Virus record (IMG/VR): IMGVR_UViG_3300045988_102610
Span: 1 to 34,758 of that record
Strand: one strand, 5' to 3'
Length of the DNA stretch: 34,758 bases
Origin: a virus
Position numbers and translations under genes: made by a program. Under the pieces are notes generated by a model that did not search any database, was not told the origin of the DNA, and saw only the letters and a list, made by a program, of their open reading frames with translations. Positions 1-34,758 of the stretch are shown piece after piece; within the stretch, counting starts at the first letter, position 1; every line of letters begins with the position of its first letter.

Positions 1-21
1 GAAAAAATTTTGAAAAAAGGG

Positions 22-50
22 TTGACAAACTACGGGTAAAAGCGTATAAT
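22..50 (+). promoter_or_regulatory. Consensus sigmaA-type promoter, cassette copy A (TTGACA-17 nt-TATAAT); same site as 34669-34697
   Basis: TTGACA at 22-27, 17-nt spacer, TATAAT at 45-50, with an A/T-rich tract upstream. It drives the gene at 111-548. Confidence 0.75.
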
Positions 51-56
51 ATAGAC

Positions 57-81
57 ATAAGGTAAAGGAAACGAACCTTAT
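57..81 (+). promoter_or_regulatory. Leader stem-loop of cassette A (ATAAGGT / loop aaaggaaacga / ACCTTAT)
   Basis: Perfect 7-bp inverted repeat starting about 7 nt after the -10, at the predicted 5' end of the mRNA. Confidence 0.55.
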
Positions 82-110
82 AAATAATAATAATAAAAGA
101 GGTTTTCAAA

Positions 111-548
111 ATGAAAGAAACAATGATTATTGCAATGAACGAATTAATGAACAACAACTATCGTCATTTTAAAGAAGAAGTAAAGAAAAATTTCTTCTGG
201 GATGATATGAAAGATGTTGTCTTTGAAGTTGAAACTGGCTACGACAGATACAAAGATTGGGGTGGTCAAACTTTTAAAAGTTTTTATAGTGCTTACAAAT
301 ATGTTCAAAGAATATTTGCTGAAGCTACTAATGTAACTGCTGAGAAATATGAAACTTATGATGAATATGGTGACGACTATTACAAATACAAAGCTGAAGA
401 TTATGACGGTTACGAAGATGAAAGAGACGAAATCTATTGTCAAATCAATATGTTTTATGATGATGATGATGATAGAGAATATGCTGAAAATCTTTGTTGG
501 TTTGAAAAAATGGATGAAAATAAAATCCTTTTTAAAAATTGGCTATAA
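111..548 (+). CDS. Hypothetical, highly acidic Asp/Glu/Tyr-rich protein (145 aa); candidate DNA-mimic type moron
   Basis: ATG preceded by AAGAGG 8 nt upstream, with its own consensus promoter and terminator. Hand count gives 36 D/E versus 19 K/R, and there is a DDDDD run. No family recognised. Confidence 0.7.
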   Translation: MKETMIIAMNELMNNNYRHFKEEVKKNFFWDDMKDVVFEVETGYDRYKDWGGQTFKSFYSAYKYVQRIFAEATNVTAEKYETYDEYGDDYYKYKAEDYDGYEDERDEIYCQINMFYDDDDDREYAENLCWFEKMDENKILFKNWL

Positions 549-555
549 TAAAAAA

Positions 556-588
556 ACCGGGAAGCCTTCAAGACTTCCCGTTTTTTGC
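556..588. terminator. Bidirectional rho-independent terminator
   Basis: Stem CGGGAAG (558-564) pairs with CTTCCCG (574-580). An A-run lies upstream and a T6 run downstream. Confidence 0.75.
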
Positions 589-590
589 GT

Positions 591-607
591 TCCAATATGG
601 ATAGATT
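591..607 (+). repeat. 17-bp direct repeat copy 1 (tccaatatggatagatt)
   Basis: 16/17 identical to 826-842. Confidence 0.7.
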
Positions 608-825
608 AAAACAATTTCGTTAGATTCTATTCTTACAAAGTTACAAAAAGTTACAAAGATATGAACAAAAAAGAACAAATCAAAGTGAATATAATAAACG
701 AAAGTATAAAAAGTGAATAAAACAAACGAATATATATGCACGAAATTGTAAGTTTGTTATTACTATACACTAATAATTATTATTTGTCAATGACATAACA
801 ATTATTTAATATAGTAAATTTAAAA

Positions 826-842
826 TCCAATGTGGATAGATT
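826..842 (+). repeat. 17-bp direct repeat copy 2 (tccaatgtggatagatt)
   Basis: 16/17 identical to 591-607, 235 bp away, inside the non-coding AT-rich tract. Confidence 0.7.
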
Positions 843-1086
843 TTAAATACAGTTTCATAAAATAAAATTACAAAAATCATTAAATAACTAAATATAAAAG
901 ATTGAAACTGTAGCGCACTTATATAATATATCTTTTGTTTAAATTTGTCAATATAAAATCAAAATAAAAAAAGAGAAGTTAAAAAACTCCCCTTTTTTCG
1001 TTGCAATTTCCATTTTAGAATAGCTTTGCAGAACAATAAGCTACTATCAATATAAGCCATTTTTATATTTTTGTCAATAAAAAAGA

Positions 1087-1124
1087 ACCCGTAACAGTCA
1101 AAAAACTGCTACGGGTTTTATTTT
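1087..1124. terminator. Bidirectional rho-independent terminator (probable end of the late/lysis transcript)
   Basis: ACCCGTAACAG (1087-1097) pairs with CTGCTACGGGT (1106-1116), an 11-bp stem with one mismatch. T-runs follow on both strands. Confidence 0.75.
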
Positions 1125-1161
1125 GCACGAAAAATCTTGATTTTGTTTTAATTTTTAAAAA

Positions 1162-1270
1162 TGTTCAAAAGTTTTTTAAATTGTTCAAATTCTTTTGAAA
1201 TCTGTTCAATAATTTTCAAAATCGTTCGATTTTTGAACGATTTATTTCAAAATTTGAATGATTTTTTCAA
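1162..1270. repeat. Helically phased TT(C/G)AA / TGTTCAA repeat array
   Basis: TT(C/G)AA-type pentamers (one is TTCGA) start at 1164, 1184, 1195, 1205, 1215, 1225, 1233, 1246, 1254 and 1266, about 10 bp apart. TGTTCAA starts at 1162, 1182 and 1203, and CGTTCGA at 1223. Confidence 0.7.
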
Positions 1271-1274
1271 AAAA

Positions 1275-2252
1275 TTACTTAATTAAATAATATTTTGAAT
1301 TGCGGTACATATAATAATAACCTTTATATTTACCGCTTGTAATGTAACAAATAATTGTAAAACGTCGGTCTTTGTCAAGTTGCTTTTTGTAAGCAATTCG
1401 ACTGTTAATAACTCGTCTATATGTTGAGCCTTTACCGACTACGATTGTTCGATATTGTGATAAGCCTGACTTATTAATTCGAGTGTTAACCATATAGCCC
1501 GTTTTACCTTTGTATTTGACTTTGCTCCAACCGTCGCCGACGTCCTTAATAAATTCGATTGTGGCACCTTTCGGAATTTTGGCAATAACGGAACTAGTTT
1601 TGCCGATTTTGTCAATATATTTCTTGCTGTAAAGTGGACATTCTAATTTTGTTTTTACTGACTTTTTTGCTGACTTTGCAAAATTCTTGTAACAGTAATT
1701 GCCGTCGAATTCTTCACCGCCAATATTTAGTTTACTTGTAAATTGCCAAATATCGCAGTCAAAATCCTTATGGCTTGCATACTGAGCGAGCCAAATGCTG
1801 TATTTTGCTTTAAGCTGATTGTAATTAAGATAATTTCCAAACCAATCCGCGTTGGCATATACACCGACTTTGTAGCCTTTCGCTTTTAAGTAATCGCAAA
1901 AAATCGTTGCAATTTTGGTGCAAGTTGTCTTACCTAATTTGGCTTGTTTTGCTTCTTCCATATCAATGTAAATTGGTAATTCAAAAGACTTGTTTTTTAG
2001 CCACTGTGCGCAAACCTTAGCTTCTTTTTTGGCTTCCTCGATATTCATTGCATATGAATACAAATAAGCGCCTACAAGCATTTTGTGAGCCTTTGCGTTT
2101 TTGTAGTTGACTTCAAAAAATGGGTCTTTTTGGCTCGCTACCATTCCGTAACCGGCTTGAATAACAATGCCTTTGACGCCTTTATTTTTCAGCGCTGAGA
2201 AATTAACAACGCCGTTCCATCTGCTGACGTCAACCATTAGTGTTTTACTCAT
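1275..2252 (-). CDS. Endolysin: GH25 muramidase domain plus C-terminal SH3b-type cell-wall-binding region
   Basis: N-terminus DVSRWNG..GVKGIVIQAGYG..GAYLYSYA..PIYIDMEE is GH25-like. C-terminus GATIEFIKDVGDGWSKVKYKGKTGYMVN is SH3b-like. It is the last gene of the late operon. Confidence 0.9.
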   Translation of the reverse strand: MSKTLMVDVSRWNGVVNFSALKNKGVKGIVIQAGYGMVASQKDPFFEVNYKNAKAHKMLVGAYLYSYAMNIEEAKKEAKVCAQWLKNKSFELPIYIDMEEAKQAKLGKTTCTKIATIFCDYLKAKGYKVGVYANADWFGNYLNYNQLKAKYSIWLAQYASHKDFDCDIWQFTSKLNIGGEEFDGNYCYKNFAKSAKKSVKTKLECPLYSKKYIDKIGKTSSVIAKIPKGATIEFIKDVGDGWSKVKYKGKTGYMVNTRINKSGLSQYRTIVVGKGSTYRRVINSRIAYKKQLDKDRRFTIICYITSGKYKGYYYMYRNSKYYLIK

Positions 2253-2441
2253 TATTTTACCACCCTTTCATAAGTTTTCGCGAAAATATCAGGCTTGCAA
2301 GGGTATTTTTCACCTTGCACACCTGTAATAATATAATCGCCTTTTTCTGCTATCATATCGCCCTCAAGCGTATGTATAACAGTTCTTTTTTTCCGCCTTG
2401 TGCGCTTGAACAATTACGGGTTTTTTGACGTATTCAGCCAT
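2252..2441 (-). pseudogene. Small lysis-cassette gene broken by a +1 frameshift in an A7 run (T7 on + strand, 2386-2392)
   Basis: ATG at 2441 (TAATG overlap with the holin stop) reads [25 protein letters not shown] then stops. The +1 frame continues [43 protein letters not shown] and ends in a TAATG overlap with the endolysin ATG. The span is 190 nt, which is 63 codons plus 1 nt. Confidence 0.6.
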
Positions 2442-2638
2442 TATTCTTCCTCCTCAGGCAAACCCGCCACGCTTGTAAGTAGTGATAAGATACCCGCTAA
2501 CAGCGACGCTGAACCGACTGTAAGCCAATCAACCTCGCTCATAACAGCGCTAACACCGACCATAGCTACAGCAGTTTGCGCCACCGTTTTAATCGCGCGT
2601 ACGCCCGCAACTTTGAGCCATTTTGTCCAATTTCTCAT
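2441..2638 (-). CDS. Holin (phi LC3 / LL-H-like small holin)
   Basis: 65 aa with two hydrophobic segments and an acidic tail ending GLPEEEE. The WxxxxxRAIKTxAQTA pattern is present and the RBS is GAAAGGAAG. It lies upstream of the endolysin. Confidence 0.8.
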   Translation of the reverse strand: MRNWTKWLKVAGVRAIKTVAQTAVAMVGVSAVMSEVDWLTVGSASLLAGILSLLTSVAGLPEEEE

Positions 2639-2641
2639 TTT

Positions 2642-2884
2642 TTACTTCCTTTCTTCTTCTAAGTCGTTAATTCTGTGATTAGCGACTTTTATTTCTTCAT
2701 CAATCACGGATAGTCTTTCTTCGACTTTATAAGTCCGTTCGACTACTGTGTTGTGTTTATCAACCTTTTTTTCAAGTTCTTTTATTCTATAAGTTGTTAG
2801 CCTTGTGTTACAGATAATGCCGATAATTGAGCCAATACCCGAGCCGACTAAGCCGATAAGTGCAGTAATTACATCACTTGACAT
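2642..2884 (-). CDS. N-terminally membrane-anchored coiled-coil protein (XhlA-like lysis accessory)
   Basis: 80 aa with a Gly/Ile-rich TM segment followed by a heptad-like charged helix. It is the first gene of the lysis cassette. Confidence 0.5.
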   Translation of the reverse strand: MSSDVITALIGLVGSGIGSIIGIICNTRLTTYRIKELEKKVDKHNTVVERTYKVEERLSVIDEEIKVANHRINDLEEERK

Positions 2885-2890
2885 TTTATA

Positions 2891-5101
2891 TCACTCTCCA
2901 ATCGCTTTTGGCTCGAAATAAACGTGTCCTAACAAAAATTGATAGTCCGACACGTTTCCGCTTGGAACTCTTAATTTAACTTTGCCGTCTGTGCTAATAT
3001 ATATTTTCGCTGTTACACAATCCGCACCCGCAAGCGTCTTACTTAATGTACAAGCAAAAGTTTGATTTGTTAAAGGAAAATAAGGAGACTGAATATAGGC
3101 AATTTCGAGTAGATTGCTAGCACTAATTTGACTTGTAAATTGTAAGCAAAAATCATAATAACATAAGTTATTACGATACTGTAACTTGTTTAATGCTCCG
3201 TCAAAATCTGCTGTAACTTTGAGATTTAAAGTCGGATTAATTTGACTAATAGCGTCACAACCGTCAATATTAATAAAATGATTGTATCCGTTAAAACTAA
3301 TTTGGGCGTCACTAACTGAGCTTAGTACAGCTTTGAGATTCGGCGAATTGAAACTACAATTGTTACAACATATACGTCTTGCGTACGGTTGTATGCCTGT
3401 GCCAAATTTAAACACAACCGGAGTTGTTTCACTGTCATATAAATGATAGTTGTTGTAATACGTACACGCCACGAGTGATAAGTCGTAGCTTGTGCGCATT
3501 AAATAACCGACTTCATAAGTGTCACATTGACATTGAGTTAAAGAACCAAAGCCAGCAAAATGCTCAAAAAAGATTGAATTTGTTACTTTTCCAGTAAGCC
3601 AACCGTGAACCTTGTTATAAAAATTTGTTCCGCCGTTAAAAATACATTTTTGCATATCGACAATAACAATTTCATTAAAATGACAGTCGCTTGTTTGGTT
3701 GAAAATACCTCTACTATTCAAAGCGCAATTACCAATGATTGTACCGTTTTGACATATAAACGCACCGCCTTTTTGCACCCAAATGGCAACAGTTTGACAA
3801 TTTTTAATTAAGAAATTGTCAAGCGTAAACTTAAAAGAATAAATTAAATTAAGTCCGCCAGCTTTATTATTACAATCAAGAATTACATTTGTAAGTAACG
3901 TTTTTACGTCATTACGTATATTATTCTTGCCGTCGTACTTAATCATATAATCAATTGTCTTAATTGCTTTCAAAGTTGCCCAATTAAAATTGATTAAGCA
4001 AACATTTGTATTTGATAAATCGAGTGTATCGCTAATACAATAAGTTTTACCATTTTGACAAATTAATTGTTTCCCTGATTCAATACAAAAATTGATAGCA
4101 CTTTGTAAAGCAGTCGTATCGTCATAGATACCATTACCGACCGCCCCAAATTGTTCCGGAGTTACATAACTCAAATCGTGAGTTGTTAAAAATTCTGTTA
4201 TATTACTATAAGATTTCAAAAAATCAAATTCGTTCATAACAGAAATATTCGATATTGCAACACTAACGTTCGCAATATCAGGCAAATAAATTTCATACAG
4301 ATTTAAGGTTTCAGCAACATCCAACTTAGTTACAAATGTATGTTTATTTCCGTCAGTTATTGCACCAACTTTCCCTAAATCTGTGTAAGTTCCATCAATT
4401 TTAACACCCACATTAAAATCGTTAGTCGCAACATAATCAAAACTTAAATAATAGTTACCTAATTCATCACCTGACAAAACGTCTTTATCAAAAACCCATT
4501 TTGCGCGAACTGTGTTATTTGTTGATGTAGTAATTTTATATACACCCTTAAGAAATTCACCCTTATTTTCTTCATTTGTTGAAGAAAAATAGCCAATTTT
4601 TTCATTATTGATTTTTTCAATAAAATTATTTTTTGAAAACGAACTAATAATTTCGCTTGCATTTTCAATACTGCTTTTCAAGTTCAAAATTGAATTCATC
4701 AAAAATTCATTAACATTGATAAATTCTTCATCATCAGCATACACAACCTTTGTTGTGCTTTCCGTTGCGCCGGTTTCGATAACTCCGCTTGCGCGGTTAT
4801 TATCAACATAAATAGTTTTTAATGCTGTACAGCCCGCAAAAGTGCCACTTTGTACAGCAGTAACACTATTTGAGATAAAAGCTGTAACAATATCCTTTTG
4901 ACCTGTAAAAGTTCCCGCGCTGAAGCTTGTCGCGCGAGTTGAATATTTTAGTATTCCGTCAGCTGTAAAAGTAGCTGAATAACCAAACATTGTAGCGTCT
5001 GTCGCGTTCTTAATGCCCTCGTCCATATGATTAAGATTGTTTGCATTGATGGGCGTTGATGTGTTCGGGCTGTTCTGCCAATTAATTAAGTCGTACCCCA
5101 T
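2891..5101 (-). CDS. Tail fibre / tailspike with LRR segment and pectate-lyase-like beta-helix (putative depolymerase)
   Basis: N-terminus INWQNSPNTSTPINANNLNHMDEGI is a phage-fibre anchor motif. FTGQ..SGTFAGCTALKTIYV is a BspA-type LRR. YVTPEQFGAVGNGIYDDTTALQSAINF is a Pectate_lyase_3-type signature. Confidence 0.8.
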   Translation of the reverse strand: MGYDLINWQNSPNTSTPINANNLNHMDEGIKNATDATMFGYSATFTADGILKYSTRATSFSAGTFTGQKDIVTAFISNSVTAVQSGTFAGCTALKTIYVDNNRASGVIETGATESTTKVVYADDEEFINVNEFLMNSILNLKSSIENASEIISSFSKNNFIEKINNEKIGYFSSTNEENKGEFLKGVYKITTSTNNTVRAKWVFDKDVLSGDELGNYYLSFDYVATNDFNVGVKIDGTYTDLGKVGAITDGNKHTFVTKLDVAETLNLYEIYLPDIANVSVAISNISVMNEFDFLKSYSNITEFLTTHDLSYVTPEQFGAVGNGIYDDTTALQSAINFCIESGKQLICQNGKTYCISDTLDLSNTNVCLINFNWATLKAIKTIDYMIKYDGKNNIRNDVKTLLTNVILDCNNKAGGLNLIYSFKFTLDNFLIKNCQTVAIWVQKGGAFICQNGTIIGNCALNSRGIFNQTSDCHFNEIVIVDMQKCIFNGGTNFYNKVHGWLTGKVTNSIFFEHFAGFGSLTQCQCDTYEVGYLMRTSYDLSLVACTYYNNYHLYDSETTPVVFKFGTGIQPYARRICCNNCSFNSPNLKAVLSSVSDAQISFNGYNHFINIDGCDAISQINPTLNLKVTADFDGALNKLQYRNNLCYYDFCLQFTSQISASNLLEIAYIQSPYFPLTNQTFACTLSKTLAGADCVTAKIYISTDGKVKLRVPSGNVSDYQFLLGHVYFEPKAIGE

Positions 5102-6345
5102 TGTTTTTCTTCAACTCCTTGTCGTTCAGAACTGGTTGTGCTAGCTGTCACGGATAAACCCGCTGTGCCATTTATAGTTCGATTAAATATAGTTGTTGTA
5201 ATTTTTTTAATATCGTCTGCGCCTGTGTCAAGTGTAATCGTGTCGCCCGGTTCAAGCCACCACCGACCGAATAAATTTGCGTTAAATGGTCTAAAGTCAT
5301 AAAAAAGCCAACCACTCAGCAACGAGCCGTTCGGTCTAATTAAATTTGAAATAATAGTGTTTGTCTTGTTAAACGCCGTCAATTTGTTATCACTATCGTA
5401 ATAATTCTTTTTTTCTTTAGTCGCAGAAACATTTTTAATTTGTACATTTTGCGTTTTACCTTTGTTATACGGAAAACGTGCATTTGTAATACTTGCAACA
5501 GTATAACTTTCAAACGTTAAATCTGTGTAGTATTTAACCTCGTAAGGAACTAACTCCATACCCGCTTGCGGTAATCTTAGTATTTTAATCGTGCCGTTTC
5601 CTGTGCAGTACGCAAAATGTGCAGTAATTTCGCAATAGTTTTCTAGCAATTCTAACGCTGTTAATTTTCTATCACAAATATCCTCAACAAGTTGATAACT
5701 TAAATCTAAAGTGTAATTATCGTCACTACCGTATATACTCGTATCAAATGTTATTCCGTTAGATTCTAATATATCTACTAACGTTTCCTTTAAGTCTTTA
5801 ATTGTGATTTTTGGCGAATGATACGCCATACCATAGAACCAATTATAAACATTTATCTTGCTAACTTGATAAAGCTTATCGTAAGCAATAATTTCGCGAA
5901 CGTTTCTGTTCTGTTGTCGTTTACTGCTGTCGATTATGCCTGTAAAGATACACGCGCGAACCGGAACAAGCTTACACGGATACAAATTTGACGCGGGTGA
6001 ATCTACAATTTCCGTTTTTGGGTAGAGTGTATTTGATGGGTATAATTCATCAATATATTTTTGATAAATATACACTTTAATTTCGCGACCGTTTAACTCG
6101 TCGTCAACACCAAATACGCTAATGCTCAATTGTGACGATATGCACCCGCCAAATTTTAGAGTGCTATCATCACAAATAGAATTCGTTAATTCTAACGTAT
6201 CAAGCAAAATATTTTCACTCGTTAGCGTTTTGGTTTTTTTGTCGGTGAACTCAATTAATAAATCAATTGATACAGTATTATCAAGCAATTTTTGTTTTAT
6301 TGCTAAATCTTCCGTCGTATCATTGCTAAACATATACATATACAT
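5086..6345 (-). CDS. Tail-associated protein (Tal / prophage-tail hub-like)
   Basis: 419 aa, located after the Dit-like gene and before the fibre. The start may instead be ATG 6339 or 6333 (MYMYM). Confidence 0.55.
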   Translation of the reverse strand: MYMYMFSNDTTEDLAIKQKLLDNTVSIDLLIEFTDKKTKTLTSENILLDTLELTNSICDDSTLKFGGCISSQLSISVFGVDDELNGREIKVYIYQKYIDELYPSNTLYPKTEIVDSPASNLYPCKLVPVRACIFTGIIDSSKRQQNRNVREIIAYDKLYQVSKINVYNWFYGMAYHSPKITIKDLKETLVDILESNGITFDTSIYGSDDNYTLDLSYQLVEDICDRKLTALELLENYCEITAHFAYCTGNGTIKILRLPQAGMELVPYEVKYYTDLTFESYTVASITNARFPYNKGKTQNVQIKNVSATKEKKNYYDSDNKLTAFNKTNTIISNLIRPNGSLLSGWLFYDFRPFNANLFGRWWLEPGDTITLDTGADDIKKITTTIFNRTINGTAGLSVTASTTSSERQGVEEKQWGTT

Positions 6346-6353
6346 TCACCGCC

Positions 6354-6761
6354 TTAATATTCGATTAACTCAATCGTAATCGGATTATACTGAATATCTT
6401 TGCTTGTGCTGTCAACGTCCATTATTGTATATTCGACATCAGCAATATAAAAATAACCTGTTTTGTATGTGTTATCCTCGTCGTTCCAGTACGTCACCTT
6501 GCATTTACGTTGTGCAGAATTAACCATACCGGCATTAATTACGCTTTGCATTTTAATTTTTTCGTTCAAGCTTAAAATGTGAGTTGATAAATTAATGCTT
6601 GTCTTTGTACTGTTTAACGTCTTACGCTGTAAAGTACCTGTATTATCCCTATCAGCTGAACTTTCAAGGCGTTGATTTGGCGTTGAGGAGTACTCTAATA
6701 TGTAAGCATTAGGAAAAACCTTGTCGCCGAATTTCAATAAATATCCTTTGTAATTTGCCAT
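6354..6761 (-). CDS. Distal tail protein (Dit)-like, short form
   Basis: 135 aa, immediately downstream of the tape measure, with RBS GAAAGGGG. Called from position only. Confidence 0.45.
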   Translation of the reverse strand: MANYKGYLLKFGDKVFPNAYILEYSSTPNQRLESSADRDNTGTLQRKTLNSTKTSINLSTHILSLNEKIKMQSVINAGMVNSAQRKCKVTYWNDEDNTYKTGYFYIADVEYTIMDVDSTSKDIQYNPITIELIEY

Positions 6762-6774
6762 ATCAACACCCCTT

Positions 6775-9700
6775 TCAAATTAATCTTGATTTACCGTTGT
6801 GGCGTTTTTTATCAAGTTCATTTTGTCTAACCATTTCTTCAAATAGTTCTTTGCCGTTCAGCTTTGCGACGAATTCGTAACTATTACCGCCGTTATTTCT
6901 AAAGACCATTAGCAATTCATACAACCGTTTTAAATACGCCAAAATTTCCGCTTGTGTCGCTGTATCTGTACTATTATTGTTATTAATAATACTTTGCAAT
7001 TTGTTGAGCGGTGCAACTACTTCAGGATTGCCTGTGCTTGCTCCCACATTATCACCAACAACCGCGAGAGTTGGAGCCTTAACAAGTCCGCCTTTCGCCA
7101 ATTTCGGTATTTGTGGAATATCAAAACCGAATTTTTTACCGCCAATCGCGGGAACCCATTTCGGAACGTCAAAACTAATCTTATTGACGCCTTTAATTAG
7201 CGTGTTAAGTCCATCAATCAAAAAATTAATTGGTGCCTTAATAAAGCTAATAATGCCGTTAAACAAGTTCTTGAACCATTTACCGACACCGGTAAACGCT
7301 TTTTTAATCGCATTCCACGCACCTTTGAAAATGTTTCCGAACCACTCAGAAACGCTTGTAAACGGTGCTTTAATTCTGTTCCACATTCTGCGCATTGTTT
7401 TTGATACACTCTTATTTTGTGAATTAACGCCAATTAAAAAGCCTTGTGCGGTGTAACGTCCGATTTTTTGCATTACCTTTGACGGTGAGTGTATGCCTAG
7501 TGTTTTCTTTGCTTGGTTTATGTATTTTGTTGCTAATTCATTTTTGTTCGTTACTAGCTTTTTTGTGTATTCATTTGTTCCCTTTTCAAAGCCAAGACAA
7601 ACATTTTCACCCGATTTTTTAGCTTCTTTTTTTAGCTGTCCTAAAGATTTTTTAGTGTTCTTTTGCACATCATCAAGCGAAATTAAACCTTGATTGTAAG
7701 CAAGTAAAACTGCTGACGCGTCTTTATAGTTACCGTTCAATACACCTTGCATTTTTGAAAGTTCAGTTGTTTTTGTTTCAAGTTTGGCGTAACTAGCTAA
7801 CGCGTCCTTGTAAGGTTTTTCAACTTTTGATAGTTGTTTAGTGTAGCTGTTAAGCGTTGCTACTGCTCCTTGATACTTTGTATGTGTTGTCAAGTACCCA
7901 CTATCTGTACCATATGAATTTGGTTCACTGTTTTCATACCATATTAATGTATTTTTCAGTCTTTTAACTTTTTCGTCTTGCTTTTTGAGCTTTTGAATGT
8001 ATTTATCGTAATCGTTTTCGGCTTTGTTTAGTTCGGTTTTTGCCGATATTTTTGATTTCGTTGTTGTTGTTGCTAAATCGCTAATGGCTTGTTGATTAGC
8101 TAAATTCTTGTACTGTTCGATAGTCTTTTTAATTTCGGCACGAATAGTTTTTTGATTGCCTTTAAGCTTAATTGTGCCGTTTTTAGACACTTGAACATAA
8201 TTGTTCCACACCTTTGCAAAATTCGGAACGTTGTCTTTAAAGTACTTAACGATAGTGTTAAGTTGTCCCGCTTCCTCAGGTGTTAACGTTGCTTTCTTTA
8301 ACAGTTCATCAAGCTTTTTTTCGTACCCGTCAATTAAAGCGTTATCGGTGTAAACCTTGTCCAAACTGTCCATAGTTTCCGTTAAGGTTGTTTCTATATT
8401 ATCTTTAGCTTTTTCCAAATTGGATGAAAGTTCATCTATTTTTTTCGCGAATTTTCCCGCTTCTGAGGCGCTCCAAGTCAGCTGATTATATGTTCGTACA
8501 GCTGTAACAATAGCACCAATAGCTGACGCAAAGCCGAGAAAAACAGCAACAGCGGGATTTTTATTGATGAAATTAAAAAATAGACTAATAGCGCCCCTAA
8601 CTTTATCAATTCCGCTTGCGATTGTTCGTCCCGCTTTAAATACTACAATAGCAGTACCGACCGCACCGAGCGCACCCGCAATCGCACTAATATCGCCAGC
8701 ACTCATACCGTTTATAACCTGACTAACAAAATCTAAAGCGTCGCCGAGTGCTTCAACTAATTTCGGAACTGCTTTTTCAATTGTCCATTTCGCAAGAGGT
8801 AACAAGACATCTTTATAAGCTGTTTTCAACTTTTCGCCAATCGCTTTTAGTAGCTTTCTAAACGCGCCTGTAAGCTTTTCGATTGATGACATAATCGGGT
8901 ACAAGTCGAGATTTTCGAGCCAATCAAGGTGAATTTTCGACATATCAGCCACCCACCCCGTTATATCTTCAACAATACCGAGAATATCACGCCAAATTTT
9001 CTTACCCAATTGGTTCTTGTTCCAAGCGATTGTTATACGCTGTCTTAGCGCTGTAACTGAGTTATTACAGTTGCGTATAATCTTTAAAATATTAGTCCAA
9101 ATTCTAACGCCTGTTCCGTCGCTCCATACTTTGCCGAAATCGCGCGCTATAACGTCAATTAGACGAATTAAGCTGTTAACCCTATCCATAATAGATTGGA
9201 TAACCTCGTCGCCTAGTCCGCCTTTTTTCCACGCTTTAGTAAAAGCTTCTGCAATTAAGCCTATATCGTCAATACAATGTTTTAGTAATCGACGTATATT
9301 AGTTAAAATCTTATCGCCTGTGCCGTTTTTCCAAACCTTTACCCAAGATTGACCGATTGTACTTACTGCGTCTTTGATTTTGCCAAAGGTATTCTTTATA
9401 CTGTTAACAACGTCACGATACTTATTTAAAGCCTTGTCAATTGCTTTATTGCTCGTTTTTGGCTTGCCTGAAACCGTGCTAGAAGGTGTTGAATTGTTAG
9501 CGATTGAACCTGTACCGCTTGCGCTACTACTTGTTAACACGTTCAGCTTATCAAAACCCGCAAGGCTTTTTTTAGCTTTTTTCGCACTATTAGAAATGTT
9601 CTTAATCGCGTCAGAACTGTTATTAGCTTCATTTGTTAAGCTTGAAGCTGATTGAGTAGCTTTGTCGATTGAATTAGAAGTGCTTTCACTACTTGTATTT

Positions 9701-10566
9701 CCAAATACGTCGTTCATAAACGATTTGAATTTATCAGCTAATGAAGTAACGCGTCCTAACAAATCGTTAATCATTCTTAAAACGGGATTTAGCGCACTAA
9801 TTAAGCCTTGACCGATTGTAGCTTTTAAACTTTCAAAGCGTAATTGTAAAATCCTAGTTTGGTTAGCCCAACTATCCTGAGTTCTTGCAAAGTCGCCTGT
9901 TGCATTCTTCAATTGATTTTGCACAAAAGCAAAACGCAAGCTAACTTTTTCGGCTTCCGTCATTGCACTCGTTGTTTTTCCGTAACCGTTTGCAAGCGCA
10001 TAACTGTCAAGCGCGGTTTGTGTCATTACAATGCCTAAATCTTTTAGCGTTTCAGTTTCACCGCTGAACACCGATTTTAACTTTGTATATGCTTCGTCTT
10101 GTGAAATGTTATAAAAAGACGCTACGTCACCGGCTAAGCCTGTAAGCGCTGTTGACATATTATAAGCTTGTTTTTCGCTGAATCCAAACGCTTCCGCCAT
10201 TGAACCGAACGTGCCGACATACTTTTTAGCCATTGTTTCAGATAAGCCAAATTGTGCGCTTGCACTTTTCGCCCACTTGTCAACGCTTCCCGACATTGAT
10301 TTAAATGTTACGTCAACAACGTTTTGTACTTCTGCCAAGTCCGAGCCTAAGTCAATACAGCTTTTACCCATTTTGGCTATAGCTTGTCCGATTTTGCCGA
10401 CTGCAATTGCGCCGATTGCTATATTAATTTTTTTAGTCATTGAACTAAAAGAATTTGCAATTTTTGCGCCCGCGTCGTTCGCGGTGTTTTGCATATTTCC
10501 AATTGATTTTTCAAAAGGTTTTTTGTTTAATATTAAATCAATTCCGATTTGTCCTACACTTGTCAA
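6775..10566 (-). CDS. Tape measure protein
   Basis: About 1260 aa with coiled-coil regions, hydrophobic Gly/Ala-rich stretches and internal W-containing repeats (VWKNGTGDKILTNI / VWSDGTGVRIWTNI). A TTG start at 10566 follows AAAGGGGGA by 6 nt. The track start at 10638 is a GTG inside the upstream terminator hairpin. Confidence 0.9.
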   Translation of the reverse strand: MTSVGQIGIDLILNKKPFEKSIGNMQNTANDAGAKIANSFSSMTKKINIAIGAIAVGKIGQAIAKMGKSCIDLGSDLAEVQNVVDVTFKSMSGSVDKWAKSASAQFGLSETMAKKYVGTFGSMAEAFGFSEKQAYNMSTALTGLAGDVASFYNISQDEAYTKLKSVFSGETETLKDLGIVMTQTALDSYALANGYGKTTSAMTEAEKVSLRFAFVQNQLKNATGDFARTQDSWANQTRILQLRFESLKATIGQGLISALNPVLRMINDLLGRVTSLADKFKSFMNDVFGNTSSESTSNSIDKATQSASSLTNEANNSSDAIKNISNSAKKAKKSLAGFDKLNVLTSSSASGTGSIANNSTPSSTVSGKPKTSNKAIDKALNKYRDVVNSIKNTFGKIKDAVSTIGQSWVKVWKNGTGDKILTNIRRLLKHCIDDIGLIAEAFTKAWKKGGLGDEVIQSIMDRVNSLIRLIDVIARDFGKVWSDGTGVRIWTNILKIIRNCNNSVTALRQRITIAWNKNQLGKKIWRDILGIVEDITGWVADMSKIHLDWLENLDLYPIMSSIEKLTGAFRKLLKAIGEKLKTAYKDVLLPLAKWTIEKAVPKLVEALGDALDFVSQVINGMSAGDISAIAGALGAVGTAIVVFKAGRTIASGIDKVRGAISLFFNFINKNPAVAVFLGFASAIGAIVTAVRTYNQLTWSASEAGKFAKKIDELSSNLEKAKDNIETTLTETMDSLDKVYTDNALIDGYEKKLDELLKKATLTPEEAGQLNTIVKYFKDNVPNFAKVWNNYVQVSKNGTIKLKGNQKTIRAEIKKTIEQYKNLANQQAISDLATTTTKSKISAKTELNKAENDYDKYIQKLKKQDEKVKRLKNTLIWYENSEPNSYGTDSGYLTTHTKYQGAVATLNSYTKQLSKVEKPYKDALASYAKLETKTTELSKMQGVLNGNYKDASAVLLAYNQGLISLDDVQKNTKKSLGQLKKEAKKSGENVCLGFEKGTNEYTKKLVTNKNELATKYINQAKKTLGIHSPSKVMQKIGRYTAQGFLIGVNSQNKSVSKTMRRMWNRIKAPFTSVSEWFGNIFKGAWNAIKKAFTGVGKWFKNLFNGIISFIKAPINFLIDGLNTLIKGVNKISFDVPKWVPAIGGKKFGFDIPQIPKLAKGGLVKAPTLAVVGDNVGASTGNPEVVAPLNKLQSIINNNNSTDTATQAEILAYLKRLYELLMVFRNNGGNSYEFVAKLNGKELFEEMVRQNELDKKRHNGKSRLI

Positions 10567-10620
10567 TTCTCGTCCCCCTTTCTCAAAATCTGTAAAAAAA
10601 TAGCGCATATCATAAGATAC

Positions 10621-10653
10621 ACGCAAAAGAAAAGCCACCCGAAGTGGGTGGCT
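10621..10653 (-). terminator. Rho-independent terminator after the moron, directly upstream of the tape measure gene
   Basis: AGCCACCC (10633-10640) pairs with GGGTGGCT (10646-10653). On the minus strand it is followed by TTTCTTTTG. Confidence 0.75.
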
Positions 10654-10667
10654 ACTGTTTATTTAAT

Positions 10668-11018
10668 TCAAGGTTTCTTTGTTCCACAACCGCAAGAGCC
10701 GACATAATTCGCGTTAATTTTACCGCAATTCGGACATTTCCACTCATTGTAGGATGGTGTTCTATTTTCGTTAAAATCTTTTTTAAGTATCTTAACCTTT
10801 TCACTTTTTGCTCTTTCCATAGCTTTCAAATCTTCCAAATGCTCCAAGATTGTACCAATACCCGCAAAAATCAAAACAAATAAACCTGTTTCAATCCACG
10901 TTGTTAACATTGCTAAAACGCTAAAACCGCTCAGCGCTTGATTACCGTTAACAATACCGCCGATAATGCCTAAAATAGCAAAAACAACCGCTAAGACTTT
11001 AAATAAACCGCTTTTCAT
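10668..11018 (-). CDS. Moron: two-TM membrane protein with C-terminal zinc ribbon (116 aa)
   Basis: ATG at 11018 follows AAAAGGGGAA. It has hydrophobic segments LFKVLAVVFAILGIIGGIV and FSVLAMLTTWIETGLFVLIFAGIGTIL, and C-terminal CPNCGKINANYVGSCGCG. It has its own promoter and terminator. Confidence 0.7.
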   Translation of the reverse strand: MKSGLFKVLAVVFAILGIIGGIVNGNQALSGFSVLAMLTTWIETGLFVLIFAGIGTILEHLEDLKAMERAKSEKVKILKKDFNENRTPSYNEWKCPNCGKINANYVGSCGCGTKKP

Positions 11019-11051
11019 TTTAAAATTCCCCTTTTCAAATAAATTACACCT

Positions 11052-11080
11052 ATTATATAACAAAAAATATAAAATTGCAA
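11052..11080 (-). promoter_or_regulatory. Moron promoter (TTGCAA-17 nt-TATAAT)
   Basis: The -35 is at 11080-11075 and the -10 at 11057-11052 on the minus strand, just after the stop of the chaperone T frame. Confidence 0.55.
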
Positions 11081-11085
11081 TATTT

Positions 11086-11717
11086 TTATGACATTTGTAT
11101 AAAAGCGTTTTTCATTTGCTCGAGAAATTCTGCCGTCTCGTCTTGTGTCTTTTCGCTCGCTTCCTTTTTCATTCGCTTCCGTCTGTAGTCGTTACGAATT
11201 TTATGCTGAGCGGGCGTAAATGTTGCTAATACGTCTTTGTCTGTTTCAAGTCTGATTTGCACTAAATGCGCAAGGCTTGTGTTCGCTCCCAAACCCGCTA
11301 GGAGCGAAACAAATTCGCTCCAAGGCATTGTTTGAAATTCTTCTGAACGGATTGAAACCCCGTATTCCGAGCGTAAAGAAGATATGATTGTATCAAAATC
11401 TTCTATTAAGTCGTAACCGGGGTCGCTGTTTCCCCCTCGTCATCAGTAGAACCCGAAACAAGTTCGATTGCGGACGCGATAACTTGTGCGAAATCGTCAA
11501 AATTAAGGTTCATTTCTTCAATTTCTTTTTGAGATTTTTCGTCAAACATTAGCTTGAAAATTTCAAACAAATCGTTGTTAGTTGGATTTTCAAATTTTGG
11601 TAACACTTTAAGCATTGTAATTGCTCTATCGTTTACCTCAATTTCCTTATCTCTAATTTTAAGTTTTGGCTTCTCGTCAAAATTTAGCTTGTCTGTAATA
11701 TCAACAATTTTACTCAT
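11086..11717 (-). CDS. Tail assembly chaperone G-T fusion via -1 frameshift (Gp15-like T part)
   Basis: The downstream ORF is in the -1 frame relative to G. That frame is open from 11442 across the G stop. The T part (YGVSIRSEEF..MPWSEFVSLLAGL..LAHLVQIR) resembles the phage Gp15 family. Confidence 0.6.
11406..11717 (-). CDS. Tail assembly chaperone (gpG-like)
   Basis: 103 aa, acidic, between the major tail protein and the tape measure, with RBS AAGGAG. Confidence 0.75.
   Translation of the reverse strand: MSKIVDITDKLNFDEKPKLKIRDKEIEVNDRAITMLKVLPKFENPTNNDLFEIFKLMFDEKSQKEIEEMNLNFDDFAQVIASAIELVSGSTDDEGETATPVTT
11428..11438 (-). promoter_or_regulatory. Candidate slippery run GAGGGGGAAAC for the G/T frameshift
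   Basis: The G5A3 run lies inside the 2-frame overlap window. It is not a textbook X XXY YYZ heptamer in the zero frame. Confidence 0.4.
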
Positions 11718-11739
11718 TTTGTTACTCCTTATTGTATAT

Positions 11740-12177
11740 TTATGCGACCGGTGTTACTTTTGGCGCGCCGTTGCTCATTACTTCAAATTCAAGCGGTGCA
11801 ATATCGCCAGTTTCGCCACTACCGTTTGATGTTACGTTGATTACTGCATTTGTAAATTCAACTGATGTACCGTCAGGGAAAGTCCACTTAAAGTCTGTGT
11901 ATAAGTCTCTACCGTTCTTCATTGCTAAATTCGCAATATAATCATTACCAACGTCACCAATGTTACGTTTACCGCTTACAGTAATAGTTACACCCTTTGT
12001 TGTTGCTAATCTACTAACCCAACCTTTTTGGTCAAATGCGTTATACTCCTGTACGCCGTTATCAAAAGCCACGCTGTAGCCTGTCATATCTGCAATGCTT
12101 GAATATGTACCCGCTGAGCCTGTTTTCACTTGAAATTGGTTTTCATAGCAAGGGTAAATGCCTGTAGTCTTTGCCAT
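11740..12177 (-). CDS. Major tail protein
   Basis: 145 aa with good RBS GGAAG, directly upstream of the G/T chaperone pair. The sequence is beta-rich and Gly/Thr-rich. Confidence 0.8.
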   Translation of the reverse strand: MAKTTGIYPCYENQFQVKTGSAGTYSSIADMTGYSVAFDNGVQEYNAFDQKGWVSRLATTKGVTITVSGKRNIGDVGNDYIANLAMKNGRDLYTDFKWTFPDGTSVEFTNAVINVTSNGSGETGDIAPLEFEVMSNGAPKVTPVA

Positions 12178-12183
12178 TTCTTT

Positions 12184-12576
12184 TTACTTCCTTTCAAAAA
12201 ATAATTTGAACTCAATAACACGTTCGTATACTGTGCAATCTGTTCCGACATCAATCGGTTCAGGCACTAAAAGTTGTATCATATATACTTTACTGTCATT
12301 GATTGTTACATTTTTGATTGTGCGCAATTTTTCAAATAAATTACGCGCATTTACTTCTGTTTCGTTCGCGTTTTCGTTCCAATGTACCAAAACCGACACG
12401 GCTATAACATCAAAAGATAAGTCCGCCGAGCCGATACCGCGTAAGGGTTCACCGCTTGTCTTTAATGTGTACACGCCAACCGATTTTTCTTGCTTGTCGT
12501 CTAAACGTCCGATATAAAAATGTTCCGCGTCAATTAAAGTCTTTAGCCAATCGCGAACGTTAGATAATGTTATCAT
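12184..12576 (-). CDS. Tail terminator / tail completion protein (by position)
   Basis: 130 aa, immediately upstream of the major tail protein. Confidence 0.5.
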   Translation of the reverse strand: MITLSNVRDWLKTLIDAEHFYIGRLDDKQEKSVGVYTLKTSGEPLRGIGSADLSFDVIAVSVLVHWNENANETEVNARNLFEKLRTIKNVTINDSKVYMIQLLVPEPIDVGTDCTVYERVIEFKLFFERK

Positions 12577-12959
12577 AAATTAGTCAACCCTTTATAAATT
12601 TTTGCAAACGCTTCGTTGCAAAAATTCTCATATTTTCCGCCTTGCAACCACGGTTCGAGCCATTTACCACCCGCATTTTTATTTTCTTTTGTGGAAAAAT
12701 TATATTCAGGGTGATAATATAAGCGTCGCGCGTAAGGCGTCGTCGAACTTATCGTTGTTTTTCCTTGCGCTGATTCTGAGTAGTCCGCAAACGTGCTTTC
12801 GTTTTGCAAATTACCCGTATCAAACGGCATTACCTGATTGTTTTTAATCTCTGTTAATAACGCGTCAGTAGTTTGTTCAAGCGCTGTTACGCTCGCGGTG
12901 TCTAGCTTGCGTATAGCGCTTAAATTCAACTTAACCGTTGATGTTACATAATCACTCAT
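12573..12959 (-). CDS. HK97 gp10-like head-tail joining protein
   Basis: The MPFDTGNLQNES motif (P-x-DTG-x-L) and YARRLYYHPEYNF are typical of this family. ATGA overlap with the next gene. Confidence 0.6.
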   Translation of the reverse strand: MSDYVTSTVKLNLSAIRKLDTASVTALEQTTDALLTEIKNNQVMPFDTGNLQNESTFADYSESAQGKTTISSTTPYARRLYYHPEYNFSTKENKNAGGKWLEPWLQGGKYENFCNEAFAKIYKGLTNL

Positions 12960-13348
12960 TACGCCACGTCCAATTCGACAAAATTAACTGAGCCGTCAGG
13001 ATTTCGAGCCTTGACGCATTGAATAATATCGCGTTTAACGCCGTTAATAACGACATAGCCCGAACTAATAGTGTTGTTCGGGCAAAAGTCAAACGGGATA
13101 AGCAACACGCCTGTTGCCTGTACTTTCTTCCTATCTGCCGTATAAACCGTTTTTATCTTATCTTGATAATTACAGTATAACGGTGCTAAACGCTTTAAAT
13201 CGGACGGTATAAGGTCATTACGCGGGTATATTACGCGACATTCGTAAATAACCTTGGGTGCGCCGTCCTCGGTCAAGCCTTCCCCGTACACGACAATTTC
13301 AAAAGGTGTCTTGCAAAATTTCTTTAATATTAATTTAGGAAATTTCAT
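12959..13348 (-). CDS. Head closure / head-tail adaptor protein (by position)
   Basis: 129 aa with RBS GAGGTGA, in the connector block. Confidence 0.5.
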   Translation of the reverse strand: MKFPKLILKKFCKTPFEIVVYGEGLTEDGAPKVIYECRVIYPRNDLIPSDLKRLAPLYCNYQDKIKTVYTADRKKVQATGVLLIPFDFCPNNTISSGYVVINGVKRDIIQCVKARNPDGSVNFVELDVA

Positions 13349-13357
13349 TTAATCACC

Positions 13358-13687
13358 TCAAATTGCGGGATAACACAATCCTGTTGTTTTTAGCAAGGAA
13401 AATAATTCTTGCGGAATAGCCACACCGCTAACACACATTAAATTCCAACTATTACCGAACGACATTGAAACGCCGTTAATTGAATAGTTTTGCAAGTAAG
13501 AATTAATCAATTCTTCATTGTCGCGATAGAAATTAGTTAATCTGTTATGTACGTTGCTGACAATATCTTGCTGATACGTTGTAAGCTTATCAAATCGAAT
13601 TCGGTTATAAGTCAAAATATCAATGTGCATTGCGGTTGTAATCTCTGTTGTGTCGTCTGTTTTGGCTCGAATGTAATCGGCATACAT
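13358..13687 (-). CDS. Head-tail connector protein (by position)
   Basis: 109 aa, with a TAATG overlap with the capsid gene stop. Confidence 0.45.
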   Translation of the reverse strand: MYADYIRAKTDDTTEITTAMHIDILTYNRIRFDKLTTYQQDIVSNVHNRLTNFYRDNEELINSYLQNYSINGVSMSFGNSWNLMCVSGVAIPQELFSLLKTTGLCYPAI

Positions 13688-14625
13688 TAGACTACTGCTG
13701 TAGTATCTACGTCAACATAGATACTATCAATTTTACCGTCTTTGCCGTTAGGCATAATAAAAGTATCTGATAAAGAACGGTTCTGGTATAGATAGCCGTC
13801 GCCTTCTGTATGTGAACCCGGTTCAAAGAAGTAAATACTTGAAATCTTCGGCACGGTCTTACAAGTTTCCATACTAGCTACTAGCACGTTAATCTTGTGT
13901 GAACCTGTTTTTGGTTCAAAACCGCCGTTTTCAGGTTCCCAATTAAAAGCGTCATAAAAGCGCTCGTCGTCGATAACTTCCATTACAACAGTACCGTCAA
14001 TATCTGTAACTCTTGTTTCGATACCAACGCCACCTTCCGCAATCTGTGTCATTTCGATTTTTCTTGTAAAATCTGTACTTTGTTCGAGCGCGTCCATAAT
14101 TTCACTTGTAACATATGCGATAAGTGAGCCATTCTGTCTATATCTGCGTAGTTTGCCCGCGCTTAGAATGCTCTTTAGCTTGCCAAATACGTTAGTTTTA
14201 GTCCATTCACTCGCTTTAGTGCTAGAGTGATAGCCTTCAAGTGTCTGTGCCTTTGTCGCAACGCGTTCAAAAAATAGCGCGTCCGCTTCCGGCACAACCT
14301 GTGTTGATTCGAATGTTTTTGAAATATTTTCAACGCTTGCGGTTGCGTTTGTTTCGTCAACGTCTGCAACGTCAACGCTAAAGGAAACGTCTCTGTCGTG
14401 CTGACAAGTAAACGGAACATCTGTCTGTGTATATACACCCTTGTTCCAACCGCCGTTTCTGTTATGGTTCTTATAGCCTGATACACTCATCTGTGTAAAG
14501 TGAAAAGTTCTTGCGCCAACCCAACGAACGTTTGAAGTCACAAACGGTGATGTTAGCGCGCCCTGAATTAGAATTTCAATCAGTTCAGGGCTGAACTGTT
14601 CTGCATAATTATTCTTGTTTGGCAT
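13687..14625 (-). CDS. Major capsid protein
   Basis: 312 aa with strong RBS AAAGGAAGG, directly after the scaffold gene and before the connector genes. Confidence 0.8.
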   Translation of the reverse strand: MPNKNNYAEQFSPELIEILIQGALTSPFVTSNVRWVGARTFHFTQMSVSGYKNHNRNGGWNKGVYTQTDVPFTCQHDRDVSFSVDVADVDETNATASVENISKTFESTQVVPEADALFFERVATKAQTLEGYHSSTKASEWTKTNVFGKLKSILSAGKLRRYRQNGSLIAYVTSEIMDALEQSTDFTRKIEMTQIAEGGVGIETRVTDIDGTVVMEVIDDERFYDAFNWEPENGGFEPKTGSHKINVLVASMETCKTVPKISSIYFFEPGSHTEGDGYLYQNRSLSDTFIMPNGKDGKIDSIYVDVDTTAVV

Positions 14626-14646
14626 AATTTACGCCTTCCTTTCTTT

Positions 14647-15249
14647 TTAGTAGTTAAATTTGTTCCATTTTTTTGTAGGAACTGTTTTTTGTCGCTGTCT
14701 TGGCTCTGTACCTTCACCATTACCGCCGATTTTATGAACGCCATTTGCGCCGTTGTCGTTCTGCTTTTTAAATTCCGGTACCTCGTCAAGTACTTTTTGA
14801 ATTGCTGATGTTAGCTTTTCACCGTCAATTTTGCCGTCTGCTGTTGCGTCTGCAAAATCGGCAAGCTTTAAAATATAAGGCACTTTCGCAATATCGACGC
14901 CTAGCTTAACAGCTTCAACAGTTGCAAGCTGATTGACTTCCGCAGTTAAACGCGCGTTGTTAGCTGTTGTCAAATCATTCTGCATTTGTTCAAAATTTGG
15001 TGTGTTCTTTGCTTTTTGTTCTTTGAAGGTAGCTATCGCTTGCTTCACTTCTTCTTGTGACAAGCCTTGCTGTTTAAAATAGTTCTTCAACACTGTATCT
15101 TCTGTTACTGTCTGTTTGCCATTAATCAAATCCGCCAGCTTCTGATAGTCAATTTCAATTGGCTTCGGTTCGTTTGGTTTTGGCTCTGCTGGCTTAGGTT
15201 CTGTTGGTGTTGGTTCGTTTGGCTTTGGTTCTGTGTTAGGTTCTGCCAT
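14647..15249 (-). CDS. Scaffolding protein (GP20-like) with N-terminal Pro/Glu/Lys repeat
   Basis: 200 aa with N-terminal EPKPNEPTPTEPKPAEPKPNEPKP followed by a helical body. It lies upstream of the capsid gene. Confidence 0.75.
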   Translation of the reverse strand: MAEPNTEPKPNEPTPTEPKPAEPKPNEPKPIEIDYQKLADLINGKQTVTEDTVLKNYFKQQGLSQEEVKQAIATFKEQKAKNTPNFEQMQNDLTTANNARLTAEVNQLATVEAVKLGVDIAKVPYILKLADFADATADGKIDGEKLTSAIQKVLDEVPEFKKQNDNGANGVHKIGGNGEGTEPRQRQKTVPTKKWNKFNY

Positions 15250-15264
15250 TTTTCTTCTTCCTTT

Positions 15265-15340
15265 CAGTTTTTCGTGTGTCTCACGTAATCAGTTTATAGA
15301 GTGTCTCTCTAATTCAGTTTTTCGCGGTGTCTCCCGTAGT
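15265..15340. repeat. Three tandem ~25-bp repeats (cagttt..GTGTCTC..) in the scaffold 5' intergenic region
   Basis: Units at 15265-15289, 15290-15314 and 15315-15340. The GTGTCTC core is invariant. Units 1 and 2 have self-complementary flanks (CGTG/CACG and TAGAG/CTCTA). Confidence 0.8.
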
Positions 15341-15361
15341 TTAACGCCTTCGGGCAATACG

Positions 15362-15577
15362 TTATAAAGACTTAGATTTTGCTGTTTTTGTTGCCTTTTT
15401 TGGCTTTTCTTTTGCCTTTTCAGCTTCTTCTGTTTCAGCTTCTGTTTCAGCTACAACGTAATCTAGCTTTATAAGTTCTTCTGCGCGTGCTTCTGAACAT
15501 TCGTACACGTCATTAACTGCGCGTGTTACTAAATCATTCTGTAAGTCGTTAAATTCCTTAATTACTTTTACTTTCAT
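15362..15577 (-). CDS. Hypothetical protein with Lys/Glu/Ala-rich tail (71 aa)
   Basis: RBS AAAGGTGGTG. No family recognised. Confidence 0.6.
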   Translation of the reverse strand: MKVKVIKEFNDLQNDLVTRAVNDVYECSEARAEELIKLDYVVAETEAETEEAEKAKEKPKKATKTAKSKSL

Positions 15578-15593
15578 TATTTTTCACCACCTT

Positions 15594-15773
15594 TCATTGA
15601 TTATAGGTACATTTACCATTGTAAAATGCCCCACATTCAGCCTTCACACATTCCATTGGTTGATGAATAATCTTTGTCACAATATCAGTACCTGTGTTTA
15701 GATTATCATCACTAAGATGATATGTTTCTTTTTGAATTGTGGTTTCTGTCTTATCTCTATAAGGACAAATCAT
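15594..15773 (-). CDS. Hypothetical small Cys-containing protein (59 aa; not in ORF track)
   Basis: Hand translation MICPYRDKTETTIQKETYHLSDDNLNTGTDIVTKIIHQPMECVKAECGAFYNGKCTYNQ. RBS GGTGGTGA lies 4 nt before the ATG. Confidence 0.5.
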   Translation of the reverse strand: MICPYRDKTETTIQKETYHLSDDNLNTGTDIVTKIIHQPMECVKAECGAFYNGKCTYNQ

Positions 15774-15795
15774 ATTTTCACCACCCTTTTAAGCA

Positions 15796-15828
15796 TTAAA
15801 AAGCACCTTGAATAAAATTCAAAGTGCT
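15796..15828 (-). terminator. Rho-independent terminator right after the 61-aa gene
   Basis: AGCACCTTGAAT (15802-15813) pairs with ATTCAAAGTGCT (15817-15828), a 12-bp stem with one mismatch. A T5 run follows on the minus strand. Confidence 0.65.
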
Positions 15829-16013
15829 TAGTAACAAACATTATTCAATTCTAGATAACCGAGTTCGTACACGTCTTTATTTTGATTTATACAATTTTCG
15901 ATTATTTCGATTATTTCTTTATCTTCCAAACTCACCGCGAGCGGAATTGTCGGAAAATCGTCGTTAAACTTCTTTTTGTATTCATTATACATTTTTTGTA
16001 GCTTATTTTCCAT
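15828..16013 (-). CDS. Hypothetical 61-aa acidic protein; candidate immunity partner of the MuF C-terminal domain
   Basis: The ATG abuts the MuF stop (TAAATG). It is followed by its own terminator. No family recognised. Confidence 0.65.
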   Translation of the reverse strand: MENKLQKMYNEYKKKFNDDFPTIPLAVSLEDKEIIEIIENCINQNKDVYELGYLELNNVCY

Positions 16014-17912
16014 TTACTTCACCTTTTTTAAAATCGTTAACATTGCGTTATAGCTGTTTGGTAAATACTTTTTGACATATTCTAACTCACTACCGCCGTT
16101 TACTTCCGCGCTCATAATGTTCGCCCACATTTCAGACGACGCGTCAAATATTCTATATTCCATCATAGTTTTATTAAGATTACTTGCGTCAAATCCCAAT
16201 TCTTTGTACACTTTTTGGATTTTTCTGTGTTCTTTCACCCTTTTGGCATACATATAATTCCCGTTGTAATATTTGTCGCCGTGTCCCCATCTTATTCTTT
16301 CACCAAGCAAACCGTCGATAGCGTCTTGCACGCCCATACTTGCGTCGTGTTCAGAGAGTTCTTTTCTTAATTCATCATTTAAATTCTTTTGTAACAAAAC
16401 TTTGTCTTTTCGCACAGCTTCAAGAAATTCATCTGATGAACTCGCAATTCTAGTAATTATACCGTTTTGATATTTAGTATTTTTTAAAATTGTGTCAACT
16501 TCATTAAAATGTAAGCCTTCGAATTCTGCTTGTCTATCAAAAAAATGTGCGTACTCGTGCGCTAATGTGCTAAATTTGCTTTTTCCATTGTCGATATATT
16601 TCTGCAAAGGAAAATTAAAATCTAATATATTTTCACTAGTGCGATAACATCCTTTTCTATTTGGTCTAATTTTATTAATTTTATCAGCATATTTTGTATA
16701 TAATTTTTTAACAAAATCGTTTTTTAAATTAGATAAAAGCTTTGTAAAAGCGTTATAATCAGTTTCATTCATAGCGCTTTTAAGTTTTGTTGTATTTTCT
16801 ACAATTTTATCTAGATTAATTGTATCATTTTTGCCGAATTTTTCAAGCGCTTTTTCGTATTTTTCGCGTTTTTCTTTCCATTCTTTTGCGCGTGCTTCTG
16901 CTTTTTGCTGATTGTTTTTATCAAGGCTATATTTTGCTATTCTATTAAAGCGTTTTTCTTGCCTTTTCGCGAATTTAAGCTTGTTTTCTACTTCTTCGCG
17001 CTGTTCCATCTCGTCCAACTCGTCAGCGTTGACGGGTTTTAGAGTTGTAACGCCTTTATAGTATGTGCTTGTACTATCCTTACACCGCGGATGAAACAAA
17101 CCACCCGAAATAGCACTACTCAATAGCGGATATTTCTCGTTGTCTTTAGTCCTCGTACCGCCTGAATAGACATCATCAACAAATAAGTGACCGATATACT
17201 TTGCGCACCGAGGGCAACCGCCTTGTCGTGAATTAACAACAACTAAAGATAAACCCCATTCGGCGCGTTTCTGTCCTTCGCCGTACAGATAAGCGCGTTT
17301 ATTCGCTGTCCTTATAGCCATATCCGCATAATCTGCAAGCGTATGACGTGCGCCGTTCTTGTACTCTACGCAGTTCAAACCCGCTTGAAGCATATCCCGG
17401 CAAGCCATATCGACCGCTTTTTCGTACGTTCCCGCGCCCGAATTTGCATAAACTTGCGCGGAAAAAATTGCTTTTCGGTATTTATCGTTATACATTCGTA
17501 ATATAGCCGTTTCAGCGGTTTTCATATCGTTTGTAGTCGCAGTTATAAGCGCGTCAAGTTTCTTCTTGTTAATCTTAAAGAATTCGCCTGACGTCCCCTT
17601 TTTTGGCTTGCTTATTTTTGCGCCTTTTTTAATTGCTTCAAGTATTTTTAATTCTTGTTCAGCTTCGCCGTCACTCATAGCGCGACTAATCATTTCGTTA
17701 ATCTTGCTATTGAGTGACCTAAACTTTTTCCCGTATTTGTCCGAATTGGTCGCCCTGAATTCTTCAAGGCTTTCAAGCTGTTTTGCTTGCCATTGCGTCC
17801 AATTATAACCTTCTGCGGTTTCTTCCGCGCGGTGTCGAGAAAAATTGCGTATCATACTTTCGATTAATTCGTTTTCGATTGATTCAAACGCTTTTTTAAT
17901 ATTATAATTCAT
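16014..17912 (-). CDS. Minor head protein (SPP1 gp7 / Mu F-like) fused to a ~270-aa C-terminal domain with an HExxH motif
   Basis: The N-terminal ~290 aa are MuF-like (GGCPRCAKY..FHPRCKDS). A Lys/Glu coiled-coil linker spans aa ~295-360. The C-terminal domain carries HEYAH at aa 452-456 (16545-16559). Confidence 0.85.
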   Translation of the reverse strand: MNYNIKKAFESIENELIESMIRNFSRHRAEETAEGYNWTQWQAKQLESLEEFRATNSDKYGKKFRSLNSKINEMISRAMSDGEAEQELKILEAIKKGAKISKPKKGTSGEFFKINKKKLDALITATTNDMKTAETAILRMYNDKYRKAIFSAQVYANSGAGTYEKAVDMACRDMLQAGLNCVEYKNGARHTLADYADMAIRTANKRAYLYGEGQKRAEWGLSLVVVNSRQGGCPRCAKYIGHLFVDDVYSGGTRTKDNEKYPLLSSAISGGLFHPRCKDSTSTYYKGVTTLKPVNADELDEMEQREEVENKLKFAKRQEKRFNRIAKYSLDKNNQQKAEARAKEWKEKREKYEKALEKFGKNDTINLDKIVENTTKLKSAMNETDYNAFTKLLSNLKNDFVKKLYTKYADKINKIRPNRKGCYRTSENILDFNFPLQKYIDNGKSKFSTLAHEYAHFFDRQAEFEGLHFNEVDTILKNTKYQNGIITRIASSSDEFLEAVRKDKVLLQKNLNDELRKELSEHDASMGVQDAIDGLLGERIRWGHGDKYYNGNYMYAKRVKEHRKIQKVYKELGFDASNLNKTMMEYRIFDASSEMWANIMSAEVNGGSELEYVKKYLPNSYNAMLTILKKVK

Positions 17913-17914
17913 AA

Positions 17915-19405
17915 TTACAAGTCGTCAATTTCGGACGTTTCGTCGAGTGTTGCAACGCCCTGTTCTTGCTTAATTCGCTGTACTTCCTCCGCTTTCCAGT
18001 CGTCGCATTTACTGTCGCCATATAATTCGTTTACAGCGTTTTCAATGCTCATCACACCGTTTTGACGCGCTTTTCCGACTGTTTCGACTTGGCTTTCAAA
18101 GCTAGGGTTAGCATACTCACCGAAATTAACCGCCACGTCTAAATCGTCAGGAACACACTCTTTGTTGTTAATTTCATTGTACGCGCTCAAAACAGCTTTA
18201 ACCAAAGTTGGTAGCGTGTTTTCAAGCAGTTCAACAAAATTTTGGCGTGTGTACAATGTTGTTTTTTCTTTTTCTCTCTGCGCTTCTGCATTATCAAGTT
18301 TCTTTGTGTCAATTCCCAACGTACTAGGACTTAAAACACCTTGTAAGCATAAGTCAAGCGCGGTGACGTAAGAACTCAAATAACTTTCGTGTTGAATTGA
18401 AGGTGATTCCGTTTTAACGCTGTTCGTGCCGTTTTCGCTCATATCCGCGCCGATTGCGATAAAACGGTTGTCAAACGGATTTGGTGGGATAGGCTCGCCT
18501 GTGTTCGGGTCGCGTGGAACAAGCGGGTCGGGTAGGTACGTCCTTGTTCTGCACGCTCTCAATGCGTCCATCCATTGCGACCAAACCTCGTCTAAGCTAC
18601 TAAACGCGTTTTCTTTGTTGCTGATAAGTCCTTGACCGCGTCCCGGATAGAAGCTATCACCGTACACGACTGGCACCGCCCACATATAAGATTTGTTAAA
18701 CGTAACGCCGACGCCGTCAATCCAACTAAGCGCGCTTACGGTGTGTAAGTCAACCTCTGCGCCGTTGTCGTCATATAAAGCATAGTTAATATAACCATAT
18801 CCATACGTTTCCTCAAACATATAACGTTTGTTTTTTTCAAAGTATTCAGTATAAAACTTTACTTCTCTGATGTGTCCGCGCACATATGTAAATTTGACCT
18901 TCTCGGACGGGTACCATTCGATAATTGGCAAGTCTGATATATCAGTATCAAACGAGATTTTAAAAGCGCCGTCGCCCACAATAGCTATATCGCGTATTGC
19001 TTTTTTTAGCGTTTTGTTAAATTCGTTTTTGGCTTCAATTTCTTCCCACGTGTCCTCAAATGCTACTGTGTTATTATCGTGTATTTCAATTCCGTTATAA
19101 TCGCTAATAATGATATTTGTAATCGTATCAACAATTAATGCGGGTAATGCCACGTGAAGCTTTTGAATTTCTTGTCCGCGTGTAGGTTTAGCACACCAAA
19201 ACATTGTTTGCGGTACATCAAGCGTATTATATAAGTCGCGTAACTGTTCGCTTTTTCCCCAATACCAAATTCGGTTCTTTGCGCAGTCTGTCGCGTGGTT
19301 TATTTTTTCATCAATTGTTATAACTTTATCCGACGCGGGATTTATTCGTAAAAAACTACGCATACCGTGTCTTATTTTATTTGCCATACTGTCAAATAAC
19401 TTCAT
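17915..19405 (-). CDS. Portal protein (SPP1 gp6-like)
   Basis: 496 aa, immediately after terL, with an acidic C-terminus and RBS GGAAGTGG. Confidence 0.9.
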   Translation of the reverse strand: MKLFDSMANKIRHGMRSFLRINPASDKVITIDEKINHATDCAKNRIWYWGKSEQLRDLYNTLDVPQTMFWCAKPTRGQEIQKLHVALPALIVDTITNIIISDYNGIEIHDNNTVAFEDTWEEIEAKNEFNKTLKKAIRDIAIVGDGAFKISFDTDISDLPIIEWYPSEKVKFTYVRGHIREVKFYTEYFEKNKRYMFEETYGYGYINYALYDDNGAEVDLHTVSALSWIDGVGVTFNKSYMWAVPVVYGDSFYPGRGQGLISNKENAFSSLDEVWSQWMDALRACRTRTYLPDPLVPRDPNTGEPIPPNPFDNRFIAIGADMSENGTNSVKTESPSIQHESYLSSYVTALDLCLQGVLSPSTLGIDTKKLDNAEAQREKEKTTLYTRQNFVELLENTLPTLVKAVLSAYNEINNKECVPDDLDVAVNFGEYANPSFESQVETVGKARQNGVMSIENAVNELYGDSKCDDWKAEEVQRIKQEQGVATLDETSEIDDL

Positions 19406-19407
19406 TT

Positions 19408-20763
19408 CTAACCACTTCCAATTTTTTCTTTAAACGGTAGCCAACCATACTGCGACGAGTTAATAAAATGGTCGTGACCGTCCTCGGGTGTGTTGTCTTT
19501 ATCCTCTAGCCAAGAATATAATTCATATTCTTGTATCGTATTTGTGCAATGCTCAACAATGTAGTAACAACCTTTTGCAAACCAACCCAATAACAAATTA
19601 ATTCTATCAATGATTTTTGTCTTTTTGAATGCATTATAAAAGTTATAAGCACAACCGTTCTTGCGCTTATACTTGTTCAATTCTGTTATTGTTGCTTGGT
19701 CTGCGCTATCTATGTAAACATTGCGAGCGAACCCCCATTCGTCCCGATTTCGTTCCAAAAAATCTACATAATTTTGGGCTATATCGGACGGCGCGAGTGG
19801 TTCTTCTAACTCTGCGTTGTTATATTTCTTCTCGTCAAGCTGTATGCATTTACCTTTGTTCGTAATACCAAAGAACGTCATTGCGACCGTATCAGGCGAG
19901 GACTGAGAATAAGCTGTGTCAAGTCCAGATGTAAAATAAATAAAATGTTCTTTGCATCTGTCAACTGTCAAGAACTGTTGCGCCCATTTCTTTGTTACAA
20001 CGTGAATTTTTCTATCAAAATTACTAAAAACTAAACCCGTCGCGCGTCCTCGTTCGCCCAATATCTTGTTTTTGTATAATTTTGTTCCGACCGGAACGTT
20101 TAATTTAATTTGTTCAATTTTTTCTTTCGATAGTCCGAAATTGTCGTCGAAAGAAAAGAACCAGTGAACCCAATCGGGTTTTGGTTCTTCACATAACATA
20201 TTTAAAATTGTTGTCGGCGTGTCTTTTTCGTATTTTTTGACGGGTCGAGCGCAATTTATATATTCTTTGTAAACGGGCAAATTTGGGTCGTCAGGGTTCA
20301 AAGTTGCCATAAAATAATCACAACGCATTGAAGCTTCACGAACAAAATCAATATCGGCGGTGTTAATTTCGTCGATATACAAGCAACCATATTGACCGCC
20401 TAGCGCCTTTTGCCATTTCTTTTTATCGCCGTAGCCCATCACATAAACGACTTTATCGCCTTTTCTCGTGTGATAAAGGATGTGTGGAATTTTCTCGTCC
20501 TTGGTGCCGTTACCGTTATAAACTGTAAGCGCTCCAAAGTCGTCAATAATGCCTAAATCTTTATTGATAATATTCTTTTCAGCTGTTCCCGTATCTTTTG
20601 ACGCGATAATGTGATATTTTTTATCACTTTGCGCAATTTTAAGAAAAAATTTAAATATTCCGACCGTGGTTTTTCCCGCCGCGGTGGTACCTTCCAAAAA
20701 TTCGACGGGTGCTTCATATCTGATAAAATCTTTATATTTCGGTGAAAGAATTAAATCAGGCAT
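19408..20763 (-). CDS. terL: Terminase large subunit
   Basis: Walker A EGTTAAGKTT, Walker B CLYIDEI and a C-terminal nuclease-like region (DSADQA). 451 aa. Confidence 0.95.
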   Translation of the reverse strand: MPDLILSPKYKDFIRYEAPVEFLEGTTAAGKTTVGIFKFFLKIAQSDKKYHIIASKDTGTAEKNIINKDLGIIDDFGALTVYNGNGTKDEKIPHILYHTRKGDKVVYVMGYGDKKKWQKALGGQYGCLYIDEINTADIDFVREASMRCDYFMATLNPDDPNLPVYKEYINCARPVKKYEKDTPTTILNMLCEEPKPDWVHWFFSFDDNFGLSKEKIEQIKLNVPVGTKLYKNKILGERGRATGLVFSNFDRKIHVVTKKWAQQFLTVDRCKEHFIYFTSGLDTAYSQSSPDTVAMTFFGITNKGKCIQLDEKKYNNAELEEPLAPSDIAQNYVDFLERNRDEWGFARNVYIDSADQATITELNKYKRKNGCAYNFYNAFKKTKIIDRINLLLGWFAKGCYYIVEHCTNTIQEYELYSWLEDKDNTPEDGHDHFINSSQYGWLPFKEKIGSG

Positions 20764-21322
20764 TTTTTAACAACTCGAATAAATTTTCACGATAAAAGTT
20801 AAATAACTCTATATCGTTTGAAATCAAAAATTGTTCAATTTTTGGATTTTCGTTGAGGTTAGAAGAAGTTTCTACAACATAGTAATTACCTTTCGCAGTT
20901 TCCATCAATATTATTTTTGAATGGTTCTTAACTGACTTAATTTCCCATTTTGTTTCTTCACATACTTGCTTAATTAATTGAATGTAGTTATATTTTCCCT
21001 TGTCCGTTTTGCTTTGCATATCACTTGTGTAAAATTCAGCTTCTTTGATTTGTTCAGCCAAACAAGCGCCGTAAATTTTTTTAAAGTGATTTTTTCCAAT
21101 TCGGAAAGTTGAACAATACATTTTTTCAATCGTTTCTTTTTGTGCAACACTTAAAATAATCGCGAGTGAACTAAAACCACCCGCGACGCTTATTAATGTG
21201 AAAATTTCATCAGTTGCGGGCATTTTCCCGTTTGTAACTGCGTTAATTTCTTTACCAATGCTAAATTTATGACGTTTTTTGCTTTTTAAAATCGTTAATG
21301 CTGAGTTACAAAAACTATTCAT
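20756..21322 (-). CDS. Hypothetical 188-aa protein inserted between terS and terL
   Basis: 8-nt overlaps at both ends (AAATGAATAG with the terS stop; AAAAATGCCTGA with the terL start). It has one hydrophobic stretch, FTLISVAGGFSSLAIILSVA. No family recognised. Confidence 0.7.
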   Translation of the reverse strand: MNSFCNSALTILKSKKRHKFSIGKEINAVTNGKMPATDEIFTLISVAGGFSSLAIILSVAQKETIEKMYCSTFRIGKNHFKKIYGACLAEQIKEAEFYTSDMQSKTDKGKYNYIQLIKQVCEETKWEIKSVKNHSKIILMETAKGNYYVVETSSNLNENPKIEQFLISNDIELFNFYRENLFELLKNA

Positions 21323-21719
21323 TTAATTGCTCCAAAATTTTATCTAGTTTTGTTGTTTGTGTTTCAATATTTCCACTAACTTCAACTTTATTCAAATATT
21401 CACCCGTCATTTTGTTAAGCGTGTCAATTGCTTTGATAATATCGCCTGTTCCTTCCATATGTGATTTATTTCGTGCAATATCAGACAAAACCGCCTGTCG
21501 TTCTTTTGCACTCATAATTCGTTTGTCTTGCATTTCCTCGCTCAATTCTTGTATGTATTCAACCACTAGCGAATTTTCTAGTAGTAGATAACTTTTTGAT
21601 TTTGCGAATTTCTCTGAGTAACCCGCCTTTACCGCGCTTTGCGAAACGTTACCGCTTTCGACGTAGTATTCAGCGAATTTCTTTTGTCTTATATTTAACT
21701 TGCTTTTATCTTTTGACAC
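21315..21719 (-). CDS. terS: Terminase small subunit (Terminase_2-like)
   Basis: LNIRQKKFAEYYVESGNVSQSAVKAGYSEKFAKSKSYLLLEN matches the terS HTH signature. GTG start follows GAAAGGAAG. Confidence 0.85.
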   Translation of the reverse strand: MSKDKSKLNIRQKKFAEYYVESGNVSQSAVKAGYSEKFAKSKSYLLLENSLVVEYIQELSEEMQDKRIMSAKERQAVLSDIARNKSHMEGTGDIIKAIDTLNKMTGEYLNKVEVSGNIETQTTKLDKILEQLNE

Positions 21720-21785
21720 GCGGTAACACTTCCTTTCTGTCCGCTTATTTACTGACTTTTTTAACTTGCTTGTAATTTCTTTAGA

Positions 21786-21822
21786 CGCAATAAAACCCGC
21801 TTACTCTATGATGTAAACGGGT
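21786..21822 (-). terminator. Rho-independent terminator between the late-regulator gene and terS
   Basis: On the minus-strand RNA, ACCCGUUUAC pairs with GUAAGCGGGU (10 bp including one G-U) and is followed by UUUAUU. On the plus strand the same position is a C-A mismatch. Confidence 0.65.
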
Positions 21823-21969
21823 CATACTGCCTAATTAACGAATAAGAGGTGTTTCAAATGGTTAATTATTTATCAAATTTAAAGGGGAATAAAGCAGCAC
21901 ATAAATCTTTTATCGCTCTTGCTATGCTATCATAATAACACGATATATAGTGAATTAAAATGGCTAATT

Positions 21970-22392
21970 TTAGGAATTTAACACTTTTTCAAATTCAATC
22001 AATGCAAAACCGTGCAATCTGTACACCCAACGTTTTGTAAACTTCTCTTTCTCGGCGACTTCATCCCAAGTCAAGTGGCATATGTAGTAATCTGTCAACA
22101 CCGCTTTGTGTCGTTCGTCTGCAAGCTGTTGAATTAGTTTCCTTGCTTCCGTCTTTGCGTCGAATAGCTTGTCTATTTCCTCGTTGATTTGATTTTGGAG
22201 TGTTACAATCTTGTCAATAATCTTCGTGAAGTCGCCACCCGAACCCGAACTTTGTACGCGCTCGGATTCGCTTTGTGGACTAACTTGTAATGATTTCGCA
22301 CGCCAATATTCAACTTCGTTCTGCTTAGAATTAATAGCTGTGTCGGCTATTCTGAGTTGATTTAAATAATCTTTAGCGTTCTTTGTCGTCAT
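21970..22392 (-). CDS. Putative late-gene transcriptional regulator (ArpU/RinA/sigma region-4-like)
   Basis: The C-terminus LTDYYICHLTWDEVAEKEKFTKRWVYRLHGFALIEFEKV resembles a sigma-70 region 4 HTH. It is the last gene before the packaging module. ATG 22392 follows AAAAGGTGAAG. Confidence 0.55.
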   Translation of the reverse strand: MTTKNAKDYLNQLRIADTAINSKQNEVEYWRAKSLQVSPQSESERVQSSGSGGDFTKIIDKIVTLQNQINEEIDKLFDAKTEARKLIQQLADERHKAVLTDYYICHLTWDEVAEKEKFTKRWVYRLHGFALIEFEKVLNS

Positions 22393-22552
22393 TTTCTTCA
22401 CCTTTTGTAAAAATTGGTTCTGCTAGCTTGTTAAGTATCGCACCGCCTAATAGCAAGCCTGACACAATCCATACCATAAGCGGTACTTCGATTTCATTTG
22501 CGCTAAGTATAGTTATCGTCATTATCCACACGATTACACCAGATACGCTCAA
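22373..22552 (-). CDS. Possible small two-TM membrane protein (59 aa, TTG start; not in track)
   Basis: Hand translation (M)SVSGVIVWIMTITILSANEIEVPLMVWIVSGLLLGGAILNKLAEPIFTKGEENDDKER. TTGA overlap with the upstream stop. The start is weak. Confidence 0.3.
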   Translation of the reverse strand: MSVSGVIVWIMTITILSANEIEVPLMVWIVSGLLLGGAILNKLAEPIFTKGEENDDKER

Positions 22553-22893
22553 ACGTCACCAACTTCTTTCTTTCCGTCCTCGCTGAGAAAACAAAGTAAC
22601 TTTTCGCACATTGCACCGAGTTGGACGGCTTCGCGAATTGTTTCAGTTACAGCAGACTGCAAACAATTTGTGTTAATTACTAACCTTTTATTTTGGTTTC
22701 TTCTGACGTCGCCCCACATCTGTTCGACTGCCATTCTTACAATATTAATTTGTTCCGTCATTTCCTCGTATTCTTCATACAGCACCGCAAAGCCTTCGTG
22801 TGTGCTGTGAAATAACGCGTTGTTCTTATTTGCCTTATTTAATTCACTAATAAACATTAACCTTACATCTTCTTTGCTAACTGAAAAACTCAT
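22549..22893 (-). CDS. Hypothetical protein, possibly MazG-like all-alpha NTP pyrophosphohydrolase fold
   Basis: HSTHEGFAVLYEEYEEMTEQ resembles the HEG-x-AV-x-EE-x-x-E pattern. RBS AAAGGAG. Confidence 0.35.
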   Translation of the reverse strand: MSFSVSKEDVRLMFISELNKANKNNALFHSTHEGFAVLYEEYEEMTEQINIVRMAVEQMWGDVRRNQNKRLVINTNCLQSAVTETIREAVQLGAMCEKLLCFLSEDGKKEVGDV

Positions 22894-23168
22894 TTTTTTG
22901 ACTCCTTTTCGTCCAAAATAATAACCGTACATTCTTCAAAATTGCTTTTATTTATACTCTTATATGTACAGACTTTCCATCCCGCTTCGTCTAATTCATC
23001 AAGAATTTTTGCCGGTATAAATATATCGTTGCTAGCAATTTTTTGTTCAACAATACAATGTTCATTCTTTGAAATAAACGCGTTTCTTTTTCCACACATC
23101 TCAATAAGACTATTAAAAAAGTCGCGCCATCTTTCTTCCGTAATTTTTTCAGCTGTAATAAATTCCAT
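22890..23168 (-). CDS. Hypothetical protein (92 aa)
   Basis: ATG 23168 follows GAGGAA. ATGA-type overlap downstream. Confidence 0.6.
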   Translation of the reverse strand: MEFITAEKITEERWRDFFNSLIEMCGKRNAFISKNEHCIVEQKIASNDIFIPAKILDELDEAGWKVCTYKSINKSNFEECTVIILDEKESKK

Positions 23169-23170
23169 CT

Positions 23171-23539
23171 TTATTCCTCGCTTTCTTTCGCTACAGTGTG
23201 CCAACAGATTTTACAGCGTTCGCAATCCATTGAGAATAACTCTCCGCAATATTCCACCAATCCTAACTTCGCACAACAAATATGCGGTATTCCGTTTTTG
23301 GCTTTGACCGCGTCAGGATAAAACTTGTTAAAGTTGTCCAAAATCGTGTTTGTTGGGTTCCTGTCACTCCAATCTTGCACGATTCTAATTGCTCGTTCTG
23401 GGTCTGCTTCTTCAATGCTTTTTGAAATACATCCTTGTCTAGTTTTGAATGCACAGAAACGACAATTTTTCTTTTTAAGTGACTCACACATTCTCTTCCG
23501 CTCGTATATGTAATTCTTTGTAATGTTGCAATCAATCAT
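23171..23539 (-). CDS. Hypothetical Cys-rich protein (122 aa)
   Basis: Carries CRFC, CC and CERCKIC motifs. It shares the DPExxIxIxQxWSxxN motif with the gene at 24024-24194. Confidence 0.65.
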   Translation of the reverse strand: MIDCNITKNYIYERKRMCESLKKKNCRFCAFKTRQGCISKSIEEADPERAIRIVQDWSDRNPTNTILDNFNKFYPDAVKAKNGIPHICCAKLGLVEYCGELFSMDCERCKICWHTVAKESEE

Positions 23540-23709
23540 CCTTCAAACCTCCTTGGTTTATAAACCTTGCAAAATCTGCCATCGTCACATCCCATTTTTT
23601 TATTTTTCGCACTGCATCGTTTATAGCCTCGGCAGTCCCTAGCACCTCCTTCCCAATAAACGCAAGTACGACATCTTGGGTGTTTTAATCTATAATCATT
23701 AGGTGTCAT
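23536..23709 (-). CDS. Hypothetical small Cys-rich protein (57 aa; not in track)
   Basis: Hand translation MTPNDYRLKHPRCRTCVYWEGGARDCRGYKRCSAKNKKMGCDDGRFCKVYKPRRFEG. RBS GAGGTGA. ATGA overlap downstream. Confidence 0.6.
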   Translation of the reverse strand: MTPNDYRLKHPRCRTCVYWEGGARDCRGYKRCSAKNKKMGCDDGRFCKVYKPRRFEG

Positions 23710-23713
23710 TTTA

Positions 23714-24040
23714 TCACCTCACCAAAACTTTAAATTCACGGTAATGTAATTTTTCTTTCAAATCGTCAATGCTTATAAGGACTTCGCTTTTTCGGAAAAA
23801 ATCACGCTCATTTTTAAGTTCGTCAAAAAACGGATATTCTGCTTTAAGGTCGCCTCTAAATTCTTCAAGTTCTTTCCTCGTGTATCTTTCGCACTTGTCA
23901 ATTTGGCAAGTATATCCACCAAAAGACCTTTTTTCTCTGCTATCGTCCGTAAGACTTCCCCAAAAAAGCAAGGCGTCTTTAAATATCGCTTGATGTTCAT
24001 TGCACACAATGACATATTTTCTTTCACTGTTGACATTCAT
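23714..24040 (-). CDS. Hypothetical protein (108 aa)
   Basis: ATG 24040 follows GGAGTGA. The track start at 24049 is a GTG. Confidence 0.6.
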   Translation of the reverse strand: MNVNSERKYVIVCNEHQAIFKDALLFWGSLTDDSREKRSFGGYTCQIDKCERYTRKELEEFRGDLKAEYPFFDELKNERDFFRKSEVLISIDDLKEKLHYREFKVLVR

Positions 24041-24194
24041 TTTCTTCACTCCATTTCTGTAATATTTTAATTACTGTTTCGGGGTCATTTCTCAACAAAA
24101 AGCCACAATTCAGCGGACATTTTGAACAATCCTGTTCGTTACACATATCTTTAAAATCGTTAAGAAAATCGATAGTTTCTTCGTAATCAAACAT
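24024..24194 (-). CDS. Hypothetical small Cys-containing protein (56 aa)
   Basis: ATG 24194 follows AAGGTTGGTGA. CSKCPLNC..NDPETVIKILQKWSEEN is paralogous to ADPERAIRIVQDWSDRN in the gene at 23171-23539. Confidence 0.55.
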   Translation of the reverse strand: MFDYEETIDFLNDFKDMCNEQDCSKCPLNCGFLLRNDPETVIKILQKWSEENECQQ

Positions 24195-24223
24195 CACTTT
24201 CACCAACCTTTTCCAACTCTCAC

Positions 24224-24457
24224 TTAATAAGACAAACTCAATTCAAATTTATCACACCAATACGCATAAGCTTCTAATTCTTCAAGAATATCTTTGTATC
24301 CTTTACCTTTAAAAAGATACATTGTACACAATATCAAGTGATAATAAGAAATAAATCCCGAATAATTTCGCATAAACTTAATTGTTAAGTCAATTTCTTC
24401 TCGAGTTAACTTTCCTCTTGCTAATTTAACAAATTTGCGTTGACTAATTTTTTCCAT
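24224..24457 (-). CDS. Hypothetical protein (77 aa)
   Basis: RBS GGAGGAA 5 nt before the ATG. Confidence 0.6.
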   Translation of the reverse strand: MEKISQRKFVKLARGKLTREEIDLTIKFMRNYSGFISYYHLILCTMYLFKGKGYKDILEELEAYAYWCDKFELSLSY

Positions 24458-24459
24458 TT

Positions 24460-24621
24460 TTATTCCTCCTCAAACTCGTATTGCTTACAACTTTCGATAG
24501 CTTCGAAAATATCCTCATTACTCATACCAAAGCCCCATTCACCATTTCTGCCACTTTTGACCGAATAACTTTTTTCTTGAACTTCTTGTATAAGTTCATC
24601 AACTGAAACAAACATACCCAT
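24460..24621 (-). CDS. Hypothetical small acidic protein (53 aa; not in track)
   Basis: Hand translation MGMFVSVDELIQEVQEKSYSVKSGRNGEWGFGMSNEDIFEAIESCKQYEFEEE. AAGGAG lies about 13 nt upstream. Confidence 0.45.
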   Translation of the reverse strand: MGMFVSVDELIQEVQEKSYSVKSGRNGEWGFGMSNEDIFEAIESCKQYEFEEE

Positions 24622-24638
24622 TACGCTTTTTACACTCC

Positions 24639-24983
24639 TTATCGTATATAAACTACAATAGCTTTAATAAATTTTTTCTTAGACAATTCATTATTAACAA
24701 GTTCGTCCCATTCTTTAATCGTCATTTCAATAACACTTTTGTCATTAGCCAAAAGCATTTCTTCAATTTCTTCTCTGTAATCGTCTTTGTCAATATATGC
24801 ACTTTTATATAAAGTAACTTCGTCTATTTTACAACCAGTTACCCTTCCCATTTGCATATAGTCGCCTTCTTCCAAATCGTCGCTACAATGAAAAATCAAT
24901 AACGGCAATTCAGGATTTTCAACAATCAACCTTTTCAATTCTGCTGTATTTTTCAAAGAAACATTAAATTCTTTATCATCCAT
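24639..24983 (-). CDS. Hypothetical protein (114 aa)
   Basis: RBS AAAAGGGG. Overlaps the stop of the upstream gene. Confidence 0.6.
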   Translation of the reverse strand: MDDKEFNVSLKNTAELKRLIVENPELPLLIFHCSDDLEEGDYMQMGRVTGCKIDEVTLYKSAYIDKDDYREEIEEMLLANDKSVIEMTIKEWDELVNNELSKKKFIKAIVVYIR

Positions 24984-25245
24984 ACAATAACCCCTTTTCC
25001 ATCATAACCCATTCACCATAAGAATAACGTGTTCCGTGTTCTTCGTTATATGCTCTTAATTCGCGTAATTTCGCGTCTAAGCTGTTTTTTCTCTTGGCGG
25101 GTTCTTTTACGTTTTTACTCTGTTCGTGTCTGCTACGCTTAATCTCGTTCTTATCACCGCATATTTCGCATAATTGCTTACGAGAGTTAAACGTTACGAA
25201 CTGTTTTCCGCAAGTTCTGCACTTTTTGAAGTACTGTTTAACCAT
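24976..25245 (-). CDS. Hypothetical zinc-ribbon protein (89 aa)
   Basis: CRTCGKQF..LCEICG gives two CxxC pairs, followed by a basic linker. Confidence 0.6.
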   Translation of the reverse strand: MVKQYFKKCRTCGKQFVTFNSRKQLCEICGDKNEIKRSRHEQSKNVKEPAKRKNSLDAKLRELRAYNEEHGTRYSYGEWVMMEKGLLYG

Positions 25246-25468
25246 TTTTTATTATTCCTTTCTTTTGAAGATATTCGAGCGTTACACGTTCAAACTCGTT
25301 TCGCTCCGTGTCGTTCAACGGAATTCTTGACGCTATTCCGTGTTGCTCCTTATATCTCAAATAAATCTTGTTAATTAACGGATGGTTTACGTTCAGCTTG
25401 TACCCATACGGATTGTTATAGTTCAACATCTGTACCGGTTCAGGCTTTCTGTTTTGGTTCCAACTCAT
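25238..25468 (-). CDS. Hypothetical protein (76 aa)
   Basis: ATG 25468 overlaps the upstream stop. The track start at 25519 lies inside the previous gene. Confidence 0.5.
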   Translation of the reverse strand: MSWNQNRKPEPVQMLNYNNPYGYKLNVNHPLINKIYLRYKEQHGIASRIPLNDTERNEFERVTLEYLQKKGIIKNG

Positions 25469-25668
25469 TTGCCTACCAACTTCCATACAACACATTTGTC
25501 TGTAACTGTGTCGAACCACTCGCAGTTTCTAACACATTCTTGACGAGTTAGCGGACATTTCTTAACGATTTCAATTTTTTTATTATCGTTTTCAAGTATG
25601 CACTTGTTAAAGTTGCAATGCTTACCCTTTCGCACTAAGCAATTCAATTCAGGATATTCACATTTCAT
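25465..25668 (-). CDS. Hypothetical Cys-rich protein (67 aa)
   Basis: ATG 25668 follows GAGGTGG. 9 Cys in 67 aa (MKCEYPELNCLVRKGKHCNFNKC...). The longer track ORF overlaps the rep gene out of frame. Confidence 0.55.
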   Translation of the reverse strand: MKCEYPELNCLVRKGKHCNFNKCILENDNKKIEIVKKCPLTRQECVRNCEWFDTVTDKCVVWKLVGK

Positions 25669-26443
25669 TTTTCGCCACCTCGTCAAACATTGAATAATTT
25701 TCGTATTCTTCCACGTTGTATGATTTCGTTCCACTATAACCGTTTTGGTTTGTGTGTGGTCGTTCTCTTTCATTCCATCTGTCCGCCAACTTCTTCCAAT
25801 CGACTGCAACGCCTTTATATTTCCAATCGTACGCGTCATAGTAATTAAAAAATTTATCGCAATCAAAGTTGTAATTTTGGCTATCACAATAATTTTTTAT
25901 TTCTGTTTTTGTTGGTTTTGTTTTTGTTGCGATTTTTGTCGTTTTTGCGTCATTTTCGCAATTCACGTTTTCGCCTAAACAGTTAGTTTTATTATTTTTA
26001 ATATTATTTTTAACTGGTACCCATTTTTGAGTAGTCTGACTACCCATTTTTGAGTAGTCAAGGACTACCCATTTTTGAGTACCCTCTACCCATTTTTGAG
26101 TATACCCATTTTTGAGTAGTCGAGTGCCGTTTTTATCGACCCATTTTTCATAATTTTTGTTAATCGAAAATGACTTGATTGCGTTACCGCTACCGCGTGA
26201 AATTATCATATTGTAAGCCGTTAAAGATTTCAAAACGCGTCTTACAGTTTTAACCGGTATATTTGTACCATCTGCAATATAACTAGCTGACAATGTTCGA
26301 TATTTAGTCTTGAAACCGTACGTCATATGAATTATGTAACTAAACACGCGAAACTCCGCACCGCTCAAATCGACACTATAAAGAGCGGTAAAGAGTTCGT
26401 TCGCGATTTGTATATAGCCGTTTTCAAGCTGAGGACTAGCCAT
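25658..26443 (-). CDS. Replisome organiser / replication initiator (phage_rep_org_N-like) containing the origin iterons
   Basis: N-terminus ENGYIQIANELFTALYSVDLSGAEFRVFSYIIHMTYGF matches the replisome-organiser winged-helix signature. The central TQKWV peptide repeats are encoded by the iterons. Confidence 0.8.
   Translation of the reverse strand: MASPQLENGYIQIANELFTALYSVDLSGAEFRVFSYIIHMTYGFKTKYRTLSASYIADGTNIPVKTVRRVLKSLTAYNMIISRGSGNAIKSFSINKNYEKWVDKNGTRLLKNGYTQKWVEGTQKWVVLDYSKMGSQTTQKWVPVKNNIKNNKTNCLGENVNCENDAKTTKIATKTKPTKTEIKNYCDSQNYNFDCDKFFNYYDAYDWKYKGVAVDWKKLADRWNERERPHTNQNGYSGTKSYNVEEYENYSMFDEVAKNEM
26019..26152. repeat. Iteron array (putative origin of replication) inside the rep gene
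   Basis: ACCCATTTTTGAGTA occurs 5 times, starting at 26019, 26042, 26067, 26088 and 26104. A degenerate sixth copy, gACCCATTTTTCATA, is at 26139-26152. Confidence 0.8.
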
Positions 26444-26900
26444 TTAAACCGCCTAGAATTTTGATAATCGCGCGACCCGTTTCGGCTTTCGAACAAAACA
26501 AAAATTCAGTATCAAAAGTATCACTAATTATTTTAAGTGTCTTATGTAGCTGAACGCCTGAAACCGCTTTAGGACTTGTTTTTAAACGCGGGTTTGTCCA
26601 ATTCCGAACGTCGTCTAATCGGCGCACATTTCCACCGTGTTCGATTAAAAACACAATCCTTATTCCGTATTGCTTCGCGCGTTTAAGTTCACGTATGAAG
26701 CGTGCGCGGTCTTGTGTGACGTTATTGCAAATCTCTTGCAAGTTTTGCTTTCTGTCAACAACTAGACGCGGGTTATCCAAATTCATATAATCACCAACAA
26801 ACAATTTTGATTTGAAGTATTCCACATTTTTACCATCAAATGTGGAAAGAATTGCTTGTATAGCTTTTTCTTTTTCTCTTGTGTCGATTTGTATAGTCAT
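26436..26900 (-). CDS. ERCC4-type (Mus81/Hef-like) nuclease, probable branched-DNA resolvase
   Basis: IDTREK..VGDY..VVDRKQNLQEI..R..IRELKR..IVFLIEHGG follows the ERCC4 GDx(n)ERKxxxD layout. Confidence 0.6.
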   Translation of the reverse strand: MTIQIDTREKEKAIQAILSTFDGKNVEYFKSKLFVGDYMNLDNPRLVVDRKQNLQEICNNVTQDRARFIRELKRAKQYGIRIVFLIEHGGNVRRLDDVRNWTNPRLKTSPKAVSGVQLHKTLKIISDTFDTEFLFCSKAETGRAIIKILGGLNG

Positions 26901-26923
26901 TTTTTCAACCTCGATAATAAAAA

Positions 26924-27358
26924 TTAAAATGGTAAGTCGTCGTCCTCAGGCATTGGCACATATTCGCCCGTTACTGAACCAACCGCGGGTGCTGTCGCTT
27001 GTGGCTGTTGTGTATAGCCGTTGCTTTGACTGTTTCCGCTTTGTTTTTTGCCCAGCGGAAATTCGACGTTATCAACTTGTACTTTGTAGCTGATTCTATT
27101 TGTGCCGTCGTCGGCTACCCATTTTTCCGACATCAGACGACCGCGTAAAACTACGCCGTCGCCCTTGTTAAAATACTGCTGTACAAAATTCGCAGTACCT
27201 CGCCACGCCACACACGGAATAAAATCCGCTTGAACCTCGCTATTTTTTGAATAAGGTCGATTAACTGCAACCGTGAATGAAGTTACATCAATTCCCGAAT
27301 TAGTCTGTCTGTGTTCAGGGTCTGCGGTAAGTCTGCCCGCTAGCACGATACTGTTCAT
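26924..27358 (-). CDS. ssb: Single-stranded DNA-binding protein
   Basis: The OB-fold N-terminus MNSIVLAGRLTADPE, a Gln/Gly-rich linker and the canonical acidic tail DDDLPF are all present. Confidence 0.95.
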   Translation of the reverse strand: MNSIVLAGRLTADPEHRQTNSGIDVTSFTVAVNRPYSKNSEVQADFIPCVAWRGTANFVQQYFNKGDGVVLRGRLMSEKWVADDGTNRISYKVQVDNVEFPLGKKQSGNSQSNGYTQQPQATAPAVGSVTGEYVPMPEDDDLPF

Positions 27359-28134
27359 TATTCAAACTCCATTTCTGCTAAGCTAATTGGTTTTGTTAGC
27401 ACTTTAGTTTCCTTGCAAAAGTCGCATTTTTCGCAACGCGGTGCGGGAAAAATTCCTTTTTTCATTCCGTCGTACAACTGCACATTCTTTTTAAAACGCT
27501 CTAGTTCAACGTCTAGATAGCTTTGCGGGATTTCAATTACTGCCAAATCGGGAGTAGTTTCCTTGGTGATTGCGCAAATAAAAAACGGTAGTTGCTTTCC
27601 TGTGTTCTGTCGCACGATTTCTTGATAAACCGCGCCTTGTAGGTCATATCCCCACGCCTCGACGAAATTCAAGCGTCCTTTTTCTTCAACGTAAATCGGT
27701 TTAAAATCTTTCATACACTTTAAGTCGGTTATACAAACATCAGGTTGATAAGCGTCGATTTTGATTTTAACCGGTACGCCCTCAATTTCGCCTGTCATAA
27801 TAACTTGCTTTTCGCCTTCCATATAAGACATAAACAAGCCGTCTTGTTCCGCGCGATTAATAATTCTTTCTGCGTTTCTGTAGTCCGCGCGTAAGTCGCC
27901 TTTCAATGTAAAAATTTCAGGGTTTTGCGCTTTGAATAAGTCCAAAGAACCTTCAAAATGCGCGTCCACGTATGAACCAACCAAAAACGCTGTTGATTTT
28001 GGCTTTGTATATGTACCTCGCAATTCCGCAAGTGTTGAAGCCGGGCAATTTTCAAACGCCTTGAACTGAGAAACACTCATATACTGCTTGTTGCTTTCCG
28101 GACTAAAGTAATTTTCGCTTGTAAGTTTAATCAT
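27358..28134 (-). CDS. PD-(D/E)XK exonuclease, Cas4/RecB-like with Cys cluster
   Basis: KIDAY..ITDLKCMKD (D..D-x-K) and QGAVYQ (QxxxY) motifs. An N-terminal Cys (FENCP) and C-terminal CEKCDFC are present. Confidence 0.75.
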   Translation of the reverse strand: MIKLTSENYFSPESNKQYMSVSQFKAFENCPASTLAELRGTYTKPKSTAFLVGSYVDAHFEGSLDLFKAQNPEIFTLKGDLRADYRNAERIINRAEQDGLFMSYMEGEKQVIMTGEIEGVPVKIKIDAYQPDVCITDLKCMKDFKPIYVEEKGRLNFVEAWGYDLQGAVYQEIVRQNTGKQLPFFICAITKETTPDLAVIEIPQSYLDVELERFKKNVQLYDGMKKGIFPAPRCEKCDFCKETKVLTKPISLAEMEFE

Positions 28135-28621
28135 TGTTTTTTACCTCTTTCGCTTTAGCTGTCGCGCAGTCTGCGCAAAGTTTACAGCCGTATTTTTGTT
28201 TTGTGTAAACAGCCATTTGCTCGGCTGTCATATTACCAATAGCGTGTATTTCGCGCCCGCAGTTTTCGCACTTGATTACTGCTGTGCTTGGTACTAGCTT
28301 TCTAACTCTCAGCGCGTCCACAACTTCGCCGAACGCCTTAACCTTTTCAATACCAATTTGGATTTTTTTGCCCGCCCAATCCTCGATATAAGGTGTTTTG
28401 TATATCTTCGCGATTGTTTTCATATTTGTGGCTTTCAAAATCATAGGCTTTTGCTTCTCAATAAAGTGACAAACTGTGCATTCTTCCTTTTTCCCGCCTT
28501 CGCCTACGACCATTTCATTACCGACGGACTTAATCGTTAAGATTAAGTCGCGTCCGTCCTCGATTGAGTAAGCCCCTAAATATTTCGGGTTTGTTAGCTT
28601 CTTCCAATGTGTGTGTGCCAT
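28127..28621 (-). CDS. Hypothetical protein with C-terminal zinc ribbon (164 aa)
   Basis: CENCG...CKLCADC. It sits between the ATPase and the nuclease in the recombination block. Confidence 0.6.
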   Translation of the reverse strand: MAHTHWKKLTNPKYLGAYSIEDGRDLILTIKSVGNEMVVGEGGKKEECTVCHFIEKQKPMILKATNMKTIAKIYKTPYIEDWAGKKIQIGIEKVKAFGEVVDALRVRKLVPSTAVIKCENCGREIHAIGNMTAEQMAVYTKQKYGCKLCADCATAKAKEVKNND

Positions 28622-28637
28622 ACCTTTTTCACCTTTC

Positions 28638-30068
28638 TTATAGTTCTGTTACGAGTAATTCGCTATCGTTAGTTGTGCGAGTTGCGATAAACTGTAAGCC
28701 TTTTTCCTTGCATTTCGCGTAAAGCTTTTGACGACTTTCGTCGTCTAGCTTTTCCGTACCGTCAATCAAAATAATTTGTAAATGAGACGGATTGTTTATA
28801 GCTATGTCAACGCATAATTCGAGTAATTCACCGTCGGAACGGTTGGAAATTGGTAAGCCATTAATAAGCGGAATACCATCTTCCACGGTTAAACCTTCAA
28901 CCGGTAGTGTAGCGCTTTCAAGTATCATCCCCGGTAATTCTCGAGCGAGTTCGATTTTATCGGTGTATTCTTCGCTTTGTTCCTTTAACTTCTCGATTTC
29001 GGCGTGCATTGTTAGCATTCTGCTGTATTCGTTTAAGTGTTTCATCATTTCTTCGGCTGTATTAATTTCGGTTGTTAATTCATCAGTTGACACAGTTTCC
29101 ATTGACGCGTATTTATTCGCAACGTCAACGTCAGCGTCTAACTTTGCCTTAGCTGTCTCATAGTTAGCGTTAGCTAAATTAACCTTGTCTTGTAATCTGT
29201 CGTCAATGCTTCCTAACTTGTCTTTACAAGCTGAAATTTCTGCTTGTAGTCGTGCGATAGTCGAATTTAAGTTATCCTTTTCAACGTTTATTGCACGTTC
29301 AGCACTCGCAATTTCAACTTCTCGATTTGCTTCAATTCCGCGCAATTTGTTGTTGTAGCCTTCGCGAAATGCTCGAGCGCGTTCAATTTTGTTGTTGTTG
29401 TCGCGAATTCTCATAAGTTCAGCGTATTTGGCGGATAAGTCGTAATTCTTCCACTTGTCTGCCTGATAGCCTTCCGGTATATCCTTCGCAATATCTTCAA
29501 CGAACGCCCTTTTATTGCGAATTTCTCGGTTAATATCCTGCCTGCTCTGAAAGTACACACCATTCTCTGATTGAATATCATTAAGGATTTGAAGAATATT
29601 CTGTTCATAATTGACACCTTGTGGAATTTCGCCGAACTGTTCCTTAATCCAATTCATATCCCAATCAAAATGGATTAAATCTAAAATCGCGCGGTTTTGT
29701 TCATTCTTAGACATCTGCGTAAACTCGACGGGATTTAGCTGTAGCGGTGTTACGATTGACTTTAAAAAGCTTTCAGGACGTGTTACGCGTTCGCCGTTGT
29801 TGCTAACATTTATCGCATTAGCCTTGTTAGTTCTTGCCTTTCGGTCAATTCGCAAGCCCGTATCAGTTTCAACGATAATTTCGCCTTCATTTTCGCCTTC
29901 TTTAACAACCCACGTGCGCTCTGAGTTGTTTGTTAGCGCAAATCGGATTGCGTCAAGTGCGGACGTTTTTCCCGTGCCTTTCTTGCCTGTAATTTCGACG
30001 CTCTGTCCGTCAAGTGTCTTTTCACTGATTCCATACAAGTTCTTAATACTGATTTTTACTGTTTTCAT
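28638..30068 (-). CDS. SMC/Rad50-like AAA ATPase with long coiled-coil insert
   Basis: ATG 30068 follows GAAGGAG. Walker A GKKGTGKTSALDAI, a coiled-coil of about 200 aa, and C-terminal QIILIDGTEKLD (Walker B / D-loop like). Confidence 0.75.
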   Translation of the reverse strand: MKTVKISIKNLYGISEKTLDGQSVEITGKKGTGKTSALDAIRFALTNNSERTWVVKEGENEGEIIVETDTGLRIDRKARTNKANAINVSNNGERVTRPESFLKSIVTPLQLNPVEFTQMSKNEQNRAILDLIHFDWDMNWIKEQFGEIPQGVNYEQNILQILNDIQSENGVYFQSRQDINREIRNKRAFVEDIAKDIPEGYQADKWKNYDLSAKYAELMRIRDNNNKIERARAFREGYNNKLRGIEANREVEIASAERAINVEKDNLNSTIARLQAEISACKDKLGSIDDRLQDKVNLANANYETAKAKLDADVDVANKYASMETVSTDELTTEINTAEEMMKHLNEYSRMLTMHAEIEKLKEQSEEYTDKIELARELPGMILESATLPVEGLTVEDGIPLINGLPISNRSDGELLELCVDIAINNPSHLQIILIDGTEKLDDESRQKLYAKCKEKGLQFIATRTTNDSELLVTEL

Positions 30069-30147
30069 TCGCTTTACTCCTTCTTGACTTATCACGACTA
30101 TTTGTGTATAATAGTGATAAACCTTTTTTATTATTAATTTCGAAAAG

Positions 30148-30182
30148 CCGTTGAGAAGTTTTCCGACTTCTCAGCGGTTTTT
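30148..30182. terminator. 12-bp hairpin plus T5 overlapping the 3' end of the gene at 30171-30377
   Basis: CCGTTGAGAAGT pairs with ACTTCTCAGCGG. This gives a G-U wobble on the plus-strand RNA and a C-A mismatch on the minus strand. The T5 run follows on the plus strand and CTTTTCG on the minus strand. Confidence 0.45.
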
Positions 30183-30377
30183 CCTTTTCACGCTCAAAGT
30201 TTTGCGGTTGCTGAACGGATAAGGCTCGTCAACAACCTTTTTGTCACAATTGTCAGCGGGGCAACCTCTAGATTTCCCCGTTATCAGCATATAGTGACAA
30301 AACTTAATGCCACCGCCTGACTTTGTGTCGTTACCGTCTTTGTGATAAATGCAACCTTTGCAACTTTTTCTATTCAT
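30171..30377 (-). CDS. Hypothetical Cys-rich protein (68 aa)
   Basis: ATG 30377 follows AAAGGTG. CKGCIYH..FCHY..GCPADNCDK has a layout similar to the gene at 23536-23709. Confidence 0.6.
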   Translation of the reverse strand: MNRKSCKGCIYHKDGNDTKSGGGIKFCHYMLITGKSRGCPADNCDKKVVDEPYPFSNRKTLSVKRKNR

Positions 30378-30440
30378 TTTTGCACCTTTTTTCTTTGTAA
30401 AGTTGCAACGCATTTCTATAAGCTTCTGCTACAATTACAC

Positions 30441-30662
30441 TCATTGCGTTTTCGTTTGAATTTTGACACATTGACAAAAAAGTTCTGTAAATAATGCAAT
30501 TAATTCTATCGCAGAAGCTGACACACTTGCAGTTGCGAAAATTCTTTCTTTTTCGTTGTCTTTAACACCTGTTGTCAGCGTATAAGTATCAACACCATTT
30601 TCTTTCATTATGTTTTCAACTGCTGTATGTACTTTTGCAACAATTTCGTCATATTTCTGCAT
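30441..30662 (-). CDS. Hypothetical protein (73 aa)
   Basis: ATG 30662 follows AAAGGGCGGG. The track start lies inside the upstream gene. Confidence 0.5.
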   Translation of the reverse strand: MQKYDEIVAKVHTAVENIMKENGVDTYTLTTGVKDNEKERIFATASVSASAIELIALFTELFCQCVKIQTKTQ

Positions 30663-30918
30663 AAATACCCGCCCTTTCGAATTGTTTATAAAAATCGTCC
30701 GCATAGCACCAATACTCATAGTCACCAAGTTCTATTGCTGTTTTACTGTCATTTTCGTTACAATTTAACGCTTGATATTTCTTAGACCATTTAAGTTCCA
30801 CAATATTTCTAAAAATCCCAACAAATTCAATTACAGAATTAAGCAATATAACTTTACAATCGCGGTTCGGCTTGCGTTCCGTAGTCTTATACCACTTAAC
30901 TTTATTAATCTGTTTCAC
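30649..30918 (-). CDS. Hypothetical protein, possibly DUF551-like (89 aa)
   Basis: GTG start follows AAAGGGGAA. KWYKTTERKPNRDCKVILL resembles the DUF551 N-terminal pattern. Confidence 0.45.
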   Translation of the reverse strand: MKQINKVKWYKTTERKPNRDCKVILLNSVIEFVGIFRNIVELKWSKKYQALNCNENDSKTAIELGDYEYWCYADDFYKQFERAGIYAEI

Positions 30919-31216
30919 TGATTAATTCCCCTTTCAATTCAATTTTGATTTCCTCGACTTCTGCGCCGATATTTTCTTCGAAACGTCTCTTTATTCGCTG
31001 TGATTTAGTGATACAGACGTTTTTTAAATCGTCGTGAAATTCGTCGATAAAATCACGAACGGCGTATGGTAAGCCGTACACGGTTAATAAATACAACACC
31101 GGTATAAGATAGATACCGCCGTTTTTTGTGTTAAAATTCACGCCTAAAGCTTGACCGATTACGACCGTCGCCAATATCGTTATAGCAAGTCCGATAAGCT
31201 TAACTTTATTCTTCAT
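30905..31216 (-). CDS. Hypothetical two-TM membrane protein (103 aa)
   Basis: Hydrophobic segments LIGLAITILATVVIGQALG and IYLIPVLYLLTVYGLPYAV. RBS GGAG. Confidence 0.65.
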   Translation of the reverse strand: MKNKVKLIGLAITILATVVIGQALGVNFNTKNGGIYLIPVLYLLTVYGLPYAVRDFIDEFHDDLKNVCITKSQRIKRRFEENIGAEVEEIKIELKGELISETD

Positions 31217-31436
31217 TTTCCAACTCCTTTAAAAGTCTTTCGCGTGCGTCCTGATTATCTTTAACCATTCCGACTAAGTGTGCTTGTTCGTTCAAAAAAT
31301 TTTGAGCTTCTTTAATTGATTTCAACCACTCATTTCGCAACCATTTAACTTCTTGTTGCTTAAGTTTGATTATCATTGTTAAGCAAATAACAGACAAAAT
31401 CAAACAGAAGATAGCAAAAGCTAATAAATAGTTCAT
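31206..31436 (-). CDS. Hypothetical N-terminally anchored membrane protein (76 aa)
   Basis: TM segment YLLAFAIFCLILSVICLTMII followed by a charged helix. RBS GAGGTGA. Confidence 0.65.
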   Translation of the reverse strand: MNYLLAFAIFCLILSVICLTMIIKLKQQEVKWLRNEWLKSIKEAQNFLNEQAHLVGMVKDNQDARERLLKELENEE

Positions 31437-31440
31437 TTTA

Positions 31441-31605
31441 TCACCTCTTTTCTTTCTGCTGTTCGCGCCTTAAAAATGCTTGAAGCACCACACGCGCGAA
31501 CGGCTCGACTTGTTCTGATTTTTCTCGATTTGGAGCGGTTCGGAGCGGTTCAGACTTCCCAAAACTTCCGTCCGCGTTGCGCTTAATAATAACCGCGTCC
31601 CCCAT
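31441..31605 (-). CDS. Hypothetical small protein (54 aa; not in track)
   Basis: Hand translation MGDAVIIKRNADGSFGKSEPLRTAPNREKSEQVEPFARVVLQAFLRREQQKEKR. TAATG overlap upstream. RBS AAAGGGGG. Confidence 0.45.
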   Translation of the reverse strand: MGDAVIIKRNADGSFGKSEPLRTAPNREKSEQVEPFARVVLQAFLRREQQKEKR

Positions 31606-31754
31606 TATTTAGCCCCCTTTTCTTCGCTTTTCTCTTTAGCTTTCTTGCTTGCTAATCCAATAACAATGCCATTAATAAAAGCTTGGTCGTTGCTGTCCAT
31701 CTTCTTAATTAACTCCGCAAGTGTTAAAGCCTTAATTTCGTTAGTGTTAGTCAT
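31605..31754 (-). CDS. First gene of the leftward early operon (49 aa; Cro-position protein, no clear HTH; not in track)
   Basis: Hand translation MTNTNEIKALTLAELIKKMDSNDQAFINGIVIGLASKKAKEKSEEKGAK. RBS AAGGA lies 9 nt upstream. Confidence 0.5.
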   Translation of the reverse strand: MTNTNEIKALTLAELIKKMDSNDQAFINGIVIGLASKKAKEKSEEKGAK

Positions 31755-31820
31755 TTAATCACATCCTTTTTGTTGTGTTTGTAATACTTTTTTGTCGTTC
31801 TCTTTCGTATCACTAATCTT

Positions 31821-31848
31821 ATTATACCATATAATGTAGGATTGTCAA
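31821..31848 (-). promoter_or_regulatory. Leftward early promoter (TTGACA-16 nt-TATAAT)
   Basis: The -35 is at 31848-31843 and the -10 at 31826-21 on the minus strand. It is back-to-back with the repressor promoter. Confidence 0.65.
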
Positions 31849-31882
31849 CACAAAATTTAATATTTTTTATTCTTTTTTTGTA

Positions 31883-31911
31883 TTGACAACCCGACAACAA
31901 AATAGTATAAT
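31883..31911 (+). promoter_or_regulatory. Rightward repressor promoter (TTGACA-17 nt-TATAAT)
   Basis: TTGACA at 31883-88 and TATAAT at 31906-11. It is followed by AAAGGTGGTGA and the ATG at 31944. Confidence 0.7.
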
Positions 31912-31943
31912 ATAATTAATCTAATAATAAAGGTGGTGATACA

Positions 31944-32303
31944 ATGACGGACGCGGAAATTATCTATTCCATTCGTAAAGCGTTGAACCTGAGCCGGGCT
32001 AAATTCGGCGAGAAAATCGGCGTCAGCGAAAGCGTAATTAAAAATATCGAGTTACGTGGGAACAAGGTAAAACCGTTGATGGCGGATTTGATTTGTAAAA
32101 TTTACAACGTAAATCAAGCCTATATCGAGACGGGCGAAGGTGATATGTTTACTGTGTCGGACGATTTCATACTTGACGAAGTAAAAGAAATCTATGAGTT
32201 AACCGACCAACAGTTACAAATCATTAAGAACTTCCTCGAACTCGACGACGACGGAAAAGAAATGGTGATTGAAACCGCGAAATCTTTAGCTAAGGATTTA
32301 TAA
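31944..32303 (+). CDS. XRE-family HTH repressor (CI-like), without a peptidase S24 domain
   Basis: IRKALNLSRAKFGEKIGVSESVIKNIELRGNK is an XRE HTH. The protein is 119 aa in total, with only an acidic helical C-terminal part of about 50 aa. Confidence 0.8.
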   Translation: MTDAEIIYSIRKALNLSRAKFGEKIGVSESVIKNIELRGNKVKPLMADLICKIYNVNQAYIETGEGDMFTVSDDFILDEVKEIYELTDQQLQIIKNFLELDDDGKEMVIETAKSLAKDL

Positions 32304-32313
32304 GACAAAAAGA

Positions 32314-32349
32314 AGGGTGTAGCAAAACGCTACACCCTTTGTTTTTTTT
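32314..32349 (+). terminator. Rho-independent terminator of the repressor gene
   Basis: AGGGTGTAGC pairs with GCTACACCCT and is followed by TTTGTTTTTTTT. Confidence 0.8.
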
Positions 32350-32388
32350 GCAATTCATAAAAACAATGCAAATTTACGAATTGATAAT

Positions 32389-32423
32389 ATAAAAAAAGCG
32401 AGTAACTTAAATGTTGCCCGCTT
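32389..32423 (-). terminator. Rho-independent terminator of the 71-aa gene
   Basis: On the minus-strand RNA, AAGCGGGCAAC pairs with GUUACUCGCUU (one G-U and one mismatch) and is followed by U7. Confidence 0.6.
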
Positions 32424-32429
32424 TACTTA

Positions 32430-32645
32430 TTAGTATGAAGCTACTGTATCGTAACTATTACAAAATACCTCGCCTTGTTCCCAATTACAAATACGCGCCC
32501 TTTTCTGTTCGCTTGTTCTTTCGTTGCTTCTTCCCTCGTGTTGAATAGTAACAAATGTTACTGTTTTCGCTGTTCTTTTAATGATTTCATAAGCAACGCC
32601 CGCGCCTGAAATATCTTTGTATCTTTTTCCAACTTCAAATTTCAT
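32430..32645 (-). CDS. Hypothetical 71-aa protein driven by cassette copy B
   Basis: ATG 32645 has the same AAAAGAGGTTTTCAAAATGAAA context as the gene at 111. Sequence MKFEVGKRYKDISGAGVAYEIIKRTAKTVTFVTIQHEGRSNERTSEQKRARICNWEQGEVFCNSYDTVASY. No family recognised. Confidence 0.65.
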   Translation of the reverse strand: MKFEVGKRYKDISGAGVAYEIIKRTAKTVTFVTIQHEGRSNERTSEQKRARICNWEQGEVFCNSYDTVASY

Positions 32646-32672
32646 TTTGAAAACCTCTTTTATTATTAATAT

Positions 32673-32698
32673 TTGTAAGTATTTCCTTTTCCTTACAA
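32673..32698 (-). promoter_or_regulatory. Leader stem-loop of cassette B (TTGTAAG / loop gaaaaggaaata / CTTACAA on the minus strand)
   Basis: Perfect 7-bp inverted repeat at the same position as the cassette A hairpin, but with different arm sequence. Confidence 0.55.
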
Positions 32699-32702
32699 TT
32701 AT

Positions 32703-32731
32703 ATTATACGCTTTTACACGTAGTTTGTCAA
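32703..32731 (-). promoter_or_regulatory. Consensus promoter, cassette copy B (TTGACA-17 nt-TATAAT)
   Basis: The minus strand reads ttgacaaactacgTgtaaaagcgtataat, which differs from copy A by one base. Confidence 0.75.
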
Positions 32732-32758
32732 GGCTTTTCTCAAATTTTTTTATAATTT

Positions 32759-32875
32759 TTACTTCTTTTTTTGGCTTCTGCTGTACCAATAACAAATATA
32801 TTTGTATATTTTAGATAATAATTTTTCGTCGTCGATTTTATCTAACATTACCTTTATTAACTCTTTTGTACTCAT
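32759..32875 (-). CDS. 38-aa ORF under a LexA-box promoter (candidate antirepressor or recombination directionality factor; not in track)
   Basis: GAGGTGA, 5 nt, then the ATG at 32875. Hand translation MSTKELIKVMLDKIDDEKLLSKIYKYICYWYSRSQKKK. Confidence 0.5.
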   Translation of the reverse strand: MSTKELIKVMLDKIDDEKLLSKIYKYICYWYSRSQKKK

Positions 32876-32893
32876 CAAAATCACCTCTATTAT

Positions 32894-32922
32894 ATAATAG
32901 AACATATGTTCTAATTAGTCAA
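32894..32922 (-). promoter_or_regulatory. Promoter TTGACT-17 nt-TATTAT with the LexA box in its spacer
   Basis: The -35 is at 32922-32917 and the -10 at 32899-32894 on the minus strand. Confidence 0.55.
32898..32913. promoter_or_regulatory. LexA (DinR/Cheo-type) box: TAGAACATATGTTCTA
   Basis: 16-bp perfect palindrome. The core GAACATATGTTC matches the Gram-positive SOS box GAAC-N4-GTTC (CGAACRNRYGTTYC) at all 12 core positions. Confidence 0.7.
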
Positions 32923-32970
32923 TACCTTATTGTTATTTTGCCCCGTTTTGGCTGTAAAAAACGTAAAAAA

Positions 32971-33004
32971 GCATAAAAAAATAGCTAGTCTAACGACTAG
33001 CTAT
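32971..33004 (-). terminator. Rho-independent terminator of int
   Basis: ATAGCTAGTC pairs with GACTAGCTAT in a perfect 10-bp stem with loop TAAC. It spans the int stop codon and is followed by T6 on the minus strand. Confidence 0.85.
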
Positions 33005-34561
33005 TAACGCGAAGGTTTTAAGCACTGCGGACGATATTAAATAACCGCCAGACGGTGCGACTACCTTTGGCTTTGGCTGAGCGGTGTCGGTAGTAGTCGC
33101 ACCGCTTATGTCTTTTAACATATCATTATAACTAACTTTTTCAGCTTCTTTGAAGCCGTTATAATAAATAATAATTTTATCATCAAATACATATATAGCA
33201 TTGATAAATGTATCAATAATTTGTTTTTGAAACTCTTTATCTCTAATATTTCCGTTCGTAACATTCTTGATAAATTCAACAACATCAGACACATTCATTT
33301 TAGCTTGCGATATTGATTTTTCACGCGCTATCTCTAATTCGAGTTCGTTCAATTCAATGTCGATTTGTTCAATTTCTTTATTCAGCTTATCCAACATACG
33401 CTCATTAGTTGTCTTTAGTAATGCGTGTGATAATTCGTCGAATTTAGCTTCTAAGCTGTTTTTATTTTCTTCTAGTGTAGTTAAATGATTGTCGCCAAAT
33501 TCGCAATTGTACAAATCTACAACTTTCTGTGCCACTTCTTTAATAAACTTTCTGTCGCTATACATTTCAAGCGTTTTGCGCACAATTATTTCTTCAAGTT
33601 CTTCTTGTCTTTCTCTTTTTTTATTGCAATTATTTTTGTGAAATTTTTGGTTTCTGCATACATAGTAACCAAATTTTACTCCGTGACGTCCTGTTGATGT
33701 TTCGCCAGTTATCGAAGCTCCGCAATATCCGCAAAATAATTTTGTTGACAATAGATATTCGCGCTTATACGAGCGCGCACCGCCTTGACGCTTATTTTTC
33801 GTCAAAATGTTTTGTACCGTGTCGAATAAATCAACGTCAACAAGCGCGGGAATAACGTCTTTAATCGTAATATCTTGATAATTATATTCACCGATATATT
33901 TTCGATTTTTTAGAAGCCTATCGAGTGAGCTAAATGCAAATTTGGTTCCTTTTTTGTTTCGCCAACCTTTTGCGTTTAAATCGTTTATAATCTCTTTTTT
34001 TCCTTTGCCGGACGCGTATTGAGTATAAACATATCTTACAATTTCCGCTTCTTTCTCATTGATAACGTAACGCTTATTAACGACGTCATACCCGAGCGGA
34101 GCGGTACCACCGCAAGACAAACCGTGTCTAACTGATTCGCGCATTCCTCGTCTTACATTCTCGCTCAGCTGTAGACTATATGTTTCCGCCATTGCTTCTA
34201 AGATTGATTCCAACAAGACACCTTCCGAGCCTTCCCCAACAAATTCGGTCACGGATAACACCCTAACTCCGCATTTTTTAAGCTGATTTTTATAAACCGC
34301 GCTATCATAACGATTACGCGCAAATCTGTCTAATTTCCAAACAAGTATATATTTAAACTGTTTATTTTTGGCGTCACGTATCATTTGTTGAAACTGCGGG
34401 CGCTCGTCAGTCGTTCCGGATATAGCCCTATCCGAATACACGTTGATAACCTTCATTGCGTTGCGTTCCGCGTAGTCCTTGCAATATCTCAATTGACCGT
34501 CAATACTTTGTTCTTGTTGATTGTGGCTCGAAAATCGCGCATAAATAACAGCGTTTTCCAT
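32990..34561 (-). CDS. int: Large serine recombinase (phage integrase)
   Basis: ATG 34561 follows AAGAGG. The resolvase-type N-terminus is AVIYARFSSHNQQEQSIDGQ..DRFARN. A recombinase domain (GGTAPLGYD), a zinc ribbon (CGYCGASITGE..YYVC) and a C-terminal coiled-coil are present. 523 aa. The track N-terminal extension is read-through of the promoter cassette. Confidence 0.95.
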   Translation of the reverse strand: MENAVIYARFSSHNQQEQSIDGQLRYCKDYAERNAMKVINVYSDRAISGTTDERPQFQQMIRDAKNKQFKYILVWKLDRFARNRYDSAVYKNQLKKCGVRVLSVTEFVGEGSEGVLLESILEAMAETYSLQLSENVRRGMRESVRHGLSCGGTAPLGYDVVNKRYVINEKEAEIVRYVYTQYASGKGKKEIINDLNAKGWRNKKGTKFAFSSLDRLLKNRKYIGEYNYQDITIKDVIPALVDVDLFDTVQNILTKNKRQGGARSYKREYLLSTKLFCGYCGASITGETSTGRHGVKFGYYVCRNQKFHKNNCNKKRERQEELEEIIVRKTLEMYSDRKFIKEVAQKVVDLYNCEFGDNHLTTLEENKNSLEAKFDELSHALLKTTNERMLDKLNKEIEQIDIELNELELEIAREKSISQAKMNVSDVVEFIKNVTNGNIRDKEFQKQIIDTFINAIYVFDDKIIIYYNGFKEAEKVSYNDMLKDISGATTTDTAQPKPKVVAPSGGYLISSAVLKTFALIASR

Positions 34562-34601
34562 TTTAATTACCTCTTTTATTATCAAAATGATGTAATTAAA
34601 A
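34561..34601. promoter_or_regulatory. 10-bp perfect inverted repeat with 21-bp spacer (TTTTAATTAC...GTAATTAAAA) between the int -10 and the int ATG; candidate attP or operator
   Basis: The arms are at 34561-34570 and 34592-34601. The int SD lies in the spacer. Confidence 0.45.
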
Positions 34602-34628
34602 TTATATTGATTTTTAAATAAATTCCAA
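34601..34628 (-). promoter_or_regulatory. Putative int promoter (TTGGAA-16 nt-TATAAT)
   Basis: The -35 is at 34628-34623 and the -10 at 34606-34601 on the minus strand. It is divergent from the cassette A promoter at 34669-34697. Confidence 0.5.
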
Positions 34629-34647
34629 TAGTTTTTCGAAAAAAATT

Positions 34648-34758
34648 GAAAAAATTTTGAAAAAAGGGTTGACAAACTACGGGTAAAAGCGTATAATATA
34701 GACATAAGGTAAAGGAAACGAACCTTATAAATAATAATAATAAAAGAGGTTTTCAAAA
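34648..34758. repeat. Terminal overlap copy 2 (identical to 1-111)
   Basis: Same 111-nt string as the window start. The window ends on the A of the ATG of the gene at 111. Confidence 0.9.

Follow-up and report, generated by a model that had tools for sequence, protein, structure and literature searches.

Why does a temperate phage place nearly the same promoter and leader before two different small genes, and what is the role of the small hairpin that follows the −10 box in each copy? We addressed this question in the window, meaning the whole 34,758-nt stretch of viral DNA that was analysed. A repeat search found bases 1-111 to be 100% identical to bases 34648-34758 (family D1), so the window represents a circular genome of 34,647 bp, and the apparent third cassette at 34669-34758, with its promoter match at 34669-34697, is cassette A again, one locus read twice. 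Cassette A is divergent from a large serine integrase gene (32990-34561, minus strand; Pfam Resolvase, Recombinase and Zn_ribbon_recom, PHROG 95 integrase), and the gene behind cassette B is convergent with a CI-like HTH repressor gene (31944-32303, plus strand; Pfam and PHROG matches). The nearest terminase is that of Solobacterium phage SMO_1P (63%), and the host is a low-GC gut Bacillota; megablast of positions 1-8000 against the phage collection gave no match.

A pattern search located a 29-nt core promoter at 22-50 on the plus strand and 32731-32703 on the minus strand with a single mismatch (G/T) between copies, compared to no matches in shuffled sequence. The promoter of cassette A matches consensus at 12 of 12 positions (−35 TTGACA at 22-27, 17-nt spacer, −10 TATAAT at 45-50) and lies downstream of A-tracts in 1-21 (the same bases as 34648-34668), while that of cassette B has its −35 at 32731-32726 and its −10 at 32708-32703. 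Both spacers hold an inverted repeat, TACG-N8-CGTA, at 31-46 in cassette A (TACG 31-34, CGTA 43-46, overlapping the −10) and at 32722-32707 in cassette B (TACG 32722-32719, CGTA 32710-32707). Its arms are unchanged across 13 promoter variants while the centre varies, and when A-type and C-type spacers are compared the arms are identical at 6/6 positions and the remainder at 2/11 (Fisher p=0.002). The repeat is longer in two relatives, reading TTATACGT-N6-ACGTATAA in L036 and TTATACGTG-N4-CACGTATAA in L076. The predicted transcription start falls 11 nt after it. This repeat is a likely operator for an Aca-like HTH protein, and a better operator candidate than the leader hairpin. In one allele the −10 is surrounded by a further palindrome, CGTATAATAATATACG, which we judged to be a by-product of the TATAAT box.

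Each promoter is followed by a short inverted repeat. Hairpin A (57-81, plus strand) pairs ATAAGGT at 57-63 with ACCTTAT at 75-81 around an 11-nt loop, AAAGGAAACGA, at 64-74, with an RNAfold energy of −5.8 to −5.9 kcal/mol; the predicted start, A57, is the first base of the stem, and nucleotides 1-5 have pairing probabilities of 0.84-0.98. Hairpin B (32673-32698, minus strand) pairs TTGTAAG at 32698-32692 with CTTACAA at 32679-32673 around a 12-nt loop, GAAAAGGAAATA, at 32691-32680, with an energy of −5.6 kcal/mol for the complete 7-bp stem. The predicted start of the second transcript is G32696, and two of the seven pairs in cassette B (the outer T-A pairs) therefore probably lie upstream of transcription: a start at the 7th nucleotide after the −10 leaves a 5-bp stem (−4.0 kcal/mol in a 40-nt fold), and a start one nucleotide earlier leaves 6 bp. 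Downstream of the hairpins, an A/U-rich unpaired spacer leads to a Shine-Dalgarno (SD) sequence in both copies (82-110 in cassette A, with AAGAGG at 97-102, separated by 8 nt from the ATG at 111; 32646-32672 in cassette B, with AAGAGG at 32659-32654). The SD and AUG are unpaired in the minimum free energy structure, and the leader stem ends 27-29 nt upstream of the ATG.

These measurements agree with much of a first-pass annotation of this DNA, which had described a near-identical core promoter, an identical 28-nt ribosome-binding block (89-116 on the plus strand, 32667-32640 on the minus), a perfect stem of 7 bp closely following the −10 in both copies, and a double substitution that turns A-T into G-C in the pair next to the TAAG/CTTA core, all of which are present in the DNA. 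Its statement that structure and not sequence is conserved is too strong, as the two leaders can still be aligned end to end with nine substitutions and one 3-nt indel, and share TAAGG, the loop motif AAAGGAAA, CTTA and AAAT. Its proposal that the stem register had shifted with length preserved is doubtful at the RNA level, given the 5-6 bp predicted for the second transcript. Copies A and B derive from one ancestor and are therefore not independent. A perfect stem of at least 7 bp beginning in a given 6-nt interval occurs at 1.3% of window positions and in 0.2-1.4% of shuffled leaders.

Several known classes of element were considered and set aside. Rfam gave no match at gathering score across the window, and none overlapping either cassette at E≤1. 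An intrinsic terminator or attenuator was rejected on the A/U-rich stem, which is followed by AAAUAAUAAU and no U-run and is absent from the terminator scan; SD sequestration and an RNA thermometer were ruled out by the unpaired SD. The leader bears no likeness to the CI switch region (31821-31911), and we found no repeats common to that region and the cassettes. Read from sequence, the leader lacks the second GGA at the SD of a CsrA site.

The genes behind the cassettes gave little indication of function by themselves. Payload A (111-548, plus strand) encodes an acidic protein of 145 aa (pI 4.4) and is closed by a bidirectional intrinsic terminator at 558-580, and payload B (32430-32645, minus strand) encodes 71 aa (pI 9.0) and precedes a terminator-like hairpin and its T-run, placed at about 32390-32425 by visual inspection. 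Neither has a family match in Pfam, PHROG or PDB sequence searches; the single-sequence AF2 model of payload A was unusable (pLDDT 47), and that of payload B (pLDDT 68) had no Foldseek match in the PDB at E<0.001. Sister phages were more informative. In L057 and L077 the cassette drives an AcrIC5-family gene (Pfam PF22147, E=7.6e-19; PDB 7YHR, E=1e-5) and then a 63-aa XRE HTH gene, and in L082 and L083 it drives a 92-aa acidic protein and the HTH. In L002 a payload A homologue stands behind the 92-aa payload gene, and in L009 it adjoins the HTH unit. L009 is an ENA contig (ERZ28569356 scaffold_693) that matches the window at 100% identity across the stretches compared and, flanked by two copies of the cassette, has a further unit made up of a cassette, 50-aa and 280-aa genes and the gene of the 63-aa HTH (L009 1160-1351). 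Because the sister phages' module drives an anti-CRISPR gene and a regulator, the cassettes are probably a further example of the recently described control region of anti-defence (acr-aca-like) loci, and no new kind of element. Payload A is by association only a candidate anti-defence gene. This context, on which the comparison turns, had been missed by the earlier annotation, as had the separate promoter-spacer repeat.

We then compared the leaders of relatives. Most useful relatives were found via exact-protein look-ups; viral-contig pattern scans gave three (L001, L003/L008 and L057), and a scan of JGI metagenomes and GTDB genomes for GACAAACTAC..AAAAGAGGTTTT returned chance matches save L028, which has a related promoter without the hairpin. 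All 13 leader alleles keep a stem of 5-8 bp, with stabilities between −3.8 and −10.7 kcal/mol (the frequent G.U allele being weakest at −3.8 kcal/mol), even though the attached payload genes are of seven kinds and the promoter spacers of two unrelated types. If transcription starts at the 6th to 8th nucleotide past the −10, the first stem base falls 0-3 nt from the 5′ end, two B-type alleles with a +8 start excepted. Both module copies probably begin their mRNAs with a small hairpin. One stem pair is A-U in cassette A of the window, G.U in L082 and G-C in others, and the other stem changes are G-C to G.U in the core pair and, in the pair at the top, U-A to U.G; changes of these kinds pair in the sense-strand RNA only. 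By hand tally across the 13 alleles, 4/4 stem transitions keep pairing, which is no more than suggestive, and broken pairs are always terminal. The TAAG/YTTA core is invariant in 13/13 alleles, which could reflect sequence-specific recognition instead of structure alone.

Hairpins also occur at the beginnings of other transcripts in this genome. An early lytic transcript carries one at 31781-31813 on the minus strand (GUGAUAC at 31813-31807 paired with GUAUUAC at 31787-31781, with a 19-nt purine-rich loop), beginning 0-2 nt from the start predicted for its promoter at 31848-31821. It is unrelated to the cassette hairpins, and in relatives its stem changes are limited to G.U to A-U and U-A to U.G, alongside many loop changes. 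An sRNA-like unit at 1077-1049 has a hairpin at its beginning too. In total, 5′ hairpins are found at three of seven independent strong promoters, compared to a 9.7% background (binomial p=0.024).

Taken with the anti-defence context, these data suggest that the hairpin is a 5′-terminal protective stem-loop on the mRNA of a portable anti-defence expression cassette, a reading that we hold tentatively, at a probability of roughly 40%. The cassette consists, in order, of an A-tract, a consensus sigma-A promoter with an operator-like spacer repeat, the 5′ hairpin, an unstructured A/U-rich spacer and a strong SD, and phages of this group place it before small accessory (anti-defence) genes at both prophage ends. 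We infer that transcription begins at, or no more than 3 nt from, the first stem base, so the 5′ end would be base-paired. In Bacillota such pairing may hinder the 5′-end-dependent routes of decay, namely pyrophosphate removal, 5′-exonuclease digestion by RNase J1 and 5′-end-stimulated cleavage by RNase Y, and the longer life of the message would yield a larger burst of payload protein. The stem would not gate translation, because the SD and AUG are left free. Repression, where present, would act at the putative TACG-N8-CGTA operator in the promoter and not at the hairpin.

We weighed this against the view that the stem has no selected function and is a short palindrome passed down in a leader rich in A/T, hitch-hiking with a selected promoter and ribosome-binding site, the few changes seen being compatible with pairing by chance. 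Covariation, a check that the first-pass annotation had proposed, was not significant: 58 of 500 shuffles reached the observed score in a 10-allele count with a single double-sided pair change. Two placements by MAFFT were wrong, those of the L010 allele and of the 3′ T in L082, and these stand outside this formal count, having been tallied by hand. Few independent events lie behind the substitution pattern in such closely related alleles, which also recombine, as in L017, where an A-type leader precedes payload B. Complete leaders of 61-63 nt fold just 1.3 sd better than shuffles (z −1.3), and a comparable 5′ hairpin occurs at the 9.7% of random positions given above. More distant homologous leaders upstream of AcrIC5-like genes (L097, L099 and L092) retain a sequence motif but have a weak or absent stem (−1.1 to −3.6 kcal/mol). 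The short, A/U-rich stems and the lack of significant covariation also count against a stabiliser. Against neutrality, however, cassettes with promoter spacers that are alike only in the repeat arms conserve the leader at 85-90%; pairing is kept in all four cassette and both early-transcript transitions (p about 0.016 at 50% expectation); the stem is intact after loop deletions; and L010 (stem GATAAG/CTTATC) has acquired mutually pairing insertions on the two sides. We regard a functionless stem as rather unlikely.

The main rival, still an unlikely one, is that the hairpin is an RNA site bound by the Aca-like 63-aa XRE HTH protein that sister phages encode behind the cassette. Besides repressing transcription at the promoter-spacer repeat, this protein would bind the hairpin of the 5′ UTR, resulting in lower translation, repressor titration or altered mRNA turnover, as for Aca2 and Aca1. 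The HTH genes that follow the AcrIC5-family gene (L057, L077) and the 92-aa protein (L082, L083), the HTH unit between two cassettes in ERZ28569356 scaffold_693 and the constant TAAG/YTTA core are all consistent with such a protein, as is the fit of the layout to published acr-aca regions (PMC13551039). Yet we found no HTH homologue in the window, where both hairpins are nonetheless perfect (its loss may be recent), and stem sequence, stem length and loop size all differ among the cassettes of a single genome. Furthermore, the RNA stem and the DNA repeat bear no resemblance to each other, the unrelated hairpin on the early lytic transcript favours a general role, the 63-aa protein could be assigned to no named Aca family (the PDB giving generic XRE matches only), and the published RNA motifs of Aca10 and Aca12 have shown no binding.

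Hairpin motifs in acr-aca 5′ UTRs are described for Aca2 and Aca1, with those of Aca10 and Aca12 being predictions (Feussner et al. 2026, NAR gkag862, PMC13551039, and the Aca2 work that it cites); there, a promoter DNA repeat is followed by a start 10-15 nt downstream and by an RNA hairpin right after it, whose end lies about 20 nt ahead of the start codon, and several operons share the motifs (PMC13551039). The cassette likewise combines a strong promoter bearing an inverted repeat with a predicted start about 11 nt downstream and a single hairpin right after it, ending 27-29 nt before the start codon; the module is repeated before neighbouring anti-defence operons, and in sister phages the payload belongs to an Acr family and precedes a small HTH gene. 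It departs from the published regions in the missing HTH of the window phage, a sister-phage HTH assigned to no named Aca family, the non-significant covariation, the variation of stem and loop within one genome, and the low-GC gut Bacillota host. The spacer repeat, but not the hairpin, is placed like the operators of Aca13 and Aca11 (Streptococcus elements), which are inverted repeats between the −35 and −10 of acr promoters in Bacillota, where one regulator acts on more than one operon (PMC12282945); the likeness is one of position.

A third possibility, which we consider improbable, is that the active element is the purine-rich, SD-like TAAGG..AAAGGAAA near the 5′ end, acting as a STAB-SD or polypurine stabiliser at which 30S binding would block 5′-to-3′ decay while the stem merely presents the purine sequence. 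AAAGGA is complementary to six nucleotides of the 16S 3′ end (the anti-SD), and lies in the loop of 11 of 13 alleles; the stemless distant leaders keep an SD-like GGAGATAC at the same place. Precedents for an SD-like purine run near the 5′ end of a Bacillota phage or toxin mRNA are the cryIIIA STAB-SD and the SP82 polypurine stabiliser (cited in PMC3997798 and PMC7509114). In the cassette, by contrast, a hairpin loop holds the purine run, which two natural alleles do without: in h and i (L057, L075 and L077) the AAAGGAAA loop is deleted, the 7-8 bp stem is kept and the remaining AAGG is base-paired. This also speaks against the earlier suggestion that the purine-rich loop is itself the element displayed.

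Finally, a perfect 7-bp inverted repeat directly downstream of the −10, at a type of promoter usually repressed via inverted repeats, might be a DNA operator at +1 serving as a roadblock for a phage or host repressor, but this is very improbable, as arm separation ranges from 3-5 to 20 nt (11 and 5 nt in the two cassettes of L057), the arms are not alike between cassettes, the frequent C-to-T allele (six loci) and L082 break DNA symmetry while keeping RNA pairing, the spacer repeat is the better operator candidate, and the CI switch region has no sequence in common with the hairpin. Because arms and inter-core distance vary between cassettes of one genome, an RNA-level role for the stem is more likely than a DNA operator, as the first-pass annotation had proposed, and the G.U changes that pair only in RNA point in the same direction.

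The protective stem-loop reading has its own precedents. Stabilising 5′-terminal stem-loops are described for the B. subtilis aprE leader and ermC and for E. coli ompA and papA (PMC3997798, PMC7509114). As in these, the predicted stem-loop of the cassette stands at the extreme 5′ end, with an unstructured leader and a strong SD left open; its stems are shorter and weaker, however, and the element belongs to a mobile cassette common to several phage genes. In its gene organisation the cassette resembles prophage morons, small single genes with their own promoter and terminator beside integrase and lysis modules, and cassette units are likewise gained and lost between near-identical phages. They differ from morons in that all units have one common promoter-leader module, which doubles as a recombination substrate for unit loss and gain.

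The hairpin by itself would be unsurprising to a specialist, and the practical value of the cassette is chiefly as a marker, since searches for it should reveal unannotated anti-defence genes, including the two candidates in the window. Natural alleles (loop-deleted, G.U intermediate, and with or without the HTH in otherwise identical phages) could separate 5′-end protection from regulator binding. More speculatively, and with little confidence, the cassette may be a dual DNA/RNA control module of an unnamed Aca family (the 63-aa XRE HTH) in human-gut Bacillota phages, in which the HTH would bind both TACG-N8-CGTA and the +1 hairpin, co-regulating up to three cassettes per genome, and identical cassettes would serve as recombination sites for swapping, adding and deleting payloads. 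If so, payloads A (145 aa) and B (71 aa) and the 50-, 65-, 92- and 103-aa proteins would be anti-defence candidates. If our reading of the cassette holds, the acr-aca control layout would extend to uncultured human-gut Bacillota phages, in which one module would serve seven or more distinct small payload genes.

Bases 34648-34758 of the window are an exact copy of bases 1-111 in a repeat search, so the contig represents a 34,647-bp genome, circular or with redundant termini, that was covered a little more than once. It belongs to a temperate phage of siphovirus type whose host is a low-GC member of the Bacillota, and encodes a large serine integrase (32990-34561, minus strand), a CI-like HTH repressor (31944-32303, plus strand) and a GH25/SH3 endolysin (1275-2252, minus strand); the minus strand carries the early genes, packaging, morphogenesis and endolysin. 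By large terminase the nearest cultured relative is Solobacterium phage SMO_1P (63%); human-gut metagenomes are the source of the related contigs. On the circular map, cassette A (22-110, again at 34669-34758, plus strand) has the integrase on one side, its promoter and that of the integrase standing back to back, and payload gene A on the other. Cassette B (32731-32646, minus strand) lies between the repressor and an ORF of 38 aa that follows the integrase. An intrinsic terminator closes payloads A and B alike, and both are single-gene, moron-like units adjoining the integrase. In a related locus, L001 (1-200), the junction of phage and host sequence falls at GCTCAGCCA, which forms the 3' end of a tRNA-Gln gene (L001 111-186). 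The junction sequence occurs in the window at 33074-33082 (minus strand), some 30 codons short of the stop codon of the integrase ORF; the attachment site therefore seems to lie within that ORF, and integration would split off the C-terminal end of the integrase.

The cassettes share a 29-nt core promoter with one mismatch and an identical 28-nt RBS block, neither expected by chance, and carry the perfect 7-bp stems and loops described in the first-pass annotation (-5.9 kcal/mol for A, -5.6 kcal/mol for B); a third promoter match, at 34669, is copy A read again. The annotation's view that structure but not sequence is conserved overstates the sequence loss: between the shared blocks the leaders differ by 9 substitutions and one 3-nt indel, are still homologous, and have TAAGG, AAAGGAAA, CTTA and AAAT in common. 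Its shift of register at constant length is true of the DNA, with 7-bp stems in both, and doubtful for the RNA, where it may be a DNA-only impression: with a predicted start at the 7th nt past the -10, the outer two T-A pairs of the B hairpin fall outside the transcript, leaving 5 pairs, or 6 if the start is one nt earlier. Perfect stems of 7 bp or more begin in a given 6-nt window at 1.3% of genome positions, and the folding advantage of the full-length leaders over shuffled sequence is only 1.3 sd.

Exact-protein look-ups (payload B, the 38-aa ORF, repressor and integrase relatives), together with scans of viral contigs by pattern and by protein, yielded some 60 related loci (L-numbers) holding 13 distinct leader alleles; the attached promoters come in 13 variants and the payloads are of seven kinds (N-termini MKETMII, MKFEVGK, MKELVKT, MTSEELK, M[TK]EFKVM, MKYYVIG and MTIQNKK). 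A megablast with window 1-8000 as query gave no match in the phage collection, and pattern scans of JGI and GTDB for the cassette were a dead end. All 13 alleles keep a stem of 5-8 pairs on a common TAAG/YTTA core. The proposed A-T to G-C double substitution is present, as the sole difference between window A and GTAAGGT/ACCTTAC in L057 and L077, and L082 (TGTAAGGT/ACCTTATA) has G.U at that pair, the expected intermediate; the accompanying covariation test is weak. Six loci have TTTACAA replacing CTTACAA, with G.U at a core pair, L036 has two wobble pairs (TGTAAGGT-AAAGGAAA-GCTTTACA), and L010 has insertions on either side that pair with each other as GATAAG/CTTATC. In L017 an A-type leader precedes payload B, so leaders and payloads recombine. 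The purine-rich loop is dispensable: its motif is gone and the stem kept in TGTAAGG-TAAAT-CTTTACA (L057) and TGTAAGGT-AAA-GCTTTACA (L075, L077). A STAB-SD-like role for the purine run is quite improbable. Distant homologous leaders ahead of AcrIC5-like genes of other phages keep the motif GTTAA[AGT]GGAGATAC, and their stems are weak or absent (-1.1 to -3.6 kcal/mol).

The structural signal is modest in statistical terms. Pairing cells make up 84% of the 10-allele alignment versus 32-51% with the 3' partner slid, yet just one pair changes on both sides, 58 of 500 shuffles match or beat the covariation score, and the RNAalifold consensus of 6 pairs has a covariation term of only -0.22 kcal/mol. 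The cassette hairpin lacks the significant covariation expected of the Aca-motif class, and no Rfam family matches the element. By hand tally of the 13 alleles, all four transitions in stem columns preserve pairing and only terminal pairs are broken. Constraint at the RNA level, as the first-pass annotation preferred, is favoured because the wobbles are G.U in the sense strand only, with the caveat of few events among close relatives; the antisense strand would have A.C and duplex DNA asymmetries, and a DNA operator at +1 would be very improbable. A neutral, hitch-hiking palindrome, with which the shuffle result is consistent and the pairing-compatible changes are not easily squared, appears rather unlikely.

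The cassettes are not alone in this phage in having hairpins at 5' ends. The early lytic promoter (31848-31821, minus strand), which the CI switch controls and which has no sequence relationship to the cassettes, gives a transcript headed by a 7-bp stem (GUGAUAC/GUAUUAC) that closes a purine-rich loop of 19 nt (31781-31813, minus strand); in relatives the stem shows only G.U to A-U and U-A to U.G changes, and several loop positions vary. The transcript of an sRNA-like unit at 1077-1049 likewise starts with a hairpin; no 5'-terminal hairpin follows the promoter of the repressor or three further promoter-like sites. Counting the two cassettes as one, 3 of 7 strong promoters have such a hairpin versus 9.7% of random positions (p=0.024), which suggests that the phage uses 5'-terminal stems generally and without regard to any cassette-specific regulator. 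The gene-poor stretch at 549-1275 (minus strand), between payload A and the endolysin, has near-consensus promoters at 1077-1049, 951-923 and 790-762, terminators at 1117-1086, 999-966 and 580-558, and two short mechanical ORFs (568-741, minus strand, 57 aa; 1161-1286, plus strand, 41 aa). These sets look like small-RNA units, the first with a predicted transcript of about 80 nt and the hairpin at its start; the motif ATCTATCCANATTGGA is present twice (about 835-815 and 600-585).

We read the stem, with a probability of about 40%, as protecting the 5' end of the transcript from a portable cassette for high expression. The stem would begin at the predicted +1 and leave the A/U-rich spacer and SD free; this reading is best supported because of that position, the free SD, the tolerated loop loss, the exclusively pairing-compatible changes and the unrelated counterpart on the early transcript. 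In its position and predicted working the element resembles both classic Bacillota 5' stabilisers and the 5' UTR hairpins of acr-aca operons. The main rival reading, unlikely in our judgement, is that the Aca-like HTH of sister phages binds the hairpin RNA. The layout closely matches published acr-aca regions, in which a promoter repeat is followed by a start 10-15 nt downstream and directly by a hairpin, and one regulator serves several operons (PMC13551039). However, stem and loop vary within a single genome, the RNA stem and the DNA repeat are dissimilar, the hairpins are perfect in a phage without the HTH, and 5'-terminal stems seem to be in general use in this phage. The two ideas are compatible rather than exclusive, and mRNA stability is among the roles the same authors consider for such 5' UTR motifs (PMC13551039).

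A likely better candidate operator than the hairpin lies in the promoter spacer. All 13 promoter variants contain TACG-N8-CGTA, overlapping the -10 (window 31-46 and 32707-32722), with eight variable central bases. The C-type spacer, unrelated outside the arms, has a longer version of the repeat with 8-9 bp arms: TTATACGT-N6-ACGTATAA (L036 1635-1663) and TTATACGTG-N4-CACGTATAA (L076 372-400). Between A-type and C-type spacers the arms are identical at 6 of 6 positions versus 2 of 11 remaining positions (Fisher p=0.002). AcrIC5-like loci of other phages have other repeats in the same place (TATACAGC-N4-GCTGTATA, CCGCAC-N3-GTGCGG and CCACCAAATTGGTGG), and Aca13 operators of Streptococcus elements are repeats between -35 and -10 (PMC12282945). 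The 63-aa HTH would, we infer, bind the spacer repeat.

Relatives place the cassette in an anti-defence setting. In L057 and L077 the A-position cassette drives a 68-aa protein, which matches Pfam PF22147 AcrIC5 (E=7.6e-19, 68 bits, cut-off 27) and, among solved structures, AcrIC5 7YHR (E=1e-5), and then a 63-aa XRE-family HTH, which makes it an acr-aca-type operon. In L082 and L083 it drives a 92-aa acidic protein and the 63-aa XRE HTH, with a 103-aa protein under a second, following cassette. ENA ERZ28569356 scaffold_693 (L009) is 100% identical to the window across the 3.5 kb and 3.4 kb fetched and has an extra 1,399-bp unit of cassette, 50-aa acidic protein, 280-aa protein and 63-aa XRE HTH, bounded by two identical cassette copies (L009 1-1430 versus window 34640-34758 and 1-120). 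The window phage, which has no homologue of the HTH, is the form without this unit; recombination between cassette copies acting as direct repeats would be the obvious route of gain and loss. Placement of the HTH in an Aca family gave no assignment.

Related loci show several further arrangements. A conserved G+C-rich intercistronic hairpin without a U-run, AGCCACC[C]-N4/5-GGGTGGC[T], stands between payload genes of cassette operons in three contexts with three different loops (L057 7627-7650; L009 278-298; L002 2965-2985). Three states occur at the B position: the 71-aa gene, a 65-aa gene unrelated to it, and an empty site (L042 1900-1960; L036 1617-1990); the L042 deletion starts in the promoter spacer and stops shortly beyond the payload terminator hairpin, between short ACGTAAAT-like repeats. 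Another phage group has duplicated its own acr-type promoter-leader module (operator CCGCAC-N3-GTGCGG; L099 1975-2060 and 2426-2520; L097 491-570) ahead of an AcrIC5-like gene and of another small gene, so cassette duplication may be common in such loci. Many viral contigs of about 16 kb (L101-L123, IMG/VR 3300045988) have an AcrIC5-like gene first next to a contig end; two have one at either end (L116/L117, L118/L119), a sign of possible terminal repeats.

The cassette therefore serves a set of anti-defence genes as their control region; payloads A and B belong to that set by association only: family and PDB searches with both, and a fold search with a model of payload B (E<0.001), returned nothing, a payload A homologue follows the 92-aa gene in L002, and payload A (pI 4.4) is acidic, as are the 50-, 68- and 92-aa payloads. 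The hairpin itself would not surprise a specialist; a reusable cassette, a natural allelic series and unannotated payloads give the system moderate practical interest.
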